From: a virus
Lineage: Duplodnaviria; Caudoviricetes
Virus record (IMG/VR): IMGVR_UViG_3300025015_000022
Span: 20,465-84,464 of that record
Direction: 5' to 3' (one strand)
DNA length: 64,000 nucleotides
Notes under the pieces: generated by a model
The model's database searches: none
The model's input: only the letters and a program-made list of their open reading frames with translations
What the model was told of the DNA's origin: nothing
Program-made: the position numbers and the translations under genes
Part shown: positions 1 through 64,000 of the stretch, piece by piece
Layout of the letters: each line of letters begins with the position of its first letter
Position numbering within the stretch: the first letter of the stretch is position 1

Positions 1-24
1 GCGGCTGTTGTTGGAGGCCACGCG

Positions 25-231
25 ATGATCAAGCCTGGTGACGAGATCACGGTGAATGGAACGAAGTTGCGAGCGACGTCGGTGAAGATCCCGCTGGCGG
101 AGCGGTCTCCGGTCGGTGGCGCTGACGACCCAGACCGCCCATGGATACGCACCGTGTACGAGAGGAAGCCACGCGTCATCGTGTCGTTCGAGTTCGTGGA
201 CGAAGGAAGTATGCAGACGGTGTACCGATGA
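25..231 (+). CDS. hypothetical protein
   Basis: ORF track; stop overlaps next start (ATGA), typical of phage operon packing. Confidence 0.55.
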   Translation: MIKPGDEITVNGTKLRATSVKIPLAERSPVGGADDPDRPWIRTVYERKPRVIVSFEFVDEGSMQTVYR

Positions 232-419
232 ACCTGACGATCACCTACGCCACCTCGCCGCGCGGTGGGCAGCCGGTGCCGATCTGTACCCACTCGAAGG
301 CCACGCCGTGCGCGCACTACGTCGAGATCCGCGTGCGTGCGTTCAGGGGGCGTTGTGCGAATCTGGGTGCGACGAGCGGGGCCTGCATGATCGCGCCGAT
401 GAAGCCAGCGGGGAGGTGA
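228..419 (+). CDS. small Cys-rich hypothetical protein
   Basis: ATG 228 overlaps upstream stop; frame of ORF 141..419. Confidence 0.45.
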   Translation: MNLTITYATSPRGGQPVPICTHSKATPCAHYVEIRVRAFRGRCANLGATSGACMIAPMKPAGR

Positions 420-682
420 GCGTGCTCGAAGTTCACTGCCCCGTCTGCGGCAAGCTGGCGACGGTCTCGACGGACGCGAAGGTCGTGGTGCAGGGCGTCG
501 TGCTCCTGGCCACGTTCACCGCCAACCACGTGTGCCTCGACGACCACGCCGGCACGGGCAAGACGTGCGCGTCGTGCGTGATGTGGCACGGCTGGAACCC
601 GTGCGAGCCGGCGGGGAGACACACGGGCGCAACCGATGCTGCGTGCCAGGCGTGGCGCGCTGCGCCTGCGTGGAGGGGGTGA
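416..682 (+). CDS. small Cys-rich (CxxC) hypothetical protein
   Basis: GTG 416 after GGAGG; CPVC and CASC pairs. Confidence 0.5.
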   Translation: MSVLEVHCPVCGKLATVSTDAKVVVQGVVLLATFTANHVCLDDHAGTGKTCASCVMWHGWNPCEPAGRHTGATDAACQAWRAAPAWRG

Positions 683-683
683 C

Positions 684-926
684 GTGAAGTCCTACTACCA
701 GCGCGAGCCCGAGATCGCCCACGTCACCCCCCCGCTGATCGCTGGCGCTCCCCGGGGTGCATCGGCGTCCATCCGCTGCGACAACGGGGCGGTGTACGAT
801 CGCTTCGACGATGGTGATGGTGGCCCACTCCAGTCGCGCAGGTGGCGGTGGGAGCGTCGAGAGGGATGCGGTCCACGTGACCCGTGGGGGTCGGTGCTGG
901 GTGGGGTGCAGGGGTCGTTGCTGTAG
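684..926 (+). CDS. hypothetical protein
   Basis: GTG 684 after GGAGGGGG; frame of ORF 636..926. Confidence 0.45.
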   Translation: MKSYYQREPEIAHVTPPLIAGAPRGASASIRCDNGAVYDRFDDGDGGPLQSRRWRWERREGCGPRDPWGSVLGGVQGSLL

Positions 927-1084
927 GCGAGGGAAGTTCTTGACGCGGTGGGTGGGAGGCGTACAGTGCAGGCGTTGGCCCGCTGTTTCACAAGCAATCG
1001 AGCATCCGTCCCCGGTGGAGGTGCCGTCTCACCGGCGGGCCAACCGCCGAAGCCGGGGGCGGGTGCTTTTCCAGCAGGTGTGCG

Positions 1085-1909
1085 ATGAAGCCCTATCTGC
1101 GTTTGGTCGGAGGCAAGAGCAAGCTGGCAGACCGCATCCTGTCCATGATGCCAGCGAGCTTCGAGACATACGTCGAACCGTGCGTGGGTGGTGGCGCGGT
1201 GGCCATGGCGCTGCTATCGGAACCGCCGCGGCGGTTCAAGCGCATGGTGCTCGCGGACGCCAACCCCGACTTGATCTCGGCGTGGTCGGCGGTGAAGTCC
1301 GAGGTCGAGGCCACGATCGCGCTGCTGCGGACGTGGGCGGACACGCCGGAGACGTTCGCGGCGGTGCGTGCACTGGAACCTTGCGACGACGTGACGAGGG
1401 GTGCGCGCTGGGTCTGGCTCAATCGGTGCAGCTTCAACGGGCTCATGCGTCTCAACCGCGCCGGCAAGTTCAACGCTCCGTACGACGCCACCCGTCAGGG
1501 GAAGCGCGACGTGGTGCGGGCGGACCTGCTGCGTGAGGTGTCGCGGGGGCTGAAGGGCGTCGAGATCTGGCAGCTCGACGTGTTGGAGACGCTGTCGAGG
1601 GTTCGCGATGGTTGGTGCGCGTACGTCGATCCACCATACCCGTCGCAGGGGTCGAGCACGGGGGACTTCACCGCGTACACCGCGGGCGGCTTCTCGCTGG
1701 TGCAGCACCGTGAGTTGCGGGATGCGTGCGAGGCGGCCACCGAGCGTGGAGCGCGGGTGGTCGTTAGCATGGGTGCCTGTTTCTACGCCGACAAGCTGTG
1801 GCGCCGGCCGCCGTGGACCGTGTACGACGTCACGATGAGGCGCAACGTGTCGTGCAATGGCGACGGGCGCGGGGCTGTGGGCGAGATGCTCATCACGAGG
1901 GAGGTGTAG
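1085..1909 (+). CDS. dam: DNA adenine methyltransferase, Dam/D12 class
   Basis: Motifs LVGGKSKLA, YVEPCVGGGAV, DANPDLI, LNRCSFNGLMRLNRAGKFNAPY and catalytic YVDPPY. Confidence 0.9.
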   Translation: MKPYLRLVGGKSKLADRILSMMPASFETYVEPCVGGGAVAMALLSEPPRRFKRMVLADANPDLISAWSAVKSEVEATIALLRTWADTPETFAAVRALEPCDDVTRGARWVWLNRCSFNGLMRLNRAGKFNAPYDATRQGKRDVVRADLLREVSRGLKGVEIWQLDVLETLSRVRDGWCAYVDPPYPSQGSSTGDFTAYTAGGFSLVQHRELRDACEAATERGARVVVSMGACFYADKLWRRPPWTVYDVTMRRNVSCNGDGRGAVGEMLITREV

Positions 1910-1911
1910 CG

Positions 1912-3288
1912 ATGCTGAAGCTTACGGACGCGGCGACGCTGAAGCCGTGCTACGTGTTCGAAGAGGTGACGGGCGTGCAGCCGATGCTGGCGTCGACCGC
2001 AGGTGTTGTCCCGCGGGGGTTGGTGGCCACGACGCGGGTGTGGTTCGGCTGCGCGTGCGTCGACGTGCGTGAGTCGGTCGACGAGGTGATCGGGCTGCTG
2101 GCAGCGGAGAGGTCGCGTGCGATGGAGTCGTCGCACGGACGCAGCGGCACCACGTATGTGTGCGATGGCGACGACCCCACGAAGCCCTGCGACGACGTGA
2201 TGGTTCCCGCGTGGCTGCACAACCGCGTGACGGGGATGGCCAAGGCGATCACCGACATCCTCGACCTGGCCAACGACTGCAAGCCCGGGGAGGCGTCGGC
2301 GTGGTCGCTGGACGACCCCGAGGCGGTGGTGCGGATGGTGTGCGAGCGGATGGTGCGGCGCGACGAAGCGCTTGTGGACGGCGCGACGCACAAGACGCTC
2401 GGTGGCTACGAGAAGATGCGCCAGGCGCTCGACGACATCTGGTCGCTGATCATGGGCGTTGGAACGGACCGCTGGCATAAACCGCAGGACGTGATCGACG
2501 AGGTGCTGCATCTGGTGGGCACGAATGATGACCTGGACGCGCGGACGAAGGCAGACGGTCACGCCGGCTGTACCACCTGCTCCACCCCGACCTGCCTGCA
2601 CGACAACGGCTGCGCGCACGGCCACGTGGCCAACGACGTGCCGGCGGCGACGGAGCGCGAGCCCGTGCTGCACGACATCACGGTCGAAGAGGCTGCGCTG
2701 GCCGCCACCTACGAGCGGAACGCGCGCCCTGGCTGCTACACCACCGAGCCCGTGAGCGCCCACGCTTGCAAGGGCTACGGCGACACGCGGTGCGATGGGT
2801 GCACGGGGCTGGCGACGGAAGCCGACCCCTTCGTGGGCGTCGACGTTGGCGCCAACGGTGCGCGCGTGGAAGCGGAGCCCGTGCTGCCCGACTGCGACGA
2901 CGGGGAGCCGCCGGTGCTTACGCTGCAAGCGTCGGAGATCGCGCGCGGGCTGAGCGATCACGCGAGCACGGTGGTCAAGCTGCTGGCTGACTGCGGTCCG
3001 CAGACGGAGTTGCGGATCTTGGGCAGCGTGTTCGGCGTGACGGTTGGCGAGATGGATCGCGGAGACTTCAACCGTGTGGGCGTCAGCGGACTGGAGAACG
3101 AGAAGGCGCGGGCGTTCCAAGCCACGTGGTCGGTGTTGGAGGATTGGCAGGCGTTCCAAGCGCCAGGCGTCAATGCGCTGGTGCAGTCGGTTGACCCGCT
3201 GCCGCACGACGTCGGCAAGCCGCTGATGGACCGCTGGACGTTGACGGCGCTGGGCCGCGAGGTCGCTCGCGTGTTGGCGAGGGCGTGA
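1912..3288 (+). CDS. mosaic hypothetical protein, possible FlbD-like N-terminus
   Basis: ATG 1912 after GGAGG; N-terminus MLKLT...VDVRESVDEVIGLL resembles FlbD-like small domains. Confidence 0.6.
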   Translation: MLKLTDAATLKPCYVFEEVTGVQPMLASTAGVVPRGLVATTRVWFGCACVDVRESVDEVIGLLAAERSRAMESSHGRSGTTYVCDGDDPTKPCDDVMVPAWLHNRVTGMAKAITDILDLANDCKPGEASAWSLDDPEAVVRMVCERMVRRDEALVDGATHKTLGGYEKMRQALDDIWSLIMGVGTDRWHKPQDVIDEVLHLVGTNDDLDARTKADGHAGCTTCSTPTCLHDNGCAHGHVANDVPAATEREPVLHDITVEEAALAATYERNARPGCYTTEPVSAHACKGYGDTRCDGCTGLATEADPFVGVDVGANGARVEAEPVLPDCDDGEPPVLTLQASEIARGLSDHASTVVKLLADCGPQTELRILGSVFGVTVGEMDRGDFNRVGVSGLENEKARAFQATWSVLEDWQAFQAPGVNALVQSVDPLPHDVGKPLMDRWTLTALGREVARVLARA

Positions 3289-3581
3289 TGGGCTGTAGTG
3301 GCAATCCTGCGCTGGCGACGTTGACGGGCGTGGCGATCGGGCTGGCGATCTTCCTCGCGGCGATCGGGCTGGTGTTCTTGATGGTCGAGGTGTCGCGGTG
3401 GCTGCCGCGTGACGTTCGGCGCATCATGCCACCGGTCGACGCACCGGCCACCGTGCGGTTGTCGCAGACGCGCTGCTCGTGCGGACGGACGGCCAAGAAC
3501 GGCAAGACGCAGTGCGGGCTATGCTCCCGTGGCGAGCGCTACTGCGCACCGATCGGCGGGCAGCCCGTGGGAGGTAGTTGA
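3288..3581 (+). CDS. membrane-anchored protein with C-terminal Cys cluster
   Basis: Hydrophobic helix GVAIGLAIFLAAIGLVFLMV; CSCG...CGLC. Confidence 0.6.
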   Translation: MGCSGNPALATLTGVAIGLAIFLAAIGLVFLMVEVSRWLPRDVRRIMPPVDAPATVRLSQTRCSCGRTAKNGKTQCGLCSRGERYCAPIGGQPVGGS

Positions 3582-3703
3582 TGATGTACGATCCGCTGAT
3601 GGCCGAGTGGACGGGCTACGCTGGCGTCTTGGCGGTGGGCGCGTGTGCGATCGGGCTCGTGGCGCTGGGCGTGCACGTCTGGCGGCAGTGGGGTGTGTGG
3701 TGA
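3581..3703 (+). CDS. 40-aa single-TM peptide (below ORF-track cutoff)
   Basis: GGAGG upstream, ATG 3581; MMYDPLMAEWTGYAGVLAVGACAIGLVALGVHVWRQWGVW, stop TGA 3701-3703. Confidence 0.5.
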   Translation: MMYDPLMAEWTGYAGVLAVGACAIGLVALGVHVWRQWGVW

Positions 3704-3733
3704 TCGATGGGTGGACCGTTTTAGGGGGTGACG

Positions 3734-3973
3734 ATGACGGGGTGGCTGTCTCCATCGGGCGTGCTGACGACGTGTGCGCCGAGCGACAAGGTACAGCGGG
3801 CGTGCGAGATTGCGCGACCGGTTGACGTGGCGAACGCCGTTGACCGGATGGAGCGCGCCGGCTGGCTGTGGGTCGAGGGTGTCGTCGATGCGGCGCGCTT
3901 CAACAACGCCACCGACGACCAGCGGTGGGTGCTACGAGCCGAGCGCAAGCGGCTGAGGGGTGGCCAGCGATGA
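3734..3973 (+). CDS. hypothetical protein
   Basis: ORF track; G-rich RBS; stop overlaps next ATG. Confidence 0.5.
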   Translation: MTGWLSPSGVLTTCAPSDKVQRACEIARPVDVANAVDRMERAGWLWVEGVVDAARFNNATDDQRWVLRAERKRLRGGQR

Positions 3974-4236
3974 ACGGTAACAAGAAGGAACGGGCGAAGG
4001 CTGAAGCACTGGCGACCCGCAAGCTGGCGTGCACGTGCGAGTGCGACGGTCCAGAGTGCGATCGCGCGTGGTGGGCTCCTGCTGACACGGTGAACCAGCA
4101 TATCGAGTTCGACTGCGACCGGATGACGCTGCGAGCGGAGCCGGACGGGCGTGTGGTGTGCATCGCGAGGCACGAGGAACGGATCGCAGACGACAGCGAC
4201 GAGGCGCCCGACGCGGACGACCTCGCGGCGCTGTAG
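3970..4236 (+). CDS. hypothetical protein with Cys cluster
   Basis: ATG 3970 overlaps upstream TGA; CTCECDGPEC. Confidence 0.5.
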   Translation: MNGNKKERAKAEALATRKLACTCECDGPECDRAWWAPADTVNQHIEFDCDRMTLRAEPDGRVVCIARHEERIADDSDEAPDADDLAAL

Positions 4237-4239
4237 GGG

Positions 4240-4389
4240 ATGATCGTGGACGATCGAAACGACATCGAAGTTGCGTGGCCATGGTGGCAGGCGATCTTGC
4301 TGTTCGCGCTCATCGTGCTATGCGCTGGGACGCCTGACCTGCTGGACGCGATCATCGAAGTGGTGCGGTCATGGGCGACGTGCAGATAA
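4240..4389 (+). CDS. 49-aa single-TM peptide (below ORF-track cutoff)
   Basis: ATG 4240; MIVDDRNDIEVAWPWWQAILLFALIVLCAG..., stop TAA 4387-4389; fills the gap between neighbouring ORFs. Confidence 0.45.
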   Translation: MIVDDRNDIEVAWPWWQAILLFALIVLCAGTPDLLDAIIEVVRSWATCR

Positions 4390-4691
4390 CCCCCGCCACC
4401 GTCTCGACGCTCGCGACGTGCCAGCACTGCCAGTCGACCCTGCGCGTGTTCGACCAGGGGCCCGCTGGTCGTCACGGCCACCGGTACGCGGCGGTCTGCA
4501 CGCGCTGCGGGGTGGGGTTGGAGTTCGTGGTGACGGGGGTGGCTGGGGAGCCGGCGCACGAGCGGGCCCGCGAGGCGATGCTGCGCGGGGCGTTCACGCG
4601 GGCGGCGGTGCAGGTGGCGATCGGGAGGGGGATGCGCGGGGATCTGGCGTGGCTTGCGGGAAGTGTCGAGAGCGTGGGAGGTGGTGCGTGA
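4371..4691 (+). CDS. zinc-ribbon protein
   Basis: CQHC...CTRC pairs. Confidence 0.55.
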   Translation: MGDVQITPATVSTLATCQHCQSTLRVFDQGPAGRHGHRYAAVCTRCGVGLEFVVTGVAGEPAHERAREAMLRGAFTRAAVQVAIGRGMRGDLAWLAGSVESVGGGA

Positions 4692-4960
4692 GGAAGGACT
4701 TTCTCGACATGCGGTACGTGTGCGGGTGGGATGAAGTGAGCGACGGCCGTGTGGAAGCCATCCGCACGGCGGGTGGAGCGTGGCGGGCTGGCGACGGGCT
4801 CATGGCGCTGACCGACGCGTGGCCGCTGGCGTTCCTGCCGATCCGAGTCGTTGCGGTGCTTCTGCGCCACGTGGGGATCGAAGCGCTGATGAAGCTGCGT
4901 CGCGTGCAGAGCGACGAGTGGGATCGCAGGCGTTCCGCACGGAAGTCGGCGCGAGCATGA
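4688..4960 (+). CDS. hypothetical protein
   Basis: GTG 4688 overlaps upstream stop; frame of ORF 4271..4960. Confidence 0.45.
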   Translation: MRKDFLDMRYVCGWDEVSDGRVEAIRTAGGAWRAGDGLMALTDAWPLAFLPIRVVAVLLRHVGIEALMKLRRVQSDEWDRRRSARKSARA

Positions 4961-5226
4961 GCAACGCCAAGGGGATGCAGGCGAAGCACGTACCAGACGA
5001 CCCCGTGCTGGTGTTCATCGCCGAGCACGCGACGGCCACGTACAGCGAACCGATCTACGACAACAGCGTGCTGCACGCGATGCCAGAGGGGACGCCGCTG
5101 AAGGTGGCGCTGGCGAAGATGAACGCGCTGATACGGCGAGGGCTGGTCGACGGGTGCGGTTGCGGGTGCATGGGTAGCTTCACGCTGACAGACACAGGCA
5201 AGAGGCGAATCGAGGTGACACCATGA
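4957..5226 (+). CDS. winged-helix-like hypothetical protein
   Basis: KMNALIRRGLVDGCGCGCMGSFTLTDTG resembles a wHTH wing. Confidence 0.55.
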   Translation: MSNAKGMQAKHVPDDPVLVFIAEHATATYSEPIYDNSVLHAMPEGTPLKVALAKMNALIRRGLVDGCGCGCMGSFTLTDTGKRRIEVTP

Positions 5227-5471
5227 CCCGCGACGAGTGGAACGCCCTGGTTGCCCGCTACACCTACGCGCTCACCACGCGCGTGAACACGCACGACCCG
5301 GCGCTGCTGCCGGCTCGCGACCTGGCGGTGGCCGACGCGCTGCTGGCGGTGCTGGAAGGCGAGCGACGGCTGCGGGAGGCTGGTCGCGGAACCTGCTTGA
5401 ACTGCGCCACCGAGCCATGCACCGACCTTGAAAACCTACGGGACTGCGAAGACTGGACGAGGCAGCCATGA
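5223..5471 (+). CDS. hypothetical protein
   Basis: ORF track; overlapping start/stop. Confidence 0.5.
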   Translation: MTRDEWNALVARYTYALTTRVNTHDPALLPARDLAVADALLAVLEGERRLREAGRGTCLNCATEPCTDLENLRDCEDWTRQP

Positions 5472-5773
5472 GCCGCTCTCGCAAGCGCGTCGCAGTCCAC
5501 GCCAACGCCACGGGAGCGCACCCCGACGACGGGAAGCGGGTCACGTCCCGCCAGCTACGCAGGAAGGCGCACGTGGCACTTCTGGACTCCACTGACCCGG
5601 GGCACGTGGACGACCCTCGCGACAAGGTGAGGGGCAAGGCGGGCTCGCGGTCGCGCGATTGGGGTGCGCTGTACTTCGGCGACGGGCTGGCGCACTACTG
5701 GACGCGACACCGGCTGTCGAACCGATCGGACGAAGACTACGCCGCGTTCGTCGCGCGGCTGCGGAGGAAGTGA
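5468..5773 (+). CDS. basic hypothetical protein
   Basis: ORF track; Arg/Lys-rich; overlapping start/stop. Confidence 0.5.
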   Translation: MSRSRKRVAVHANATGAHPDDGKRVTSRQLRRKAHVALLDSTDPGHVDDPRDKVRGKAGSRSRDWGALYFGDGLAHYWTRHRLSNRSDEDYAAFVARLRRK

Positions 5774-5776
5774 GGG

Positions 5777-6208
5777 ATGATCGCCGCGCTGCTCCTCTCG
5801 CTCCTCCTCTACGAGCCCGGAGCGCCGTCGCTACCCCAACGGCTGTACCGTGGCGCGATCGTGGCTCGCGAGTGCGAGGCGGTGGGGGTGCACCCGGTGG
5901 AGTGCGTGGCCACGGCATGGGTCGAGTCGCGGTTCAAGCAGGGGGTCGTGAGCAAGGCGGGCTGCCGTGGCATGCTTCAAGTCTGCGGACGGTATGCCAG
6001 CGCAGACCTGGTGGTCAACGCTCGCCAGGGGGCAGCGAAGCTCGCGGAGTGCCACGAAGCGTTGCCCGCTCACCCCTGGCGCTGCTACTCGTGCTCGACG
6101 GCGGGAGCCAGGAGTGGCAAGGCGGGGTGCCGCTTGCACGAGCGCCGGGTGCGTGCGACGATAGCGAGGGTGGGGTGGCTACTGCGGTGGGCGGGTGGCG
6201 AAGTCTGA
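5777..6208 (+). CDS. lytic transglycosylase (SLT-like) with N-terminal signal/anchor
   Basis: ATAWVESRF (catalytic Glu-Ser), SKAGCRGMLQV (GLMQ-like), NARQGAAKL; hydrophobic N-terminus. Confidence 0.75.
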   Translation: MIAALLLSLLLYEPGAPSLPQRLYRGAIVARECEAVGVHPVECVATAWVESRFKQGVVSKAGCRGMLQVCGRYASADLVVNARQGAAKLAECHEALPAHPWRCYSCSTAGARSGKAGCRLHERRVRATIARVGWLLRWAGGEV

Positions 6209-6222
6209 GACGGGGGGATTCG

Positions 6223-7698
6223 ATGGCGTACGACATGAGCCCGGTGGCGTTGGTATCTTGGCTGCGAGCACGTGCGCGTGGCTGCCGCACCGAGGCGGAC
6301 CACCTCGACGCCGCAGCGGATCGGCTGGTGATGCTGGCGGATCGCGTGGTATCGGTGCCCACGGTGCAGCGCGAGGTCGCGGAGGTGCCGTTGCCATCGA
6401 AGCTGACGGTTACGCACGTAGAGGCCACCGTGCCACGTGTCGTCACCGCCATCCCGCACGCGCCCACTCCACCCATCGAAACCAGCGCGATGACCGCCGA
6501 CGAGGTGTGCCGGCGCCTGGGCTGCGCTGGCCACTACATCACCCCGCTCACGAAGCACGGGATCATCGTCCGCAGCGATCACGTGGGTCGCATGGGCTCG
6601 GTGCTGTTCGATCGCGAGTCGGTGGAGCAAGCCCGGGGGACGTGGCACGCGCGGCTGCTGAAGGCTGCACCCTCCGTCGAGCCACCCGCGCCGGCCACGG
6701 AACCCACGCAGACCGTGGACACCATGAGTGCCGTCGACGTGGCTGAGTTGCTGGGCTGCTCGCGAGCGTACGTCACGATCATGCTTCAGCACGGGGTGAT
6801 CACGGGGACGAAGATCGCCACGAAGACCGGCGGCTACTGGCGCATCGACAAGCCCTCGGTGGACGCGGTGCGCGATGGTGACGCGTGGCGTGGGCTGCTG
6901 AAGGCGGCGATGGAGCGGGCGAAGGTGGAGAGGAGCGAGCGGCTGGCGGGGCGCGTTCCCGTGGTCGAATCGACACCTGCACCGACGCTCGTACCTGCGA
7001 TCCCTGGACCCGTCGTCACTGCGAGTCTCCCGCCGGTGGACGAAGCAGACCACAACGGCCCGCAGAGCGCGGTTGCTGAAACGTCCGATCCGGTGGCTGC
7101 GAAGGCGCCGAACTGGCGCACGGGCCCCACGATCCCGGACGGCCACAATGGGCGGGTGCAAGCCGCGTTGCACCTCGGGATCTCGGTGAAGCACCTCGAC
7201 AAGCTCGTAGCGGGTGGCGTCGTGCGTGTGGCGCGCGAGGGGCGCCCCGGGCTGGCGACGCTCATCACCGATGCGGAGGTGGCGCGGGTGAAGGCGCTCG
7301 GACCCGAGGCGCTGGCATTGCTCCCGGGCGAGCGCGGGCCGGACCAACCAGCCAACCCCACGAAGCACGTCGACGACTCGGGTTGCAAGCCGCGCGCACC
7401 CGTGCACCGCCAGAAGCCCACCAACTACTGCGATCCCGTCGAGCCCTTCCCCGAGGGCCCCACGGTGACCTCGCTGGCGCTCGTCATGCGCTGGGGACTC
7501 ACCATGCGGCAGTTGCGAGCGATCATCGCGGAGGGCTGGGTGCGAGCCAACGGTGACGGCGAGGTGCTGGAAGCCGACGCGCTGTGGTTCGAGAAGGGGA
7601 CGGGGCCCGGCTCGCTGCGCCAGTGGAAGAAGGACAACGTGGGCAAGGGCTACGGCAGCACCGCAACGTCGTCTCTCGGTGGCCAGGAGATCGGTTGA
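6223..7698 (+). CDS. DNA-binding protein with four excisionase/MerR-like HTH domains
   Basis: Repeated motifs MTADEVCRRLGC, MSAVDVAELLGCS, GRVQAALHLGIS, VTSLALVMRWGLT, separated by Pro/Ala-rich linkers. Confidence 0.7.
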   Translation: MAYDMSPVALVSWLRARARGCRTEADHLDAAADRLVMLADRVVSVPTVQREVAEVPLPSKLTVTHVEATVPRVVTAIPHAPTPPIETSAMTADEVCRRLGCAGHYITPLTKHGIIVRSDHVGRMGSVLFDRESVEQARGTWHARLLKAAPSVEPPAPATEPTQTVDTMSAVDVAELLGCSRAYVTIMLQHGVITGTKIATKTGGYWRIDKPSVDAVRDGDAWRGLLKAAMERAKVERSERLAGRVPVVESTPAPTLVPAIPGPVVTASLPPVDEADHNGPQSAVAETSDPVAAKAPNWRTGPTIPDGHNGRVQAALHLGISVKHLDKLVAGGVVRVAREGRPGLATLITDAEVARVKALGPEALALLPGERGPDQPANPTKHVDDSGCKPRAPVHRQKPTNYCDPVEPFPEGPTVTSLALVMRWGLTMRQLRAIIAEGWVRANGDGEVLEADALWFEKGTGPGSLRQWKKDNVGKGYGSTATSSLGGQEIG

Positions 7699-7700
7699 CC

Positions 7701-7931
7701 ATGCGGCACTACGGCGATCGCTCCATGGCTGGCGAGGTGGTGGGTGCAGTCGTCGAGGCTGCGTGGTACGTGGCGAGCGAGGCTGTGGGGCTGGCTGTCG
7801 CTGGGGCGGTCGCGATGATCGCTGCACCGCCGATCCTGGCGATCGTGGTTTGGGATCGCTGGCAGGCTCGGGCGAGCCGCGAGGCGTTGAAGCGTAGGAC
7901 GAGCGCCGCCGGGCATACCGCTCGGGGCTGA
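7701..7931 (+). CDS. small membrane protein
   Basis: Hydrophobic stretch AVGLAVAGAVAMIAAPPILAIVVW; start uncertain. Confidence 0.4.
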   Translation: MRHYGDRSMAGEVVGAVVEAAWYVASEAVGLAVAGAVAMIAAPPILAIVVWDRWQARASREALKRRTSAAGHTARG

Positions 7932-7948
7932 ACGTGGAGGGTACTACG

Positions 7949-8401
7949 ATGCGACACACGACGATGGACATGCAGACGAGCGCGACGATCGTGATCCGGC
8001 TCGACGACGGCTCGAAGGTCGGGTTCAACGGGGGGCCGCTCGACTACACGCCGGACCAGGGGCTCGACTTCGAGCGCAGGCTGGAGGAGATGGGCCCGGT
8101 CGATGCGTGCGCCTACCTGGACCAAAACGGCTGGACGCGCTTCGGTGTCGAGCAGGAGCCGTGCACCGACCATCCCGTGCCCCGCGATCGGGCCGAGGCG
8201 GCCCTGCGCTTCCTGATCGCTCGCCTGAGCCTGGAGGCACTGGACCGGTCGTCGCGGGCTGGCTTGGCGGCGATTCTCGACAGGTGCCCGTGGGGGTGCC
8301 CGCACGGAGACCGCTGCACGCTTGGCCTGGGGCACGAGGGCGGTCACAACTTCACGAAGTGCGGCTGCAACGAGCCGCTGGTGGACACGCGCCAGGCGTG
8401 A
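7949..8401 (+). CDS. hypothetical protein
   Basis: ATG after GGAGGG; C-terminal Cys/His cluster. Confidence 0.55.
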   Translation: MRHTTMDMQTSATIVIRLDDGSKVGFNGGPLDYTPDQGLDFERRLEEMGPVDACAYLDQNGWTRFGVEQEPCTDHPVPRDRAEAALRFLIARLSLEALDRSSRAGLAAILDRCPWGCPHGDRCTLGLGHEGGHNFTKCGCNEPLVDTRQA

Positions 8402-8426
8402 CGCCGGCGCTTGAAAGGAAAGGACG

Positions 8427-8648
8427 ATGGGCGACGTGGCGAAGAATCTAGGCCATCGTATTCATGCTCGCGAGATCGGTAAGCGACTCGGCGTGGCGAC
8501 GAACACCGTGATCAATCTCTGCAAGGCGGGGAAGGGCCCGAGGCACGTTCGGCTTCCACCTGCGAACGATGGCGGCAACACGACGTGGCTTTTCTATGAA
8601 GCTGACGTCGATGCATGGATCTTGAAGCACACAGTGGAGGAGGGCTAA
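8427..8648 (+). CDS. AlpA/excisionase-like HTH protein
   Basis: IHAREIGKRLGVATNTVINLCKAGKGPRHVRL...WLFYEADVDAWI. Confidence 0.8.
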   Translation: MGDVAKNLGHRIHAREIGKRLGVATNTVINLCKAGKGPRHVRLPPANDGGNTTWLFYEADVDAWILKHTVEEG

Positions 8649-8651
8649 TCG

Positions 8652-9200
8652 TTGAAGCGAACGACCGAGACGAAGTGCCCGCTGTGCGGAGTGTTCTTCG
8701 AGGTGACGTTCGGAGAACTACACGTGGCGGAAGGCCGCGACGAGCGCGTGGTCGCGATGCGCCTGCGCTGCCCAGGCTGCGGCATGGGTGATCGCGTGGC
8801 GGACGCGGAGTTCGTCGAGAGCATGCCAGTCGAGGAGCAGCAGTGGGCCGTCGAGATGCTGTGCGAGACGGTCTTGCGCGACCTGGCAGACGAAGCGGAG
8901 GATCAGCGCGTCGACGAACGAAGGCGGGGTTGCTGTGGCGCCATCTGCTACAGCGACGGCAAGTTCACGTGCTCCAACGGCGCGACGGGCCAATTCCACG
9001 GTAAGACGGCGGGCAGGTTGACCGTCGCATTGCCGGGCTGCGCTCCGTTCGACGCGCCCGGATGCAATTCCGAGCCTGGCGTGTTCACCATCGAAGCCGC
9101 CCGGGTCGTCATGCGCGCGGTCAACGCCGTCTCCCCCGAGGTGGCGTGCTCCATTCTCGACGTGCCCGGTGGGTACGCGGCGGTGAAGCTGGGCGAGTAG
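8652..9200 (+). CDS. Cys-rich hypothetical protein
   Basis: CPLC and CPGC pairs; TTG start. Confidence 0.5.
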   Translation: MKRTTETKCPLCGVFFEVTFGELHVAEGRDERVVAMRLRCPGCGMGDRVADAEFVESMPVEEQQWAVEMLCETVLRDLADEAEDQRVDERRRGCCGAICYSDGKFTCSNGATGQFHGKTAGRLTVALPGCAPFDAPGCNSEPGVFTIEAARVVMRAVNAVSPEVACSILDVPGGYAAVKLGE

Positions 9201-9212
9201 CAGGGGGCACAC

Positions 9213-9500
9213 GTGAGCGAGCGCATCCCGATCGTCACCCACGCATGCGGCCATCGCTGGGATGTCCCACGCTCGACGCCAGAGCAGCGTGTGCAGATGG
9301 AGCGGGATCCGTGCCCAACGTGTGGGGTGGGGATCACCGTCTCGTGCTTGTCGCCGGACGATGCGTTCGCTGAAGCCTGCGCGCTCGTGGCTTCGTTCGA
9401 AGGCTTGGTGGACACGGCAGCAAACCGGGCAGGCTTGGTTGTTGCGCGGCGCATCCGAGCGCTCGTCTACCGCCAGGCCACCGATGGGCGCCATCGATGA
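9213..9500 (+). CDS. zinc-finger-like hypothetical protein
   Basis: HACGH...CPTC. Confidence 0.55.
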   Translation: MSERIPIVTHACGHRWDVPRSTPEQRVQMERDPCPTCGVGITVSCLSPDDAFAEACALVASFEGLVDTAANRAGLVVARRIRALVYRQATDGRHR

Positions 9501-10492
9501 CCCCCGCAGAGCGCGTCCACCGCCGAGGCTGCTGCGCCTGCGAGCACGCACCCAAGGGCACCCCCCGCGGCACCGTCCCTCAGCCAGAGATCCCGCTACC
9601 TTGCGGTCGTACCCCAGGCACCTGCACCTACGGCCTCGACGCCGCCCTGGCCATCGACGACAAGCAGGCCCCGATCTTCGACGAGGTGAGCGAGGAGGAC
9701 GGTTCCTGGCGTACCGAGGAAGCTGGAGCCTGGCACGAGTCGAAGGAAGACTACGCCGATCGCCAGAACACCGCCGCGTCCATCGCCCCATACCTCGCGG
9801 TGCTCCCTCACCTGGCGGGCGTCCTCTCCGACAAGCAGCGCGAGGTGGTCAACGCGCTTCTCGACGATCGCAGGCAAGCCGACCTCTCCCGAGGCAGGGA
9901 CGTGATCAGGCAGACTACCGGCGTCCACTTCAAGCGGGCCAAGACCCGCCTGGGCGACATCTTCACCACGCTCCGGCGGGAGTCGTGCGCCTGCGCCGTT
10001 GGGAGGACCACGCTCGAAGACGGCTTGCAGTCGCTTGCCAGGATCGCCAACACGATGACCGCGCACCAGGCGCTGGTCATGCTGGAACTCGTGGCAGGCA
10101 ACCACACCTCGTGGTACCAACTCGGCGCGTTCTTTCACGTCGACCCTGCCGCAGTGACGTACCTGGTGCTTCGGGTGGTCGCTCGGATCGAGGCGGTGGT
10201 CGACGGTGCTGCAGACCCAATGTCGTGGAAGTCTGGCATCCCCAGCAGGGTGTGCACGGAGGGTGGCGTGCTCGCTGAGCTTCGTCACCCAGCTTCTGCC
10301 ACCGACCTGCCGATCAAGATCCGTCGAACGCTCGCCACCCAACTGGCTGGAATCTACGTGTCCAGGTGTCGCGTCGAGGATGTCAACCCAGACCGAAAAG
10401 CGGTGTGGGCTGGCAAGAGGATCTTGAAGCTCATCCATGCTGACTTCGCGTTAGCGGCAGCTAACTCCATCGCTGCTCTCGACACGCTCTAG
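9497..10492 (+). CDS. putative late transcription regulator (Cys-rich N-terminus, sigma-r4-like HTH)
   Basis: LSDKQREVVNALLDDRRQADLSRGRDVIRQTTGVHFKRAKTRL resembles sigma70 region 4; lies directly upstream of the terminases. Confidence 0.5.
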   Translation: MTPAERVHRRGCCACEHAPKGTPRGTVPQPEIPLPCGRTPGTCTYGLDAALAIDDKQAPIFDEVSEEDGSWRTEEAGAWHESKEDYADRQNTAASIAPYLAVLPHLAGVLSDKQREVVNALLDDRRQADLSRGRDVIRQTTGVHFKRAKTRLGDIFTTLRRESCACAVGRTTLEDGLQSLARIANTMTAHQALVMLELVAGNHTSWYQLGAFFHVDPAAVTYLVLRVVARIEAVVDGAADPMSWKSGIPSRVCTEGGVLAELRHPASATDLPIKIRRTLATQLAGIYVSRCRVEDVNPDRKAVWAGKRILKLIHADFALAAANSIAALDTL

Positions 10493-10514
10493 CATCCCAC
10501 GCGATCGCGGCGCT

Positions 10515-10543
10515 TGACGCCAGTTCGAGATTCCCCTAAACAG
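10515..10543 (+). promoter_or_regulatory. candidate sigma70-type promoter for packaging genes
   Basis: TTGACG-17 nt-TAAACA, followed by an AT-rich tract upstream of terS; -10 is imperfect. Confidence 0.35.
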
Positions 10544-10596
10544 ATTGGTGAACAGAGCCAGCAGATCACTGGTTTTTTGTTGTTGGCGGGGGGTGC

Positions 10597-11319
10597 ATGG
10601 CGACGAAGGACGGATCTAAGGGCAACGGTTCCGCGTCGGCAGAGATCGCGCCAGCCATCCAACCCAAGCCGAAGCGGAAGTACCGGCGTGCGAACATGCA
10701 CCCCTGGGAAACCATCAAGCGTGAGTACCTCTACGGGTTCATCAACGACGCAGGTACGCGGGTGTACCCCAACCTGCGCCAGTTGGCAGAGCGCTACCAC
10801 GTCCCGTTGAATTCGATCGGGGGCGTGGCGGTTCGCGGCAACAGCACCGTCACGGGCGAGTGGGCCAAGGAACGCGACCAGGCGCAGGTGGCGATCGAAG
10901 AGGAGGCCAAGAAGCGGGCGGTGGCGCAGTTCGGCGCGGAGTTGGCGAAGACCGAGGCGCGGCACCTGCGCGGACACCACGCGGCAGAGGCGGCGATCGC
11001 GATGGCGCTGTACGAGACGGACGCTGACGGGCACTTCATCCAGCCGAATCGCTTCCGCAAGGAACTGAGCCCGCAGGACATCAAGGCGCTCTACTCGGTC
11101 TACTGCGAGGCGACCGACCGGCAGCGGATCCTCATGGGCCAGCCCACGCAACGAATCGAGATCATCGAGCAGCAGCAGAGCGAGCCCGCGGTGCTGCGGC
11201 TGCTGACGATGGAAGACCTGGCGAACGCTGGCCGGCAGTTGGCGGCGGCGATGACTGCCAGGAAGCGGGTGACGCTCATGCTGCCCGACGACCCCAACGA
11301 CGTAATCGTGGAGCAGTAG
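10597..11319 (+). CDS. terminase small subunit
   Basis: WETIKREYLYG...NLRQLAERYHVPLNSI HTH, helical C-terminus; directly upstream of terL. Confidence 0.7.
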   Translation: MATKDGSKGNGSASAEIAPAIQPKPKRKYRRANMHPWETIKREYLYGFINDAGTRVYPNLRQLAERYHVPLNSIGGVAVRGNSTVTGEWAKERDQAQVAIEEEAKKRAVAQFGAELAKTEARHLRGHHAAEAAIAMALYETDADGHFIQPNRFRKELSPQDIKALYSVYCEATDRQRILMGQPTQRIEIIEQQQSEPAVLRLLTMEDLANAGRQLAAAMTARKRVTLMLPDDPNDVIVEQ

Positions 11320-11411
11320 ATGGCGGTCTCCACGCGGTGGACGAACCAGACTCGGGCCGCCTGTAGAGCGGCGGTGCGCGATCTGGTATTTTTGGCTTCG
11401 TCGTGCCATCC

Positions 11412-13151
11412 ATGACGCTCGCCAGCCGGCAGACGCGCGCAGAGGTAACGCCGCTCGACCTGGTGGCAGAACCGAGCGGACGCAGATGGATGGTCAAGGC
11501 GTCCCCGGGGTTCTTCGCGCACTACTATCTGGGTCGCGACTTCGTGGCGCACCAGGACCGCTGGTACGACATGTTCATGCAGCACCGGCGGCTGTTGCTG
11601 CTGGCCCCCCGTGGCCACGGCAAGACCGAGGCGCTGGTCCGCGTGTTCGCTGAGTCGCGGATCTGCGTCGACCGCTCGGTGCGCATCCTCGTGATCTCGA
11701 AGACCAAGGATGAGGCCAGGAAGCGTGTCGACCAGGTGCGACGCGACCTGGAGAGCAACTCGCGGATCATCGAAGACTTCGGGTCGTTTTCGCCGCGGGT
11801 GGTGCCCGACAGTAGGAACCGCAGGCCCGGGCGCAGCTCGGAGCGGTGGTCCAGCACGCAGTTCTACGTGACCGGGCGCAAGTCCTCTCGCGACGCCACG
11901 ATGGAGTCAGTAGGCGTGGGCGGGGCCATCACGGGCGGGCACTTCGACCTGATCATCCTCGACGACCCGATCGAACTCAGTGATGCGCGAAGCCAGGCCA
12001 AACGTGATTCGGTGTGGGACTGGTTCCAGGGCACCGTGCTGAAGCTGGTCGAGCCGCACGGGAAGGTGGTCGTAATCGGCACCAAGAAGCACGCCGACGA
12101 CCTGTACGGGCGGATCATCGCGGGGGACGGGCGGTTCGAGGCCATCACCGACCGGGCCATCCCCGACGAGGAGTGGCTGAGTCGTGGGGAGTGGAAGTAC
12201 CTCACGCGCAAGGGCGAGGGAGGGCGCGTCGTGACCTACGGGGCGGAGGTCATTGGGGAGCGCACGGAGCCCTTGTGGCCTGAGCGGTGGTCCCTCGAAA
12301 ATCTGCTGTTGGAGTACAAGGAATCGAGCCTGACGTTCATGCGGGAGTTGCAGAACCGTATGATGGACGACGCCAAGACGGTGTTCAAGCGCGCCTACTT
12401 CACCGGTGGCACGGTCGAGAGCCTGCCTGGGATCGTGCTTCCGGGCTGCTACGAGCCGACGTACACGCTGAGCCCCCCGGGTGCGGAGTACCGACCTCAT
12501 CCGGCGCTGGCGCACCTGCACATCTTGCAGGCGTGGGATCTGAGCCTGGTGGACTCGAAGGAGAAGGCAGAGCGTGACGACAGCGACTTTATGGTCGGGC
12601 TGACGATCGGCTACGACCCCTCGACAGAGGAGCGCTGGTTGCTGGGGTTCTACCGGGACCGCGGGGTGTTGCCTTCCCAGGTCACGGGTGCCATCAAGCT
12701 GGAGTGCGCGCGGTTCGGGGGGGGAGGGCAGGTCAGGTTCGTGGCGGTCGAGCGGAACGCGTTCGGGCGGCTGCACGAGTTGAAGCTGCGGGCCACCACG
12801 GCGCTTCCCCTGGTCGGGCACACCACGGGGAAGAACAAGGCGGACCCCGACGACGGCGTGTTCAAGCTGGTCGGACTTTTAGAGAATGGCAAGTGGCGGA
12901 TCCCGACTGGGGACCTCTACAGCCGGCAGGTTGCCCAGCTTGTGGAGAACGAGTTCGTGGGCTACGGGGTGGAGAGTCACGACGACATTGTGCTGGCGAG
13001 TTGGATCGCGGAGTGCCTGGTGGCGCGGTACGAGCGGTTCCTGTTCGCGCGGGGGTCTCGCGGTGCTTCTGGTGCCGATGGTGTGGACCGGGGAGAGATG
13101 AAAACGCAGCGGCCGTCAGTGGGCGTGCGCCCGTCGCGAGCCGACGCATGA
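11412..13151 (+). CDS. terL: terminase large subunit
   Basis: Walker A LLLAPRGHGKT, Walker B GGHFDLIILDDP, VVIGT coupling motif, nuclease AWDLS...DSDF...HDDIV. Confidence 0.95.
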   Translation: MTLASRQTRAEVTPLDLVAEPSGRRWMVKASPGFFAHYYLGRDFVAHQDRWYDMFMQHRRLLLLAPRGHGKTEALVRVFAESRICVDRSVRILVISKTKDEARKRVDQVRRDLESNSRIIEDFGSFSPRVVPDSRNRRPGRSSERWSSTQFYVTGRKSSRDATMESVGVGGAITGGHFDLIILDDPIELSDARSQAKRDSVWDWFQGTVLKLVEPHGKVVVIGTKKHADDLYGRIIAGDGRFEAITDRAIPDEEWLSRGEWKYLTRKGEGGRVVTYGAEVIGERTEPLWPERWSLENLLLEYKESSLTFMRELQNRMMDDAKTVFKRAYFTGGTVESLPGIVLPGCYEPTYTLSPPGAEYRPHPALAHLHILQAWDLSLVDSKEKAERDDSDFMVGLTIGYDPSTEERWLLGFYRDRGVLPSQVTGAIKLECARFGGGGQVRFVAVERNAFGRLHELKLRATTALPLVGHTTGKNKADPDDGVFKLVGLLENGKWRIPTGDLYSRQVAQLVENEFVGYGVESHDDIVLASWIAECLVARYERFLFARGSRGASGADGVDRGEMKTQRPSVGVRPSRADA

Positions 13152-13161
13152 GGAGACGACC

Positions 13162-14817
13162 ATGGACGAGAAGCAGCGACTGGTGCTGAGCGCGCGGTCC
13201 TACGGCACGAAGAAGCGCGGGGGGGACAGCGACCGGAGCCAGCAGACCGACCCGTTCAAGCAGTCGTACGCGAATGGCAAGATCCTCGAACCCCCGTGGA
13301 GCCCGGACAACTTCGCGGCGCTGAACGAGACGGTGGACATCATGCCCCCGATCGTCGACGCGCTGCGGATCAACATCGAGCAGCAGGGCGCTGGGCTGCG
13401 GAAGCGGCACGAGGAAATCAACGAGGGAGACCCCCTGGTTGTGGCTGAGTGGGACGTGGCGACGGACCTACTGGAGTCGTGCACGGAAGACGGCGTGGAG
13501 AGCCTGCGAGGCTTCGTGCGTGATGATCTCACGTTGACGGGGTCGGGGTACATCGAGGTGCTCCGGGAGACGGCGAGCATGGCCCGTGCGCGGAAGCGAG
13601 CGGCGGGAGATGACGGCCAGGCCAACGCTGGTTCCAAGCGGCGCCCGTACTTCTTTCTGCACGCGCCCTCGTACCGTACGCGGATCTGCGTGCCGGACGA
13701 AGACGCGTCGAAACCGATCGATGCTACCCGGTGGGTGCTGGTCGACGGCGAGTGGACCGAGCGGAAGGTACTTCGGACGTTCCGCAAGTTCGCGCAGATC
13801 AAGCCTGGGTCCAGTGAGTTGCGGTATTTCAAGGAGATGGACGACCCCCGGACGCTGAACGCGTTGACGGGGAAGTACGACGAGGGCACGTCTGCGGCAG
13901 AGCGGGCGACCGAGATCTGGATGACGGGGTTCTTCAACGGGCGCTCGGCGTACGGCATCCCGAAGTTCGCGGCGGCGCATTACGCCATTGGAGGCCTGGT
14001 CGAGAGCGAGCGGGGGAATTACGAGTACCTGTTCAACAACGGCATCCCGGCGATGGTGGTCCTGGTCTCGGGGGGTGTGTTGACGGGCGAGGCGAACCAA
14101 GCAGTGATGGAGCGCTTCGACGAGGTGCGGGGCAAGATCGGCGCGGTGCTGGTTCTGGAGGCCAAGCCGTTCGACAAGCCGGGCATGGACGCGATGGAGC
14201 CCGGGAGCCCGGCGGGGCAGGTGAAGATCGAGATCAAGCCGCTGGCGGAGTTGATTCGTGAGGACGCGCTGTTCTTGAAGTACATCGCGGCACAGCACAA
14301 GATCATCCGAGGCGTCTGGCGCGTCCCGCCCCTGCTGATGGGCATGGCCGACGACTACAGCTACGCGACGGCATACGTGAGCATGACGATGTTCGAGGAC
14401 CAGGTCTGCCAGCCCGAGCGTGGGCGGTTCGACTCGTTCATGAACCTGCGCGTGTTCCCGCAGATCGGTGTGAGTTCGTGGTTGTACCAGAGCAAGGGCG
14501 TGAAGAGCGGGCAGATGGCGGAGATCGCGGCGTTGGTCAACGCTGGGGTCGCGGCTGGTGCCGGGAACCCGAACGTGTGGGGACAGGTGATCGGCGATCA
14601 ACTCGGGTACGACATCCCGCAGGTCGACGGCCCAGATGGGGAGCAGGCGTTCGCGCTGACGTTGAAGAAGCTGGAGCAGACGCAGGCGCTGTTCTCGGGG
14701 ACGGCGAAGGCGACGGCGGCCAACGAGGTGGCGGACCTGGTGATCGCCGGGCTGACCGAGGCGGGGCGGAAGTGGGAGCGCATGACCGACGCAGAGAGGA
14801 AGGCTGTACGTGGCTGA
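13162..14817 (+). CDS. portal protein (PBSX/XkdE-like)
   Basis: Follows terL; LTGSGYIEVLR, SAYGIP, YLFNNGIPAMVVLVSGG, VWRVPPLLMGMADDYSYATA. Confidence 0.9.
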   Translation: MDEKQRLVLSARSYGTKKRGGDSDRSQQTDPFKQSYANGKILEPPWSPDNFAALNETVDIMPPIVDALRINIEQQGAGLRKRHEEINEGDPLVVAEWDVATDLLESCTEDGVESLRGFVRDDLTLTGSGYIEVLRETASMARARKRAAGDDGQANAGSKRRPYFFLHAPSYRTRICVPDEDASKPIDATRWVLVDGEWTERKVLRTFRKFAQIKPGSSELRYFKEMDDPRTLNALTGKYDEGTSAAERATEIWMTGFFNGRSAYGIPKFAAAHYAIGGLVESERGNYEYLFNNGIPAMVVLVSGGVLTGEANQAVMERFDEVRGKIGAVLVLEAKPFDKPGMDAMEPGSPAGQVKIEIKPLAELIREDALFLKYIAAQHKIIRGVWRVPPLLMGMADDYSYATAYVSMTMFEDQVCQPERGRFDSFMNLRVFPQIGVSSWLYQSKGVKSGQMAEIAALVNAGVAAGAGNPNVWGQVIGDQLGYDIPQVDGPDGEQAFALTLKKLEQTQALFSGTAKATAANEVADLVIAGLTEAGRKWERMTDAERKAVRG

Positions 14818-15904
14818 GCACGTCTGCGGCTGTGGCGAGCACGGGGCGTGGTGGGGCTGTGGCTGCGGGCATGACCTGCACACGCTGTCGCTGGGTGAGG
14901 CCACACGTGTACGCAGGCTTGCGACGGGGCTGAGGTTGCTCACGGGGCAGATGCGCGAGGCGGACCCGTACACGCTGGAATGGCTACTGGAGCGCGAGGC
15001 GCTGCTGGCGGAGGAGCTGGAGCCGCAGGTCGTACAGATGGGGGGCGACCTCATCGACGAGATCATGAAGGAGCTGAGCGAGTTGAAGGCGCTCGACGGT
15101 GAGTTGACGCCCCGCGAGATCAAGGGGATCGCCAACGACACCGAGGCCATGCTGCAGAAGGCGTCGGAGATGTTCTCGACGGACCTGGCTCCTACAGTGG
15201 GCGAGCACGCGGCGCGGGTGTACAAGAACGTCAGGACCATCAAGGGCACCATCGGCGTCGACTTCTCGCTGGTCGACAAGAAGGCGATCGCGTGGATGAA
15301 GAAGGACCCCGCGGTCTGGGTGAAGAAGCACTTCGCCGACGACGTGACGGCGCGGGTCAAGACGATCTCCGCCAACGCGTTGAAGGAAGGCTGGGGGCGC
15401 GTGGAACTGGCGCGCGTGATGGAAGCGGAGTTGCAGAACCAGGTGGTGGGGTACGGGTATTGGGAGGTGCTGGCGGCGGCGAACCTGAACCGCTCGCGGA
15501 CTTGGAGCGCGTACGAGTCGATGGTGGAGCAGGGGGTCTCTAAGAGCCTCTGGTCAGCGACGGGCGATGAGCGCATGTGTCCTACGTGTTCTGCGCTCGA
15601 CGGCACGGTGTTCTCGGTAGCCACTGCGGTCGACCAGCACCGGGCGATTGTCGACGCGGACCCCAGCCCAGAGGAGTACATCGACCTCAATCCGTGGGTG
15701 GGGACGGGGGTACGCGAGAATGCCGACGGCGAGAAGGAGCCGTGGTTCTACACGACGGACTCGGCGAAGGTGAAACACGACGTGACGGCGCAGTTCAACG
15801 CGCTGACGCCTGGGAAGGCCGACGACGGGAAGGCGATCCAGGAGTTGGGGATCACGTGTCCCGCTCACGGCAGATGTCGTTGTTCAGTTGAGCCCGTCGA
15901 CTGA
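14810..15904 (+). CDS. head morphogenesis protein (SPP1 gp7/Mu gpF-like)
   Basis: WSATGDERMCPTCSALDG and C-terminal PAHGRCRC. Confidence 0.85.
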   Translation: MAEHVCGCGEHGAWWGCGCGHDLHTLSLGEATRVRRLATGLRLLTGQMREADPYTLEWLLEREALLAEELEPQVVQMGGDLIDEIMKELSELKALDGELTPREIKGIANDTEAMLQKASEMFSTDLAPTVGEHAARVYKNVRTIKGTIGVDFSLVDKKAIAWMKKDPAVWVKKHFADDVTARVKTISANALKEGWGRVELARVMEAELQNQVVGYGYWEVLAAANLNRSRTWSAYESMVEQGVSKSLWSATGDERMCPTCSALDGTVFSVATAVDQHRAIVDADPSPEEYIDLNPWVGTGVRENADGEKEPWFYTTDSAKVKHDVTAQFNALTPGKADDGKAIQELGITCPAHGRCRCSVEPVD

Positions 15905-16044
15905 TCGCAGCCTGCAATCTCGACTTCCTCACCACGCTTGACACCTAGAAAAACCTCGGCACCATGTAGGGAAATCACAGGCGATACGAACGTGGCACGC
16001 GTTCTCCGTGCTGCTCCGCACCGCCGGAAGGCCTGGGCTGTGGC

Positions 16045-16878
16045 ATGTCTAGGACGTTCGACCAGACCCTGGAAGACCTGGCCCTGCGGATCGCGGAGAG
16101 GCTTGGGAAGACGGGGGGCGGGGCGTTGCCTGTGGCGGCGTTGGCGGTGGAACCGCTGCCCATTGTGGCTGGCGGGGCGCTTCCGATCGTAGCCACCGGA
16201 CCGTTGCCGATCGTGGCGGTCGAGTCCCTGCCGACGGTCATTGCAGCCCCGGTGGTGGTGGCGTCGGCGTCGACGATCGCGCTGAGGCGGCACGAGCTGG
16301 GCGACCCCGGTGAGTGCTGCGACATGGCGACAGAGGCCACGCTGGCCGCCGTGCTCGACCACCTGCTCGGGTGCGCCACCGAGGATACGCTCTCGGACCT
16401 GCTGAACCGCATCCCGGCAGACCTCGACCCTGCCACGCAGGCGACGCTGGCCGACCTGCTGGCGACGGCCCGATCGGTCGTGGCCGACGGGCGCGTTGCC
16501 GTGCGTGTGACGAACTTGCCCGCGGTCCAGCCCGTGACGGTGGCGAGCCTGCCGCTTCCCGCTGGTGCCGCGTCGGAGGTGACGCTCGCGGGCATCCTGG
16601 CGGCGCTCGAAGCGATGGTCCCGGCGACGCACCTGGCGCACATCACAACCGCTGGGACGCGCACGCTGAAGGTCGGGACCGGCGTGCTGCGCGGCGTGAC
16701 GTGCAACGGCAAGGCCGGCATCAAGGCCACCATCTACAACGGGGTCGACGCTGGCGGAGAGGTGATCGCCGAGATCACAGCGAACGGCTGGGCGGCGCTC
16801 CCGTACGAAGGCGAGTTCACCGTGGGGCTGACCATCGTGACGACGGGCACGTGGGATCTCACCGTGGCGTGGAAGTAG
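16045..16878 (+). CDS. probable virion structural protein with LPIVA repeats
   Basis: Repeats LPVAA/LPIVA/LPIVA/LPIVA/LPTVI; beta-rich C-terminal domain; inside the head module. Confidence 0.6.
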   Translation: MSRTFDQTLEDLALRIAERLGKTGGGALPVAALAVEPLPIVAGGALPIVATGPLPIVAVESLPTVIAAPVVVASASTIALRRHELGDPGECCDMATEATLAAVLDHLLGCATEDTLSDLLNRIPADLDPATQATLADLLATARSVVADGRVAVRVTNLPAVQPVTVASLPLPAGAASEVTLAGILAALEAMVPATHLAHITTAGTRTLKVGTGVLRGVTCNGKAGIKATIYNGVDAGGEVIAEITANGWAALPYEGEFTVGLTIVTTGTWDLTVAWK

Positions 16879-17033
16879 ACGCCCTCTCGCCTGCCGATCG
16901 CGTTGCCACCCGCTTGCCACCCCTCCGACGCCTACCGCCACCGCTCGCCTGTCCGTCTCCACCGTGACGCCCCCGCTTGTCGGACGCTCGACGCATAGAT
17001 GAGACCGTGTGGCGAACCAACCGGGGGTATTCC

Positions 17034-19001
17034 GTGGCGAAGAAGACGAAGCGCACGATCGCGAAGTTCGTCGACGTGTCCCCCATGTTCGTCAGCCTCG
17101 TGTCGAATCCCGCCAGCAAGCGTTACTTCACCGACGTTCTCCGCTCGGAAGACCTGACGCACGCCGAGGGCATGGCTGGCGTGGTCTACCGCTCGGACGA
17201 GCCCGGGGTTGCCGAGGCGATCGCGTTCCTGCGTGACGGCAAGGCAGGCGTGGTCCAGGTGGGTGGTGTCGAGCGGTCGGCTCGTCGGTTGGTCATGCCG
17301 ATCGTGCGTATCGATCGCGAGAAGCGCACCGTCTACGGGTCCGCCTACTGCCCGCCCCTCGACGTGCAGGCCGGCGCGGACATCACCCGGGCGGAACTCG
17401 ACGAGAAGGTCGACACGTACGGGACGTTCATGGACTCCGAGACATTGGAGACCCTGGCGCACACGTACATGGAGGTTTCCCGGGGCGTCGACGTGATGCA
17501 CTCGTTCAAGGCGGTTGGTGCCGTGCCGGTCGAGAGCACGATCATCCGCGAGGGCGAGACGACCGAAGACTACCCGCACGTCGGGATGTGGAAGCTCGGC
17601 GTGAAGGTCAACGACGACGCCGTGTGGGCGCGGGTCGACAGCGGGGAATTGAACAGCTACAGCATCGCGGTCATGGCCGCGTTCGAGTCGATGGACGTGT
17701 TCGTGGTCGACGACGAGGCAGGTGAGGCCACGGCTTCGGCGCGGTCTGCCGACGAGCCCGCCGAGATCCCTGCCCCCGACGCGAGCCCCGAACCGCCCCC
17801 CGCCCCCGCGGTCAAGCGGACCTGCGTGGCGTTCCAGGACCTGCCGATCGCCCCCGAGGATACCGCCTGGGACGGCGCAGCGGCGGACCAGCGGTTGCGT
17901 GAGCTGTGCAGCGACGACGGTTCCGGCGACGCCGACAAGATGGATTGGGAAGCCTACACGCGCGGTTTCCTGTGGGTCGACGAAGCGGCGCCCGAGAACT
18001 TCGGCTCGTACAAGCTCGGCGTGGCCGACGTGGTCGACGGCGAGTTGCTGGCGGTGCCCGCGGGGATCTCCGCGGCTGCCGGGCGGTTGAACCAGATCGA
18101 GATCAGCGAGGAAGACCAGGCCATGTGCCAGGCGCACCTCGGGAATTACTACGTGAAGATGGGCAAGCCCGCCCCGTGGGAAGGCAGCGCTGACCGTGGC
18201 GTCGCTCCCACCCCGGCGGAGGAGCCCGCTGCTCCTGCTCCAGTGGCAGACGACGTCCCGGCCCCCGCCGCTCGCGGCAAGTTCATGGACGAGGTCAACG
18301 AGAAGCTCGTGACCGCCGAGCCGATGAACCGGCTGTGGTTGGCGATGTACGCGCTCGAGGACTTCCTGACCGACCATCTGTGGAGTTGGGACGGCGAGTA
18401 CACCACCGAAGACGTGGGCGTGGCCTTCGACGAATGCCGGGCCTTCGTGCTCGAGCAGTTGGCGATGCTGGACGGGCTCCGGGACGCCGATGCGAAGACG
18501 ACGCTGGCGCATGCCATGCTCGAAGCCCGCTACACGCTGGCAGAGCGCGTGGGCAAGAAGATCGCCAAGGCCCGCTTGGACAAGATCGACCAGGCCAAGC
18601 GCCTGCTGGACGAGGTGATCGCGGACGCCACCGACATCGTGGAAGAGTCGGCGGGCCCCGCGGCAATCGACGCTCCCGCCCCTGCACCTGCGGTCGACCC
18701 CGCTACTCCCGCTGACCCCCTGGCCGCCGTTCGTGGCGATCTCGCGGGGCTGATCGAGCGCGTGGCCAAGGTCGAAGGCTTCTCCACCCGCCTCGACGAG
18801 TTGGTGGCACGCATGGACGCCATGCCCACGGGCGAGGTGCTCATGAAGCTGCGGGAAGACCTCGACGACATCATGGAAGACCTGGGGCTGGCGACTCCTG
18901 AGAACCGTCAGGCGGAAGCCGAAGACGGCACGCCCCAGACTCGTGAGGAGAAGAAGGCAGTGATTCGCGGCGCCGACTTCGGTCGGTTCTGCCGCCGGTA
19001 G
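17034..19001 (+). CDS. prohead protease (XkdF-like) fused to extra domain and scaffold
   Basis: FVSLVSNPASK, RTVYGSAY, VDTYGTFMD, VESTI, WKLGVKVNDDAVWARVDSGELNSYSI; then WDGAAA...NFGSYKLGVADVVDGEL domain and acidic helical C-terminus. Start GTG 17034 inferred from RBS. Confidence 0.85.
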   Translation: MAKKTKRTIAKFVDVSPMFVSLVSNPASKRYFTDVLRSEDLTHAEGMAGVVYRSDEPGVAEAIAFLRDGKAGVVQVGGVERSARRLVMPIVRIDREKRTVYGSAYCPPLDVQAGADITRAELDEKVDTYGTFMDSETLETLAHTYMEVSRGVDVMHSFKAVGAVPVESTIIREGETTEDYPHVGMWKLGVKVNDDAVWARVDSGELNSYSIAVMAAFESMDVFVVDDEAGEATASARSADEPAEIPAPDASPEPPPAPAVKRTCVAFQDLPIAPEDTAWDGAAADQRLRELCSDDGSGDADKMDWEAYTRGFLWVDEAAPENFGSYKLGVADVVDGELLAVPAGISAAAGRLNQIEISEEDQAMCQAHLGNYYVKMGKPAPWEGSADRGVAPTPAEEPAAPAPVADDVPAPAARGKFMDEVNEKLVTAEPMNRLWLAMYALEDFLTDHLWSWDGEYTTEDVGVAFDECRAFVLEQLAMLDGLRDADAKTTLAHAMLEARYTLAERVGKKIAKARLDKIDQAKRLLDEVIADATDIVEESAGPAAIDAPAPAPAVDPATPADPLAAVRGDLAGLIERVAKVEGFSTRLDELVARMDAMPTGEVLMKLREDLDDIMEDLGLATPENRQAEAEDGTPQTREEKKAVIRGADFGRFCRR

Positions 19002-19057
19002 GTAATTGGATCGTGCGGCACGTGGCCGCGTGAACTTGGCAACCTGAGGAGGATCAC

Positions 19058-20047
19058 ATGAGGACGCGGGAAGAGATGCTGGAGGCCAAGCGCGTGATCG
19101 CTGCGGCCGTACGCGGAACGGGCACTGGAACCACCGACGACTTCAGCGCGCAGGGCGGGTTGAAGGTCGAGGAGGTGAAGGCGTTCATCACGGTCATGCA
19201 GGAGGCTGGCAAGCTCGGCGGCCTGGTCAACTGGAAGCAGGTCGGCGCCAAGAGTGGCACGCTGCCCCGCCGGCAGTTCGGCTCGCGGCTCCTGCGCGGC
19301 GCCGGTGAGGGCGTGGCCCCCGGCAGCTACGTGAAGCCCGACGTTTCGCACATCGATTTCGCGTGCAAGAAGGTCCGCCTGGCCTGGGACACCACCGAAG
19401 AGGTCTTCCTCTACGGCGTCGAGGGCGAGGACTATGAGGCTTCGGAGCTCGAAGGGTTCATGAACACCTTCGGCCTGGACCTCATCGACATGGGGCTGAA
19501 CGGCGAGACGGCGACGGACCCCAGCGACCCGGACTACGACTTCCTCAAGGTCGTGAACGGCTGGCTGTACAAGGTTGCCAACGGCGGCGGCAACGTCGTG
19601 GACGCGACGGCGCTCGCGGGTGGCACGGCCATCGGCAAGCACATCTACACGGCGGCCATCAACGCGCTGCCGAACACGTGGCAGTCGCGGCTGGACAAGT
19701 ACATCTGGATCCACAACCCGACTCTGCTGAACACGTTCATCGACGTGCTCTCCGACGTGCCGTCGAGCATGGGCGACCTGGCTACGATGAACAACACGAT
19801 CGAGAACGAGACGATCAAGGGCGTGAAGTACATCCGCGAGGCGTCGATGCCCGTGGACCAGCTTCTGCTCGTGGACCCGGCGCAGCTCGCGATGATCTAC
19901 AACCGCAACATGAAGCTGCGGCGTACGAGCGAGGGCGTGACGGCGGCGAGCGAGGACAAGCGCTTCAGCTTCCTGATCGGCGACTACGACCCCGTCGTGT
20001 ACTGGCCGGAAGCGTGCGTGCTGGTGACGGGCATCACCCTGGTGTAG
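19058..20047 (+). CDS. major capsid protein (HK97 fold, XkdG-like)
   Basis: Follows protease; strong GAGGA RBS; GGLKVEEVKAFI, LIDMGLNGE, IKGVKY, DYDPVVYWPEACV. Confidence 0.85.
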   Translation: MRTREEMLEAKRVIAAAVRGTGTGTTDDFSAQGGLKVEEVKAFITVMQEAGKLGGLVNWKQVGAKSGTLPRRQFGSRLLRGAGEGVAPGSYVKPDVSHIDFACKKVRLAWDTTEEVFLYGVEGEDYEASELEGFMNTFGLDLIDMGLNGETATDPSDPDYDFLKVVNGWLYKVANGGGNVVDATALAGGTAIGKHIYTAAINALPNTWQSRLDKYIWIHNPTLLNTFIDVLSDVPSSMGDLATMNNTIENETIKGVKYIREASMPVDQLLLVDPAQLAMIYNRNMKLRRTSEGVTAASEDKRFSFLIGDYDPVVYWPEACVLVTGITLV

Positions 20048-20114
20048 CCCGGGGCGTGCGAGTGCTGGTGCTGACGACCTGACGACTTGACGCCCGCGAG
20101 GGCAGGAGGATTTC

Positions 20115-20504
20115 ATGAGGCTGAACGTACTCCCGGACTTCGGGACTCCCGGATCGCCGAAGACGGCCGTGATCGAGATCGGGTTCGAGGACTACGACAC
20201 CAACGTGCTGGGCGAGGCGACGGGGCTCGTGCTGCCGGCGAACTGCCTGGCGACGTTCCGGCCGTTCCTGACCGAGGTGTTCAACTCGGGCGCGAGCGAC
20301 ACGATCACGGTGGGCAAGCTGGGCACGCTGACCGCGTACCTGGCCGGCGGCGACATCAACGAAGCGGCGGCCACGGTGCAGGCGGCGGTGGGTCCGTACC
20401 ACATCACCGCCGAGACCGAGGTCTACGTCGACTACCAGTCGACCGGGACCGCTCCGACGACGGGTCGGCTGTTCGTGGCCGTCGACGTCGTGCGGCTGGC
20501 GTAG
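20115..20504 (+). CDS. probable capsid decoration protein
   Basis: 129-aa beta-rich protein directly after the MCP. Confidence 0.55.
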   Translation: MRLNVLPDFGTPGSPKTAVIEIGFEDYDTNVLGEATGLVLPANCLATFRPFLTEVFNSGASDTITVGKLGTLTAYLAGGDINEAAATVQAAVGPYHITAETEVYVDYQSTGTAPTTGRLFVAVDVVRLA

Positions 20505-20524
20505 CCGAAGAGCGGGCGCAGTGA

Positions 20525-20550
20525 CCCCCGCCGGCATGGGTCGGCGGGGG
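20525..20550 (+). terminator. GC-rich hairpin, possible terminator lacking a U-tract
   Basis: CCCCCGCCGGC-ATGG-GTCGGCGGGGG, 11 bp, after the capsid/decoration genes. Confidence 0.45.
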
Positions 20551-20581
20551 GCAGCGCTACCGCGATGGATGGAGGGGTAAG

Positions 20582-21106
20582 ATGGGCGTGTTTCTGAAGC
20601 TGCGAGCGGGTGTGGGCCCTGGCAAGTACGTCTGCGGCAAGACGGTGTTCCTGCGTACCTCGGGTCGCGGGGGTCCGAACGTCGCGGAGGTGGAGCGGGG
20701 CATGGCGGATCGCCTGTTGGGCACGGGGTGGTTCGAGCGGGTGGAAGCGCCCGTCGAGCGCGCAGTGTCGGAGCAGGCGACGGTGACAGTGCGCAGGGGA
20801 CGCGTGGTGGTCTCCGAGGCGCTCGAAGCGTCGGAGTCCGTCGCCAATTCCGTCGAGGCCACCCAGGTCGCCGAGCCCGTCGAATCCATCGAAGAGCACG
20901 AAGTCGACCCGATGGACGAGATGGAGGCGATCGCCGCTCGTGCGGAACGTGAGCCTGCCCATCCGAAGTACACGCGGTCGGTGCTGTCGAAGATGACGAA
21001 GAGCGAACTCGAGGCCATCGCGAAGACCGTGAGCCTCCAGAACCTCGTTGGCCAGAGCATCCGCAAGGACCTGGCCGACGCGATCGCCGAGAAGCTTGGG
21101 CTCTAG
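20582..21106 (+). CDS. head-associated protein with C-terminal Rho-N/HeH-like motif
   Basis: LSKMTKSELEAIAKTVSL...RKDLADAI; Glu-rich linker. Confidence 0.6.
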   Translation: MGVFLKLRAGVGPGKYVCGKTVFLRTSGRGGPNVAEVERGMADRLLGTGWFERVEAPVERAVSEQATVTVRRGRVVVSEALEASESVANSVEATQVAEPVESIEEHEVDPMDEMEAIAARAEREPAHPKYTRSVLSKMTKSELEAIAKTVSLQNLVGQSIRKDLADAIAEKLGL

Positions 21107-21134
21107 TTGCCCCTGTGACCGCGATCGCGAGTAA

Positions 21135-23249
21135 ATGGAGATGACCATGACCACCACCGCGCGCACCAATCTGACGACAAAACTTGCGAAGGGCATCAAC
21201 TCCGGTATCTTCGGGCGTGACCCCTCGACCAAGAAGCTGCTGCTGGAACTGGCGACGACGGAGCAGGTCGCGGCAGAGACGGCGCTGACCGTTCGCGTGG
21301 CAGCGGCAGAGGCGCTGATCGCCGGCGCCAAGGAAGTAGCCGACGCGGCCGCACTCGCGGCTCTCGACACGACCCTGTTCGTCGACGGGCAGTTGGTGGC
21401 GCTGAACAGCACGGGCGTCCTGTACCGCTTCAACCTCGGGGAAGCGACGGGCTCCGAAGACCCGCCCAACACCTACGACGCGACGGACGGCGGCGGCGTG
21501 TACCACGAGGCCGTGGCGAACGACGTGGGCATTCACCTGCCCGTGGCCGACATCGCGACGCTGAAGGCCATCGTGGCGGCGGCTCGCTCCGAGGGTATGC
21601 TGTGCCTAGTCACCAACAACGGCGCCGCCATGGCTGACATCTACCACTACGACGCGACCAGCGTCTCGGCGCAGACGCTTCCCGGCGTCGTGTCGCCCGA
21701 CGATGCGATCGGGCGGTGGTTCGCGGTCGGCGTTTTCGACTTCAAGACGTACTACGACACGTTGTACGCTGCGGTGTCGCACACGCAGACCGCATCGACC
21801 ATCACCGACCTCTCGACGGCCGTCGACGCCATCGTGGCGACGAAGGTGCTGACCCCCGTGGCCGACACCGCGGCCCTCGCGGCCCTCGACGTGGCCGGCG
21901 TACTGACGGCCGGTGCGTCCTGCCTCGTGGTCGACCGTGGTGACGGCTACGCGTGGCGCTACCGCTACGTCGTCGGCGCCGTGCCGAACCCCGACTACGG
22001 GACCATCGGCGGCGTGCGTGTCTACACGGCCGGGACCAACGGCTACTGGACGCCGGAGGATCTGCCCGCGTACCTGCTGGCGGCCGAAGGATTCGACCGC
22101 CAGCGCCTCGGCGCGCTGGGTGGCGCGGTGAAGGGAACCGCCTCGGCGTGGTTCCTGTCGTCCGAGGGCGCCGACGTCAACGGTCACGGCTTCACGCTCG
22201 ATTGGGACGGTGCGCACCCCGAAGAAGTGGTCGTCACCGACGCCATCAAGGACCTGTGCCTGAGCGTTGCGCTGACCGAGACGTACCTGAACCTCGCGAT
22301 CGTGAGCCAGTGCGCCGTGGCGAACAACGCCAGGGCACGCGTTGTCTATGACGACGTGGCGGGGGCATACTGCATCGTGTTCCCGTCCGACGTGACGACC
22401 GCCGCGACGGCGATCACCGCTCCGGCGGTTGCGAACGACATCAGCGTCGGCGCGAAGCTGGCGCTGGAGACGGGCGCGACCGGCGTCCGCACGTTGCCCC
22501 GCAGCCGAAGCATGATCGACTCCGCGCTCGCGCACCCTGCCGAGAGCGGATCGAGCCACGCCGACGTGCTGGCCGCCACGACCGCGCTGACGACCCTGCC
22601 GAGCAAGGGTGCCATCGCGACGGCGATCTTGTCAGAGGGCACGGCCGTCGACTTCGCCGTCAACGACAGTCTGACGGTCGGCGCCGACATCTACGTCGGC
22701 AAGGATGCGCCCGCCGCTCCGTTCGAGTTCCTGCGCGGGACCAATCGCGCGACTTCGATCGCGGCTCTCGTCGCAGAGGCAGCGATCAGCGGGACCGCGC
22801 TCGTCAAGTTGACCGCGGATGGCAACAACATCCTGGCGCAGTCGGCCAGTGCGCCGCAGGGGCCCCTGGTCGCTGGCGGCGGCGGCAACATCGCGCTGGC
22901 GTGCAGCATCGCGGCCGATGCTACGTCGGTGTGGGATCACGGAAATATGAACGAGTCCGGTGCGGCGCCGTCGACGGAGATGGCGCACGCGAACATCGTC
23001 GTGTCGGCAGCGATGGCAGCCGCGTTGGCCGTTGGCGCGGGGGCGGCGTGCATTCTGCTCACGGTGCCGTTCAACACGTCTGCCGCGACGTTGCTGAAGG
23101 TGTCCGTCCGCACGACTGCCGGCGCCTGCCGATACGATGTGACGGACCTGTTCATGCTCGACACGGTCCTGAACTTGGTGGTCGTCGAGAACGCCGGGGT
23201 TACGCACCTCGTGGCCGGCAACATCTTGGACGTCATCATCGTCGCGTAA
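21135..23249 (+). CDS. head fibre/spike-like structural protein
   Basis: 704 aa, Ala/Thr/Val-rich, three VAD-x-A-x-L-x-A modules; between capsid and neck genes. Confidence 0.55.
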   Translation: MEMTMTTTARTNLTTKLAKGINSGIFGRDPSTKKLLLELATTEQVAAETALTVRVAAAEALIAGAKEVADAAALAALDTTLFVDGQLVALNSTGVLYRFNLGEATGSEDPPNTYDATDGGGVYHEAVANDVGIHLPVADIATLKAIVAAARSEGMLCLVTNNGAAMADIYHYDATSVSAQTLPGVVSPDDAIGRWFAVGVFDFKTYYDTLYAAVSHTQTASTITDLSTAVDAIVATKVLTPVADTAALAALDVAGVLTAGASCLVVDRGDGYAWRYRYVVGAVPNPDYGTIGGVRVYTAGTNGYWTPEDLPAYLLAAEGFDRQRLGALGGAVKGTASAWFLSSEGADVNGHGFTLDWDGAHPEEVVVTDAIKDLCLSVALTETYLNLAIVSQCAVANNARARVVYDDVAGAYCIVFPSDVTTAATAITAPAVANDISVGAKLALETGATGVRTLPRSRSMIDSALAHPAESGSSHADVLAATTALTTLPSKGAIATAILSEGTAVDFAVNDSLTVGADIYVGKDAPAAPFEFLRGTNRATSIAALVAEAAISGTALVKLTADGNNILAQSASAPQGPLVAGGGGNIALACSIAADATSVWDHGNMNESGAAPSTEMAHANIVVSAAMAAALAVGAGAACILLTVPFNTSAATLLKVSVRTTAGACRYDVTDLFMLDTVLNLVVVENAGVTHLVAGNILDVIIVA

Positions 23250-23309
23250 TCCGACCGGGCGTGTGGCCCGCCCGGCACGGGCCAACCGCCCGACTCGCTG
23301 GGAGGGGCT

Positions 23310-24008
23310 GTGGGTAACTACGTCACCAGAGAGCAGATCGTCGCGGAGGGGTTCACCGACTCCGATCGCATCGACACGCTCATCGCAGGGGCAGAGCGGT
23401 ACGTCGAGCGGGTGACCGGTCGGTGGTTCTACCGCAAGCTCACGGCGCTGAAGGTCGACGGCAACGGACGGGAGTTGCTGCATCTGCCGCACTGCATCTG
23501 CCAGGGCGACTCGCAGATCACGAAGGTCGAGAGCGGGGTTGCGACGCTAACGGAGTTGGACCTGGACTCCATCATCGTGTGCAACACCGACGACGACCGC
23601 TGGAATCCGAAGCTCGTCTGGAACAACGAGACGGGCGTGCTGGTCGACGACGACGTGATTTACACGTGGCCCAGGGGTCGGCGGAACATCACGGTCACGG
23701 GGTACTTCGGGTTTGTGGATTACGAGCTGGTCGCGCCCGTGGCGCCCGCGACTGAGTACACCCCGACGTGGACGACGCCCCCCGAGATCGCCGAGGTGGT
23801 CAAGCGCCTGGTGGCCCGGGGACTTCCGCTGCTGAGTGACGTGGACGGCCAGGCCGACAGGCAGGCGCACCGCATCACGAGCGAGACGACGGTTGGGCGC
23901 TCGGTGAGCATGGGCGCCTTGCTGGCCACGGGGGGCATGACCGGAGACCCCGACATCGACACAGTGCTGGCCATGTTCCGCCGGCCCATGAGCGGCGGCG
24001 TGGTCTGA
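23310..24008 (+). CDS. head-tail adaptor (gp6/gp15-like)
   Basis: YVTREQI...LIAGAERYVERVTGRWF, RNITVTGYFG, PPEIAEVVKRLV. Confidence 0.75.
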   Translation: MGNYVTREQIVAEGFTDSDRIDTLIAGAERYVERVTGRWFYRKLTALKVDGNGRELLHLPHCICQGDSQITKVESGVATLTELDLDSIIVCNTDDDRWNPKLVWNNETGVLVDDDVIYTWPRGRRNITVTGYFGFVDYELVAPVAPATEYTPTWTTPPEIAEVVKRLVARGLPLLSDVDGQADRQAHRITSETTVGRSVSMGALLATGGMTGDPDIDTVLAMFRRPMSGGVV

Positions 24009-24024
24009 GGCTGAGGAGGAGCGC

Positions 24025-24396
24025 ATGAGGAGCACCTACGTGGGATCGATGGACGTGACGTACTTGGTGATCGTGCCGGTGAACAGGGGCCCGGTGCGGG
24101 TCAAGCTGTTCGGCGGGGTGCAGGTGCAGGTGCTGAGGGCTGGGACGTCGACGCCGATGCAGTTGGGGCAGAGCGACATTGCGGCGCTGTACGCGGCGTG
24201 TCCGGACGTGCGGATCAAGCCGCTGGTGTCGTCGCGGGTGGTGACGCGTGCGGCGGCGGTGGCACAGGCTGCCCTGGTGGTCGAGGCGAACCCGCAGACC
24301 CCCGAGAGCACGCTGGCCATCGAGAGCGCCGAGGCTGCGCGGCCAGAGACGACCGAGAAGAAGTTGAAGCGCCGCAAGCCGGAGGTCACCGAGTGA
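24025..24396 (+). CDS. hypothetical neck-region protein
   Basis: ORF with GAGGAG RBS. Confidence 0.55.
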   Translation: MRSTYVGSMDVTYLVIVPVNRGPVRVKLFGGVQVQVLRAGTSTPMQLGQSDIAALYAACPDVRIKPLVSSRVVTRAAAVAQAALVVEANPQTPESTLAIESAEAARPETTEKKLKRRKPEVTE

Positions 24397-24797
24397 GGAC
24401 GCGCCTGCTGTTCGCCGAGACCGTGACGATCGCGCCCGTGGCTACGGCTACCGGAGCAACGGTCGACCCCCATCGCAGGACGCCACGGATGGCTGACGCT
24501 GGGGGCGCGCAGGTGGTGATTCGCGCGCAGGTGGAGTTCGCGTTGTCCGAGAGCAAGAGCGACGGCGGGTCTGACGTGACGGTGGTTGGCGAGATCACGT
24601 TCAAGAAGGCCGACTGCGCGGCGCTGAGCTACACCCCCGCGAAGGGCGATCGGTTGGTCACCACGGTGTTCCGCGACTACGCCACCCCCGAGGGCGCGGA
24701 GTTGCGGATCGGCGCGAGGCCTGGGCGACTGGACCGCGGGCGACTCGTTCATGCGCCGTTGGAGCTGCGGCACCCCGAGCGGCGGGTGAGCGCATGA
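24393..24797 (+). CDS. probable head closure protein
   Basis: Synteny; beta-rich with PAKGDRL motif. Confidence 0.5.
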   Translation: MRTRLLFAETVTIAPVATATGATVDPHRRTPRMADAGGAQVVIRAQVEFALSESKSDGGSDVTVVGEITFKKADCAALSYTPAKGDRLVTTVFRDYATPEGAELRIGARPGRLDRGRLVHAPLELRHPERRVSA

Positions 24798-25267
24798 CGA
24801 TCGGCGGGGACTGGGACAAGCTCATCAGCGCGATGGGACCGCAGTTCGAGAAGAACCTGGAGGCTGCGGCGGTCGAAGAGTTGAACCGCGTGGGCCGGCT
24901 CACGGTGCGGGTGGCCAAGAAGATGATCCGTGACCGGGAGTACGCGAAGAACGCGGCGAAGACGATCGCGATGAAGCGCGGGTCGACGATGCCGTTGGTG
25001 AATCATCGTGATCTGATGAACTCCATCCGACACGTGCTCGCGGGACGCAAGGAGATGAGCGCGATCGTCGGCGCGAACAAGAAGGACCTGGCTGGAAAAA
25101 ACATCGCCAAGAAGCTGAGCGACGGCGTGAGGGGGAAGGGCGGCGGCTGGTTCATCCCGCCGCGGCCGTTCATGTCGAGGCCGTTGCAGTCCGCTGAGGT
25201 GCAGAAGGGGCTACGTGCTGCGGCGTTGGAGACGGTGCGTAAGGCCATCGCGAAGGGGAAAGCGTGA
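24794..25267 (+). CDS. neck/tail-completion protein (HK97 gp10/Mu gpG-like)
   Basis: PLVNHRDLMNSI, IPPRPFMSRPL. Confidence 0.7.
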   Translation: MTIGGDWDKLISAMGPQFEKNLEAAAVEELNRVGRLTVRVAKKMIRDREYAKNAAKTIAMKRGSTMPLVNHRDLMNSIRHVLAGRKEMSAIVGANKKDLAGKNIAKKLSDGVRGKGGGWFIPPRPFMSRPLQSAEVQKGLRAAALETVRKAIAKGKA

Positions 25268-26574
25268 GATACCACCACCTACCGAGGCAGTTCGGGTTCC
25301 TGGGGTGGAAGACCCCCGGACGGCCGACGTTCGACGCGACGAAGATCCGCGTGGGTACGCAGCCGGTCTACTGCCGTGGTGGCATTCAGTACCCCGCGAG
25401 CGCGACGCTGGTTCGCGACCCCGACGCCGAGGTTGAGCAGCCCGTCTCTGGGTGGCAGACCATCACGTGGCCGTTCGTGGCGCTGACGGCGCTGCGGAGC
25501 GTGCTTCGCGGGCGTGTGGATTACGAGGCCACGGCGACCGAGAGCGAGGTCGAGGTTCGGCTGGTCGGAGCCACTGAGCAGAAGGTCTGGAGCGGCACGG
25601 CGTGGGTCGCGGCGACGACCACGTGGAACACCCCGGCGCAGGTCGAGGCTGGCCTACCGTCGTGGCCTGAGCGCGGCTTGGGCTTGGCGGTGAGGATGCG
25701 CACGGTCGACGGCCTGGCGTCACCGGTGTTCGTCGGGCTCACGGTGCACCTTGAACTGGAGCTGTCGCGGGTGTCGTCGAACGTGCTGCTCCCCAGTGGT
25801 TGGTTCGACGACGCGATCTATCGCGGGCTGATCCCGCTGTTCAACGCAGGCCTGTCGGTGTGGTTCGACACGGAGTTGACCTCGTTCGCGCAGACGCAGG
25901 CGGGCAAGTTCAACCTGGTCGACCTCACTGCGGGGGTGGGAACGCAGAAGGTCACGGTCACGGAGATCGGCGCGGTCTACAACGTCACCGACGATGCGAC
26001 CCGCACGACGCCGCTTCCTGGTGTTGCCACGGCTACGACGTTCACGCTCACGACTCCGATCGTGGTCGGCAAGCGCCTGGCCATCCGTTACAAGGCCAAT
26101 CCCGACATCGTGACCGGTGGCGACCCAGACGAAGACCTGTACGTCGAGCGCATGCCCGCGATGGTCCTCGACGGCTTCCGCGTGCGGGAGCGGGTGCAGG
26201 GTGTCGGACGATCGGTGGTAATTGATGAGGGGGCAGAACTGGCCTACGTCATCGACGCGCCGACGATTGAAGACCTGGGCTTCACGCTGGCGGCCATCGC
26301 GGAGAGCAACGGGGAGGCTGCGGACGTGATTGAGGCGGCGTGCGAGGTGATCGGCAGGACCGGCCGGCGCATGGTCTCCGCGGGCACGGGGATCGGCTAC
26401 GACGTGCTGGAAGTCGGCGCGCTGGAATTCGGGCGCCGGGGCGACCTGCACGAGGCTTCGATCGGGCTGCTCTTGCAGGGCGTGCAGCGGTGGGACACGG
26501 CAGAGCGATCGGTGCCGTACATGGTTGAACCCAGCGTCGGCGACGTAACGCTCGACGCGTGGCAAAGAACTTAG
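25264..26574 (+). CDS. probable tail terminator/neck protein
   Basis: Directly upstream of the sheath; 436 aa. Confidence 0.45.
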   Translation: MRYHHLPRQFGFLGWKTPGRPTFDATKIRVGTQPVYCRGGIQYPASATLVRDPDAEVEQPVSGWQTITWPFVALTALRSVLRGRVDYEATATESEVEVRLVGATEQKVWSGTAWVAATTTWNTPAQVEAGLPSWPERGLGLAVRMRTVDGLASPVFVGLTVHLELELSRVSSNVLLPSGWFDDAIYRGLIPLFNAGLSVWFDTELTSFAQTQAGKFNLVDLTAGVGTQKVTVTEIGAVYNVTDDATRTTPLPGVATATTFTLTTPIVVGKRLAIRYKANPDIVTGGDPDEDLYVERMPAMVLDGFRVRERVQGVGRSVVIDEGAELAYVIDAPTIEDLGFTLAAIAESNGEAADVIEAACEVIGRTGRRMVSAGTGIGYDVLEVGALEFGRRGDLHEASIGLLLQGVQRWDTAERSVPYMVEPSVGDVTLDAWQRT

Positions 26575-26583
26575 GAGGACCCC

Positions 26584-29391
26584 ATGAGTACGTTCGTCTA
26601 CGGACCCCAGGCTGGCGGCGCCGGTGTGCGCGTGTTCCGTCGTGACGCTTCCATCCCGTCGATGCCCGGCGCGTTCGGTTCGAGCGTGGCCATCGGGGCG
26701 TTCCGCAAGGGGCCCGTAGGGGTCGTTCTTCATCAGGGCGGCGCCGACGACGTGAATCGCGTGCGCAAGGATGACCTGATCGTCGAGGACCCGACGCCGC
26801 TGGCGGTGCGGCACTTCTTCGACGCGGGCAAGGGGTCGGGCGTGCTGGCGACGTTGCGGGTGACGGACGGCAACGAGCGTGCGGCGTCGCTGCGGCTGTT
26901 CGACAGGTACGTGGATACCACGGTGCGGGCACTGGCCCCCGACACGCGGACCAACGGCACGGTGGGGCAGTTGGACGCGGCGTCCCCTGGGACGTGGGCG
27001 GGCAAGGGGCTGGAGTACGGTGGTTCGGTGGCGGACGGTGCGGCGGCCGAGACGGGCCCGACGTTCGCGACGGGCTCGATTGCCTTCGCCAAGGACGAGT
27101 TGAAGGGCGGCGTCTTCACGCTCACCGGGCACACGCGCGAGTGGGCGATCACGGGCAACACCGCGGTGGGCGTCGTGACGGTCCAGGGCGACTTCGTGGC
27201 CGAGGCGCTGGCTGCAGTGCCGATCCGCTGGCACGTCTCGGTGCCCAGCGTGCGCTACGACGGCACCAAGAGCGACCTCACTGTCAGGCTGCGCGACGGC
27301 TCGCAGAACCCCGACCTGTCGTTCGGCGTGGTGCTCTCCGAGGACGGCGGCGAGTACAGCCTGCCGAAGCTCCTGGAACTGAGCCTCGACAGCGACGACA
27401 CGCGGCACTGGCAGAAGACGATCGACGAGCTGCTGAGGCAACACGAGCAGTGGGAAGTGGACGCGGCCGACGTGTTCGCCGGAGACCCCGTGTTGGCGCA
27501 CCTGAAGCCTGCGAACTTCGCCGAGATCCCGTTCCCGGGCGGCGTGTCCGGCAACACGGTCAAGCTCGAGACCTTCCGCTACAAGCGCACGGGCACGGGC
27601 GAGGGCTACATCGCGCGCACCGCGTTCACGGTGGGCTCGGCGGTGAAGCCGCACTACCTGGTGCTGACCTTCACCGACGCCACCCACTACACGGTGGAGG
27701 CGTACGACTTCAACGACATGGCGATCGCTGAAGACCTGCCGGCCGGCGAGGTGGCGGTGGCCTACGGCCCGCCCGAGCCGCACCTGTCCGGGCACACGGT
27801 CACAGCGGCCGGCGCGGCTCACGTCGAAGGCGACACCATCACGATCTTCTGCCGCGTGCTGCCGACCGACCTGAAGGCGCGCAAGGCGTGGCTGTACCCG
27901 AACGCGTTCGCCTCGACGCACACGGGCTCGAAGGACGTGACGCAGCGCTTCCGCGTGACGAAGGTGACGCAGAACGCCGACGGCTCGCAGACGCTGACCC
28001 TCGGCTTGAACGACGACCTGGCCGGCATCGCGGTTCCCCCGGGTCTGCCGCAGGCAGTGGGTACGACCTCCGGGACGTACGCGAACAACGCAATCAAGAC
28101 GGTCATGTGCTCGCTGGAAGTCGACGGGGTGATCTCCGGTGTGGCGATCAACGTCTCGACCGCGGGCACGGGTGGCGCCACGGACACCGCTACCCAGGAG
28201 GCGGCGGCCATCAACGCGGCGCTGGCAGCCGAGCCCCGCGTCGAGGCCTTCGTGCACACCGACGACGCCGGGCTGGAGTACGTGGGGCTCCGTGCCACCG
28301 CGGCCTGGGGGAACTACGGGCCGAACGCCTCCATCGTCGTCGACAAGGACGGCACGATCAATACCATCATCGGCTTCTCCGCGGCGGCCGACACCGAGGA
28401 AGAGGGCGAGAACCCGACCACCTGCCGGGTGGAGTACGAGCAGCCGCTGACGGGTGGCATCGACGGGCACCACGACTTGGCGGACGAAGACTACACCAGC
28501 TCGGCCTTCGACCTGGAGGACTCGCCGCTCTTGGACCTGCCGCAGTACAACCTGGGGCTGATCACGCTGTTCGCCCCCGGGCAGTACGGCGGCGACATCC
28601 AGGACGCTGCCCAGGCCTTCTGCGAGCGGCACGGCTTCTGGTGGAACGGCACCGTGCAGTCGACGATCACGACGGAGCAGTCCGCGGGCAAGTGGCAGCG
28701 GGACAACCTCTCGTCGTTCCTGGAGCACGGCTGGCTCACCTTCCCGAGCTACTGCGACCTGGCCGACAACCCCTTCGGTGGGTCGACGGCGTATCAGGCC
28801 GACATGATGGGGCTGATCACGGGGCTCGAGGCGAACCTGTCCGTGCGGCGCAAGGGCTACCAGAAGGCCCCCGCGGGTGCGGACCTGCGGCTCGATGGCT
28901 GGGTGCGCCGGCTGACGACCGACGCGACCGACGACCCGAACCCGATGAACGACGCGATCCTGAACGGGTACGGGATTCGCACGATCATGCACCAGGGGTC
29001 GAGCATCTACCTGTTCGGCGACGAGGCCCCTGGGTTGAACGGCAAGGGGACGATCTGGGTGCACAAGGCGAAGAGCATCCTGCACCTGGTGGCCGAGATC
29101 CGGGCGAACATGTACCAGTACGTCTACGAGGTGGTGGACGACGACCTGCGCAAGAAGGTGGTCTCGGCGTTGCGGAGCATCTTCCGCCCGCACCACAAGG
29201 ACGGCTGGTTCAAGGGTACGGGGGAGTTCGACAGCGACGTGCAGATCGTCGCGAACGACACGAACAACCCTCCCGAGGTGCAGGCGCTGGGCAAGGTGGT
29301 TGCCACCTGCACGTTCGAGATCGTAGAGACGGCGAAGGTCGTCGAGGTGGTGCTTGGGACGAAGGGCATGGCGGTTCGCGCGGCGGCGTAA
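26584..29391 (+). CDS. contractile tail sheath protein (large)
   Basis: N-terminal GAFRKGPVG; C-terminal YQKAPAG, LNGYGIRTI, DTNNPPEVQALGKVVA typical of sheath domains. Confidence 0.85.
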   Translation: MSTFVYGPQAGGAGVRVFRRDASIPSMPGAFGSSVAIGAFRKGPVGVVLHQGGADDVNRVRKDDLIVEDPTPLAVRHFFDAGKGSGVLATLRVTDGNERAASLRLFDRYVDTTVRALAPDTRTNGTVGQLDAASPGTWAGKGLEYGGSVADGAAAETGPTFATGSIAFAKDELKGGVFTLTGHTREWAITGNTAVGVVTVQGDFVAEALAAVPIRWHVSVPSVRYDGTKSDLTVRLRDGSQNPDLSFGVVLSEDGGEYSLPKLLELSLDSDDTRHWQKTIDELLRQHEQWEVDAADVFAGDPVLAHLKPANFAEIPFPGGVSGNTVKLETFRYKRTGTGEGYIARTAFTVGSAVKPHYLVLTFTDATHYTVEAYDFNDMAIAEDLPAGEVAVAYGPPEPHLSGHTVTAAGAAHVEGDTITIFCRVLPTDLKARKAWLYPNAFASTHTGSKDVTQRFRVTKVTQNADGSQTLTLGLNDDLAGIAVPPGLPQAVGTTSGTYANNAIKTVMCSLEVDGVISGVAINVSTAGTGGATDTATQEAAAINAALAAEPRVEAFVHTDDAGLEYVGLRATAAWGNYGPNASIVVDKDGTINTIIGFSAAADTEEEGENPTTCRVEYEQPLTGGIDGHHDLADEDYTSSAFDLEDSPLLDLPQYNLGLITLFAPGQYGGDIQDAAQAFCERHGFWWNGTVQSTITTEQSAGKWQRDNLSSFLEHGWLTFPSYCDLADNPFGGSTAYQADMMGLITGLEANLSVRRKGYQKAPAGADLRLDGWVRRLTTDATDDPNPMNDAILNGYGIRTIMHQGSSIYLFGDEAPGLNGKGTIWVHKAKSILHLVAEIRANMYQYVYEVVDDDLRKKVVSALRSIFRPHHKDGWFKGTGEFDSDVQIVANDTNNPPEVQALGKVVATCTFEIVETAKVVEVVLGTKGMAVRAAA

Positions 29392-29413
29392 CCCTGGCGA
29401 GTCGTGAGGATCG

Positions 29414-30373
29414 ATGGACGCTCAGACCTACAACGCGAAGCAGGCCGGCGCCGTCTGGAAGGTCGAGGATCTTCCGTGGTGGCTGCGCAGCCTCACCCCT
29501 TCCGGGCTCCAGTTTGCCAAGGAGGTGAGGCGCTTCCAGGCGGCGCACGGCTTGTTCCCGCAGGACGGGAAGCTTGGTCCGGCGACGTGGGCAGCGGTGC
29601 GGGAGGTGGAGCGTCTGCGTGTGGGTGTGGCTGGGGACTTCGGGCCGACGCACCTGGCGAACACGGAGATCGTGGCTTCGGCGCGTGAGGAGCGCACGCG
29701 GCGGGTCAATGTGGCCGGCGTGGGGATTCACACCACGGGCTGCGGCATCTACAACGCGGCGGTGCAGCACGGGTGGACGGGAGAAGCGGGGTTGGAGCGC
29801 GTGCTGCGCAACCTGCTGTCTGCGCCGTTGAGCTACGTGAGCCACGCGTACGTGCTGCCGAGTGGCAAGACGCTGTTGGCGGTCCCGGTGGACGAGTGCG
29901 CGGTGCACGGGGCGATCTCGCCGTACCGCGACCTGTACGCCAGGGGCTTCGACGTCTGGCGATGGTGGCGTGGGACGACGCCGACGGACTTGCGCAAGCA
30001 CACGCAGGAGCATCGGTACGACGACTGGAAGGCGCTGGCGGACCGGTACGGGTGGGTGAGTCCCTTCGACGTGTGCGCCGACCCCAACAACCTGCTGTGG
30101 GCGTTCGACCTGGTGCCGGTGATTGCTGAGGGCCGCGAGGTATTCAGCGCGGCGCAGTTCCAGCGGGCGGCCGAACTGCTGGCGTGGGCTGGCGAGGCGT
30201 TCGGACTGAAGCTGGGGATGGAGACCGTCCACCTTCATTGCGAGTGGTCGCCTATTACAAGATGGCACTGGGACCCTGGCGCCAACTGGAGCCGGAAGCG
30301 CGTGGGCGCGCTGCTCCGGGGCATTGCTGGGCACGAGGGCGAGTACCTCGGCGACGACGACGTGGAGGCGTGA
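29414..30373 (+). CDS. endolysin: peptidoglycan-binding domain plus amidase_2-like domain
   Basis: VRRFQAAHGL..QDGKLGPATW; GIHTTG, SHAYV, HLHCEWSP..R..WDPG. Confidence 0.75.
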   Translation: MDAQTYNAKQAGAVWKVEDLPWWLRSLTPSGLQFAKEVRRFQAAHGLFPQDGKLGPATWAAVREVERLRVGVAGDFGPTHLANTEIVASAREERTRRVNVAGVGIHTTGCGIYNAAVQHGWTGEAGLERVLRNLLSAPLSYVSHAYVLPSGKTLLAVPVDECAVHGAISPYRDLYARGFDVWRWWRGTTPTDLRKHTQEHRYDDWKALADRYGWVSPFDVCADPNNLLWAFDLVPVIAEGREVFSAAQFQRAAELLAWAGEAFGLKLGMETVHLHCEWSPITRWHWDPGANWSRKRVGALLRGIAGHEGEYLGDDDVEA

Positions 30374-30807
30374 TGCAGCGTAGGACGGCGGCGATCGGCG
30401 CTGGGGTCGTACTCGTGCTCATCGTGGGATGTATGGGTGCGACGGCGCTCGCGAACGGCGCCGCGACGGCCACCGACCCGAACACGTGGACGGCCATGAA
30501 CGCGATCGTCAACGCTGCAAGCCTCATTGGCGGCGTGCTGGCGTCGGTCGTGGCGTGGGTCGTGCGATCGATCAACATGCGGCTCAAGCGGATGAACGAG
30601 TTGCTGGAGGCGTGGGGCGACTGGCAGCGCGAGCACTACGAGGCCACGCGGGCGAACGTGACGCTGCTGGCCACGAAGCAGAACGGCCACGAGGTAGCGT
30701 GTGTGGGCGAGCATGGCCCGATGGCTGGGCGTCCGTCAGTGCCAGAGGTTCCGATGTTCGACTGGCCGGCGCCCCCGCGGCGCAGGTCGAATGACCAAAC
30801 GTTCTGA
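30373..30807 (+). CDS. holin/antiholin-like membrane protein
   Basis: Two hydrophobic segments plus coiled-coil; start overlaps the endolysin stop. Confidence 0.5.
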   Translation: MQRRTAAIGAGVVLVLIVGCMGATALANGAATATDPNTWTAMNAIVNAASLIGGVLASVVAWVVRSINMRLKRMNELLEAWGDWQREHYEATRANVTLLATKQNGHEVACVGEHGPMAGRPSVPEVPMFDWPAPPRRRSNDQTF

Positions 30808-30818
30808 GGAGGATCGAC

Positions 30819-31382
30819 ATGAACTTCAAGGCGGTTGCGCAACTCGTGGCCCTGGTGCTGTACCTGGGCGCGTGGTGGGTCAAGAAGGCGTTCGGCTGGG
30901 ACGTGCAGCCCTCGGTGCTCGTGGCGGTGGGCGGGATGCTCGTGACGTTCATCATGCACGCGCCGGCCATGACCGGGAAGTGGGCACCGACGATCGCGAA
31001 GGTGCTGGGCGTGGCGTTCGCCTGTGTCGCGGTGGCGTTCACGGTGGCACCCGTCGAGACGGCTGGGGCGTTGAAGCTCTCGGACCAGATCGCGGCAACC
31101 GAGGTGATCGTCAACCCGACCCCTGCGGAGCCCGACGCCAGCAACGAGGCGGCCCCGTCCGTCGCTCCAGACGTCATTGGCGGTATCTCCGAGGCCACCG
31201 ACGCCCCCGAGACGCTCCTGGCGCATCCTGACGCTTCGCCTGCCACCGTTCCAGCGGTTCCCCCCGTTCTCACCACCGACATCATCGGCGCCAAGCCCGT
31301 GACCGATACCGATCCTGTGATCGATCCCAAGACCAACGAACCCTCCGGTGCGGGGCAGGGCCTCGACACCGCGGGCCAGTGA
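30819..31382 (+). CDS. multi-TM protein with acidic Pro-rich tail (holin- or spanin-like)
   Basis: Three hydrophobic helices, then Asp/Glu/Pro/Thr-rich C-terminus. Confidence 0.5.
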   Translation: MNFKAVAQLVALVLYLGAWWVKKAFGWDVQPSVLVAVGGMLVTFIMHAPAMTGKWAPTIAKVLGVAFACVAVAFTVAPVETAGALKLSDQIAATEVIVNPTPAEPDASNEAAPSVAPDVIGGISEATDAPETLLAHPDASPATVPAVPPVLTTDIIGAKPVTDTDPVIDPKTNEPSGAGQGLDTAGQ

Positions 31383-31395
31383 GAAGGAGGAACCC

Positions 31396-31878
31396 ATGTC
31401 GACCCCCACCCGCAGCGACGGCGAGCGCCATCCCAACGTCGCGAACTTCGAGCTGGGCATCGGCGGCCCAGGCATCCCCGACGGCAAGGGCGGATTCCTG
31501 CCGGGAACCCTGACGCCGATCTCCGTCAGCGGTCTGGAGACGTCTCTCGTGACGTTCGAGACCACCGACGGCAAGGCGCACTCGGGCGGACGCATCAAGA
31601 GCGCCGAGGTGTCGCTGGAGTTCTACGCCAACGACCCCATCCAGATGGGCATCCTGCTCGCGTGGTGGCTGGCGTCGAAGATGGGGCTTCCCGGACACAA
31701 CCCGCCGGGGATCCTCACTGTCCGCGGGACCGACGAGAAGGTGCTGGCGACGTGGGAGGTCGAGCGCATGTTCCTCACCAGCCCGCCGAACCCGCCCAGC
31801 CTCGACCGTGGCTCCCCCGCGGCGGCGAAGATCGCGGTCAAGGCCAGCGCGTACAACTGCGTCTACATCCCCGGGTAG
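31396..31878 (+). CDS. tail tube protein (T4 gp19-like)
   Basis: ISVSGLETSLVTF..., ILTVRGTDEKVLATWEVERMFL; 160 aa; upstream of chaperone and TMP. Confidence 0.75.
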   Translation: MSTPTRSDGERHPNVANFELGIGGPGIPDGKGGFLPGTLTPISVSGLETSLVTFETTDGKAHSGGRIKSAEVSLEFYANDPIQMGILLAWWLASKMGLPGHNPPGILTVRGTDEKVLATWEVERMFLTSPPNPPSLDRGSPAAAKIAVKASAYNCVYIPG

Positions 31879-31908
31879 TACCGGGCGAGAGCGGAGAGGG
31901 GTAATCCC

Positions 31909-32763
31909 ATGACCGGAACGAACGGAGCGCAGGAACCCAAACTCACGCGGGGCACACTCGCGGAGATGGGCCAGCGTCTTCCCCACGGGCGAAAGCTCGG
32001 CGACGAGTGCAGGCAGGACTTCGAGTTGAAGCCCGCGTCGACTCGGGTGGAGATCGCTGTCGGTGACGTCAGGGCCAACCGGGAGCACGTCGGAAACTCC
32101 AACCGAATGCTGGTCTACGCGCTGAAGGAATGCCTCGCGTCGGTGGGGGGGCGAACAATCGAAGAGATCGCCAAGCCCGGAGGCGACATCGTCGTGCCCA
32201 CCATCGCGGGGTTGCCGTTCGTCGACATCATCACGATGCTGTACTACCGGCAGTGGAAGCAGCGAAAGCGCGTGGTCTTCACTGCGGAGACGAACACCTG
32301 CCCGAGGTGCAGGCATCCGATCCCGGCAGGAACGGAGTTGGACCTTGGCGACATGGTCGTCTACTACCACGAGCCGTGGAGTACCCCGCCGACGATCACC
32401 GTAGAGATCGAGCCACAGAAGATCCCGGGACTCGGTGAGGTGAAGTCGCTGACCCTCAAAGTCCCGGCGTGGATGGAGTCGCATTTCACGCTGAGCGACC
32501 AGGACATGCGGAACGACACGCGGCAGAAGCTGGCCATCGTGGAGGGCGCCGTCTGTGGCACCGACACGAGGCCTGTCGAGGCGTTCGTTCGACCGCCCAA
32601 GGGCTACATGATTGACCTTCCCCCGGACACCATAGACTCGCTCGTGGTCGACGTGTTCGGGCTTTCCGGGGGCCCTGTCCCCATGCTGCCTGCCAAGTGC
32701 GGACGCGATGGCTGCTCGGGTGCCGTTGACGTCCCTTTTTCGTGGCGGGAGACGATCTCGTAG
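31909..32763 (+). CDS. tail assembly chaperone
   Basis: Between tube and TMP; CPRC and KCGRDGC motifs. Confidence 0.65.
   Translation: MTGTNGAQEPKLTRGTLAEMGQRLPHGRKLGDECRQDFELKPASTRVEIAVGDVRANREHVGNSNRMLVYALKECLASVGGRTIEEIAKPGGDIVVPTIAGLPFVDIITMLYYRQWKQRKRVVFTAETNTCPRCRHPIPAGTELDLGDMVVYYHEPWSTPPTITVEIEPQKIPGLGEVKSLTLKVPAWMESHFTLSDQDMRNDTRQKLAIVEGAVCGTDTRPVEAFVRPPKGYMIDLPPDTIDSLVVDVFGLSGGPVPMLPAKCGRDGCSGAVDVPFSWRETIS
32733..32739 (+). other. programmed -1 frameshift slippery heptamer C CCT TTT
   Basis: X XXY YYZ pattern in the chaperone frame; -1 frame open to 32960. Confidence 0.65.
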
Positions 32764-32960
32764 ACTGCATGGGCGGGCACACGTTCTCTGACTTGTACGA
32801 GCACCTCCTGGACTGGATTCTACGAGCACGGCGGGGAGGTGTGACGTTGTCCGACCTGCTGGATATGCCGCTGTGGCAGGTGGAGCAGATCATGGATTCG
32901 ATCCGGGGGAATGAGCAGCGCGTGCGGGATTGGGTGAAGAACCACCCGAACGGAGAGTGA
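32742..32960 (+). CDS. C-terminal extension of the tail chaperone (GT-like) in the -1 frame
   Basis: ORF overlaps the chaperone 3' end in the -1 frame; VTLSDLLDMPLWQVEQI is typical of T-segments. Confidence 0.65.
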   Translation: MAGDDLVDCMGGHTFSDLYEHLLDWILRARRGGVTLSDLLDMPLWQVEQIMDSIRGNEQRVRDWVKNHPNGE

Positions 32961-32961
32961 G

Positions 32962-35043
32962 ATGGGCGCGACAAGCGAGCAGTTCGACCTATGGGTTGCG
33001 CTCCGGCTGAAGGACCAGGGCCTGAAGGCGGGGATGGCCCAGGCCGGGGTTGCAGCCAAGGGAACCCGGCAGGAAGTCGACGGTCTCGGGAAGTCCATCG
33101 TCTCGACATCTGGCTCCATGCTGAAGATGGTGGGCGCTCTCTCGGGCGTCTCCGGGCTGGTCGGGCTGGTCGCGAAGGGCACACGGGAATTCACCAAACT
33201 TGAAGACGGCTTGGCGAAGGTCGACACGCTGCTCGCAGAGGGCCAGAATGCTGCGATCATGTACGGCGACGCCATGGAGTCGATATCCGTACGCTTCGGG
33301 ACGGACATCAGCGTGGTCACGACGGGGCTGTACCAGGCGATCTCCGCGTCGGTGGACACGAGGCAGGCGCTTGATTTCATGACCGTGGCTGGCAAGACGG
33401 CCATCGGCGGTCTCACCGACACGGCCACAGCGGTCGACGGGTTGACGAACGTAATCAATGCCTACGGGCTGGGCACCGAGAGGGCGACGCATGTAGCCGA
33501 CGTGTTCGCGCTGGCGCAGAAGCGGGGCAAGACGACCATCGGCGAGATGGCTGCGGTGATCGGGCAGATTGCGCCGCTGGCCGCGTCGATGGGCGTGTCG
33601 TTCGAGTCCGTTGGGGCTGCGCTAGCCACTGCCACGAAGCAAGGCATCAACATCGCATCGGCTACGACCTCTCTCAGGATGGTGATCGCTTCGATCGTGA
33701 AGCCCCCCGAGGAAGCAAAGAAGGTGTTGAAGGAACTTGGGATCGAGTGGGGCGCGCAGACGCTGAAGACGAAGGGCCTGGCTGGGTCGCTGAAATACCT
33801 GAAAGAGGGACTCGGCGGTAACACCGAGATGATGTCCAAGGTGCTCGGAAGCGTCGAGGCGTTGAATATCGCGCTGGCGCTGACCAGCGATCGGGGCATG
33901 AAGGACTTCGTTGAGATCCAAGACGAGATGGTCACGAAGTCGGGTGAGATCGAGGTGGCGTTCGGGAAGATGGAGGCAACGACGGGGCACAAGATCCGGT
34001 CGATGGAGCAGGCGTTCAACCGGGCGAGTCGGCAGATCGGCGTGGCGTTCTTCGACGCGATCGGGCTGAAGAGCGGCGACTTCGAGAAGAACGTTGTTGG
34101 GATGGCCGATCAGATCGGGAAGGCCGTCGGAACGCTGGCGAAGAACATCGGGTTGCTGGTGGACGTAAGCGAGCGACTGTTTTTAATCTGGGGCGCGGCG
34201 AAGCTGTCAGGCGCTGCCAGGGCGTATCTCGGGAGCATCGGCGCTGCGGCGGCAGTGAGCGGTGCCGCCGGGGGGGTGGGTACTACTGGAACCGCTGCAA
34301 CCTTCGACGCGAATACAAGGACCTCTGCGATGGCAGCGCCAGCAGTGACGCAGGGGCTCGGTGTACGTGCTGCCGGTTTTGCCTCGAAGGCGATCGGCGT
34401 GGCCGCCGGGATTGGCATCACCTACGAAGTGGCGAGCATCATCGCTGGCGTAATCGAGACGGGTAGTATCCAGAACGCAGAGAACGAGCGCGCATTGTCG
34501 ACGTCGCGGTTGACCGTGGACCAAGCACGGATGGCGGTGTCGAAAAAGGGTGGTGGCGTAGAAGGTACGCGTGAGTTTGCGATGTACATGGCGTTGAAGG
34601 AGATCGACTACCAGCGTGCACAGGTATCCGCTGGCGCAGGTGTTCTCACCCGCGCGGATTTGTTGACCGAGTTCGACCGCGGCGCCGGAGAGCGTCTCAC
34701 GAAACTGACCGACAAGTATTTTCAAGATTACGGTGCGCTGATGGACAAACCGGCCGGCGCGTTTTCTGGACTGCTATCCGCCGGTGATCGGATCGCCGGG
34801 TCGTTCAAGAACCTGGGAATGACGCTCAGGATGCAACTCGACCACACCATTACGGACAAGACAAAGAAGCCCGTCGACCACAATTCATCCGTCCGCGCTC
34901 GTGTCGACCGTGGCGAGGGCCAGGCGCGGCTCGTCTCCCCCGAGTACCGCATGACCCTGGTTCGCGAGGGCGCTGGCGGGCTGGTGACGCAGCCCCTGCA
35001 AGACGACGTGATCGATCTCACCATGCTGGACGCACGGAGGTAG
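32962..35043 (+). CDS. tape measure protein (TP901-type core)
   Basis: GLYQAISASVD, AGKTAIGGLTDTATAVDGLTNVINAYG, ADVFALAQKRGKTTIGEMA. Confidence 0.9.
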   Translation: MGATSEQFDLWVALRLKDQGLKAGMAQAGVAAKGTRQEVDGLGKSIVSTSGSMLKMVGALSGVSGLVGLVAKGTREFTKLEDGLAKVDTLLAEGQNAAIMYGDAMESISVRFGTDISVVTTGLYQAISASVDTRQALDFMTVAGKTAIGGLTDTATAVDGLTNVINAYGLGTERATHVADVFALAQKRGKTTIGEMAAVIGQIAPLAASMGVSFESVGAALATATKQGINIASATTSLRMVIASIVKPPEEAKKVLKELGIEWGAQTLKTKGLAGSLKYLKEGLGGNTEMMSKVLGSVEALNIALALTSDRGMKDFVEIQDEMVTKSGEIEVAFGKMEATTGHKIRSMEQAFNRASRQIGVAFFDAIGLKSGDFEKNVVGMADQIGKAVGTLAKNIGLLVDVSERLFLIWGAAKLSGAARAYLGSIGAAAAVSGAAGGVGTTGTAATFDANTRTSAMAAPAVTQGLGVRAAGFASKAIGVAAGIGITYEVASIIAGVIETGSIQNAENERALSTSRLTVDQARMAVSKKGGGVEGTREFAMYMALKEIDYQRAQVSAGAGVLTRADLLTEFDRGAGERLTKLTDKYFQDYGALMDKPAGAFSGLLSAGDRIAGSFKNLGMTLRMQLDHTITDKTKKPVDHNSSVRARVDRGEGQARLVSPEYRMTLVREGAGGLVTQPLQDDVIDLTMLDARR

Positions 35044-35046
35044 GCC

Positions 35047-35913
35047 ATGAGCGTCGCTCCGATCGCCGGGATGGGTCTGGGGGTTCTGCAGCGCACGGGA
35101 GCCTTGGACAAGATCATGTCCAAACTGGGCTTCCGCCCGGACGTGTGGACGCTGCAGGTCGACGGCGCCGACTTCATCCGCGGGGCCGGTGCCTTCGAGA
35201 ACGCCGTGGTCTCGCAGACGCCCCCCGACAACATCGCCTGGACGCTCTCGGGGCAGACCACCCGCCGGAAGATGGTGGGGGACTACGCCCCGCCGACGAT
35301 GGCCGCCGGTGGAGACCCGGAGACCTGCACCTTCGGCGCACTGTTCGTGGCGGGCCACGCGTACGAGGATCTCGAGCCCCTGCGGCTGGCGTTGGAAGCG
35401 TTCTGGAAGAAGGACGCGAACCTCGGCAGGCGGCCGGTGTGCCTGTTCTCGTACGGCAAGCGAACGTTCCGCTGCTACTTGTCCAACCTGGGCACCAAGA
35501 CGCCGCACGGGCATTGGGAGGCCTCGGGGAACCCCATTGCGTACCAGTTCGACATCACGCTCGAAGCCGCGAACCACCGGTCGCTGGATAGGACGACCCC
35601 GGGGGAGCGCGAGCGGGAGACGATGTACTGGACGCTCCGTGCCAGCGAGACGCCGGAGTTGGTGGCCTGGCGCGTCTACGGGGACGCGAGCCTCGGCGTG
35701 AGGGTGCGGCAGTTGAACGCCGACCTGTACCCGTCTCCTGCAGTGGGAGACAGGCTCAGGCTGTTGGACCGCACGCACTCGGATATGCAGGGGGCGATCA
35801 AGCCGCGGGCCGTTCCGTTCGGCACGTCGGCAGGGGTTGCGCGGTTCGAAGCGATCGCGCAGGCACGGCTCGAAGAGGAAGCGATCGCGGTGCCCGGGGT
35901 GACCTACACGTGA
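35047..35913 (+). CDS. tail tube initiator-like protein with C-terminal LysM-like motif
   Basis: RRPVCLFSYG; WTLRASETPELVAWRVYGD...RQLN. Confidence 0.65.
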   Translation: MSVAPIAGMGLGVLQRTGALDKIMSKLGFRPDVWTLQVDGADFIRGAGAFENAVVSQTPPDNIAWTLSGQTTRRKMVGDYAPPTMAAGGDPETCTFGALFVAGHAYEDLEPLRLALEAFWKKDANLGRRPVCLFSYGKRTFRCYLSNLGTKTPHGHWEASGNPIAYQFDITLEAANHRSLDRTTPGERERETMYWTLRASETPELVAWRVYGDASLGVRVRQLNADLYPSPAVGDRLRLLDRTHSDMQGAIKPRAVPFGTSAGVARFEAIAQARLEEEAIAVPGVTYT

Positions 35914-35914
35914 G

Positions 35915-37318
35915 GTGGCGGTGAGGAACCAGAACGAAGACGCCGAGTGCCCGGTCTACCGCCTGAGCGTGGACGGTACGCTGCTCGGCGACGACCTGCT
36001 GTCGGCGCTGCAGCCCTTCAGCCTGCATCGGACGTTCGACGGGGCCTCGCAACTCACGCTGTCCTTCGACTGCGTCGACCCCGACACGATGGACTACCGG
36101 ATCGTCAACGAGGCGATGTTCCTGCCCGGTGCTGAAGTGAGCCTGTGGGCTGGCTACGGCGGGACGTTGATGCACCAGGGCTACTTCAGGATCAAGAGCC
36201 GCCTGCCGAAGTACCGACCGGACGGCGTGACGATGGACGTCGAGGCCTTCGACGCCTTGGACGAGTTCATCGCGGACCAGAACGGCCGGCTGGTGCAGGG
36301 CGTCTCGACACACGCAGACGCGATCAAGGAGGTTTTGGACCGCGACTACCCGCAGATGGGCTATTTGCTGATGCCGTCGAAGGCCAAGAAGGGCGACCGC
36401 TTCAAGGAGGTGCTGACCTCGGATCTGCTGTGGCTGAAGCACATGGCCATCGCGGACGGCTACGCATATCCGCAGGTCTGGAGCGACGAGCAGCTCATGG
36501 TGATTGAGGCCGACGCCCGGGAGCGCCTGGGTGACGAGCCGTTCGCAGGGTGCCACCGGAAGCAGCGGCGGAACAACCTGGTGTACCTGCCGCTCTCGAC
36601 CGCCTACGGGCTGATCGAACCCGTGACCCTGTGGTATTCGCTGAAGGGCGAGAGCGATTGGGAGTCGGGGCCCGACATCGTGGAGTCCACGTCGGGAATG
36701 CCCACGGCTCTGGAGGTCTACGGCTGGAGCAACCGCCTCGGAACCCGGGCGCTCGTGCGGGCCATCGTGGAGTACGCATCGGGGGTTCCGCGGCTGGTTG
36801 AAATCACTGACGACTGGCAGGGCGACAAGTGGGCGCGTGAGCAGGGCATCAAGGCAGAGATCAAGAGCGGGGCTGCGCTGAAGTTCTACGCGTTGGGCGA
36901 GGGCACGCAGGACGTGGAGTCTGGGAAGAACAAGACGCGCAACCAGAAGGGCGTGCTGGTCGCAGGGGAAGCGCACCGGGCGGCGCGTGAGGTGCTCTCC
37001 GCTGGGGCTTTGGTGCACACCGAGGAAGACGTCGTTGACTTCGCCATGCGGTGGTTTCTCCAGCGAGCGGCAGGCTACCTGGGTGGCCAGGGGGCGATCT
37101 CCAACGTCCCAGGCGCGGAGTTGTTCGGGCCCAACCAGATCCATCGCATTCGCGGGGTCGTCCCCCAGCACGAGGGCCTGTACGTGTGGAAGACCGCGAG
37201 CCACACGTGGGGGGAAGACCGACACGAGGTGCAGATGAGCTTCCAGAAGTTGGTCGAAGAGAAGGACTTGACGACCAACGGGGCCGCACCCACGAAGCAG
37301 ATTCGAGAGGTGGCATGA
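35915..37318 (+). CDS. baseplate hub protein (gpD/gp27-like)
   Basis: VSLWAGYGG, TSDLLWLKHMA, GPNQIHRIRGV...GLYVWKTASHTW. Confidence 0.75.
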   Translation: MAVRNQNEDAECPVYRLSVDGTLLGDDLLSALQPFSLHRTFDGASQLTLSFDCVDPDTMDYRIVNEAMFLPGAEVSLWAGYGGTLMHQGYFRIKSRLPKYRPDGVTMDVEAFDALDEFIADQNGRLVQGVSTHADAIKEVLDRDYPQMGYLLMPSKAKKGDRFKEVLTSDLLWLKHMAIADGYAYPQVWSDEQLMVIEADARERLGDEPFAGCHRKQRRNNLVYLPLSTAYGLIEPVTLWYSLKGESDWESGPDIVESTSGMPTALEVYGWSNRLGTRALVRAIVEYASGVPRLVEITDDWQGDKWAREQGIKAEIKSGAALKFYALGEGTQDVESGKNKTRNQKGVLVAGEAHRAAREVLSAGALVHTEEDVVDFAMRWFLQRAAGYLGGQGAISNVPGAELFGPNQIHRIRGVVPQHEGLYVWKTASHTWGEDRHEVQMSFQKLVEEKDLTTNGAAPTKQIREVA

Positions 37319-37935
37319 AGATCACGGCTGTGCACCGCGCGACGATAGCCGACGACACGCACCGTGACGAGGCTGGGGTGCTGGTGCTGGACGGCGCGGT
37401 GAAGCTGTCGGCGCAGACCTACTCTGGACCGAGCCGTGAGGGGTGGCCGGAGCACGTGATCGGATGGATCTCGCCTGCGATGGGGCAGGTGTTGCAGGTG
37501 CCCGCGGTGGGGTCGGACGTGCTGTTGCTGCAGTTCGACGGCGGCGAGCTTCGGTGGGCGAACATCGGGCTCGACCGACCGCTGGCGAGTTGGTTCACGC
37601 TGAGCATGACGGCGATCGCTTCGAAGGGCGGGGCGACGCAGTTGGTGCTCGACGAAGAGGGCGTCAAGGCCGGCGCGTTCGATGCGAGCGACCCGGTGGC
37701 ACTGTGGCCCGGGACGAAGGGCTACGTGAACGACGAGATCGGGACGCCTTACAATGGGCACACGCACCAGGTCCCGGTTGCCGCGTTGGCTGCAGCGCTG
37801 GCGATCTATTTCGTGGAGATCGCCCCGCCGCCTGCGCCTCCCGTCCCGCCCGTGACGATTCCGACCGCCGGCCCACTTCCGCAGATCGTAGCAGCGGACG
37901 CAGAGGGCGCGGCCACCAAGATGAAGGCGGTGTAG
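37315..37935 (+). CDS. baseplate spike (gpV-like)
   Basis: LQVPAVGSDVLLLQFDGG; C-terminal YNGHTHQV metal-binding tip. Confidence 0.75.
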   Translation: MKITAVHRATIADDTHRDEAGVLVLDGAVKLSAQTYSGPSREGWPEHVIGWISPAMGQVLQVPAVGSDVLLLQFDGGELRWANIGLDRPLASWFTLSMTAIASKGGATQLVLDEEGVKAGAFDASDPVALWPGTKGYVNDEIGTPYNGHTHQVPVAALAAALAIYFVEIAPPPAPPVPPVTIPTAGPLPQIVAADAEGAATKMKAV

Positions 37936-37937
37936 CG

Positions 37938-38303
37938 ATGGCGCAGACCATGCGATGGCCACCCCAGCGAACCCCCCAGGGCGGCGTGGCGCTGACCTCG
38001 ACACCCGCCGAGGCAACGGAGCAGTCCATCATGCTCATGCTCACCCCCGGGATCTCGGCGCACCCCTGGGAGCGGCAGGACGGGATCGGCTACGAGAGCG
38101 GGGTTTACGAGGTGATGTCCAACGACCTGAGCCCCGAGGAACGCGACCGGGTAGCGCGGACGTTCCAAGCGATGGAGCGCGAGCGCCGGGCCAAGCTGGT
38201 GTCCGCGGCGGTGAGTACGGGCGAGAGCGGCGAAGGCAAGCGGCGGCTGGTCGTGGAGTACCTCGACCTGGAGACCTCGACGAAGCACGTGGTGGAGGCG
38301 TAG
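37938..38303 (+). CDS. baseplate wedge/sheath initiator (gp25-like)
   Basis: QSIMLMLTPG..., MERERRAKLV, LVVEY; 121 aa between spike and J-like gene. Confidence 0.7.
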   Translation: MAQTMRWPPQRTPQGGVALTSTPAEATEQSIMLMLTPGISAHPWERQDGIGYESGVYEVMSNDLSPEERDRVARTFQAMERERRAKLVSAAVSTGESGEGKRRLVVEYLDLETSTKHVVEA

Positions 38304-40556
38304 ATGGCAACGCGACCGACCCGATCCGGCATCAAGTTCGCGCGGTTCTACTACCGCGCGCTACAGCGGATGATCAGCGAGTTCAAGAAGATTGAGCTTC
38401 CGTGGCACACGGAGACCTCCGACGACGACCCCGTCAACGGGATCAACCGGGTGCAGGCGGCGGTTGGGCACACGACGCTCTGCGCGATCGATCGCGGGGT
38501 GGAGTCGTTCTCGTGGCGGCACTTCGCGACCCGTGGGGAGGCGCTGTCGCTGGCGAGGCTGAAGGGCTTCTCGCTGCGGCGGGACGTGCCGGCGAGTGCG
38601 CGGATGGTCGGCAGGCTCTCGGGGCTGCTGACGGCGCCGACGCTGCTGCTCCAGACCGGGGCGTTGGTGGCCACGAAGTCGACGGACTCGGCGCCTTCGG
38701 TGGAGTACGAGCACCTCGACGCAGCGGTGACCGCCGACGCGACGACGTTGCTGGTGTACACGCGTAAGTGGGACGTGGGGGCGGGGGCGTTCGTGTTCGC
38801 GGCGTGGGTGCCGGGGGCTGACCTGTTTTCGACGCCCCCCGTGTACGGCGAAGCGGTCTACGTGGGGCACCGGCACCTGGCGTTCGACGCGATGACGTGG
38901 GCGTTCACGACGCCGAATCCGGGGACGGTGGACCTGTCTCTGGAGTACATGGACGAAGGCTACGTCGGGACGCCCGCTGTCGTCACGAAGGACGGCGACG
39001 GGCCTGGCACGCTGACGTTCCACGTGGGGACATTCGTGGACGGCGCGACCAGGTGGCGCACAGGCCTCGGCGTGGAGGTGACGTACCTACCTACGGGCCG
39101 AGTGGCCACGGGAACCATGGGCGCGAGCCTGACCGTGCTGACCATCGGCGGGTACATGGGGCAGACGATCCCCTCCGAGGTGGCGTCGGACTACAGCGTC
39201 AAGACCACGTGGACGCCGATCCCGGTGGACGACGTGAGCGGTTCTGCTGGGGATACCCTGGCAGCCTCGGGCTCCACGGAGATCGTGCTTCCGCTCACCA
39301 CCTCGCGCACGTGGACCACCGACTCTACGCCGGGGGTCGAGGGCTTCTGGCTACGCTTCCGCGTGGCGAAGGTCACGGGGGGAGCCTCCGCGAAGCCCAC
39401 GACGGTCGACGGGGACGACGGCGACTGGTACCTGCCGTGGGAAGCCACGCAGGGGCGCACGGTGTCCGACGAGCTCGGAACGTCCACGGGCGACGCCTGG
39501 CAGGAGTTCTCGCTTCCGACCGAGCCCTACGTGGACGGGTCGGTGTCCGAGTTGCGCGTGGGGACGGACGCGGACTGGAGCGAGATCGAAACGCTGTACG
39601 ACGCCGATTCGTCGTCGAAGGTGTTCCAGGTCCTGGAGATGGACGACGAGGTCGTGAGGCTGGTGACCGGCAACGGGACCAACGGGCAGATCCCGCCCGC
39701 GGGCCAGGTCGTGAGGTCCACCTACCGCGTGGGTGCCGACCAGAACGGCAACGCGGGGGCAGGGACGATCGAAGTGCAGCGCACGGGGGTCTCTCTCGTA
39801 GCAGCGGTGTGGAACCACCGAGCGGCTTCGGGCTGGACGTACCGGGAAGCCGGGACCGCGATCTCGTTGGAGGAGCTTCGGTACGTGGGCCCTGCTCGCG
39901 TTCGAGCTGTGCAGCGGGTGGTGACCGTCGAGGACTACGAGACGGCGGCGCAGGACGACTTCATGCTCGCGGCTGGGGGCAACCCGGTTTCGCGAGCGAT
40001 TGCCGTCGAGAACGGCGCTGGTGACCAGTCGGTGATGCTCGTTGTCGTGGGTGAGGATGGGGCAGCTCTGACCACGTCGGACCTCGCGGAGATGGACACG
40101 TGGTTCAACGGGCAGCAGGTCGACCTGCAACGCGTCGGCGGGCGAACGATGGCGGGGCTTCGGTGCTGGCCGGTGAACTACACGCCGGAGCCTATCGACG
40201 TGGCGATCGAAATCATGTGCCAGCCCGGGACTGCAACGGGCAAGTCTGGTGCGGTGCAAGAGGCGCTGACCAGCGTGCTTCGCCCTGACGCGACGCTGGC
40301 CGACTGGAAGATCGCTGCGGGCCGGGAGAGCGAGGTGGTATCGTCGGATTACGCCGAGTGGCTGTGGACGCTGGGGGGCGAGGTGCAGCGCTTCCGCTTG
40401 GCTGTGGTGGCGTTGGCTGCTGCGGGATATGGAGCCTACGACATCGCGGTGCTCACGATGGACGACGGTGGGGGCCCGGGGGTGGCGAACATAGTGTTGA
40501 CCGGCACCGAGCTACCGTTCCCCGGGACGGTGGCGGTGACCATCACGGAGGCCTGA
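38304..40556 (+). CDS. baseplate wedge protein (gpJ/T4 gp6-like, extended)
   Basis: LARLKGFSLRRDVPAS, VRLVTGNGTNGQIP, YRVGADQNGN, RVVTVEDYETAA. Confidence 0.8.
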   Translation: MATRPTRSGIKFARFYYRALQRMISEFKKIELPWHTETSDDDPVNGINRVQAAVGHTTLCAIDRGVESFSWRHFATRGEALSLARLKGFSLRRDVPASARMVGRLSGLLTAPTLLLQTGALVATKSTDSAPSVEYEHLDAAVTADATTLLVYTRKWDVGAGAFVFAAWVPGADLFSTPPVYGEAVYVGHRHLAFDAMTWAFTTPNPGTVDLSLEYMDEGYVGTPAVVTKDGDGPGTLTFHVGTFVDGATRWRTGLGVEVTYLPTGRVATGTMGASLTVLTIGGYMGQTIPSEVASDYSVKTTWTPIPVDDVSGSAGDTLAASGSTEIVLPLTTSRTWTTDSTPGVEGFWLRFRVAKVTGGASAKPTTVDGDDGDWYLPWEATQGRTVSDELGTSTGDAWQEFSLPTEPYVDGSVSELRVGTDADWSEIETLYDADSSSKVFQVLEMDDEVVRLVTGNGTNGQIPPAGQVVRSTYRVGADQNGNAGAGTIEVQRTGVSLVAAVWNHRAASGWTYREAGTAISLEELRYVGPARVRAVQRVVTVEDYETAAQDDFMLAAGGNPVSRAIAVENGAGDQSVMLVVVGEDGAALTTSDLAEMDTWFNGQQVDLQRVGGRTMAGLRCWPVNYTPEPIDVAIEIMCQPGTATGKSGAVQEALTSVLRPDATLADWKIAAGRESEVVSSDYAEWLWTLGGEVQRFRLAVVALAAAGYGAYDIAVLTMDDGGGPGVANIVLTGTELPFPGTVAVTITEA

Positions 40557-40557
40557 C

Positions 40558-40806
40558 ATGGACGATTTCAATGCCTGGTGTCTTCGAGTCGCGGGAGAGT
40601 TCGAGCCCGAGGTGAAAGCCGCTGCTGTGGACGTGATGATCGCTGCGTCGGCGGTGGTCATGGCGTCGAAGGCGGATCGGCAGGTCTGCCAGTCGCTGCT
40701 CTTGGAGGCGCTGGCGCGGGCTGAGAAGCGGGGCAACGAGTTGGGCATCGAGATCGGCGGGCGTCTGGCTGCGCTCGTGCTGAAGACTGTCATGGAGGTG
40801 CTGTGA
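40558..40806 (+). CDS. hypothetical protein
   Basis: ORF track; helical, tightly packed. Confidence 0.5.
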   Translation: MDDFNAWCLRVAGEFEPEVKAAAVDVMIAASAVVMASKADRQVCQSLLLEALARAEKRGNELGIEIGGRLAALVLKTVMEVL

Positions 40807-41078
40807 TGAAGGCCACGAAGATCCTGGCTGCGTTCGTGCTCGTGATGATCGGTGGGTGCTCGTCTGCGCAGGACGCCGCGGCAGTGGACACGCAGTGGGA
40901 CGGTGCGTGCTTCCAGCGAGCGGTGTTCGCGGACTGCTTTCGTACTGTTGGCGAAGACGCACGCGTGTGCTGGCCGGGCGCTCCGACGTTCACCCGGGCG
41001 CAGGCGATGTTGCGTGTGAAGCTCGCGGGTGAGCGGCTTGACCGCCTGGGGATGACCTGTGACGGGTGGCAGCCGTGA
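40806..41078 (+). CDS. predicted lipoprotein
   Basis: MKATKILAAFVLVMIGG-C signal peptide with lipobox. Confidence 0.6.
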   Translation: MKATKILAAFVLVMIGGCSSAQDAAAVDTQWDGACFQRAVFADCFRTVGEDARVCWPGAPTFTRAQAMLRVKLAGERLDRLGMTCDGWQP

Positions 41079-41292
41079 GAACGATCCGCCTACTGGCGGC
41101 GTTCGTGTTGTGGCGGGCCATCGGGGCGGTGGTGCAGTTCGCTCCGAGAAGTGGGATATGGAAGCGCGTAGACGCAGGGGGCCCGACGTGATGGCCGTTG
41201 CGGTGGCTGGGGTTGTTGGCGCTGTGCTGGCGCTGCTGGGTTTCGCGTGGGTCGTGACGCCACGTGAGCACCGCCCGCGCTTGAAGGGGTAG
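41075..41292 (+). CDS. small membrane protein
   Basis: VMAVAVAGVVGAVLALLGFAWVV; start uncertain. Confidence 0.4.
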
Positions 41293-41295
41293 ACG

Positions 41296-43638
41296 ATGGC
41301 CGACAGGCTGATCCCGACGACCTACAGCGGCGCCGCGGCCGTGACCGACGCCCTCGCAGCATGCGGCGTTGGCGACCGCATCGTGTTCGAGGCCGGGGCC
41401 GCGCTGTCCTACGTCGGACAGACCCTCTCGAAGCCTGCGACGGCCAACATCCAGTGGATCAACCAGCGCGGCGCCAACATCACGCTCACCCCCGCGAACA
41501 ACACCAGCTTTGCGCCGGGAAGCGGATGGATCGTCGGCGAGGCGGCGGGCAGTGGGTTCGGCTTCGACATCACTCTCACGGCGGGCAACTCCCCGGGAGC
41601 CTCGGGCGGTGTGGTCTACATCGCCTCCGCGAAGTCCTGCACCTTCTACGACTCGACGATCACGGGCACATCTCTTGGAGCCAACGCGATCCGCGTCGAG
41701 GGCGGCGCCAGCGCTGCGGCGTGCGTGCTGCGCAGATGCACGGTCAAGGAGTACGCTGCCAGCCCGAACAACCCCGCGGCTGGCGAATGGGGCGTGGCGC
41801 TCGTCGTCAACGGGGGAGGCGCTGTCTGCTCCGTAGACGCCAAGGACTGTACTTTCTACGGCGACGGAGCGTCCGGCGGCGTCGGAATCTATGCGCAGGT
41901 CGCGGGACGATCGCGGGCGACCATCGAGCGCTGCACCTTCCGCACGCAATCGTGGGGAATCTACCTGACCGGAGCGGACGCGACCGGCGTCAACGTGCGC
42001 TACTCGCAGTTCTACGCGCACAACCACTACGGTATCGAGCACGCTGCGGCTACCGACCCGCCGCTCGTGGTCAAGCGCTGCATTTTCGCGAACAACACGC
42101 TCGGCGACTACCTACCAAACGGCGCCAAGGGCGGCGTCAACGTCGACTCGTGCTATTTTGAGGCTATGGAGGTCCAGGTCGGCGCGACATGGGCGAAGAA
42201 CCACTACGACGCTGTGATCGGGGCTCCAGGTGGCACCGACGTCAACACGCTGATCGCGGCGGCCGACTTCGCGAACTTCGCCGGAAACGACTTCGAGATC
42301 GGCGGCGCGAGCGCGCTGATCAACGTCGGTAACGACGCGGGCGGAGACGGGCTTGATGCTGCGGGCGTGACGGCCGTCCGCGGGACATCTGCGGACGTTG
42401 GCCCCTACGAATACCAGGGTGTCGACGTTGACGTTGACGAGCCGTCGTCGTCGTTCATCGACCAGGTAACAGTAGACGTGGTGTTTGTCGACTCGTTCGG
42501 CGGAACCGCCATCGTCACGCAGGTCAGCGCGGAGAACGTGGCCAACTGGGACGTGGTGAGCGCCGATCCGACGCTTGCGGTCACGGGCTCCGCTCGCCAG
42601 TCCGATACCACCTACCGGTTGACGCTGAACCACGCGGCGCCCGGCGGGACGTGGAACGAGTTCTCGCCGCTCGGCGTCGTGACCAACTACGGTGGCGTAG
42701 TCAACGGCTCGGCGACGCTCCTGGCGCCCGTCACCGACTGCGGGATCGCGTCGCTGGCGCAGACAGGTGCGAGCACGGTGCGCGTGACGTTCGTGGCTTC
42801 GGGGGGCGGGGCGCAGATCCCGCTACAGGCCTCGGCCGAGACGGAAGGCAACTGGGCAGTGGCGGGGGACGCTGGGCCGCTGGCGCTGGTGACGGCGGCG
42901 CGCGTGTCCGACCTCGTGTACGACCTCACGCTCGATCGGAGCATCGAGCCAGGGGAGACGGTCGGCGTCGACTCGTCGCTGGTGGCTACGGACTCGGGGG
43001 GGCTCTGCGACGACCCAGGGGTTGACGTGCTCGTGAGCGTCTGGGGTGGCTTGCTGTCGGCGACGATGGACGACGCGGAGACGCTGCGCCTCACCTACAT
43101 CGACGGCGGGCCCAACACGGCGCCGGTCGAGGCCGACGCGGTCGACGTGGCGAAGGTGGTGGTGCAGGGTGCGCTTGGCGGGCTGGCGGCGACGGTGATC
43201 GTGAAGGCCTCGACGTTCGTGTACGTCGCCACGCTCTCGCGGCCGACCGCACCGGGCGAGGCGTGCACCGTCGACCTCACCGCAGGGGGCGTCGTGGCCA
43301 CCATTGGCGGTGGGGAGGTTGCCGCGCCTGGCGACCTGCCGTTCGTAGGGGTGCAGTGGGACGGAGGTGTCGCCAAGCGCGCCGAGGCCATCACGCCCAC
43401 GGAGATTCGCGTGGAGTTCGATGACGCTTCCTGGTACTCCTGGCCATCCCTGGCGAGCGCTGGACGGGCGGCGAGTTGGACCGTGCAGTTGCAGGGCGGG
43501 GCTGTCGTTCCCGTAGCCGCAGCCCGGGAAGAGTCGCGCTACGTGTACATCCTCACCACGGCGACCCCAATGAGCAACCGGCTGTTCGAGGTCGTGACTG
43601 ACGCCGTGCTGTCTGCCCACGGAGGGACCTGCGCATGA
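41296..43638 (+). CDS. virion protein with parallel beta-helix-like N-terminus and four Ig-like repeats
   Basis: Repeating IERCTF/VRYSQF/VKRCIF/VDSCYF strands; four ~100-aa units each with a W-x-V...Y-x-L-T-L-like motif. Confidence 0.6.
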   Translation: MADRLIPTTYSGAAAVTDALAACGVGDRIVFEAGAALSYVGQTLSKPATANIQWINQRGANITLTPANNTSFAPGSGWIVGEAAGSGFGFDITLTAGNSPGASGGVVYIASAKSCTFYDSTITGTSLGANAIRVEGGASAAACVLRRCTVKEYAASPNNPAAGEWGVALVVNGGGAVCSVDAKDCTFYGDGASGGVGIYAQVAGRSRATIERCTFRTQSWGIYLTGADATGVNVRYSQFYAHNHYGIEHAAATDPPLVVKRCIFANNTLGDYLPNGAKGGVNVDSCYFEAMEVQVGATWAKNHYDAVIGAPGGTDVNTLIAAADFANFAGNDFEIGGASALINVGNDAGGDGLDAAGVTAVRGTSADVGPYEYQGVDVDVDEPSSSFIDQVTVDVVFVDSFGGTAIVTQVSAENVANWDVVSADPTLAVTGSARQSDTTYRLTLNHAAPGGTWNEFSPLGVVTNYGGVVNGSATLLAPVTDCGIASLAQTGASTVRVTFVASGGGAQIPLQASAETEGNWAVAGDAGPLALVTAARVSDLVYDLTLDRSIEPGETVGVDSSLVATDSGGLCDDPGVDVLVSVWGGLLSATMDDAETLRLTYIDGGPNTAPVEADAVDVAKVVVQGALGGLAATVIVKASTFVYVATLSRPTAPGEACTVDLTAGGVVATIGGGEVAAPGDLPFVGVQWDGGVAKRAEAITPTEIRVEFDDASWYSWPSLASAGRAASWTVQLQGGAVVPVAAAREESRYVYILTTATPMSNRLFEVVTDAVLSAHGGTCA

Positions 43639-44768
43639 CCACGCTGACGTTCTGGGGGCTCTCGCCCTCCCCGACCCCTGCGGAGTTGGACGCCGCAATC
43701 GAGACGTTGAAAAGCCGGTACCTGGCGCTGACCAGGCCGTCGCTGTACGCCTCGGAGGATGGCCGCGAGTTCCTCGAAGGACTGTACCGGACCTTCGCGC
43801 GGTCGGACCTCGAGATCGCCAAGGTGTTCAACCGGCTGCTCTCGGCGAAGGATCCGCTGGCCTGCGACGACGAGTTCGTGAGCGAGCTCGCGACGGTGGT
43901 CGGGCTGGACGAGAGGACCCCGTGGTTCGCGAGCCTGACCGCGAACCAACGGAGGCGGTTCGTGGTGTCGGCGCCGTTCATTTTCGACGAGAAGGGCACC
44001 GACTACCGGCGGTTCTTCCGGGCGTTGTTGGGCGCGCGGTCGGTGACGTACCAGTGGCAGGACCTGCGGGACATCGTTGGGGGCCCGTTGCCGGCGTTGT
44101 TCGTGGCGCTTTCGGACGCGGGGGAAGAGTCGACGGTCTACGTGCACCACACGAACCCCGAGGGGGTGAGCGCCACGATCATCAACGCGGCGGTCGAGAC
44201 GGTGCGGAGGCTGGGGTCGACGGTGATCCGGCAGGTGTTCGAGTTCATCGACGACTTCCTGGAGGGCTCGGGGCAGTGGACGACCTCGGGGCCCGTGACG
44301 GCGGCCGATGGAGTGGCCACGGTGGGCGACGGGGTTGACACTGCGTACGCGGAGACGGCCAACGACGGGTCGACGTGGGCGCAACATGCGGTGCACGTGC
44401 GGGCGCGGTACCGGGCTGGGGACGCCGTGAGGCTGCGGACGTATATGGACGCCACCGACGACGGGTTCGAGTTGCTGATTGAGCCCGCGGGGGGGGCGAG
44501 TCAGATCCGGCTGTACAACACCGTGGGCCCTGCGCTCCTGATGGACTCTGGCGCTGTCTTGGACATCCCGGCGGGGTACACGGTGGACCTGCGAGTCGAG
44601 CATCGCGCAGTGGCCGGTGGAACGCGCGTGCTGGTGATCTTGGACGGGAGCACGGTGTTTGAGTACGTCCCCGGGGCGGTGGGGTATCTGCCCGGGCGGT
44701 TCCGGCTATCGGCGGACGCGGGATCGGTGGCTGAGATTGTGCTAGCGGAAGTCGTCGAGGTAGCGTAG
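43635..44768 (+). CDS. baseplate wedge protein (gpI-like) with C-terminal beta-sandwich
   Basis: DPLACDDEFVSELATVVG..W, FDEKGT; ConA-like C-terminal half. Confidence 0.7.
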   Translation: MTTLTFWGLSPSPTPAELDAAIETLKSRYLALTRPSLYASEDGREFLEGLYRTFARSDLEIAKVFNRLLSAKDPLACDDEFVSELATVVGLDERTPWFASLTANQRRRFVVSAPFIFDEKGTDYRRFFRALLGARSVTYQWQDLRDIVGGPLPALFVALSDAGEESTVYVHHTNPEGVSATIINAAVETVRRLGSTVIRQVFEFIDDFLEGSGQWTTSGPVTAADGVATVGDGVDTAYAETANDGSTWAQHAVHVRARYRAGDAVRLRTYMDATDDGFELLIEPAGGASQIRLYNTVGPALLMDSGAVLDIPAGYTVDLRVEHRAVAGGTRVLVILDGSTVFEYVPGAVGYLPGRFRLSADAGSVAEIVLAEVVEVA

Positions 44769-44810
44769 CAAAACGGGCCGGAAGGCTCTTGGACTCTCTG
44801 GAGGTAGACC

Positions 44811-47312
44811 ATGACCACGCGAGACCCCCTGTGGAACCCGAACACTCGACAGCCTGCGGGTGTGGAGCACTGGAAGACGTACCTGCGCGACCCGCTGCAC
44901 GGAGCGGTGGGCGACGTGCTGCGGTCGCTGTTCCCGACGCCTGCGGTGCTGGGGGAGACGTGGCCGGTGGTGTACGCGGCGGGCAAGGTGGACGTGAGCA
45001 CGACGGCGACCCGTGGGGCGATCGTCGAGGACGCTGACGGCAAGTCGCGGTTGATCATGCCCACTGTGGCTCTCGGGGCTGGCGAGTGGTTCGAGCAGCT
45101 TGCGGGGTCGGCGGGGTTTGCGGACGTGTGGTTCCCCGACGCGCCGGGGGTCACGTACTACGTGAGCTTGCGGTACGAGAAGATCCCGGTACAGGCTCGG
45201 ACGCTGGGCGAGCCGTCGACGACGGGTGCGCTGGCGGAGTACCGGTTCGACGTGGAGCAAGAGCGCATCGGTCGGCAGGGCACGCCGGACCTGGTGACCG
45301 AGCCGATCGCGGGGCAGTTGCAGTTCCGGCTGGACTCGTTGATCGGGCCAACATTGTACGCTCCCGACCCCCTCCACACACGACAGGTGGTGATCTGGAA
45401 GGTGGTTCCGGCGACCGGCGGTGCGCAGGCGGTGGCGCTGGTGGACGGGCTGGTCAGCGGCGGGCACTTCATCGCCACGGTCCCGCACCTGTTCGGGCAG
45501 ACGGCGGCCTCGCTGGTCGAGGCTGACTACGGCGCCTGCGTGCTGGGCCCGGTGGTCGAGACGGTGGACCCGACGGGTGATTCGCGGCACGTGCTGCTCG
45601 CCACAGTGACGACGGGAGTAGTCGACACCTCGGTGCAGAACGTGGTCGACGTGCCGGAGCAGACCGACGATCGCCTCGACGAGTTGGAGGCGTGGGTGCG
45701 CGGGTACGTGAACGGCGCAGGCAACCCCTACAAGGCGGGCATCTACCTGGGTTCGAACGCCGACATGGGCTGGAACAACATCGTTTTGACTGAGCCCGGT
45801 GGCGGCATCGTCAAGACGGCGTTCGCGTCGAGCCCGTTCGTGGTTGGGACCAGGCCATTCGCGTTCATCGATGGGCATTTCATTTTCGAGGATGCGACCG
45901 GTGCTCCGGACTGGACCGACTACCAGTACGCTCCCGGGGTCGGAGCCGGGACATTCACCGTGTGCATGGAAGCGGTCGACGAGACGACCAGTGCCACGCC
46001 GAAGTGGACGGCGCAGTTGACGACCTACGCGGGGACGTACTCTCAGGCGCGGCTTGATGGGCTGCTGCCGCTGGTGACGTACGACTGGACGGGCGCAGTG
46101 ATCGATGGTGGCGGCGCGAGCCAGGCGCCGTTGCGGCTGCGCTCGATGCGTGGCGATCGGGAGTTGGAAGGGCTGGGCGGCGACGCGCTGTACCTCGCCC
46201 CGACGACGCCTGCGAGCGGCGCTGGTTCGCTGGCGCTGCGGGTGGTGACGTCTGGCAGCAAGGGCGCGGAGCAGCTCCACCTGCTGGCGAACTTCGACGA
46301 CGACGAGTTGGACGCCACGATCGCGTTCGAGCGGATGCTGGCCACCCTCGATGCACTCCCGGGGCACGTGATGAAGGTGGCGGCGCAGGCGAACGCGGCG
46401 GCGCAGACCACGGATGCGGAGTTCTCGGCGGTGCAGTTGGGCGGCGCTGGCGACCTCGACCTGGTGGGGCGGACGGTCGGCGTCGGAGCCGTGCGCCAGG
46501 TGGCGATTGCCGACGCGGCGAACCCGCTGACCACGGAGATCCTCGTGCTCGCAGAGGATGGTGGCGACGGGGCCGACGAGATCCCGGCGGCGAGCGGGAA
46601 TCACCCGATCTTGAAGGCCGGCGACTTCGCCTACCTCGGCACCAACGGCAAGGTCGAGTGGCAGTCCGTTCCGTTGATCCCGCTGAACTGCGGACGGTCG
46701 TACGACAACACGGGCGTGCCCGACAAGGGGCACGTCTTCGGTCCGTGGGTCCATGGTGTGCAGATCGCGGCTGGCGCCAACCCCACGGGAGCAGACCCGG
46801 GAGACTGGCTGTGGCTGGACGTGGACAACTTTGGGGCGGGGGCCGGTGCGGAATACGCGAACTACGGCATCCTGGGCGTCGGAACCTACGTCGAGATCCC
46901 GATCCTCAATCGGTTCGAAGACCGGCTGTCCGACGCGCTGGGATACGTGGTGCTGGCCGCTGCTGATGTGAATTCGGATGATGAGATCACGATGAAGATC
47001 GTAAGCCGGGACGTGACCGGAGCGTATAAGGAATGGGCACGGCTGAAGAACGTGGCCGCAAATCGCTGGTTCAACGACGGCATCCTCAATGACGGGTTCC
47101 GCACGTTGTCGACGGACGGCGAGACGGGTGCCGACCACCCGGCGGGTGCAGGTGTGGCGTGGGTGCCCGCGACGCACGCTTTTCAGATGTTGTCGTCGCC
47201 GTTGCAGTCCGCGCCTCGGTTCTTCATGCGCTTCGAGATCAGCCTGTGGGGCGTGCAGAGGGCGGTATCGGTGCGTGGGGCTACCGTTGGGATTGGCAGG
47301 CTGGCGCCCTGA
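44811..47312 (+). CDS. tail fibre/receptor-binding protein
   Basis: 833 aa, Gly/Ala/Thr-rich, follows the gpI-like gene. Confidence 0.6.
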   Translation: MTTRDPLWNPNTRQPAGVEHWKTYLRDPLHGAVGDVLRSLFPTPAVLGETWPVVYAAGKVDVSTTATRGAIVEDADGKSRLIMPTVALGAGEWFEQLAGSAGFADVWFPDAPGVTYYVSLRYEKIPVQARTLGEPSTTGALAEYRFDVEQERIGRQGTPDLVTEPIAGQLQFRLDSLIGPTLYAPDPLHTRQVVIWKVVPATGGAQAVALVDGLVSGGHFIATVPHLFGQTAASLVEADYGACVLGPVVETVDPTGDSRHVLLATVTTGVVDTSVQNVVDVPEQTDDRLDELEAWVRGYVNGAGNPYKAGIYLGSNADMGWNNIVLTEPGGGIVKTAFASSPFVVGTRPFAFIDGHFIFEDATGAPDWTDYQYAPGVGAGTFTVCMEAVDETTSATPKWTAQLTTYAGTYSQARLDGLLPLVTYDWTGAVIDGGGASQAPLRLRSMRGDRELEGLGGDALYLAPTTPASGAGSLALRVVTSGSKGAEQLHLLANFDDDELDATIAFERMLATLDALPGHVMKVAAQANAAAQTTDAEFSAVQLGGAGDLDLVGRTVGVGAVRQVAIADAANPLTTEILVLAEDGGDGADEIPAASGNHPILKAGDFAYLGTNGKVEWQSVPLIPLNCGRSYDNTGVPDKGHVFGPWVHGVQIAAGANPTGADPGDWLWLDVDNFGAGAGAEYANYGILGVGTYVEIPILNRFEDRLSDALGYVVLAAADVNSDDEITMKIVSRDVTGAYKEWARLKNVAANRWFNDGILNDGFRTLSTDGETGADHPAGAGVAWVPATHAFQMLSSPLQSAPRFFMRFEISLWGVQRAVSVRGATVGIGRLAP

Positions 47313-47397
47313 GGTTGACGCCCGCCTCACCTACGAGTACACCATCGTCGTGAGCGCTGGCGTCGTCAGCGCGGCAACCACAAGCCGGGAGGGGTCC

Positions 47398-48933
47398 ATG
47401 GCACGTCGCAAGATAGCATCACCAGCCACACCGCAGGACGCTGGCGAGATCCGCGTGGAGTACACGCCGCTGTCGAAGGTGCTGCGGTGGGAACGGAACC
47501 CCAAGCGGCATGACGAACCGTCGATTGACGCGAGTATCAATCGCTTTGGCTTCGTGGCGCCCATCATCATGAACGAGACGACGGGACGTCTGGTTGCAGG
47601 TCATGGGCGCCTCGACTCGCTTCAACGCCGCAAGGCCGCCGGCGAATCCGCACCCGAGCGTATCCGCGTCGATGGTGGCGAGTGGCTGGTGCCCGTGGTT
47701 CGGGGCGTGAGCTTCTCCACCGACGACGAGGCAGCGGCGTACGCGGTGGCAGACAACCACATCGTGGAACTCGGCGGCTGGGACAACGAGCTGCTGGCAG
47801 AGATCCTCGATGGCCTGAGCGCGAGCGACGCCGGCCTGGCTGGCATCGGGTACACCGACGCCGATCTGGCGTCGATCCACCAGTCGCTGAAGGAATCCGA
47901 CGATGCTGGCGCCGCGGCGAATCGCAAGATCGAGCGCGACGAGGTGCCCGAGGTTCCCACGACGCCGGTCTCGAAGAACGGTGACCTGTGGATCCTCGGC
48001 GCCGCCGGCAAGAACGGCCACCGGATCATCTGCGCAGACAGCCGCGACAAGGCGGCGCTGGTGCGTCTGATGGACGGCAAGAAAGCTCAATTATATTCTA
48101 CCGATCCCCCTTACGGCGTTAATTATGACGGAACATCACATCCGTTGAACGCGAAGGACAAGCTGGCTGGCAAGGAGCCAGGGTCAAATAATCATGATTG
48201 GGGCGTCAATGGTGATGACAAGTATTGGGATCATTACGCGTCGATGCAGGAGTACGAGGACATGCTGCGCGACGTGTTCGCGACTGCCAAGGTGCACGTG
48301 GCTGACAACGCCGCGTGGTACACTTGGTACGCGGACAGCAACGTCCTGCACAACCGCAACGCGTGGGCGGCGAACGGCATCCGGTTCCACCAGACGATCC
48401 AGTGGATCAAGCCGACGCCGATCCTGGGTTTCTGCATGTTCAACTTCCAGAACGAGCCCTGCATGATGGGCTGGGTGCAGGGCGACCGGCCGCTGATCAA
48501 CAAGATCGACCAGATGTCGAACGTGTGGGTCTACGACTGGGAGGGCAAGGGCCGGTGCACTGACGGCGTCCATCCCACGCAGAAGCCGATCATGCTCTTC
48601 GAGATCCCGATGCTGAAGCACACCAACATCGGTGACGTCTGCCTCGAGACGTTCTCGGGGAGCGGCAGCCAGATCATCGCTGGCGAGGTCACCGGCCGGC
48701 GCGTGTTCGCGGTGGAGCGCATGCCGAACTTCGTCGACGTGGCGGTCGAGCGCTGGCAGAAGTACACCGGGCTGGAAGCCACGCTCGAGGGCGACGGTCG
48801 TACGTTCGCAGAGGTCGCGGCTGAGCGTGGCGTCGACCTGGCGCAGCGCGCGGCGGACAAGGCCGACGCCAAGGCTGCCAAGGCGAAGCCGAAGAAGCGT
48901 GCGAGTGGCGCAGCGCAGACCCCCACCGAATAG
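47398..48933 (+). CDS. ParB-like domain fused to N6/N4 DNA methyltransferase
   Basis: SINRFGFVAPII..AGHGRL...ADN (ParB); TDPPYGV, HPTQKP, CLETFSGSGSQII, FVDVAVERWQ. Confidence 0.9.
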   Translation: MARRKIASPATPQDAGEIRVEYTPLSKVLRWERNPKRHDEPSIDASINRFGFVAPIIMNETTGRLVAGHGRLDSLQRRKAAGESAPERIRVDGGEWLVPVVRGVSFSTDDEAAAYAVADNHIVELGGWDNELLAEILDGLSASDAGLAGIGYTDADLASIHQSLKESDDAGAAANRKIERDEVPEVPTTPVSKNGDLWILGAAGKNGHRIICADSRDKAALVRLMDGKKAQLYSTDPPYGVNYDGTSHPLNAKDKLAGKEPGSNNHDWGVNGDDKYWDHYASMQEYEDMLRDVFATAKVHVADNAAWYTWYADSNVLHNRNAWAANGIRFHQTIQWIKPTPILGFCMFNFQNEPCMMGWVQGDRPLINKIDQMSNVWVYDWEGKGRCTDGVHPTQKPIMLFEIPMLKHTNIGDVCLETFSGSGSQIIAGEVTGRRVFAVERMPNFVDVAVERWQKYTGLEATLEGDGRTFAEVAAERGVDLAQRAADKADAKAAKAKPKKRASGAAQTPTE

Positions 48934-49183
48934 CTCGCTGGTTTCGCGCACTTTCGTGTGCATGGACTACGCTATCAGGCGCGTCCAGATCTCTAGCCCA
49001 CTCGCCAAATAACACCGAATCAATACGCGCACTTACGCTCTCGAAACGGGCGCGATCGTTTGCGAGAACGCACTGGTGGCCATCCATATCTGGAAGGTCT
49101 GCACGTGGGCCAACGTCGCGCGTCGGTGTTCTCGCGAGGCCTGGCGCGCGATGGCTGGCGCAAACAATCGACCGCTCGCAGCT

Positions 49184-49242
49184 AGAAAAGTGTCATCGTC
49201 AGCGTCTTTTTTGTACCCATCGCGGGCCATCGAAGGTACAAC
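49184..49242 (+). promoter_or_regulatory. early promoter cassette, copy 1
   Basis: AGAAAAGT-N14-T-tract-TTGT-N22-TACAAC, same 59-bp spacing as copies 2 and 3; -35 is poor in this copy. Confidence 0.55.
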
Positions 49243-49281
49243 AGCATCGTGGGCAGCGAGAACAACGCGAGGAGCACGACG

Positions 49282-49473
49282 ATGGTGAACGCTGGAGACC
49301 GCATCCGCATGATTGAGATGCCCGACGATCCCGACCCCATCCCGGCCGGCGCCACCGGCACGGTGTTCGCGGTGACCACAGGGCGCTTCGCGCAGATCGA
49401 CGTCGACTGGGACAACGGTCGCACGCTTTCGCTGGTGCCCGGCGTCGATCGCTTCGAAATCATCAACGGCTGA
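49282..49473 (+). CDS. DUF4314-like protein
   Basis: GDRIRMIEMPDDPDPIPAGATGTV...IDVDWDNGRTLSLVPGVDRF. Confidence 0.8.
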   Translation: MVNAGDRIRMIEMPDDPDPIPAGATGTVFAVTTGRFAQIDVDWDNGRTLSLVPGVDRFEIING

Positions 49474-49488
49474 CCAGGAGCAACGACG

Positions 49489-49701
49489 ATGACCACCACG
49501 CGCGACATCAGCAAGGCCAAGAGCATCTACCGGCGCATCCGCCAGAACGTGAACGCGTACTACCAGCACGAGCGGTCGCTCGACGAGTTCGAGATGCGCG
49601 CTCGGATGCTCTGGATCGAAGCCGAGAACGAGGGGCCCTTCGTGTACAGCTACCTCGGATCGCTGGTGAACGACGCGCTGCAGGGCAAGGTGGCGAAATG
49701 A
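49489..49701 (+). CDS. hypothetical protein
   Basis: AGGAG RBS; ORF track. Confidence 0.6.
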   Translation: MTTTRDISKAKSIYRRIRQNVNAYYQHERSLDEFEMRARMLWIEAENEGPFVYSYLGSLVNDALQGKVAK

Positions 49702-49937
49702 AAGCGAAGGCCGACGCGACGATGTACGAGATGCTGGACCTGCTGCGCGAGGCGGCTGCGCAGAACGCTCGCGACGCGACGAGCGCAGCAGAGCGCCACT
49801 ACTGGCGGCTCGCAGCCAGCGAGTTCGCGACCGCGATGAAGCGGAAGACCATCCACATGATCGAGTGCTACATCGAGTTCGCGGACGACTGGATCGGGAT
49901 GGCCACCGACGAACGTGTCGCTGAGTGGGTGGTGTAG
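49698..49937 (+). CDS. hypothetical protein
   Basis: Overlapping start/stop. Confidence 0.6.
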   Translation: MKAKADATMYEMLDLLREAAAQNARDATSAAERHYWRLAASEFATAMKRKTIHMIECYIEFADDWIGMATDERVAEWVV

Positions 49938-49940
49938 ACC

Positions 49941-50186
49941 ATGAAGCTGACCATCGAGCAGAAGCGGGCTCGCCGGCGCGAGCGACTGGAGCAGCAGGCC
50001 TCGCTCGAGCGGGCGTACCAGGAGACGATCGAGATCGTGCGCAAGGGCAAGTGCCCGCAGTGCGGGGGCCCGCTGCGTCGCAACCTGGCGATCAGCGGCT
50101 GGTGGCAGTGCGGGCAGTACGGCGCGGTGGGGTTCCGCCAGGACGCGTCGAAGCCGGCGTGCTCCTGGCAGGGATTCACGAACTGA
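49941..50186 (+). CDS. zinc-ribbon protein
   Basis: CPQCGG...WWQC...C. Confidence 0.65.
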   Translation: MKLTIEQKRARRRERLEQQASLERAYQETIEIVRKGKCPQCGGPLRRNLAISGWWQCGQYGAVGFRQDASKPACSWQGFTN

Positions 50187-50254
50187 GCGATGGCCTGGCG
50201 CTGCCGAGTGGCTGACGCTGGGTGGACGATGACTCTCACGAGGAGGTTCTGACC

Positions 50255-50752
50255 ATGACCACGAAGTTCCAGTCGACCGGGACGTTGCTGAACGACGCGT
50301 GCGCGAAGTACATCGAGCACATCACGCCGACCGCGAAGCCGTCGACCGTCGGCACGGTGAAGCGCACGCTCGACCTGCTGGTCGAGGTGATGGGCGAGGA
50401 GAAGCAGGTCGAGAAGATCCTGGCGGTGCACGTGAACAGCTTCTACGCCAGCGAGCAGGCGACGATGCTGAAGGGCAAGCCACGGGCGGCGGCGAGCGTG
50501 CTCCAGATCCGGCGCATCGTGCGCGCGGCCATCGTCTGGTGGCACGAGAACGGGCTGATCGAGAAGCTGCCGCTGCCGGCCGCAGAGAAGGTCATCCAGG
50601 AGAAGCACGAGAACGCGCAGGCCAAGAAGCAGGAGAAGCTCGAGAAGAAGGCGGCGAAGGCCAGCAGCTCGAGCAGCACCAGCGACGCCACGCCCACAGA
50701 CGCCGGCCAGCCCGAGACCAGCGACTCGACCGACGACCAGCCCGCCGAGTAG
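50255..50752 (+). CDS. stand-alone integrase core-binding (SAM-like) domain protein
   Basis: TLLNDACAKYI...STVGTVKRTLDLL...VHVNSF...SVLQIRRIVRAAIVWWHENGLIEKLP pattern; no catalytic domain. Confidence 0.5.
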   Translation: MTTKFQSTGTLLNDACAKYIEHITPTAKPSTVGTVKRTLDLLVEVMGEEKQVEKILAVHVNSFYASEQATMLKGKPRAAASVLQIRRIVRAAIVWWHENGLIEKLPLPAAEKVIQEKHENAQAKKQEKLEKKAAKASSSSSTSDATPTDAGQPETSDSTDDQPAE

Positions 50753-50782
50753 TGCTACGCTTCCAGTGCGACGGAGGATCCC

Positions 50783-51223
50783 ATGCCAATCTACGAACCG
50801 AATGGTCGTGCTCGCGAGTACGCAGCGCTCGCGCTCAACCACTACCGGGGGTGCTCGCACGGATGCACCTACGGATACTGCAAGCGCAACGGCGAGCGGT
50901 ACGGCAGGTGGACCACCAGCCCGACGCCAGCGCTCACTGTGGAGGACGTGGAGCGCACGTGCCACAAGTACGCAGGCAGCCAGGCGACTGTGCTGCTGTC
51001 GTTCACGACCGACCCCTACAACCACCGCGACGCGGAGATCGGGTTCACGCGTACGGTGCTGGTCACGATGTACAACTCCCGCATCCCCGTCTCGGTGCTC
51101 ACGAAGGGTGGCCGGCGCTGTATGCGTGACCTCGACGTGTTCCAGCGCTTCGGTCGCAGCATCCTCGTGGGCGCGACGCTGACGGGCTGCGACGACCTGA
51201 CGATCGCCGCGTGGGTGCGGTGA
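50783..51223 (+). pseudogene. truncated radical SAM protein (SPL-like family)
   Basis: IYEPNGRAREYAALALNHYRGCSHGCTYGYC, LLSFTTDPY, SVLTKGG, GATLT; third motif Cys appears as Gly; ORF stops at 146 aa. Confidence 0.6.
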
Positions 51224-51226
51224 CGC

Positions 51227-51255
51227 TTGAAAACCATCGCCGCTGAGGGTACTAT
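51227..51255 (+). promoter_or_regulatory. sigma70-type promoter
   Basis: TTGAAA-17 nt-TACTAT. Confidence 0.75.
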
Positions 51256-51257
51256 CT

Positions 51258-51356
51258 GTGGTGACCGCGGTTGGAGCCGGCCAGCTTCCTACCGCGAGGG
51301 ACGTCCTGGGTGCCCGAACACCTGGGAGCCGCGGTCACCACTTTCCTTTCGGGAGG
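51258..51356 (+). ncRNA. cloverleaf leader RNA, copy 1 (C4/CI-like antisense candidate)
   Basis: 13-bp closing stem 51258-70/51329-41; loops CGGCCA (51278-83) and CCCGAA (51313-18); CCTTTCGGGAGG at 51345-56. Confidence 0.65.
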
Positions 51357-51362
51357 AACCTC

Positions 51363-52163
51363 ATGAGCACGAGTGCGCGCGTCAAGCCCAAGCCGAGGTC
51401 CAATTCAGCAGAACTTACAAACTTGGATCTGAACAACCTCACGTTTCGCAAGATTCGAGGCATCGGCTACAAGGCCAAACTGGTCTTGCTGGCGATCATC
51501 AACCACAGAGACCCACACGACAACACGTGCTATCCGTCGCTCCCAAGGCTGGCAGAGGTTTGTGATATGTCAGAACACGGCGTCACCAGGGCGCTAGAAG
51601 TGCTGCTGAAGGAGGGCAGGCAATTCGTGGCGCGTGTACCAGGAACAGGGAGGTGCGGACGCGTCTCGACGTACATGGTGACGGTTGACAGCGAGGGGAA
51701 CCCTGACCCGTCGAAGGTTCCCCAGCGCAAGACGAAGCCACGTGTGAAGACAACGGACGCCACGCCGGTTGACCTGTGGGCGGGCCATGGGATGACCGAG
51801 AAGGAAGCTGAGCGCGTGTTCGACGCATGGGTCAAGACGTTCCGCATGGGGCCTGGGTACACATTCACCGATGAACGGCGCGAAGCGATCAAGGCGAGGG
51901 CGAAGGAAGGTACAACGTGCATGGAGTCACTTGTCGCGCTCCGCGGCTACCGAGTTGCAAAGGACATCTACATTCCGTCGCAGGACAAGACGCGTGGCGA
52001 GATCCCGGCCATGAATGACTTCTGCCTGATCTTTCGCGACGACACCAAAATGCGGCAGTTTTTCCAGGAGGCGAAGGCGGATATGAAGCGTAAGGGACTC
52101 TACCTGAGCGACGACCGAAAAACGGTGGTCGACAAGGACGGTGATCCAATTGGTGTCGCGTAG
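51363..52163 (+). CDS. phage replication initiator (HTH_36-like N-terminus)
   Basis: KAKLVLLAI...CYPSLPRLAEVCDMSEHGVTRALEVL; C-terminal FTDERREAIKARAKEG...DFCLIFRD. Confidence 0.7.
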   Translation: MSTSARVKPKPRSNSAELTNLDLNNLTFRKIRGIGYKAKLVLLAIINHRDPHDNTCYPSLPRLAEVCDMSEHGVTRALEVLLKEGRQFVARVPGTGRCGRVSTYMVTVDSEGNPDPSKVPQRKTKPRVKTTDATPVDLWAGHGMTEKEAERVFDAWVKTFRMGPGYTFTDERREAIKARAKEGTTCMESLVALRGYRVAKDIYIPSQDKTRGEIPAMNDFCLIFRDDTKMRQFFQEAKADMKRKGLYLSDDRKTVVDKDGDPIGVA

Positions 52164-52173
52164 TTACATCATG

Positions 52174-52343
52174 CTAGCCTGCCAACTTGGCGCCCAAGCG
52201 CTAGCCTGCCAACTTGGCGTTTTCATCATGCCAACTTGGCGACGTGCTGGGCGCCAACCTGGCATCCAAGGAAGTCCCCAGGTTGGCGGAATGAACAGAC
52301 CAAGGGGAACAGACCACTGTGAACAGACCAATAGGGAACACCA
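52174..52343. repeat. iteron-like repeats (candidate origin)
   Basis: GCCAACTTGGC x3, GCCAACCTGGC x1, inverted CCAGGTTGGC x1, then GAACAGACCA x3. Confidence 0.6.
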
Positions 52344-52437
52344 GCGGCGGCCCGCTGGCACGTTTCTCGTCGCTCACGCCTCGGATCGCGCGCGCCACGT
52401 TGACGCGCTCGACCTGTGGCTTTCGTAGGAGGTGCGC

Positions 52438-52962
52438 ATGAGGCGGTTCGTGGCAACGATGCTGGGCGGGGTGCTCGGTGGCGTGATCGTGGTTGGCGGG
52501 GTGCTCGCGTGGGTGCTGCTCTCGGGATCGGTGGCGAAGGACGAGACCTCCCCCGCCGTTCCCCAGGTGGCGGCCACCGTGGCCACCGTTCCCCCCGTCG
52601 TCGAGGCGCCCAAGATCGGCGAGGTGCGCGCTACCTCGTTTGTGCTGGTCGACGCCACGGGCAAGACGCGCTGCGAGATCGGGGTGGAACCAGACGGGTC
52701 GTTCCTGGCACTCAATGACGCCATGGGCAACGCGCGGATCTTGCTGGGTGTTAACGGCGACAAGGCCCGCGTGGTCGTGGCTGGTCTCAATTCCAGGGCC
52801 AGCGCAGGGATCGCGGTGTACGAGCAATCGCCGGTCGTGGTGCTGAAGGACGGGAACGGGGCCGTGCGCGCGAACATGGGAATCTTGCCCGACAGCGGCC
52901 CGTGGGTGGCGTTGCAAGACGGGAACGGCAACCAGACGTGGTCGACGGACGGGAGGCGGTGA
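52438..52962 (+). CDS. membrane-anchored protein with short beta repeats
   Basis: N-terminal TM helix; EVRATSFVLVDATGKTR followed by repeated L-x-D-x-x-G-x-x-R units. Confidence 0.7.
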   Translation: MRRFVATMLGGVLGGVIVVGGVLAWVLLSGSVAKDETSPAVPQVAATVATVPPVVEAPKIGEVRATSFVLVDATGKTRCEIGVEPDGSFLALNDAMGNARILLGVNGDKARVVVAGLNSRASAGIAVYEQSPVVVLKDGNGAVRANMGILPDSGPWVALQDGNGNQTWSTDGRR

Positions 52963-53002
52963 TGGCTGGCGTCTACACCCCCGCGGGTCAAGAGGTGATG
53001 CG

Positions 53003-53929
53003 ATGAAGTGTTACAAGTCCGATATCCCGTGGTGTGACTACGGATCGTCGCCGGTCACAGGCTGCTACCACCCGTGCCGCCGGCAGTTCTGCTACGCCGC
53101 TGCGATAGTGAAGCGCTGGCATGGACCCGGCGGTGATGGGATCGATCCACCTGCGTGGGATGGCCTGCACGTTCTCGACGAGCCGTTTCGCTACCAGCAC
53201 GAGCGCGACGCTGACGGACACCCCTCGGCAGACCCATACCCGTTCGGCTTCCACCCGACGTTCCACCGCTACCGTATCGACGTGCCGGCGCCGCGCAAGC
53301 CCGGGAGGGTGTTCGTCGTTCCCATGGGCGATCTGTGGGGTGAGTGGGTGCCGTTGACGTGGCAAGACGAGGTGCTGGCTGCGTGCTCTCGGGACAAGCG
53401 CCACGATTACCTGTTCTGCACGAAGAACCCGCAGGCGTACCGGGGCATCGACTGGAGCGATAAGCCGTGGGCATGGCTGGGTGCGACGGCGACGGGTGTC
53501 GCTGGCGCAGGCGGGTTCCACGGAGCTGCGGCGCACCTGGCTGTTCTTCGCGGCAAGCCGACGACGTTCATCAGCATGGAGCCGTGGATGGGTGGCGATG
53601 ATGGTCTCGACGCGATCGGGGCTGTCGTCGGATCGTGCTCACTGGCGTGGCTCATCATCGGACCGCTCACCGGCACGAAGGCGCGCACGGCGCCGCCCGT
53701 CTCGCGTGACGCGGTGCTGCAACTGCGTGACGCCTGCCAGCGTGCAGGGGTAGCGCTGTTCGTCAAGCCATCGGCAACCTCCTGGGGCCTGACGCCCGAC
53801 GAGATAGCCACGATGCAGGCGTTCCCGCGACCGCATCCGAACGTCGCCACCTACCGCGACGCCGACGCGTTTCAAGCGCTGCCGTTCGAGAGCGCGGTTC
53901 CCGAGCGTGGCCAGGCGTCGCTGCTCTGA
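53003..53929 (+). CDS. phage Gp37/Gp68 (DUF5131-like) radical SAM-related protein
   Basis: SPVTGCYHPC..FCYA, RVFVVPMGDLW, LFCTKNP, WLGAT, FISMEP, WLIIG, LFVK. Confidence 0.85.
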   Translation: MKCYKSDIPWCDYGSSPVTGCYHPCRRQFCYAAAIVKRWHGPGGDGIDPPAWDGLHVLDEPFRYQHERDADGHPSADPYPFGFHPTFHRYRIDVPAPRKPGRVFVVPMGDLWGEWVPLTWQDEVLAACSRDKRHDYLFCTKNPQAYRGIDWSDKPWAWLGATATGVAGAGGFHGAAAHLAVLRGKPTTFISMEPWMGGDDGLDAIGAVVGSCSLAWLIIGPLTGTKARTAPPVSRDAVLQLRDACQRAGVALFVKPSATSWGLTPDEIATMQAFPRPHPNVATYRDADAFQALPFESAVPERGQASLL

Positions 53930-53931
53930 CC

Positions 53932-54159
53932 TCAGCCCGCTTCGATCTCGTCCAGCAGGTCGTCCATCGGTCGTGGCGACCCCACCTGCCCGCCATCTTC
54001 CAGCCGCTGCAACTGCCCGTGGAACGTCTTGCTGATGGCATCGGCGACGCCGGCCACCAGCTCGTAGTCGGCGTCGTAGCACGTGAGCACCCCGCTCATG
54101 GCCAGCGTGACCTCTCGGAACGCAGCGACCAGCACCTTGCGCGTCGTGTTCGTACCCAT
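53932..54159 (-). CDS. 75-aa hypothetical protein, the only convincing minus-strand gene
   Basis: Minus-strand GGAGG before ATG 54159; occupies a gap free of + strand genes. Confidence 0.6.
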   Translation of the reverse strand: MGTNTTRKVLVAAFREVTLAMSGVLTCYDADYELVAGVADAISKTFHGQLQRLEDGGQVGSPRPMDDLLDEIEAG

Positions 54160-54468
54160 GGGAACCTCCGATCCGACCGTTGCTTCGCGGCGTCGCACTC
54201 GCGGTGCCACCATCTGAGTAAGGCGGCCAGGCGCTCGAACGGGGACAGGCTCGATCGCGTGGCCACCTACTACAACAAAGCCGGGCAGTGCCCGATCGGG
54301 GACAAGCAGACGCGATCGCTTCGAGACGGGCCGTGGCGTCAACGCGACGCTGCCAGGAACGCGCTCGCCTCGTCGCCGGGGTTGTTGGCGCGGATCGGGG
54401 GTCACACGCGCGGAAGGGGCATTGGCGCTTGCGTGGCTGGATACGCAAGTAATCGCGTTGCGACCGCG

Positions 54469-54527
54469 AGAAAAGTATCGCGAGCGTGCGTTTTTTTGTT
54501 GCGGTCCAATGGGCGCGATGGTACAAC
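54469..54527 (+). promoter_or_regulatory. early promoter cassette, copy 2
   Basis: TTGCGG-17 nt-TACAAC with TGn extended -10 and upstream A/T tracts. Confidence 0.7.
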
Positions 54528-54560
54528 ACGGTCATGGGATGGACGAACACGGAGATGAAG

Positions 54561-54812
54561 ATGACCAGCACGACGACGACGCGGACGACGACGACGAGCG
54601 GGATCCCCAGCCACCTGGTCGACCTGGTGAAGCGCCACAGCTTCGCCGAGTTCCGCAGCCTGGACCTGGCCCGCAGCTACGCGGCGCGCTGCACGAAGAG
54701 CCACTGGCTGATCCAGGGCGACATCGACGACGACGGCGAGAACGGCCGCTTCTGGGTGGTGCTGCCCGCGGACGCGGCGCGCCTCGAAGCCGCCGGCTAC
54801 GAGATGATCTAG
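54561..54812 (+). CDS. hypothetical early protein
   Basis: GGAG RBS; first gene after promoter copy 2. Confidence 0.6.
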   Translation: MTSTTTTRTTTTSGIPSHLVDLVKRHSFAEFRSLDLARSYAARCTKSHWLIQGDIDDDGENGRFWVVLPADAARLEAAGYEMI

Positions 54813-54841
54813 AGCGCAACCCGAGACGGATGGAGACGACC

Positions 54842-55669
54842 ATGGGCGACACGAGCGACACGAGCAAGATCACCATCGACGTGAGCGGCGACTTCAACCA
54901 GGCCTCGGCGGATCACGAGCGCTCGAACTGGGTCCACCGCATCGTGCTCGACTGCGACGCGCGCACGGTCGACACCTGCACGATGTACGGCAACGGCACA
55001 CCCGGGCGGATCTGGAGCGGAGTCGACCGCGAGATCGGGCGCATCAACGACGGCGTGGCCGACACCGACGACCTGCGCGACTACCTGGAGAGCGACGAGG
55101 CCCAGGCGCTGCTCGAAGCCATCATCGCGGGCTGGGAGTCGTACCACGACGGCTCGAACTTCGTTGGCCGGCTGACAGAGGGTGCGCAGGACGCCGAGAA
55201 CGAACTGGCACGCGAGATCACCGAGATAGAACTGCCCACCTACTGGAACGCGGGCGAGTACCTGGGTGGCGACTGGAACAGCACGATGCAGGGCTGCGAC
55301 GGCACCGACGAGTGGTTCGACGAGCACGCAGACACCGAGGTCGAGAACGCCAAGCCCGACGCGTGGCTCGACCGCAGCGCGGTGCGCGAGGCGATGGTCG
55401 ACCACTGGGAACGGTTCGAGCTTCCCTCGCTCATGGCCGACGGTGTCGAGGTGCACAACGGGCACGAGGTCGGCAACGGCTACGACGCGTCGGCGCGGTT
55501 CGACGGCTCGACGGTCGAGGCCTGCGTGCGCTGCGTGTCGACGCACGAGGGCTGGACCGACTGGGTCGAGGTCAAGGGCGAGGATCCGAAGACGCTGGCC
55601 GACCTGCGGGCCATCGCGATCCGCGCGGCCTCGTGCCCCGGCGACTTCATGCCGCGCGACGAGGAGTAG
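54842..55669 (+). CDS. highly acidic hypothetical protein
   Basis: About 60 D/E versus about 20 K/R in 275 aa (hand count). Confidence 0.7.
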   Translation: MGDTSDTSKITIDVSGDFNQASADHERSNWVHRIVLDCDARTVDTCTMYGNGTPGRIWSGVDREIGRINDGVADTDDLRDYLESDEAQALLEAIIAGWESYHDGSNFVGRLTEGAQDAENELAREITEIELPTYWNAGEYLGGDWNSTMQGCDGTDEWFDEHADTEVENAKPDAWLDRSAVREAMVDHWERFELPSLMADGVEVHNGHEVGNGYDASARFDGSTVEACVRCVSTHEGWTDWVEVKGEDPKTLADLRAIAIRAASCPGDFMPRDEE

Positions 55670-55672
55670 ACG

Positions 55673-55894
55673 ATGACCTCTACGACCCCCACCAAGCCCA
55701 CCACCGAGCACTGCGGCAACTGCGCCAACACGCGCTCCGATACCAGCCACACCGTGTGCACCGCCTCGCGGGACGTTGGGACGATGAACTACCGTCCGCG
55801 GACTGTGCGCTGCGTGTGCAGCTTTGTGGCCGACAGCACGAAGCCGCGCAACTGCCCGGGGTGGGTGGCGGCGTGGAAGGCGGTGGCCCGATGA
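55673..55894 (+). CDS. Cys-rich small protein
   Basis: CGNC...C...CVC...NCPGW. Confidence 0.6.
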   Translation: MTSTTPTKPTTEHCGNCANTRSDTSHTVCTASRDVGTMNYRPRTVRCVCSFVADSTKPRNCPGWVAAWKAVAR

Positions 55895-56325
55895 CCACGT
55901 TCGACCGCTCGACGCTCGCGACCTCGCGCTACGATGCGATCTCGCTGCCACCGCTGTTCACGTGGTCGACGCCGATGGACCGCCACGTCATCCCATGGCG
56001 CGTGGCCTGGCCGTCGAGGCTGCATGCGCTCATTGTGGGTGCGCGCCTCGACGCGGGGAGCACGGTGGACGACCGGTACGCGGATCTGCACGTCGACTAC
56101 CACCGCGACGTGAACGGCCGGCGCACGCTGGAAGTGTGGCTGCGCGACAACCGCGACCACGAGGCACACTGGCGACGACTGTGCGCGCTGGCGGGGTGGC
56201 TGTGCCGCGAGGGCTTGATGGCGCGCTACGGCGGGCTGCCGACCGCTGACGCCAACTTCACCGGCTGCGAGTACCTGCTGGTGAGCGACGACCTGAGCAT
56301 CGACCACGAACCGACGAAGGGGTAG
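55891..56325 (+). CDS. hypothetical protein
   Basis: ATG overlaps upstream TGA. Confidence 0.55.
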   Translation: MTTFDRSTLATSRYDAISLPPLFTWSTPMDRHVIPWRVAWPSRLHALIVGARLDAGSTVDDRYADLHVDYHRDVNGRRTLEVWLRDNRDHEAHWRRLCALAGWLCREGLMARYGGLPTADANFTGCEYLLVSDDLSIDHEPTKG

Positions 56326-56328
56326 ACC

Positions 56329-56598
56329 ATGGACCGCAAGCGACTGGCCGACGCGATAGAGGCGACGCGGGTGCTCTGCGACGCCATGGGCACTCGTGAC
56401 GCCGCGGGGACGTGGACGAAGAACCCCGCGGTGACGCACGAAGCGCACTCAGTGGCGCACCTGCACGCGAACATCCTGCACTCGCTGTGGATGGGGCACC
56501 CGGGCACCGTCGAGGTGCTGCGCGACTGCCTGGCCATCGCGGAGGCGCCGGAGAGCGTCGAGGCCACCGAGAGCGAACCGACGAAGGCGAAGGGGTAG
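56329..56598 (+). CDS. hypothetical protein
   Basis: ORF track, RBS. Confidence 0.55.
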   Translation: MDRKRLADAIEATRVLCDAMGTRDAAGTWTKNPAVTHEAHSVAHLHANILHSLWMGHPGTVEVLRDCLAIAEAPESVEATESEPTKAKG

Positions 56599-56601
56599 AT
56601 C

Positions 56602-56844
56602 ATGCTGCACCCGAAGAGCCGCTTCACGAGCCCCAGCGACGTAACCACCTCGACCAACCCCGTGGCCACCGCGTTGCAGATCTTGCGGGCCATGCGCCGC
56701 AACGTGACCGCGCGAGCGTACGGGCGCATCGACGCGCGCACCTTCGCACAGCGGGTCGACCGCCTGTGGCGCGAGGCAGAGATCGCAGGCGACGAGGTGT
56801 ACGCGATCGTCAACGAGCGCTTTGACGGCAGCGCGGCTGCGTAG
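56602..56844 (+). CDS. hypothetical protein
   Basis: ORF track, RBS. Confidence 0.55.
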   Translation: MLHPKSRFTSPSDVTTSTNPVATALQILRAMRRNVTARAYGRIDARTFAQRVDRLWREAEIAGDEVYAIVNERFDGSAAA

Positions 56845-56867
56845 GTGATCACGTGGCCACGATGGAG

Positions 56868-56896
56868 TTGCGCGTTGACCGACAGCGCGCTATCGT
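56868..56896 (+). promoter_or_regulatory. sigma70-type promoter
   Basis: TTGCGC-17 nt-TATCGT. Confidence 0.55.
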
Positions 56897-57013
56897 AGGG
56901 ACGAAGGGCGCGGTACGTGGTTCGCCGGCCAGCGACCACGGAAACCGCCTCGCGGGATCGGAAGGGTGCCCGAACACCCCGATGACGCGCCCCGTCCCTA
57001 ACCTTTCGGGAGG
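56897..57013 (+). ncRNA. cloverleaf leader RNA, copy 2
   Basis: Closing stem AGGGACG-AA-GGGCGCG/CGCGCCC-CGTCCCT; loops CGGCCA (56926-31) and CCCGAA (56969-74); CCTTTCGGGAGG at 57002-13. Confidence 0.65.
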
Positions 57014-57020
57014 TACCACC

Positions 57021-57509
57021 ATGCCATGCGAACGATGCGGGTCTCTTTCAAGCCTGGAGCTTCACCACATTCGCCCAATGGCGTTCGGTGGCAACGACGA
57101 GTCGAACGCTGCGAAGGTGTACCTCTGCCGCAGATGCCATCACCACGTCCACAGCAAGCGCAACACCGAGTGGGAGCACCTCGCGTGGTCTGTGGAGAGA
57201 ACGGACAATTTCAATCACGGGGTGGTGCACAACCAGCGCGGAAACGTAGCGAACCTCTATGGGTGCTGCCCTGCGTGTGGGTGCAGCATCGATGGCGAGG
57301 CATACGAGCGTGTGCTCGACGGAGAAGAGAGCGCGTACCCTCACTGCAATTGCGGGTCGCATGGGTACGCAGATCCTCGCGGGGTCGAGATCGTGCACGT
57401 CGATATCGAGATTGTACGTGATGGCGTCGACGTGAATGCACTGCGTGAACGGATCTTGGAAGCCGTTGGAAACGCTGGCTTGGTACGCTTCTGTCAGATG
57501 ACGAGGTGA
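57021..57509 (+). CDS. HNH endonuclease
   Basis: CERCG..LELHHIRPMAFGGND...LCRRCHHHVH; lower-GC codon usage. Confidence 0.85.
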   Translation: MPCERCGSLSSLELHHIRPMAFGGNDESNAAKVYLCRRCHHHVHSKRNTEWEHLAWSVERTDNFNHGVVHNQRGNVANLYGCCPACGCSIDGEAYERVLDGEESAYPHCNCGSHGYADPRGVEIVHVDIEIVRDGVDVNALRERILEAVGNAGLVRFCQMTR

Positions 57510-57513
57510 AACG

Positions 57514-57948
57514 ATGAACCGCCACCGCTTCACCGCCACCGCCGACGTGCTGGCGTTCGTGCTCGCTGGCAATGCGATCCTCACCATCGAGAGCGGGCAC
57601 ACCGGCCAGCGGTTCACGTACCGCGTGCGCCAGCCCAAGACGCCGGGGCCCCACTTCGTGCAGCTCCTCATGGGTCCCGATAACACCAGCAGCTACACGT
57701 TCCTCGGGACCATCTTCGAGGGGCGTGAGTGGCGGCACTCGTCGAAGTCGCCCATCACGCGGACCGCCACGAGCGCGGTGGCGTGGGCATGGCTGTGGGA
57801 GTTGCTGGCGCGTGGGCACGAGCTGCCCGAGGCGCTGGGGGTGTACCACGAGGGGCGGTGTGGTAGGTGCGGTCGGGTGCTGAGTGTGCCCGCTTCGATC
57901 ACGCTTGGGATCGGTCCCGAGTGTGCAACCAAGCGCTTCGGCGCGTGA
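57514..57948 (+). CDS. DUF6011-like protein
   Basis: C-terminal CGRCGRVLSVPASITLGIGPECA. Confidence 0.7.
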   Translation: MNRHRFTATADVLAFVLAGNAILTIESGHTGQRFTYRVRQPKTPGPHFVQLLMGPDNTSSYTFLGTIFEGREWRHSSKSPITRTATSAVAWAWLWELLARGHELPEALGVYHEGRCGRCGRVLSVPASITLGIGPECATKRFGA

Positions 57949-57963
57949 AGGAGGGTTCGGACC

Positions 57964-58662
57964 ATGGCGAAGCTGGAATACGAGGGTGGCGAAGGTGGCA
58001 AGGCGTTCGATGACAGCGTGTGGAGCGGGCTGTTCGACGATGTGATGGCGAAGATGACCGAGGCCACGAAGCTGATGCGCGACGGGCTGGAAGTGGTCGC
58101 GATCGCGGTGGTCGAGCACCACGCGCCGCGTTGCACGTTCCCCGACGCGATCAAACGCTTCGATCTGGTGGTGCAGGCAGCCAGCGCGATGAAGCCCGGC
58201 GCGCTCGCCGATGGCAAGTTCACCCCGACGATGCCCGTCGAGGTGCTGCGCTACGAGGGGCAGCCAGTGGCCAAGTTAGAGAACTGGCAGATCCACGTGG
58301 TCACCCCGTACTTCGCCACGATGCCGGCGATCAGCATGTTCGTTGAGTGGGCGGACCCGCGCGACCCGATCCGCGTGGTGACGGTGGACTGCCGAGACTT
58401 CGGCCAGGCCATCGCGGACGCCAACAAGCTGGGGACGGTGATCGTGCTGGGCGAGCACGACCGCGGCGCTCGCGACGACAAGCCGCACGGCAGCTTCCGC
58501 GGGACGCCTGAGCAGATCGCGCTCGCTGCGATGGTGCTCCAGCGCGTGGGGCCCAACCTGTTCGAGTGCCAGAAGGATCGCCGCGACGACCGCACGTGGC
58601 ACGGGCGCACGATCCGCGTGGTGCCCGACGCGGCGCGTTTCGAGATGGACCCGCGCGACTGA
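57964..58662 (+). CDS. hypothetical protein
   Basis: GGAGGG RBS; ORF track. Confidence 0.65.
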   Translation: MAKLEYEGGEGGKAFDDSVWSGLFDDVMAKMTEATKLMRDGLEVVAIAVVEHHAPRCTFPDAIKRFDLVVQAASAMKPGALADGKFTPTMPVEVLRYEGQPVAKLENWQIHVVTPYFATMPAISMFVEWADPRDPIRVVTVDCRDFGQAIADANKLGTVIVLGEHDRGARDDKPHGSFRGTPEQIALAAMVLQRVGPNLFECQKDRRDDRTWHGRTIRVVPDAARFEMDPRD

Positions 58663-58679
58663 CCACACCGACCGACGCA

Positions 58680-58738
58680 AACAAAGTGCACGCGACCGCG
58701 CTTTTATTGTTGCCACCATACCAGCCCCATGATACAAC
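58680..58738 (+). promoter_or_regulatory. early promoter cassette, copy 3
   Basis: TTGCCA-17 nt-TACAAC with TGn extended -10 and upstream A/T tracts. Confidence 0.7.
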
Positions 58739-58801
58739 TAAGCCATGGATGGAACGGCAACGGCAGGGCGCCGGGGCCGAAGGATGAGGAAGGGGGACAA
58801 G

Positions 58802-59050
58802 ATGAACCACAGCGGCAACGACGGATACACCCTGGAGACCCTGGTCGGCGGGCAGGCGCGCGAGGAGTTCCTCGCCAATAGCACCGAGGGCACCTACGAG
58901 GAAATGGTCGACGCCTACCTGCTGACGCCGTGGCTGGTCGAGGCGATGGCCGACTGCGGCAACCCCGACAGCGAGACCTACGACCCGGACTTCTCGCCCG
59001 ACAACGCTCGGCGCGTGCTGCTCACGTGGCTGCGTGGACCGCAGGCGTAG
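58802..59050 (+). CDS. small acidic protein
   Basis: 15 D/E versus 4 R in 82 aa. Confidence 0.65.
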   Translation: MNHSGNDGYTLETLVGGQAREEFLANSTEGTYEEMVDAYLLTPWLVEAMADCGNPDSETYDPDFSPDNARRVLLTWLRGPQA

Positions 59051-59095
59051 ACCCCACCACCCAGCGACCCCCGGCAATCGCGCCGGGGGAGGAGG

Positions 59096-59335
59096 ATGAA
59101 GATGAGCAAGCGAATCGAGATGGTCGACGGTCGCAAGCTGGCCGGTGACGACTGGGATAACCAGGTGTCGGATCTCCAGACGCTGTACCCCCACTGCGTG
59201 GCCTACGACTCGCACGGGTTCGAGGTAGACCTGTGCTACGTCGAGGACGTCGAGCCCGGAACGCGCGTGTGGGAGAGCGAGGAAGCGAGCAAGGGCGACG
59301 GCGGGGAGTACGCGATCGCCATCGTGCGCGGCTGA
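59096..59335 (+). CDS. small acidic protein
   Basis: GGAGG RBS; about 17 D/E in 79 aa. Confidence 0.6.
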   Translation: MKMSKRIEMVDGRKLAGDDWDNQVSDLQTLYPHCVAYDSHGFEVDLCYVEDVEPGTRVWESEEASKGDGGEYAIAIVRG

Positions 59336-59413
59336 GTAGCACCCCTCGCGGCGACTCCCTTACGGGTGCCGCGGGGACCAACGCAGCTTCGCGCTGCACA
59401 GCAGGGGGTTCAC

Positions 59414-60355
59414 ATGTGTGAGTTCGCCTCGATAGTGCTGATCAAAGAGCAGGCGTTCTGGGCGCTGGTCGACAGCCACGAAGAGATCATCCGCAAGCAC
59501 GGGCTGCACGCCGATGGGGTCGGTGGCCCCAATGTGCTGCGCGTCGAGATCTGCCCGCCGTCGCTGGATGGCGTTGGCCTGCGTGCGCCGCTGGCCGAGT
59601 GGACGTATCGCGTCGACCAGGACATCATGCCCGAGTGGGCGGACGCAGAGCGTGACGAGGAGCGGGCGAGGCTGGCGCTGGCAGAACTGGTCGCAGAGCG
59701 GGTGATCGTCGACCGGACGCACATCAAGAAGATCACGGAAGGCGTGTACTACCTGATCCACAACGCCACGGTGGACGCCATGGGCAACGCCACGGTGGAC
59801 GCCAGGGACAACGCCACGGTGACCGCCATGGGCAACGCCACGGTGGACGCCAGGGACAACGCCACGGTGGACGCCAGGGACAACGCCACGGTGGACGCCA
59901 TGGGCAACGCCACGGTGACCGCCATGGGCAACGCCACGGTGGACGCCATGGGCAACGCCACGGTGGACGCCAGGGACAAGGCCACGGTGACCGCCTGGGA
60001 CAACGCCACGGTGACCGCCTGGGACAACGCCACGGTGGACGCCATGGGCAACGCCACGGTGACCGCCATGGGCAACGCCACGGTGGACGCCATGGGCAAC
60101 GCCACGGTGACCGCCATGGGCAACGCCACGGTGGACGCCAGGGACAAGGCCACGGTGGACGCCATGGGCAACGCCACGGTGACCGCCTGGGACAACGCCA
60201 CGGTGACCGCCAGGGGCAACGCCACGGTGGGAGCGGTCAACGATCACGCCACCGTCCGCGCGTACAACCCGCAGCCCGATGTCGAGATCCTCGGTCCGTA
60301 CGCGGTGCTCATCGACTGCACGGGCGAGCGCGCGGTGTGCAGGGTGGGCGAGTAG
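59414..60355 (+). CDS. octapeptide-repeat protein (NATV-x-A-x-x solenoid)
   Basis: N-terminal MCEFAS...SHEEII domain followed by about 20 8-aa repeats. Confidence 0.8.
   Translation: MCEFASIVLIKEQAFWALVDSHEEIIRKHGLHADGVGGPNVLRVEICPPSLDGVGLRAPLAEWTYRVDQDIMPEWADAERDEERARLALAELVAERVIVDRTHIKKITEGVYYLIHNATVDAMGNATVDARDNATVTAMGNATVDARDNATVDARDNATVDAMGNATVTAMGNATVDAMGNATVDARDKATVTAWDNATVTAWDNATVDAMGNATVTAMGNATVDAMGNATVTAMGNATVDARDKATVDAMGNATVTAWDNATVTARGNATVGAVNDHATVRAYNPQPDVEILGPYAVLIDCTGERAVCRVGE
59762..60241 (+). repeat. 24-bp tandem repeat array, 19 full units plus one degenerate
   Basis: Unit AA(C/G)GCCACGGTG(GAC/ACC)GCC(ATGGGC/AGGGAC/TGGGAC/AGGGGC). Confidence 0.95.
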
Positions 60356-60508
60356 CGGGACCAGCGCCCGAGAGGGCACGATTCGCGGTGGGCGTGTCGC
60401 CCGGCTGGGTGTGTGGTCGGTGGTTCGTGGGCGCCTTCGCCTCTGGACTGACAGCGCCGACCACGCACCTGGCAGCCGCGATCACAACCGATGGACTAGG
60501 GGGCTAAG

Positions 60509-61021
60509 TTGAAGCACGACGAGATCAAGATCGCGAAGACCGAAGTGGTCGCGCACCTGCGCCGGCGCATCGCCGACAAGGTCGCCTCCGGCGCGTGGGA
60601 CGAAGCCGGCGAGCTGCTGGGCTGGGCGAAGGTCGCCGACGAGGGCGACGCGCGCGCCATCGAGGCCGGGCGCAAGTTCATGCAGGAGTTCACCGAGGCT
60701 CCCTCCGTCAGCCTGGGCAACGTCGAGCGCCTCACCCTCGCGTTGATGCGGCTGACCGCCTGGCGGGAAGACGCCCCCGACCTGAAGCCAGGATGGCAGC
60801 CCCGCGTGCGCTCCTGGAAGGGCTACGCGTTCTACGCCCTGAAGGGCCTGGCCGACCACGGGATGGCCGACGACAACCCGGACCGGAAGACGGTCGTGCT
60901 GTCGCCTGCTGGCGTCGAGGCTGCCGAGGCCTTCCTGCGCACGATCGGCATGGCACCCCGCGATCTGCAGACGCGGTCGCTGCCGCCGAGGCCTGAGAAG
61001 CTCGAGGAGGTGACGCAGTGA
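60509..61021 (+). CDS. hypothetical protein with DUF6429-like C-terminus
   Basis: RSWKGYAFYALKGLADHGM...KTVVLSPAGVEAAE; TTG start. Confidence 0.55.
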   Translation: MKHDEIKIAKTEVVAHLRRRIADKVASGAWDEAGELLGWAKVADEGDARAIEAGRKFMQEFTEAPSVSLGNVERLTLALMRLTAWREDAPDLKPGWQPRVRSWKGYAFYALKGLADHGMADDNPDRKTVVLSPAGVEAAEAFLRTIGMAPRDLQTRSLPPRPEKLEEVTQ

Positions 61022-61193
61022 ACCACACACTGGGCCACCTGACCACCGACGCCAACGGACGCCTGCTGTACCGCTCGTGGGAGATGGACGTGCGACGCGC
61101 GCTCCGTGGCGTGATGATCGCGGGGGCGAGCGTGCTGGTGTTCGGCACGTGGGCGGTGTGCGTGGCGATCTTGGTGACGGGAGGGCTGTGACG

Positions 61194-61661
61194 ATGAAGA
61201 CGATCAACGTGTTCGTGGCCGACGACGGGAGCCGCTTTGACGACGATGCGAAGTGCGCGGAGTACGAGAAGCAGTGCGCGGCGTGCGCCGAGATTATGGC
61301 GCGGCTGCCGCCGAAGTACGACGACGGCCACTGCGACTTCGCCAACGGGGCAGGGTACATCCAGCACGACGCCACCACGCTGCGCGAGGTGCGCGACGCG
61401 CTCACCACGCTGTTCGAGAGCGTGTACGGACCGAGCCCGCTGGCTGGCAACAACTGGTACGCGCAGGACCGCAACGACCACACCGTCCACGCATCGTGGG
61501 TCGGGCGGTTGATCGGTGACTGCGGACACCGTGCGTTCAACGCCGCGTGGTATCGCATCTACTGCTGCGACTCGAAGGGGCGCGAGTGGGGGCAGCCCTA
61601 CTACGCCAGCCACACCGACGAGGGCAAGCAGTTCGACGTGTACGCGGCCAAGAATGGATGA
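61194..61661 (+). CDS. hypothetical protein
   Basis: FVADDGSRFDDDAKCAEYE, a common phage N-terminal motif. Confidence 0.65.
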   Translation: MKTINVFVADDGSRFDDDAKCAEYEKQCAACAEIMARLPPKYDDGHCDFANGAGYIQHDATTLREVRDALTTLFESVYGPSPLAGNNWYAQDRNDHTVHASWVGRLIGDCGHRAFNAAWYRIYCCDSKGREWGQPYYASHTDEGKQFDVYAAKNG

Positions 61662-61665
61662 CGAG

Positions 61666-61938
61666 ATGAACCGCATCTACAAGTACCCGCTGGCGAACGC
61701 CGGGCATCAGCTCGTGACGCTTCCCATTGGCGCGAAGCCGTTGGTTGTCCAAGTACAGCACGACGTGGCGTGCCTGTGGGCGCAGGTCGACGACGCGTGC
61801 ATGGAGACCACTGTCCACGAGATCTACATCTACGGGACGGGCCACGCGTTGGATCGCGATCCCGGCGTGTACCTCGGGACGATCCAACTGCTCGACGGCG
61901 CGTTCGTCGGCCACGTCTACGACAAAGTGAGGCTGTAG
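61666..61938 (+). CDS. conserved phage protein (DUF7352-like)
   Basis: IYKYPL...CLWAQVD...IYGTGH...YLGT..AFVGHVYD. Confidence 0.7.
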   Translation: MNRIYKYPLANAGHQLVTLPIGAKPLVVQVQHDVACLWAQVDDACMETTVHEIYIYGTGHALDRDPGVYLGTIQLLDGAFVGHVYDKVRL

Positions 61939-61940
61939 CC

Positions 61941-62300
61941 ATGAACCTCGCGCTCAAGTTAACCCTCGGCGACAACGTGTTCGAGGTGCTCGGCGAGTTC
62001 ATCCCGGGTTGCGAGGCGCCTGCGTGCTCAAACCCGTCGAGCCCCAGGTACAGCGACTGCGGTGACGCCGCGGAGTTCGCGCCCGAGGTGGCGCACCGCG
62101 TGGGCGGTGGCAACGTCACCCTCGACGAGTTGGCGCGGCTGTACCGCCCGACTCGCCAGCCGTGGGCGGCGCGGGAAGCGCTGGCGATCCACCTGCTCGA
62201 CCTGGCGCAAGCGGAGTACGAGCGCCTGCACGCCAGCGGGGAAGCCTGCGACGACGACGACGGCGATGGTGGCGACGGCGCCATCGACCAGGGGTTCTGA
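61941..62300 (+). CDS. hypothetical protein
   Basis: ORF after GAGG; acidic tail. Confidence 0.6.
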   Translation: MNLALKLTLGDNVFEVLGEFIPGCEAPACSNPSSPRYSDCGDAAEFAPEVAHRVGGGNVTLDELARLYRPTRQPWAAREALAIHLLDLAQAEYERLHASGEACDDDDGDGGDGAIDQGF

Positions 62301-62313
62301 CCGATGCTCTACC

Positions 62314-62400
62314 ACGCCCGCCAGCCCCACTCGGGCATCAACGGCGACCGGCCGACACCTCGCGGGGACAGCGAGGGCCGCAAGCCGTGGCGGGCGTTTT
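62314..62400 (+). ncRNA. multi-branched structured RNA or terminator
   Basis: 10-bp stem ACGCCCGCCA/TGGCGGGCGT enclosing GCCC/GGGC and CCTCGC/GCGAGG hairpins, followed by TTT. Confidence 0.45.
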
Positions 62401-62426
62401 GCGGGGGGATATTCCCGCGTCAACTC

Positions 62427-62503
62427 GCGTGCGTAGCTCAGTCGGGAGAGCAGAACCACCGCAAGGTGGGGAGCCGGCGGTTCGAGTCCGTCCGCACGCG
62501 CCA
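62427..62503 (+). ncRNA. tRNA-shaped RNA with GNRA-capped anticodon arm
   Basis: Acceptor GCGTGCG/CGCACGC, D-arm GCTC/GAGC, T-arm GGCGG-TTCGAGT-CCGTC, encoded CCA; anticodon arm CCACC-GCAA-GGTGG. Confidence 0.75.
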
Positions 62504-62504
62504 T

Positions 62505-62540
62505 GGGGGTGTAGCTCAGTTGGGAGAGCGCGCGTTGCAA
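62505..62540 (+). pseudogene. 5' half of a tRNA-Ala(UGC)
   Basis: GGGGGTG-TA-GCTC-AGTTGGGA-GAGC then GCGCGTTGCA; no adjacent T-arm or acceptor 3' strand. Confidence 0.65.
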
Positions 62541-62563
62541 TGCTGCGTTGACGGTGATATCGT
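62535..62563 (+). promoter_or_regulatory. promoter for the HNH gene, -35 formed by the tRNA anticodon region
   Basis: TTGCAA-17 nt-TATCGT with TGn extended -10. Confidence 0.55.
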
Positions 62564-62594
62564 AGTGCGCAGTGGAGCACCGTGGAGACATGCG

Positions 62595-63008
62595 TTGGCA
62601 AAGTACAAGTTCGTCAAGGCTCCGCCCGAGTACCCGGGGAAGGTCTACTCATGGGGGAGAAGGCTGCTGGAGCATCGTCTAGTCTGGTGGAATGAAACGG
62701 GGCACGTCGTTGGCCAGGGAGAAGTAGTTCACCATCTGAACGGGGATGGGTCGGACAACAGGTTTGAGAACCTTCAGCTTTTGACGGTAGACGAGCACAA
62801 CGAGATCCATCACATGTGCGATGCCCCGGTTGAATTTGTGTGCCCGACGTGCTCAACGCCGTTCGTTCGGTCTGCTCGGTACGTAAGAACCCGCACCAAC
62901 AGGGGTGCAAAGACGTTCTACTGTTCTCGCAGGTGCGGCGTGACGGGGACTGGGAACCTGAAGAAGAACAGGTTCTACAAGCTGCATCGAGAGCGTGCTG
63001 GGAAATGA
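62595..63008 (+). CDS. HNH homing endonuclease (HNH_3-like) with zinc ribbon
   Basis: LLEHRLVW...EVVHHLNGDGSDNRFENLQLLTVDEHNEIH; CPTC...YCSRRC; TTG start after GGAG; lower-GC codon usage. Confidence 0.85.
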   Translation: MAKYKFVKAPPEYPGKVYSWGRRLLEHRLVWWNETGHVVGQGEVVHHLNGDGSDNRFENLQLLTVDEHNEIHHMCDAPVEFVCPTCSTPFVRSARYVRTRTNRGAKTFYCSRRCGVTGTGNLKKNRFYKLHRERAGK

Positions 63009-63011
63009 AAC

Positions 63012-63083
63012 GGGCATGTACCTCAACAGGGAGAGGACCGCGCTTGCACCGCGGCTACGGGAGTTCGAGTCTCCCCACCTCCA
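63012..63083 (+). tRNA. tRNA-Ala(UGC) with mismatched acceptor stem
   Basis: D-arm CCTC/GAGG, anticodon arm CCGCG-CTTGCAC-CGCGG, T-arm GGGAG-TTCGAGT-CTCCC, G3:U70, A73; C4-C69 and A5-C68 mismatches; CCA not encoded. Confidence 0.7.
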
Positions 63084-63089
63084 CCGCAC

Positions 63090-63206
63090 CCGTGGCAAGA
63101 GGTCCGCGGTACAGGGGCCAACGCAGGCTGGCCCGCGGACGCCTGCTCGTTCTGGTCGTGGTCCGGGTGGCTGGCGCAGGGGGAGTTCGATCCTCCCGCC
63201 ACGATC
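63090..63206 (+). ncRNA. tRNA-like RNA with T-arm and acceptor-like stem but no canonical D/anticodon arms
   Basis: GGGAG-TTCGATC-CTCCC (63181-97) followed by GCCACGA, which pairs with TCGTGGT (63156-62) or CGTGGC (63091-96). Confidence 0.5.
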
Positions 63207-63239
63207 GATGAAGCGTACGCGACCGCAGGTTTCTTGCCA

Positions 63240-63285
63240 GCAACGCCAAAAAAGCGTTGCGCCGATCCGGTTTCCCGCGTACGCT
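63240..63285 (+). promoter_or_regulatory. promoter with overlapping palindrome upstream of the XRE gene
   Basis: GCAACGC-N7-GCGTTGC overlapping TTGCGC-17 nt-TACGCT. Confidence 0.5.
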
Positions 63286-63354
63286 TCTGTCTGCAATCGA
63301 AGCCCACAACGGGCAGTCCAACAACGGCGCCCACGCGGCGCAGGGAGGTGATCG

Positions 63355-63651
63355 ATGATCGATTCGTGGCTCCGTAACAAGGTGCAGGCTCGCCTCGCGG
63401 CCAAGGGGGTTGGCGCCACCGTGGCACCGCTCGCCCGGGCCACGGGGCTCCTGCCGCAGTCGCTCTCCGCGATGCTCGACAACCCCGACTCGATCAAGGC
63501 GGGGAACCTCAGCAAGCTCTCGGCGGTGCTGGGGGTGTCGCTGGAGTGGCTGCGCAACGGGCGCACCGACGACGCGTGCGACAACCTCGACTCGGTGGAC
63601 ATGGCGGCGCTGGCGACCGAGACCGACGACACCGCCAGCAAGCAGACGTAG
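63355..63651 (+). CDS. XRE/Cro-CI family HTH regulator
   Basis: VAPLARATGLLPQSLSAML...NLSKLSAVLGVSLEWLRNG. Confidence 0.8.
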   Translation: MIDSWLRNKVQARLAAKGVGATVAPLARATGLLPQSLSAMLDNPDSIKAGNLSKLSAVLGVSLEWLRNGRTDDACDNLDSVDMAALATETDDTASKQT

Positions 63652-63662
63652 GAGGGGGGACC

Positions 63663-64000
63663 ATGGGCAAGATCGAGAAGCTGACCCCGGAACAGGAGGC
63701 GCAGGTCGTTGCGCTGCGTGAGCGGTTCTTCGCGCAGGCGACGAGCACGGAGCCCGCCGACCGCGCACGGGCGGAAGCGGCGGCGCGGCGACTGGCCGAG
63801 ATCGGCGGCGTGAAGATCAACGCCGTCGTGTGGGCCAAGTCGGCGCAGGACGGGCAGCGCGAGTACGAGAAGGCATGGGACAGCCTGCGGGCCAGCCTGT
63901 GGGACAGCCTGGGGGACAGCCTGGGGGACAGCCTGGGGGACAGCCTGGGGGACAGCCTGGGGGACAGCCTGTGGGACAGCCTGCGGGACAGCCTGCGGGC
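63663..64000 (+). CDS. partial tetrapeptide-repeat protein (DUF6745-like), runs off the window
   Basis: MGKIEKLTPEQEA...STEPADRARAEAA, then (W/R/G)DSL repeats. Confidence 0.7.
   Translation, partial: MGKIEKLTPEQEAQVVALRERFFAQATSTEPADRARAEAAARRLAEIGGVKINAVVWAKSAQDGQREYEKAWDSLRASLWDSLGDSLGDSLGDSLGDSLGDSLWDSLRDSLR
63876..64000 (+). repeat. 12-bp tandem repeat, at least 10 units
   Basis: Unit (T/C/G)GGG(A/C)CAGCCTG. Confidence 0.95.

Follow-up and report, generated by a model that had tools for sequence, protein, structure and literature searches.

Covarying leader RNAs with a loop complementary to the Shine-Dalgarno hairpin, upstream of a replication-initiator-like gene and an HNH endonuclease gene of an uncultured groundwater phage

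In the C4 RNA of phages P1 and P7 and the CI RNA of phage P4, an RNA with a closing stem is transcribed together with, and 5' of, its target and pairs through a loop at the downstream ribosome-binding site (RBS), and loop and target vary together between related phages. Two hairpins with fully complementary 6-7-nt loops pair between molecules in ColE1 RNA I/RNA II and in TAR/TAR*, and genes of free-standing homing endonucleases in phages, such as I-TevI of T4, come with a promoter of their own and with an RNA fold that conceals the RBS. The c4 RNA is cited as trans-acting and as repressing Ant (PMC8546580); in the repZ/repA leaders of IncI-alpha, IncB and IncL-M plasmids, a hairpin loop pairs beside the initiator RBS and thereby sets translation (PMC8053102). 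Control of initiators by such short RNA-RNA contacts is classic in plasmids, P1 and P4 and is hardly charted in uncultured phages. The window analysed here, a stretch of 64,000 nt from the 84,464-bp genome of an uncultured groundwater phage (all positions are window coordinates), contains two leaders, leader 1 (L1) and leader 2 (L2), with the following parts.

51227..51255, + strand: promoter of L1, TTGAAA-N17-TACTAT, the sole sigma-70-type match in 49000-59000
51258..51341, + strand: L1 cloverleaf, from the fold, a pair check and covariation with L2 and the related phages L052 and G001
51258-51270 with 51329-51341, + strand: L1 helix P1, 13/13 pairs
51273-51288, + strand: L1 helix P2, loop CGGCCA at 51278-51283
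51292-51299, + strand: L1 helix P3, GCGA loop
51304-51327, + strand: L1 helix P4, loop CCCGAA at 51313-51318
51343..51358, + strand: L1 Shine-Dalgarno (SD) hairpin UUCCU[UUCGGG]AGGAA, loop UUCGGG at 51348-51353, SD GGAGG at 51352-51356
56868..56896, + strand: promoter-like site of L2, TTGCGC-N17-TATCGT, a weak consensus match
56897..56999, + strand: L2 cloverleaf, from the fold and pair check, found by model R1
56897-56912 with 56986-56999, + strand: L2 helix P1, 7+7 pairs
56916-56940, + strand: L2 helix P2, loop CGGCCA at 56926-56931
56945-56955, + strand: L2 helix P3
56957-56983, + strand: L2 helix P4, loop CCCGAA at 56969-56974
57001..57014, + strand: L2 SD hairpin with ACCU/AGGU stem, loop UUCGGG at 57005-57010, SD GGAGG at 57009-57013

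All helices of both leaders were completely paired in the pair check, and their MFE folds, with z-scores from -2.8 to -3.6, consist of a closed junction and the SD hairpin. The SD-hairpin loop of L1, UUCGGG, is the exact complement of its P4 loop, CCCGAA. The blocks GCCGGCCAGC, GGGTGCCCGAACACC and CCTTTCGGGAGG are identical in L1 and L2; the stem sequences of the two leaders are unrelated, yet the loop/target letters are the same. Neither the 15-mer GGGTGCCCGAACACC nor CCTTTCGGGAGG occurs elsewhere in the 84-kb genome, and TTCGGGAGG has just two sites in the 84,464 bp, namely the two leaders. Model R1, which was trained without L2, recovered L2 (32.5 bits, E = 5e-5) and matched nothing else. 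An earlier note on this DNA had drawn attention to the identical loops on unrelated closing stems; its coordinates and sequences were correct.

Four copies of the leader were found, all metagenomic and in only three lineages: L1, L2 and those of the metagenomic phages L052 and G001, in which the leader sits 5' of diverged HTH_36 initiator genes. Leader identity between lineages is 77-88%, against just 37-57% for the initiator proteins. (Assignment of a host from the portal protein was dropped, the best cultured match being 28% identical.) One TTGNNN-N17-TANNNT site was found per locus in all four copies, always on the + strand and ending 0-3 nt 5' of P1; in G001 and L052 it reads TTGNNN-N17-TACTAT at the matching position, with a different spacer in L052. 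The L2 site, missed by a stricter promoter scan, is the one TTGNNN-N16-18-TANNNT site in 56800-57300, both strands scanned. The sigma-70-like promoter that had been proposed directly before each leader is thus positionally conserved in all four copies; the accompanying distance of 1-3 nt from -10 box to leader holds for L1 but not for L2, where the -10 box abuts P1 (0 nt). With the usual distance from -10 box to start, and hence by standard promoter geometry, transcription would start within the 5' arm of P1.

Loop sequences of P4 and the SD hairpin are CCCGAA/UUCGGG in L1 and L2, CCGACA/UGUCGG in L052 and CCCUACA/UGUAGGG in G001. All three versions are perfectly complementary and both sides changed together (3/6 kissing pairs changed on both sides; 100% of cells pair). 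Duplex scores of P4 loop and target were -7.8 to -9.7 kcal/mol for cognate and -2.1 to -5.5 kcal/mol for non-cognate combinations, so that the copies provide three naturally occurring codes of six or seven letters that cross-react poorly. P1, P2 and P4 covary too: in the nested helices 97.6% of cells pair, with double changes in 14/32 pairs (equalled in 0/500 shuffles), and slid controls gave 40-50% pairing. RNAalifold, applied to an unfitted MAFFT alignment, recovered P1, P2, P4 and the SD hairpin, with 10 compensated pairs; in 4/4 copies an SD hairpin is predicted, and its UCCU/AGGA stem is retained in every one. Covariation in homologues, which the earlier note had named as a check, is therefore present in L052 and G001. 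The leaders are, as it had proposed, structured RNAs, their covarying, fully paired helices being no chance folds, and a function of the loop-to-RBS complementarity, which it had also proposed, is supported by the compensatory changes that keep it in these two further phage lineages. Since related phages keep the loop-RBS pairing in different letters, the leader is, on this comparative evidence, a real and uncatalogued RNA control element; it offers a compact, covariation-supported leader and is a candidate new Rfam family. The DNA palindrome GCCGGC and the inverted repeat formed by CCCGAA and TTCGGG would suit an element acting at the DNA level (protein half-sites) or a functionless duplication relic, but this is very improbable, as four RNA helices and the loop-target pair are preserved by compensatory changes, the L2 helices are all perfectly paired though their stem sequences are unrelated, and the iterons next to the initiator gene bear no likeness to the leader loops.

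For known families, positions 50800-57400 were scanned against Rfam 15 (cmscan, E <= 10), which gave one chance match, to an unrelated lncRNA. In the whole window, Rfam gathering scores were passed by two tRNAs alone and by no riboswitch or cis-regulatory family; a tRNA or tRNA-like gene was set aside as an explanation, ARAGORN reporting just two tRNA-Ala genes in the window, as were HEARO/omega RNA, a group I intron and a known riboswitch, for which Rfam gave no match. A direct genome search with C4 (RF01695) returned one 13-bit match elsewhere and none at the leaders, and int-alpA (RF02996) matched nowhere in the genome at E <= 10. The C4 or P4-CI kinship towards which the earlier note had leaned thus did not hold as family membership, neither in Rfam at E <= 10 nor in the direct C4 and int-alpA searches at the leaders. 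The int-alpA motif, too, is a junction RNA that precedes replication or integration genes of phages and mobile elements, but it has another sequence and another architecture than the P1-to-P4 junction with SD hairpin seen here. For further copies, the exact 15-mer GGGTGCCCGAACACC gave 33 matches in IMG/VR, all chance by context, the three-block pattern gave 0 in IMG/VR, and the P2-P3 pattern had 2 matches in IMG/VR plus 5 in the genome collection, which model R1 did not recognise as leaders; a promoter word search returned G001 and an identical 20-kb contig and no others. Nothing was found with the initiator or HNH protein in IMG/VR or with the initiator alignment in the genome collection. No relative emerged from phage records (megablast with the region, distant blastn with the leader, tblastn with the initiator) or from plasmid records (tblastn with the initiator, distant blastn with the leader).

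The leader resembles C4 and P4 CI as a structured RNA with a closing stem and a loop that pairs at the RBS, loop and target covarying; complementarity of this loop to the RBS of the co-transcribed gene was found in three versions. It differs from them in that the C4 model does not match and in that a single loop, that of helix P4, was found to have a target, where C4 has two antisense loops, a' and b', and as many targets. This target is the SD-hairpin loop ~30 nt downstream, and an initiator and an HNH nuclease would be controlled, not an antirepressor as with C4. Action in trans is possible by analogy with P1/P7 C4: the cloverleaf would be cut from the leader (e.g. by RNase P) and accumulate as a small RNA whose P4 loop would bind the SD-hairpin loops of both mRNAs, giving dose-dependent feedback on initiator and HNH and replicon-specific exclusion of same-code relatives. 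Such an antisense RNA would have the closing stem seen here and be made 5' of its own target in one transcript; its code would vary among relatives, cross-react poorly and, in the manner of an incompatibility determinant, shift along with initiator and iterons, as is observed, and the code common to L1 and L2 despite unrelated stems would be expected if one RNA pool served both. We nevertheless regard it as unlikely, given that Rfam C4 and related models do not match, that only one loop has a target and that this target lies just ~30 nt downstream on the same molecule, where cis pairing should win kinetically. The identical L1 and L2 loops are suggestive of shared control, although the match comprises only ~4 lineage-specific nucleotides in a single genome, which also speaks against the antisense reading.

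The reading that we favour, with slightly better than even confidence, is that loop-loop pairing in this 5' leader locks the ribosome site and thus throttles translation. In the promoter-proximal leader, P1 to P4 make up a closed three- or four-way junction, directly 3' of which the stem of the SD hairpin holds the SD by pairing of UCCU with AGGA. The 6-7-nt loop of this hairpin is fully complementary to the P4 loop; kissing of the two, most simply within one molecule, would stabilise a hairpin of about -5 to -6 kcal/mol by roughly a further -8 to -10 kcal/mol. All of the GGGAGGA site would thereby be double-locked and downstream translation kept low. The arrangement is like ColE1 RNA I/RNA II and TAR/TAR* in its two hairpins with fully complementary 6-7-nt loops and unlike them in that both hairpins lie on one leader, one of them containing the SD. 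The loop/target letters make up a lineage-specific code changing together with initiator and iterons, and the mobile HNH cassette brings a diverged leader with the code of the resident initiator leader, so that both genes would come under one control. No terminator 3' of the leader and no conserved leader ORF were found, which points to translational control and not attenuation; an attenuator or put/nut-like antiterminator was rejected for the missing terminator and because the covarying partner is the SD hairpin. The pairing presumably acts in cis and presumably represses rather than activates, and something might open the lock, if it is opened at all. A permanent cis lock leaves unexplained why L1 and L2 have a common code on unrelated stems and why neither the P2 loop CGGCCA nor P3 varies among three copies.

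Comparable pairing of a loop with the neighbourhood of the RBS activates translation in IncI/IncB plasmids, so the effect here could have either sign. With the IncI-alpha/IncB/IncL-M leaders the present one has in common an initiator-leader loop that pairs beside the RBS with short, replicon-specific specificity; in those plasmids, however, pairing activates, is opposed by a countertranscript and is coupled to a leader peptide, whereas here no antisense promoter (sigma-70-like) or leader ORF was seen and no conserved ORF crosses the leader. An activating pseudoknot of the IncI-alpha/IncB repZ type, in which the P4 loop, by pairing with the nucleotides directly 5' of the SD, would displace the SD hairpin, expose AGGA and turn translation on unless an unseen competitor (antisense RNA or protein) blocked it, would fit the layout, in which the loop of a leader hairpin complements a site beside the initiator RBS as in IncI1/IncB (PMC8053102), the nature of the controlled gene as a replication initiator, and the position of the AGGA part of the SD outside the paired hexamer. 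It is considered quite improbable: the opposite strand is without a promoter-like site at 4/4 loci (sigma-70-like sites only scanned), a conserved leader peptide is missing (the in-frame ORF of L052 opens at 2808, 15 nt before the ATG), and the first G residues of GGGAGG are covered by the pairing. The UCCU/AGGA stem, present in all copies, fits a lock better than release, and the anatomy favours the lock.

The junction itself could be a sensor, riboswitch-like or operator-like, in which a ligand, or a protein of the phage or its host, would be bound by the junction with its invariant P2 loop CGGCCA and P3, and this binding would govern docking of the P4 loop on the SD hairpin. GCCGGCCAGC (P2 loop plus closing pairs) is identical in L1, L2 and L052 while the P2 stems differ, and the P3 core CCGCGAGG is common to L1 and L052, P3 of L2 being different; loops that stay identical while their stems differ typically have a common binding partner. 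No consistent complement of CGGCCA, or of the corresponding CUGAUCC, was found within 400 nt, which leaves the P2 loop without a nearby RNA target. G001, however, lacks P3 and has CUGAUCC as its P2 loop, yet retains P1, P4 and the kissing pair; known riboswitch models gave no match and no candidate RNA-binding protein was found, so a sensor is held to be a long shot.

The genes behind the leaders, which had been taken for a replication initiator and an HNH nuclease, were confirmed by Pfam and PHROG matches as encoding an HTH_36 replication-initiator-like protein and an HNH nuclease.

51363..52163, + strand: replication-initiator-like gene, 266 aa, HTH_36, PHROG replication-initiation families, ATG at 51363
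52164..52358, + strand: iteron field, GCCAAC(T/C)TGGC units and three GAACAGACCA units, read directly
56866..57516, + strand: inserted cassette of ~650 bp (promoter, L2 and HNH gene), ACGATG repeats at its flanks
57021..57509, + strand: HNH endonuclease gene, 162 aa, Pfam HNH and several PHROG HNH families, ATG at 57021

Homologues of the initiator are 57-61% identical, and GC3 of its gene is 0.73, against 0.85-0.95 in neighbouring genes. The iteron field 3' of it is, from its repeats, the probable origin; in the L052 counterpart the first iterons are different and the GAACAGACCA-type units the same. For HNH, the protein collection held no close homologue apart from the HNH protein itself. The cassette, which is missing from the closest relative, G001, lies at the start codon of a DUF6011 gene in place of about 10 nt there, and its leader uses the loop/target letters of the resident initiator leader on unrelated stems. 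It resembles T4 I-TevI-type genes as a selfish nuclease with its own promoter and an RBS-hiding RNA structure, and differs from them in that its leader is multi-helix, homologous to the phage's own initiator leader and of the same loop code. A mobile nuclease cassette with the leader code of its carrier's replication gene bears on how homing endonucleases keep expression tolerable. In a further, rather doubtful reading, the P4 and SD-hairpin loops would be a programmable RNA 'address' that, with initiator and iterons, marks out the replicon; the released cloverleaf would act in trans, limit the initiator with copy number and exclude incoming same-address relatives, and the HNH cassette would have copied the address. 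If this were true, a phage replication-control RNA would time and limit the nuclease, and a homing element would plug into the RNA circuit of its carrier. GC dips to 0.58-0.61 in the cassette, and GC3 of the HNH gene is 0.70.

The two cloverleaf leader RNAs of the window were read directly from the sequence and agree with their description in the earlier note; they are located as follows.

51258-51341, + strand: leader L1, ahead of the initiator gene at 51363
56897-56999, + strand: leader L2, ahead of the HNH gene at 57021

Each has a long closing stem (P1) around three hairpins (P2, P3 and P4) and is followed by a small hairpin (SD hairpin), in the stem of which the Shine-Dalgarno bases AGGA or AGGU are paired to UCCU or ACCU. 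Every leader helix was fully paired on checking, and fold energy z-scores were -2.8 to -3.6. L1 and L2 have stems of unrelated sequence; what they share is GCCGGCCAGC at the tip of P2, GGGTGCCCGAACACC at the tip of P4 and CCTTTCGGGAGG in the SD hairpin, and the last two blocks are found only at these leaders in the whole genome. No conserved ORF runs through the leader. L1 precedes a gene for an HTH_36 protein with matches to PHROG replication-initiation families; the gene after L2 encodes an HNH endonuclease.

Relatives were obtained from two sources. A 70.8 kb metagenomic phage record (G001) was reached via its portal protein (96% identity to that of the window), and its right arm aligns piecewise with the window; a single metagenome contig (L052) was recovered with the alignment of initiator homologues. 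The L1 homologue of G001 (77% identity, promoter nearly identical to that of L1) precedes a much shorter HTH_36 gene (138 aa; 37% identity over 70 residues), while the L052 initiator is 57% identical to that of the window; between lineages, leader identity is 77-88%, against 37-57% for the protein that the leader precedes. With a model derived only from L1 and L052, the copy in G001 was retrieved (E = 1e-9), as was L2 (E = 5e-5), with no further match in the three phage records; four copies are known, from three lineages, all metagenomic. Their P4 loops and SD-hairpin loops (the code) read as follows.

Window, L1 and L2: P4 loop CCCGAA, SD-hairpin loop UUCGGG
L052: P4 loop CCGACA, SD-hairpin loop UGUCGG
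G001: P4 loop CCCUACA, SD-hairpin loop UGUAGGG

All three versions are perfectly complementary and lie at the identical position; the complementarity between loop and ribosome-binding site proposed from the window was therefore borne out by joint change of both loops in L052 and G001. Among the three copies with 6-nt loops, 3/6 kissing pairs were changed on both sides and all alignment cells pair; duplex energies were -7.8 to -9.7 kcal/mol for cognate and -2.1 to -5.5 kcal/mol for non-cognate combinations. In the nested helices, counted on an alignment fitted to the model, double changes were found in 14/32 pairs and 97.6% of cells pair; this score was reached by 0/500 shuffles, and slid controls gave 40-50% pairing. 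From a plain MAFFT alignment, RNAalifold recovered the SD hairpin and, of the leader helices, P1, P2 and P4; 10 pairs were compensated. Comparison of the lineages shows, on the evidence of covariation, that the pairing of P4 loop and SD hairpin is a selected feature.

Searches of Rfam at gathering thresholds, and also at E <= 10, gave no match to the leaders. C4 membership, considered in the earlier note, failed in a model search, and int-alpA membership likewise failed by model search. C4 of P1/P7 and CI of P4 are co-transcribed RNAs whose loops pair at the ribosome-binding site and whose code varies between relatives; they are nearest in function to this element, which likewise has an RBS-pairing loop and a lineage-specific code, but has a single loop-target pair. 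Another close system is the repZ leader pseudoknot of IncI/IncB plasmids (PMC8053102); the element has neither leader peptide nor visible antisense gene.

The L1 promoter (TTGAAA-N17-TACTAT) is the sole sigma-70-type site reported in 49000-59000; the L2 promoter-like site (TTGCGC-N17-TATCGT) is weaker, and L052 has TTGCCT-N17-TACTAT, whose differing spacer speaks for a genuine promoter. Scanning both strands of the 4 loci for TTGNNN-N16-18-TANNNT gave one site per locus, always on the + strand, with a 17-nt spacer and ending 0-3 nt 5' of P1; as the opposite strand gave none, a plasmid-style countertranscript is not evident. Given usual promoter spacing, transcription would start a few nt inside the P1 5' arm, so that the RNA 5' end would be base-paired.

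Since no terminator was found 3' of the leader, the element is read as a probable translational lock on the initiator and HNH genes. The SD hairpin by itself is weak (about -5 to -6 kcal/mol); if the P4 loop docked on its loop, the three first Gs of GGGAGGA would be paired while the hairpin stem holds AGGA, and the entire ribosome site would be covered. Pairing would probably repress, and would probably form inside one molecule; such a lock would suit two genes with products best kept scarce. A simple permanent lock does not account for the P2 loop CGGCCA, invariant in three copies, or the P3 core, invariant in two (L1 and L052); no RNA partner was found for the P2 loop, and G001 is without P3 and has a different P2 loop. 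Nor does it account for the code common to L1 and L2, shared though L2 diverges from L1 far more than L052 does, which hints at control in trans or through a shared factor; leaving out positions conserved across the family, however, the match amounts to about 4 nt in one genome. The segment 56866-57516 (promoter-like site, L2 and HNH gene) is absent from G001, where the stop of the upstream gene is directly followed by the DUF6011 gene; in the window it is inserted exactly at the DUF6011 start codon, with ~10 nt replaced and ACGATG repeats on its flanks, and its G+C (0.58-0.61) and GC3 (0.70) are lower than those of the genome. By these sequence features, L2 is assigned to a self-contained mobile HNH cassette. 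The HNH reading frame stays open through L2 as far back as the old DUF6011 ATG at 56862 (56862-57020), and initiation at that ATG would run through L2 into HNH; this start is probably disabled, because a 9-nt insertion displaced its Shine-Dalgarno sequence, now ~16 nt upstream.

Around L1, near-identity between window (51186-51256) and G001 (L045 coordinates 1880-1951) covers the promoter and the final 13 codons of the gene before it; the remainder of that gene, radical-SAM-like in the window, shows no relationship. Strong divergence follows through the leader interior, initiator and iterons until homology returns near window 52370, which looks, from the alignment, like a swappable replication module bounded by a mosaic joint. 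Iterons lie 3' of the initiator gene in all three lineages (window 52164-52358; L052 3630-3800; L045 2470-2600), with units differing by lineage: GCCAAC(T/C)TGGC in the window, GCCAGATAGGC-type in L052 and a further set in G001; GAACAGACCA-type units are common to window and L052. Near-identical 9-bp hairpins (GGGCCGGCC...GGCUGGCCC) stand on either side of the leader-initiator-iteron module in L052 (2598-2625 and 3962-3988).

The window covers bases 20465-84464 of an IMG/VR record (84,464 bp, rated complete) with 67% G+C and practically all genes on the + strand; the left arm of the record carries the following replication/recombination genes.

PD-(D/E)XK nuclease
AAA_24
RecD2-like helicase
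Toprim-DnaB primase-helicase
ThyX

The window portal protein is only 28% identical to that of the nearest cultured phage. Best matches of the DUF6011 protein (57514-57948), directly 3' of the HNH cassette, are to phages of Brevundimonas, Caulobacter, Sinorhizobium, Rhizobium and Agrobacterium (33-52% identity), a weak hint of an alphaproteobacterial host. At 49184-49245 and 58683-58735, ahead of gene blocks, a hairpin and T-run are followed by TTGT...N20...TACAAC with identical spacing; these may be terminator-promoter cassettes of another promoter type. An exception to the strand bias is a probable small minus-strand gene at 53932-54421 (ATG 54160 preceded by GGAGG; ~76 aa, without Pfam match), after which a divergent gap of ~260 nt holds a hairpin and a TTTGTTGTA motif on the minus strand.

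What the first reader, a model, noticed from the sequence alone, without database searches (positions are those of the whole stretch)
62427..62503. tRNA-shaped RNA whose anticodon loop is replaced by a GNRA tetraloop
Seen: perfect 7-bp acceptor, canonical D- and T-arms, G73 and encoded CCA. The anticodon arm folds best as CCACC-GCAA-GGTGG. The canonical register gives only 3 pairs and no U33. An intact body and CCA end argue against random decay. Inference: a non-decoding tRNA mimic, for example a decoy for anticodon nucleases or tRNA-sensing defences, or a ligand for synthetases or stringent-response sensors.
Basis: partly seen in the sequence, partly recalled or inferred. Interest (0 to 1): 0.72.

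Follow-up and report, generated by a model that had tools for sequence, protein, structure and literature searches.

The report
Phage tRNA gene with sealed anticodon
An uncultured 84-kb phage carries a tRNA-shaped RNA gene whose codon-reading loop is closed into a four-base-capped hairpin, so it cannot decode; it looks most like a remodelled leftover of an ordinary phage tRNA gene in a fast-changing tRNA island, and nothing found here shows that it is a decoy.

Summary
Bases 62427-62503 (+) form a complete tRNA body: a 7-bp acceptor, consensus D and T arms, G73 and an encoded CCA. The anticodon arm folds as CCACC-GCAA-GGTGG, 7.6 kcal/mol better than the canonical register (3 pairs, C33).

It lies in a complete-looking 84-kb virus record. 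It sits one base upstream of a tRNA-Ala(UGC) gene that an HNH-nuclease cassette has overwritten.

Only three versions of this RNA island could be obtained:
- This window.
- A sister phage, seen in two metagenomes. Its slot holds a very different allele: a tRNA-Arg(UCU)-like gene lacking loop base 32.
- A third relative that lacks both tRNAs.

The two alleles differ at 40% of stem positions, against 11-13% at four-fold sites of the flanking genes. Even so, 20 of 21 pairs stay paired. They are therefore swapped cassettes descended from working tRNAs.

My reading (0.5): a non-decoding descendant of an elongator tRNA, still cut out as a tRNA-shaped RNA. It is a remnant, or at most a processing module.

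A selected tRNA mimic or decoy stays possible (0.22), with no direct support. No tRNA-handling gene (Pth, Ro/TROVE, CCA enzyme) is present.

This scan has noted sealed-anticodon tRNA look-alikes before on other phage DNA.

Expression could not be tested.

The parts
62427..62503 (+). tRNA-shaped RNA gene ('#1'), 77 nt, sealed anticodon arm, G73, encoded CCA
   Evidence: ARAGORN; Rfam tRNA 41.5 bits; cloverleaf is the minimum-energy fold
62427..62433 (+). acceptor 5' strand GCGTGCG; pairs with 62493-62499 (CGCACGC)
   Evidence: 7 of 7 Watson-Crick pairs
62436..62451 (+). D arm GCTC-AGTCGGGA-GAGC with G18 G19
62452..62455 (+). unpaired linker AGAA (canonical position 26 plus three extra bases)
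   Evidence: compared with tRNA-Val(GAC), which has a single A before the same CCACC stem
62456..62469 (+). sealed helix CCACC-GCAA-GGTGG in place of the anticodon stem-loop
   Evidence: pair probabilities 0.98-0.995; 7.6 kcal/mol better than the canonical register; the stem sequence equals the anticodon stem of proteobacterial tRNA-Val(GAC)
62470..62475 (+). 6-nt variable loop GGAGCC
62476..62492 (+). T arm GGCGG-TTCGAGT-CCGTC
62500..62503 (+). discriminator G73 and encoded CCA; a single T (62504) separates it from the tRNA-Ala 5' piece
   Evidence: alignment with L002
62304..62420 (+). conserved structured element 'U' directly upstream (context, same RNA island)
   Evidence: 114/123 identical to L002; fold with a closing stem and hairpins; compensatory changes against L007
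62505..63085 (+). tRNA-Ala(UGC) overwritten by an HNH cassette: 5' stub, HNH_3 ORF (62565 or 62595 to 63008), hybrid tRNA 63012-63085 (context)
   Evidence: (acceptor non-pairs marked); intact in L002 at 4535-4609
63154..63207 (+). third tRNA-like element ('#3'): 8-bp acceptor-like stem plus T arm, no D or anticodon arm (context)
   Evidence: T-arm and acceptor pairs kept through double changes in L007 and L002

Best explanation
The gene is a non-decoding descendant of an ordinary class-I elongator tRNA gene. Its body resembles tRNA-Val(GAC), Ala(CGC) and Arg(UCU), and its sealed helix is the Val(GAC)-type anticodon stem. The 7-nt loop has been replaced by GCAA, and three bases have been added at the junction between the D stem and the anticodon stem.

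It occupies a swappable slot in a roughly 1-kb non-coding RNA island at the end of a long rightward gene block, one base upstream of tRNA-Ala.

Inferred life cycle:
- It is read through from the upstream genes.
- RNase P cuts at G1.
- The 3' end is trimmed back to the encoded CCA.
- The product is a stable, L-shaped RNA, probably uncharged.

It cannot pair with codons. It also lacks the identity sets for AlaRS (no G3:U70), ArgRS (no A20 or C35) and ValRS (no A35 C36, and G73 in place of A73).

I read it as a remodelled remnant in a tRNA island that homing-nuclease traffic keeps rearranging. At most it serves in cis, as a processing or stability module of the transcript it shares with tRNA-Ala. 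I do not read it as a dedicated trans-acting decoy.

Shown: the shape, the sealed arm, the tRNA ancestry, the polymorphic slot, and the absence from one relative. Inferred: transcription, processing, lack of charging, and lack of a trans function.
For: Shape and sealed arm.

Ancestry:
- Best full-length matches are E. coli tRNA-Val(GAC) (75%, identical CCACC/GGTGG stem) and phage tRNA-Arg(TCT) (73-74%).
- In GC-rich bacteria the best matches are tRNA-Ala(CGC) and tRNA-Val(GAC).

The same slot in the sister phage L002/L003 holds a gene whose anticodon arm, CCCGC-TTCTGA-GCGGG, matches the Dartukuta tRNA-Arg(TCT) arm CCCGC-CTTCTAA-GTGGG minus base 32. That is an ordinary tRNA with a small lesion.

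The two alleles are only 43/77 identical, with 17 of 42 stem positions changed. The flanks are far closer: 114/123 identical in U, and 32/36 and 47/54 identical at four-fold sites of the flanking genes. This fits cassette replacement, not slow divergence in place.

L007 lacks both #1 and tRNA-Ala, so the element is dispensable.

The neighbouring tRNA-Ala is overwritten by an HNH cassette. Relatives of that HNH sit inside tRNA arrays of other phages.

The genome has only these two tRNA-type genes. No Pth1 or Pth2, Ro/TROVE, CCA-adding enzyme, reverse transcriptase, integrase or resolvase was found.

AGA is the rarest Arg codon in the phage (15 of 1245), so a tRNA-Arg(UCU) occupant would be under weak selection.
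Against: - All 21 stem pairs, the D- and T-loop consensus bases and the CCA are intact. The changes relative to a canonical arm (three bases gained, three lost, a 6-nt variable loop) all lie in the anticodon and variable region and give a perfect GC-rich helix with a GNRA cap. Free decay does not predict this.
- The sister allele also lacks a 7-nt loop while keeping 20 of 21 pairs.
- Other modules of the island (U, the hairpin at 63115-63134, and #3) keep their pairs through double changes. The island is therefore not simply a graveyard, and this phage lineage clearly maintains at least one anticodon-less tRNA-like RNA (#3).
- Only three island versions could be examined. No second copy of this exact allele was available, so selection on the sealed helix itself is untested.
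Confidence: 0.5

Rival explanations
1. It is a selected, trans-acting tRNA mimic. A stable CCA-ended RNA with a tRNA elbow and acceptor end, but no anticodon, occupies or titrates a host protein that recognises tRNA shape. Candidates are a tRNA-cleaving or CCA-modifying defence effector, RNase P, or the CCA enzyme. It may act together with the neighbouring anticodon-less element #3.
For: - The tRNA body is perfect and the extra-stable GNRA-capped helix is not the canonical register.
- The slot homologue also cannot form a 7-nt loop yet keeps its stems.
- #3 and other island modules show compensatory changes.
- T4 likewise keeps small stable RNAs of unknown role in its tRNA cluster next to a homing nuclease gene. 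One of them has a consensus T arm (PMC3014915).
Against: - The loop and stem sequences of the two alleles share nothing.
- The sister allele looks like a one-base lesion of tRNA-Arg(UCU), and Rfam does not recognise it as a tRNA at E <= 1.
- L007 lacks the element.
- No partner gene for tRNA handling is present.
- Published phage-tRNA counter-defences act by decoding, not by sponging (PMC10264068, PMC12445682).
- I found no paper describing such a decoy.
Confidence: 0.22
2. The lesion was selected at the DNA level. Homing nucleases that cut within tRNA genes favour alleles whose target, the anticodon-arm DNA, is destroyed. The rest of the gene is carried along, or kept for precursor processing. 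The sealed arm would then be a repair scar or an immunity allele, not an RNA adaptation.
For: - The neighbouring tRNA-Ala was hit in its anticodon region by an HNH cassette. Homology of the 5' stub to the intact L002 gene ends just after TGCAA.
- L002 carries a different HNH-like ORF elsewhere in the island, read by eye.
- HNH relatives live in tRNA arrays.
- All three anticodon regions in the two phages are unusual: sealed, one base short, and C33 in the L002 tRNA-Ala.
- T4 segB sits in the T4 tRNA cluster.
Against: No nuclease is known or shown to target this gene. No cleavage site has been mapped. The idea does not explain why the new arm is a perfect helix.
Confidence: 0.12
3. It still decodes. 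In the canonical register it would be a tRNA with anticodon CGC (reading GCG), C33 and a 3-bp anticodon stem.
For: ARAGORN's call. GCG is the commonest Ala codon in the phage (1211 of 2275). The intact tRNA-Ala of the sister phage also has C33.
Against: - The canonical register is 7.6 kcal/mol worse and has pair probability 0.0001.
- There are two purine-purine mismatches in the stem.
- There is no G3:U70, so AlaRS should not charge it. Charging by another synthetase would mistranslate the phage's own most-used Ala codon.
Confidence: 0.04
4. It is an assembly or sequencing artefact in a metagenome contig.
For: This allele was seen in one record only. Read-level checking was not possible.
Against: - The flanks align cleanly with two independent relatives.
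- The arm differs by several coordinated changes, not by a homopolymer slip.
- It is not repeated elsewhere in the genome.
- A 99%-identical copy of the upstream protein exists on another contig, so the phage was sampled more than once.
Confidence: 0.03

Closest known systems
Canonical class-I elongator tRNA (Rfam RF00005), especially tRNA-Val(GAC), tRNA-Ala(CGC) and phage tRNA-Arg(UCU)
   Same: 7-bp acceptor, D arm with G18 G19, T arm TTCGAGT, discriminator plus CCA. 73-77% identity to real tRNAs. The sealed helix has the sequence of the Val(GAC) anticodon stem.
   Different: No 7-nt anticodon loop, no U33, three extra bases before the helix, a 6-nt variable loop. No identity set for Ala, Arg or Val.
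tRNA pseudogenes ('pseudo-tRNA') commonly annotated in phage tRNA clusters
   Same: tRNA-derived, cannot decode, sits in a tRNA cluster with a homing nuclease gene, and is absent from a close relative.
   Different: The body shows no decay at all, and the lesion creates an extra-stable capped helix rather than a mismatch or truncation.
Phage T4 small stable RNAs rnaC (species 1) and rnaD (species 2)
   Same: Non-tRNA stable RNAs encoded within a phage tRNA cluster, directly next to tRNA-Arg and near the homing nuclease gene segB. rnaC ends in a consensus T arm and an acceptor-like stem. Function unknown (PMC3014915).
   Different: 119-139 nt, no full cloverleaf, no sequence similarity tested. 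The resemblance is closer to element #3 of this island than to #1.
Nuclease-evading phage tRNAs with anticodon-loop or stem changes (T5 tRNAs; phage tRNA-Thr resistant to P2 OLD)
   Same: Phage tRNA genes whose anticodon arm is the part that changes (PMC10264068, PMC12445682).
   Different: Those tRNAs keep a working anticodon and protect by decoding. This RNA has none.
Bacterial Y-RNA-like YrlA (RF02553)
   Same: Carries a tRNA-like module with a T arm and a D arm.
   Different: The match is 20 bits against a gathering score of 69, and it spans the T arm of #1 plus the D arm of the next gene. There is no Ro/TROVE gene in the genome and no Ro-binding stem.

Membership tests
tRNA (RF00005) | Score at or above the Rfam gathering threshold | tested here: met
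   41.5 bits against 29, but with the anticodon arm left out of the alignment as a local gap
tRNA (RF00005) | 7-bp acceptor stem, D arm with G18 G19, T arm with the T54 T55 C56 and A58 consensus | tested here: met
tRNA (RF00005) | 5-bp anticodon stem closing a 7-nt loop with U33 and a purine at 37 | tested here: not met
   The canonical register has 3 pairs plus 2 purine-purine mismatches and C33. The favoured fold is 5 bp plus a 4-nt GCAA loop.
tRNA-Ala (ARAGORN's label) | G3:U70 identity pair and A73 | tested here: not met
   G3:C70 and G73. The neighbouring true tRNA-Ala genes have G3:T70 and A73.
tRNA pseudogene or remnant | Descent from a tRNA gene with loss of decoding | tested here: met
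   73-77% identity to Val, Ala and Arg tRNAs; sealed arm
tRNA pseudogene or remnant | Relaxed constraint on the body (mismatches accumulating) | tested here: not met
   21 of 21 stem pairs and the loop consensus are intact. No second copy of this allele was available to measure the rate.
tRNA pseudogene or remnant | Dispensable: absent from close relatives | tested here: met
   L007 has no tRNA-like gene in the slot
Selected non-decoding tRNA mimic | Sealed helix conserved through compensatory changes in several independent relatives | tested here: inconclusive
   Only one other allele exists in reach. It keeps a closed-looking arm, but it is best read as tRNA-Arg(UCU) minus one base. Searches of three collections gave no further members.
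Selected non-decoding tRNA mimic | Expressed as a stable small RNA | not testable with these tools
YrlA / Y RNA-like (RF02553) | Gathering score reached, and Ro (TROVE) partner gene present | tested here: not met
   20 bits against 69; no TROVE match in the genome
tmRNA | tRNA-like domain with G3:U70 plus a tag reading frame | tested here: not met
   ARAGORN finds no tmRNA in the window or genome
attP copy of a host tRNA gene | Integrase or recombinase gene in the phage | tested here: not met
   No Phage_integrase or Resolvase match in the 84-kb record

The most novel reading that the evidence does not exclude
The sealed RNA is a selected member of a multi-part tRNA-mimic island (U element, #1, hairpin, #3). 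The phage would make several CCA-ended or minihelix-like RNAs that have a tRNA elbow and acceptor end but no anticodon. These would soak up a host factor that recognises tRNA shape, such as a tRNA-cleaving or CCA-modifying defence effector. That would be a kind of RNA anti-defence not yet described in print.
Probability: 0.2. Interest if true: 0.8.

Novelty: new variant of a known kind. Interest (0 to 1): 0.38.

Why it matters
Phage tRNA genes are now understood partly as replacements for host tRNAs destroyed by defence nucleases. A tRNA-shaped RNA that cannot decode does not fit that picture.

If such RNAs are selected, they would point to a second, shape-based use of tRNA mimicry by phages. 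They might also help explain old puzzles such as the T4 species 1 and 2 RNAs.

If they are remnants, this locus shows how homing-nuclease traffic remodels phage tRNA islands, and why tRNA finders report 'tRNA-Ala(cgc)' for a gene that cannot act as one. That is an annotation pitfall.

In this instance the evidence favours the ordinary reading. The locus is mainly useful as one more data point, and as a compact test case with three alleles of one slot.

Tried and rejected
The contigs of two further relatives of the upstream protein (P0001 at 99%, P0003 at 70%) could not be fetched.

Searches for more relatives:
- Exact and degenerate DNA patterns in IMG/VR, and neighbour proteins as queries, returned only the same sister phage.
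- The metagenome scan returned only L007.
- The two genome-contig scans gave no protein relative and 48 chance matches to an 18-mer with no extended similarity.
- The GenBank phage collection has no relative of the island. The terminase is only about 25% identical to any cultured phage, so the host is unknown.

Hypotheses dropped:
- attP copy of a host tRNA: no integrase or resolvase.
- Y RNA: weak permuted hit, no TROVE gene.
- TYMV-like tRNA-like structure: 24 bits against 40, and at another place.
- Primer for a reverse transcriptase: none present.
- Peptidyl-tRNA-hydrolase cassette, a lead from earlier scan notes: no Pth1 or Pth2.
- Small ORF starting at 62304: third-position changes against L002 suggested coding, but L007 shows paired double changes that fit RNA structure instead.

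The upstream 119-aa protein:
- No Pfam or PHROG family.
- AlphaFold model with pLDDT 76.
- No Foldseek PDB match at E <= 0.001.
- Atlas neighbours are unnamed viral proteins.

A toy simulation of decaying anticodon arms gave in-silico 'sealed' folds in 7-16% of trials. A sealed minimum-energy fold alone is therefore weak evidence. The 'tetraloop' predicted for the L002 allele is better read as a 6-nt loop.

Literature searches found pseudo-tRNAs listed in many phage genomes, but no description of a phage-encoded anticodon-less tRNA decoy.

Full report
WHAT IS THERE

The window is the last 64 kb of an 84,464-bp virus record. It has 67% G+C and all confident genes on the + strand, and CheckV rates it complete. 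Both contig ends fall inside the same tandem-repeat gene, so it is probably a circular or permuted whole genome.

At 62427-62503 the sequence has these parts:
- a 7-bp acceptor stem
- U8 A9
- a D arm with A14, G18, G19 and A21
- a T arm with the loop TTCGAGT
- G73
- an encoded CCA

ARAGORN calls it tRNA-Ala(cgc). Rfam's tRNA model gives 41.5 bits (gathering 29; E = 2e-5 for the window), but it aligns everything except the anticodon arm, which it skips.

In the canonical register the anticodon stem has only three pairs plus G.G and A.G, and the loop is A-C-CGC-A-A with C33. The minimum-energy and centroid folds instead pair CCACC with GGTGG around GCAA. That fold is 7.6 kcal/mol better, with pair probabilities of 0.98-0.995 against 0.0001. 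Sealing also leaves a 4-nt linker (AGAA) after the D stem and a 6-nt variable loop.

CONTEXT

The whole genome has only two tRNA-type genes.

The second is a tRNA-Ala(UGC) that starts one base after the CCA of the first. In this phage an HNH_3 nuclease gene interrupts it (Pfam E = 3.5e-11). A 5' stub at 62505 onward is followed by the HNH ORF, and then by a second copy at 63012-63085. The 5' acceptor strand of that copy mispairs at two positions. An earlier follow-up in this scan described this cassette. I confirm the layout but did not study it further.

The region from the stop codon of the upstream gene (62300) to the promoter region of an HTH repressor-like gene (63355) is about 1 kb of non-coding, highly structured sequence. 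It holds five parts in this order:
- element U (62304-62420)
- #1
- tRNA-Ala with the HNH cassette
- a hairpin (63115-63134)
- a third tRNA-like element, #3 (63154-63207), made of an acceptor-like stem and a T arm only

No sigma-70-like promoter or intrinsic terminator was found in the island. The RNAs are therefore probably made by read-through, which is an inference.

The genome encodes the following:
- replication functions: RecD2-like helicase, primase-helicase, ThyX and a Dam methylase
- no integrase or resolvase
- no peptidyl-tRNA hydrolase
- no Ro/TROVE protein
- no CCA-adding enzyme
- no reverse transcriptase

RELATIVES

A sister phage was assembled independently from two metagenomes (L002 and L003, identical over the island). 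It has the same layout with an intact tRNA-Ala of 65.4 bits.

Its slot for #1 holds a 74-nt gene that ARAGORN labels 'tRNA-?(Arg|Gln)(ct)'. Rfam does not detect it at E <= 1. Its anticodon arm, CCCGC-TTCTGA-GCGGG, equals the arm of a Bacillus-phage tRNA-Arg(TCT), CCCGC-CTTCTAA-GTGGG, minus base 32. It is therefore best read as a tRNA-Arg(UCU) with a one-base-short loop. ViennaRNA closes this loop to four bases, but my toy simulation shows that such in-silico sealing is common (7-16%).

A more distant relative, L007 (upstream protein 70% identical), has neither #1 nor tRNA-Ala. A 48-nt hairpin stands in their place. U, the hairpin and #3 are all retained.

HOW THE TWO ALLELES COMPARE

The alleles are 43/77 identical. 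Seventeen of 42 stem positions differ, yet 20 of 21 pairs remain paired in L002. Eight pairs changed on both sides, none on one side only, and one is broken. Random changes at that density never reached this in 200,000 trials.

The flanks are far more alike. U is 114/123 identical. Four-fold degenerate sites of the two flanking genes are 32/36 and 47/54 identical, a neutral divergence of about 11-13%.

An element that differs three to four times more than neutral sites, between conserved flanks, is most simply a swapped cassette. That means two different tRNA-derived genes occupy one slot. The compensatory pattern then shows only that both descend from RNAs whose stems were under selection. 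It does not show that the sealed form is selected now.

ANCESTRY

Against GenBank phages the best full-length matches are E. coli tRNA-Val(GAC) carried on a prophage record (75%) and two phage tRNA-Arg(TCT) genes (73-74%). In five GC-rich bacterial genomes the best matches are tRNA-Ala(CGC) and tRNA-Val(GAC).

The sealed helix CCACC/GGTGG, with the following GG, is exactly the anticodon stem of proteobacterial tRNA-Val(GAC). There it closes TTGACAT and is preceded by a single A. The helix is therefore the old anticodon stem. What changed is the loop (7 to 4 bases) and the junction (three bases added).

The RNA has none of the anticodon-independent identity marks I could check. It has G3:C70 rather than G3:U70, G73 rather than A73, and G20 rather than A20. 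The identity rules themselves are from established knowledge, reviewed in PMC9976931, which I did not re-read here. Charging is therefore unlikely, but it is untested.

WEIGHING THE READINGS

For a remnant:
- The slot clearly held ordinary tRNAs.
- One relative has lost it.
- The neighbouring tRNA has been overwritten by a mobile nuclease gene.
- Relatives of that nuclease live in tRNA arrays of other phages.
- The phage has no gene that would use a tRNA mimic.
- AGA is hardly used (15 of 1245 Arg codons).

Against simple decay:
- The body is flawless.
- All changes are confined to the anticodon and variable region.
- They produce a perfect GC-rich helix with a GNRA cap.
- The sister allele is also loop-defective.
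- Three other modules of the island keep their pairs through double changes. These are the #3 T arm (two pairs against L007), the #3 acceptor (against L002), the hairpin at 63115-63134 (four pairs against L007), and a U hairpin together with the U closing stem.

The lineage does maintain anticodon-less, tRNA-like structure in #3. T4 offers a precedent: its small stable RNAs rnaC and rnaD lie in the tRNA cluster beside tRNA-Arg and the segB homing nuclease gene. rnaC ends in a consensus T arm, and their roles are still unknown (PMC3014915).

VERDICT

I put 0.5 on a remodelled, non-decoding tRNA remnant that is still processed with tRNA-Ala and at most serves in cis.

I put 0.22 on a selected trans-acting mimic.

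I put 0.12 on a DNA-level immunity or repair scar from homing-nuclease attack.

I put 0.04 on residual decoding.

I put 0.03 on an artefact.

Published phage-tRNA counter-defences require a working anticodon (PMC10264068, PMC12445682). I found no paper describing a phage-encoded anticodon-less decoy.

This scan has repeatedly noted sealed-anticodon tRNA look-alikes on other phage DNA. Those are unchecked leads. The one context clue they offered, a Pth2-like neighbour, is absent here. The upstream 119-aa protein travels with the island in all three relatives but has no recognisable family or fold.

LIMITS

There are no expression data and no read-level confirmation. No second copy of this exact allele was available, and the host is unknown.

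Noticed in passing
window 62304-62420: Element 'U' starts 3 nt after the stop of the upstream gene. It is 114/123 identical to the sister phage, more conserved than four-fold sites of the flanking genes. It folds into a 9-10-bp closing stem that encloses hairpins, followed by a GC hairpin. Against L007, one hairpin pair and one closing-stem pair change on both sides and stay paired. No Rfam family matches. It is probably a structured RNA (a 3' UTR or processing element) rather than the small ORF that its ATG suggests.
   Followed up: partly
window 63154-63207 (L002 4678-4750; L007 912-964): Third tRNA-like element: an 8-9-bp acceptor-like stem, a variable interior, a T arm, then G. The T-arm pairs (G-C to A-T, A-T to G-C against L007) and the acceptor pairs (against L002) covary. 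This supports the short 'mini' fold over long-range pairing with 63091. It resembles the 3' part of T4 rnaC (species 1 RNA), which also ends in a consensus T arm.
   Followed up: partly
window 63115-63134 (L007 873-892): A 6-bp hairpin with an 8-nt loop holding the conserved CGCAG. Four of its six pairs differ on both sides in L007 and stay paired, so it is a selected structure of unknown role between tRNA-Ala and element #3.
   Followed up: partly
L002 4535-4609: The intact tRNA-Ala(UGC) of the sister phage (Rfam 65.4 bits) has the anticodon loop T-C-TGC-A-A, so C33 in place of the near-universal U33. It may be a nuclease-evading loop variant of the kind described for T5 tRNAs.
   Followed up: no
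window 62505-63085: tRNA-Ala is split by an HNH_3 gene. The 5' stub's acceptor strand GGGGGTG pairs perfectly with CACCTCC at 63079-63085. The downstream copy's own strand GGGCATG mispairs at 4:69 and 5:68.
   Followed up: partly
L007 794-841: In the most distant relative, a 48-nt hairpin replaces both #1 and tRNA-Ala. Its outer stem (GGGGTGGG/CTCACCCC) resembles the tRNA-Ala acceptor stem. It is either a deletion product or a minimal processing signal.
   Followed up: no
L002 about 4911-5440: An AT-richer insert downstream of element #3 carries an ORF with an HNH-like Cys/His motif, read by eye only. The sister phage therefore has a different nuclease gene at a different place in the same island.
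   Followed up: no
window 63659-64000 and genome 1-400; also window 59366-60355: The contig begins and ends inside one gene made of 12-nt tandem repeats (DSLG/DSLW-type peptide repeats), which is why the assembly broke there. A second gene has long NATVDAMG-type repeats with weak gp5 C-terminal repeat and baseplate-family matches.
   Followed up: no
L015, L017, L023, L024: Distant relatives of the island's HNH nuclease sit inside tRNA arrays of unrelated, larger phages. One array (L024 1197-1267) contains another ARAGORN 'tRNA-???' with a 6-nt loop.
   Followed up: no

Follow-up and report, generated by a model that had tools for sequence, protein, structure and literature searches.

An HNH endonuclease cassette that probably invaded a phage tRNA-Ala gene at its anticodon region and left a hybrid tRNA

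Group I introns (Rfam RF00028) occur in the anticodon loops of bacterial tRNA genes, with or without an open reading frame for a homing endonuclease. Integrative elements also target tRNA and tmRNA genes, which they restore with a 3' end carried in attP. In phages T4 and T6 the endonuclease SegB cuts inside phage tRNA genes at a T-loop motif, and it drives both inheritance and rearrangement (PMC2330249, PMC13096335). In fungal mitochondria, endonuclease ORFs of Allomyces (atp6) and Glomus (atp6, atp9, cox2 and nad3) make gene hybrids (PMC3630166).

Here, we describe a phage locus that can be compared with each of these systems. The window, i.e. the entire stretch of 64,000 nucleotides that was analysed, is the final 64 kb of an 84,464-bp virus record in IMG/VR that CheckV rates as complete. 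Within it, the 5' part of a tRNA-Ala gene (the stub) is followed by an HNH gene and a full tRNA-Ala(UGC), see Table 1. It is likely that a free-standing HNH_3 homing-endonuclease cassette invaded a single tRNA-Ala(UGC) gene in its anticodon region, and that an incomplete conversion resulted in a hybrid tRNA.

The closest parallel is the "intronless homing" of SegB, SegF and SegG, which are free-standing endonuclease genes, as here. Like SegB, the HNH gene lies within a phage tRNA cluster, is absent from close relatives and has dragged flanking tRNA sequence along; rearrangements of the tRNA/nuclease unit by microhomology are known for SegB (PMC13096335). However, SegB is a GIY-YIG enzyme whose gene lies between other genes and splits no tRNA gene, while in our reading the HNH_3 gene sits inside a tRNA gene, of which a stub remains, and is linked to a replacement tRNA of that isoacceptor. 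The fungal ORFs carry a foreign copy of the gene part that they displace, the native part persists nearby and the hybrid is what is expressed, and the same would hold here. In contrast, they affect protein genes, replace C-termini and encode LAGLIDADG or GIY-YIG enzymes, whereas in the phage an RNA gene is affected, its 5' side or the whole gene is replaced and the hybrid joint breaks pairing.

Group I introns share the target region, the anticodon loop of a tRNA, and one relative of the HNH gene (L117) is apparently intron-borne. The window differs in having neither a ribozyme core nor a viable splice product; a spare tRNA would replace splicing. With the integrative elements the locus shares a full-length tRNA regenerated from the sequence of the element and a displaced fragment that is left behind. 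Those elements, however, use integrases, act at the 3' end and are kilobases long, while here a nuclease cassette of ~0.5 kb is found at the anticodon, and it is the 5' half that is displaced. A full-text search of the literature turned up no account of an HNH cassette that splits a tRNA gene of a phage and brings a spare tRNA, a null result that is weak evidence. What is added here is a lineage specific for Ala(UGC) in phages of high G+C, a hybrid whose acceptor stem is mis-paired, a conserved candidate promoter geometry that includes a relic anticodon, and the apparently intron-borne relative.

Table 1. Features of the locus, in window coordinates, and the matching stub of contig L147, in coordinates of that contig.
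Feature	Position	Strand	Details
tRNA-shaped element	62427-62503	+	1 base before the stub
Stub of the putative resident tRNA-Ala(UGC)	62505-62540	+	GGGGGTG acceptor 5' strand, canonical D-arm, 4 nt of anticodon stem, TTGCAA
Candidate HNH promoter	62535-62563	+	TTGCAA, 17 nt, TGa-TATCGT (62558-62563)
Probable inserted cassette core	62541-63011	+	low G+C; absent from relative L046
HNH_3 homing-endonuclease gene	62595-63008	+	137 aa; TTG start; stop TGA 63006-63008
Probable hybrid tRNA-Ala(UGC)	63012-63085	+	ARAGORN; Rfam tRNA, 52.1 bits; anticodon TGC 63045-63047
Putative resident 3' acceptor strand CACCTCC and discriminator A	63076-63083	+	continuous with the native downstream flank
L147 5' stub	1427-1465		canonical tRNA-Ala 5' half, GGGCTCA...TTGCAA

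The stub is ordered GGGGGTG-TA-GCTC-AGTTGGGA-GAGC-G-CGCG-TTGCAA, with GGGGGTG at 62505-62511 and TTGCAA at 62535-62540. A preliminary description of the window had recognised here a tRNA-Ala 5' half that runs from GGGGGTG to TTGCA and ends at the anticodon, and this can be read directly at 62505-62540. Complete tRNA-Ala genes in 41 viral contigs begin with exactly its first 27 nt, and most of them end in CACCTCCA; the stub is therefore not a chance look-alike. A normal anticodon arm would need 2 nt more before TGC.

The same description had placed a complete tRNA-Ala(UGC) three bases past the HNH stop, and both ARAGORN and Rfam start it at 63012. It had also stated that the 3' strand of this tRNA pairs better with the stub than with its own 5' strand. 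When recomputed, CACCTCC (63076-63082) indeed pairs at 7/7 positions with the GGGGGTG of the stub, G3:U70 included, and at 5/7 with the tRNA's own GGGCATG, the mismatches being C4.C69 and A5.C68. Rfam, too, marks two acceptor pairs of this tRNA as non-standard. At its lowest energy (-21 to -23 kcal/mol, z +0.27), 63012-63085 does not fold into a cloverleaf, while swapping the 7 nt of the stub into it restores a perfect cloverleaf at -31.5 kcal/mol. G3:U70 and A73 are retained. As far as folding predictions can tell, the hybrid tRNA is probably impaired or functions poorly, and some alanine tRNA may still form.

The tRNA 5' part that adjoins the HNH gene differs from native-type tRNA-Ala genes: the cassette brought both its GGGCATG strand and its atypical D-arm (CCTC/GAGG). 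Non-canonical D-arms are a common feature of the cassette-side tRNAs. An exact search for the odd D-arm in viral contigs gave no match, hence no donor was found.

The preliminary description had proposed a comparison with relatives that lack the HNH gene. In the near-identical viral contigs L046/L048 and L047/L049 the flanking proteins are 78% (upstream) and 93% (downstream HTH protein) identical to those of the window. At the matching site, L046/L047 has no HNH gene and no fragment beside a mismatched tRNA; it has one intact tRNA-Ala(UGC), GGGGATG...CATCTCC, located 1 nt after the same tRNA-like neighbour. The window and L046 are identical from the start of the tRNA to about position 29, except for G5 versus A5, and agreement resumes at the last five acceptor bases (CTCCA); the downstream sequence that is common to L046/L047 and the window begins at CTCCAccgcacccgtggcaag. 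Further, the difference at position 5 (G in the window, A in L046) co-varies with position 68 (C and T, respectively), which shows that a single tRNA once comprised both the stub and the 3' strand downstream.

This is the sole HNH-less relative found, and it is ~10% diverged; its anticodon stem and T-arm differ from those of the window, too much for it to serve as a map of the right junction. The exact ancestral allele, an intact GGGGGTG...CACCTCC tRNA, is not seen in it. Judged from the sequence, the true right end of the cassette would lie inside the following tRNA. The T-loop TTCGAGT is common to the hybrid and to the cassette tRNA of L147 (see below), while TTCGATC is found in the intact tRNA-Ala of L046 and in the displaced 3' half of L147; there is a weak hint that the right crossover may be located after the T-arm.

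The G+C of the insert is 0.55-0.61, compared with ~0.70 in the flanks, and the cassette DNA is foreign by composition. The ORF in it matches HNH_3 (PF13392) with 43.2 bits (E 3e-11, profile cut-off 24.8). Since homologues begin at the same residues, M-x-KY-K/R-FVKAP, we assign the start to 62595, and GGAGA (62584-62588) is found 6 nt before this TTG. The protein is full length, with an HNH motif and a C-terminal CxxC...CxxxC zinc ribbon. Residues H27, H47, N49, D54, N55, N59, H68 and H72 are invariant across six homologues, and most homologues have the C-terminal Cys pairs. The locus thus has the marks of a homing endonuclease, i.e. presence/absence polymorphism, foreign composition and a divergent flank carried along.

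Two observations concern gene calling. The 234-aa ORF that the gene caller reports for this gene (P0001) reads through two tRNA-like elements into the HNH gene, and the called N-terminus of the homologue P0004 resembles, by eye only, the translation of a tRNA T-arm.

The idea that the HNH gene was inserted at the anticodon, put forward in the preliminary description, is thus supported by the empty site in L046/L047, by the foreign composition and by the covariation. The accompanying idea that the cassette supplied a replacement 5' half needs adjustment in view of L147, where the cassette carries a whole tRNA-Ala.

The phage has a G+C of ~70% and originates from groundwater metagenomes. Its terminase is ~25% identical to Streptomyces phage terminases, a similarity too weak for naming a host. 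The DNA of the locus gave no match in a phage collection, and a scan of a single metagenome found only one distant relative, with no tRNAs upstream.

The layout of stub, HNH gene and tRNA is not an assembly artefact. It could be argued that two genomes bearing tRNA-Ala genes were joined into a chimera, as tRNA genes are repeats that are prone to mis-joining, and tRNA contigs from other organisms do pile up on 62424-62591. However, two runs of one study have the whole region on single contigs with zero differences, both the left (62468-62680) and the right (62887-63331) junction are crossed by contigs without errors that come from a second study and from different years, and a near-identical version of the 234-aa read-through gene call, with 1 residue different, is on record on another contig. 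The probability of a chimera is therefore negligible. In the same runs of the second study the HNH-bearing phage has a low depth, and a divergent relative, with flanks that follow L046 where they depart from the window, is deeper. A mixed infection of one host by the two is conceivable.

Next, we studied the homologues of the HNH protein. A profile of the closest proteins identified 80 viral HNH loci. Only 10 of these contain any tRNA, and 9 of the 10 are among the 11 best matches. In these nine a tRNA on the same strand starts between -76 and +40 nt from the HNH stop, and the remaining top match, L149, has a degenerate tRNA-Ala in that position. The four best homologues all adjoin tRNA-Ala(UGC), and the following ones adjoin tRNAs for Trp, Asn, Asp and Arg. 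The nearest homologues are located in tRNA arrays of phages. The HNH ORF of several loci terminates within the tRNA, which means that the gene and the 5' part of the tRNA are one physical unit.

The most informative comparator is L147, an 82-kb contig that is otherwise unrelated to the phage of the window and whose HNH protein is 53% identical. Here, a cassette tRNA-Ala(UGC) overlaps the HNH stop, and its acceptor strands GGGGTCA and TGGCTCC pair at 7/7 positions. After a spacer of ~105 nt follows a displaced tRNA-Ala 3' part with the loop CTTGCAA, a T-arm and TGAGTCC-ACCA. The TGAGTCC of this part pairs 7/7 with the stub and 6/7 with the 5' strand of the cassette tRNA. Read in this way, L147 appears to have the HNH gene and a whole tRNA-Ala between the two halves of its resident tRNA-Ala. 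Both in L147 and in the window, remains of the resident tRNA flank a nuclease gene plus a tRNA of the same isoacceptor; the spare tRNA is self-consistent in L147 (7/7), not in the window (5/7). The anticodon region of the stub is 1 nt too long in L147 and, as described above, 2 nt too short in the window, so it is either decayed or cassette-borne there.

Degenerate tRNA-like 5' stubs precede the HNH gene in L148, L149 and L156, and in the Ala-linked L148 and L149 the tRNAs are degenerate as well. When the upstream region was aligned locally with the 5' half of the downstream tRNA, only the window and L146 were significant, and L146 has a complete tRNA upstream. What had looked like tRNA-Asn stubs in L153 and L154 gave non-significant local alignments and was dropped. 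A loose regular expression for the D-arm gave mostly noise, and only L147, L156, L117 and L155 looked real. With a strict stub-plus-promoter pattern, only the contig of L147 was matched in IMG/VR.

It had been noted in the preliminary description that TATCGT, preceded by TGa, is located exactly 17 nt after TTGCAA and upstream of the HNH gene, and this too can be read directly. A generic scan for sigma-70 promoters and terminators returned 0 sites and did not flag this candidate. The pattern TTG-N20-TA-N3-T occurs 4 times in 64 kb against 2.9 expected, a count that is not above chance. All four sites are on the + (coding) strand, and one of the others has the same TATCGT. At least the site at 63257 and the one of the candidate HNH promoter lie in non-coding DNA upstream of a gene; the former precedes the HTH gene, and TTG and TAC..T hexamers 17 nt apart are also found in L046 and L065.

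In L147, TTGCAA is followed by 17 nt ending in TGA, then by TACTGT, and 7 nt further on by ATG, which suggests that the HNH message may be leaderless there. The spacing TTGCAA-N17-TGA-TAYYGT is thus shared between L147 and the window, while the sequence of the spacer differs. Further, in L148 and L149 TGn-TAnnn(T/G) is found 5-7 nt before ATG. That the relic anticodon loop TTGCAA may serve as the -35 box of the cassette promoter has moderate comparative support, because L147 keeps the same spacing around a different spacer, even as the stubs of both phages have lost their tRNA geometry.

The arrangement could also have arisen with no targeted insertion, if an intergenic HNH gene lay between tandem tRNA-Ala genes and a deletion or illegitimate recombination followed. 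Some homologues are indeed found between complete tRNAs (L146, L152), and microhomology rearrangements driven by homing endonuclease genes are documented in tRNA clusters (PMC13096335). We nevertheless find this origin unlikely: the relative has one tRNA-Ala and not two, at least two further events would be needed to join the resident 3' strand to a foreign tRNA, and the cassette of L147 lies between the two halves of a single tRNA, a hallmark of insertion. Alternatively, the HNH gene might be carried by a self-splicing, group I-like intron in the anticodon loop, so that the second 5' half would be intron sequence. This would agree with the 7/7 pairing between the stub and the downstream 3' strand and with the family member L117, from an Anaerolineae MAG, which is located in a ~435-nt insert that splits a bacterial tRNA-Arg(UCU). 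L117 is a decayed HNH_3 family member, its insert splits the tRNA in the anticodon and the acceptor halves pair 7/7. It matches group I introns with 28 bits (gathering score 50; E 4e-5 for a search of 651 bases) and has typical core motifs. From these matches the HNH family appears to include intron-borne members, and the Rfam search is sensitive enough for such introns. Still, Rfam detects a group I or II core neither in the window (E<=10) nor in ten homologue loci, and the non-coding part of the insert amounts to just 54 nt plus 3 nt. An in silico join at TTGCA or TTGCAA yields perfect acceptor, D and T arms, but the anticodon arm has a 4-bp stem and a 6-nt loop, which ARAGORN calls "tRNA-?(gc)"; the corresponding join in L147 is out of register. 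Further, the downstream unit is a full tRNA (52 bits), and L147 has a complete tRNA between its two halves. An intron is thus very improbable, and the earlier doubt about a clean intron is borne out by the 6-nt loop and by the lack of a group I or II core in Rfam.

The pairing of GGGGGTG with CACCTCC has also been considered as a functional long-range contact, in cis or in trans, that would form a tmRNA-like Ala acceptor or a split tRNA. In favour of it are the 7/7 match with G3:U70 and A73 and the defective acceptor of the hybrid itself. However, the pairing is predicted by common descent, and it is not conserved: the stubs of L147, L148 and L149 pair worse with the adjacent tRNA than the tRNA's own 5' strand does. 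Neither ARAGORN nor Rfam gives a tmRNA match or call, and the HNH gene has an ordinary ribosome-binding site and start codon. The tmRNA-like topology, which the preliminary description had offered as an alternative, is accordingly unsupported, and we regard it as extremely unlikely.

Returning to the invasion of a single tRNA-Ala(UGC) gene by an HNH cassette, the course of events could be as follows, where the cleavage specificity and the path of homing and recombination are what we infer by analogy with SegB and with the fungal mitochondrial ORFs. The HNH lineage would live directly upstream of a tRNA gene, to which it is physically coupled. The nuclease would cut a tRNA-Ala allele that lacks the HNH gene, within the anticodon loop or close to it, and the break would be repaired from an HNH-bearing genome, with donor homology provided by the old 5' stub on the left and by the cassette's own tRNA-Ala on the right. 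The 5' part of the target would then become a dead stub upstream of the HNH gene, while its 3' part would be replaced up to the right crossover. Here, this crossover would be located 3' of the anticodon, possibly as late as the boundary between the T-arm and the acceptor strand, and in the expressed tRNA a 5' strand of foreign origin would be combined with the resident 3' strand, leaving two mismatches in the acceptor. No splicing would be involved; a substitute tRNA, instead of a ribozyme, would keep an alanine tRNA gene in place. The relic TTGCAA loop, 17 nt from an extended -10, is probably now the -35 of the HNH promoter.

Since the cassette of L147 carries a whole tRNA-Ala, the window is better read as a partial conversion. 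A hybrid that does not fold into a cloverleaf conflicts with a cassette that "patches" its target, and this copy may be a dead end or may be tolerated. More tentatively, the stub could be the left homology arm of a "cut-and-patch" tRNA gene drive that acts on any tRNA-Ala(UGC) allele, its loop co-opted as a -35 with the 17 nt kept in two unrelated phages, and the ancestors of the lineage may have been endonucleases of group I introns in tRNA genes, like that of L117, with a spare tRNA later taking the place of the ribozyme; we regard this wider picture as possible rather than likely.

For annotation, the lesson is that tRNA finders report the hybrid gene only, and such loci are easily mis-annotated. 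As we read it, the locus would be a natural model of a cut-and-replace gene drive, seen at incomplete conversion and with a mis-paired acceptor stem. Cassettes of this kind would help to account for the turnover and the mosaic make-up of tRNA clusters in phages. In general, a homing endonuclease that carries a replacement copy would have a route into an RNA gene that is short, structured and important for function, with no need for an intron.

Directly upstream of the stub, the resident tRNA-Ala 5' half, lies an element that ARAGORN calls as a tRNA gene. Its acceptor, D and T arms are all perfect in the window and CCA is encoded. Its anticodon arm folds as CCACC-GCAA-GGTGG. A copy is found in L046, a relative phage contig with the same flanks, one intact tRNA-Ala and no HNH_3 cassette there. 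The anticodon stem sequences of this copy differ from those of the window with the pairing kept, and its anticodon loop is of 4 nt (UCUG) or 6 nt. The element looks like a non-decoding tRNA look-alike, conserved in the two phages.

Further, a third small tRNA-like fold is found downstream of tRNA-Ala. In the window it has a T-arm, GGGAG-TTCGATC-CTCCC, and a long closing stem. Its L046 counterpart occupies the same place with another sequence and folds better (z -2.3), and the closing stems of the two covary.

Coordinates of the features described
Feature	Window	Relative or homologous locus	Remarks
tRNA-like element	62427-62503	L046 4460-4533	ARAGORN call tRNA-Ala(CGC)
Third small tRNA-like fold	63154-63206	L046 4678-4750	3' of tRNA-Ala
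Intact tRNA-Ala		L046 4535-4609	
Low-GC endonuclease gene		L046 4911-5441	weak match to classic HNH PF01844, 18 bits, below cut-off
Split tRNA-Arg(UCU)		L117 1365-1860	split within anticodon; insert ~435 nt
Automatic gene call P0001	62304-63008		234 aa
ORF with long tandem peptide repeats	59366-60355		NATVDAMG-type
ORF with long tandem peptide repeats	63663-64000		WDSLGDSL-type

In the window, the frame of P0001 crosses the tRNA look-alike and the stub before it reaches HNH; the true HNH protein is the one of 137 aa, not this automatic call. In three viral loci with homologues of the window HNH (L151, L153 and L154) the nuclease frame enters or fully crosses a tRNA-Asn gene 3' of HNH, and in L151 its stop codon is the TAA in the anticodon loop of that tRNA.

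A split tRNA gene is also seen in L117, an Anaerolineae MAG contig. The acceptor halves on either side of the insert pair 7/7. Within the insert lie an HNH_3 ORF, which is truncated, and a match to a group I intron that scores 28 bits (E 4e-5) and so stays under the gathering score.

The 25 nt of T-arm and acceptor strand of the hybrid tRNA, the tRNA-Ala(UGC) following HNH, are matched exactly at the ends of short viral contigs (L002-L004). These sequences look like tmRNA 3' ends, and the matching ends are perhaps attachment sites of integrated elements. In addition, two ORFs with tandem repeats are present in the window, and the WDSLGDSL-type one continues past the window end, which is also the record end.

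In the intact tRNA-Ala of L046 the anticodon loop is TCTGCAA, with C33 replacing the near-universal U33. As pure speculation, this might be a polymorphism that gives resistance to HNH cleavage. The low-GC endonuclease gene of L046 is inserted directly 3' of that phage's third tRNA-like element; at this position the window lacks such a gene, so the same tRNA cluster carries a different nuclease in each phage.
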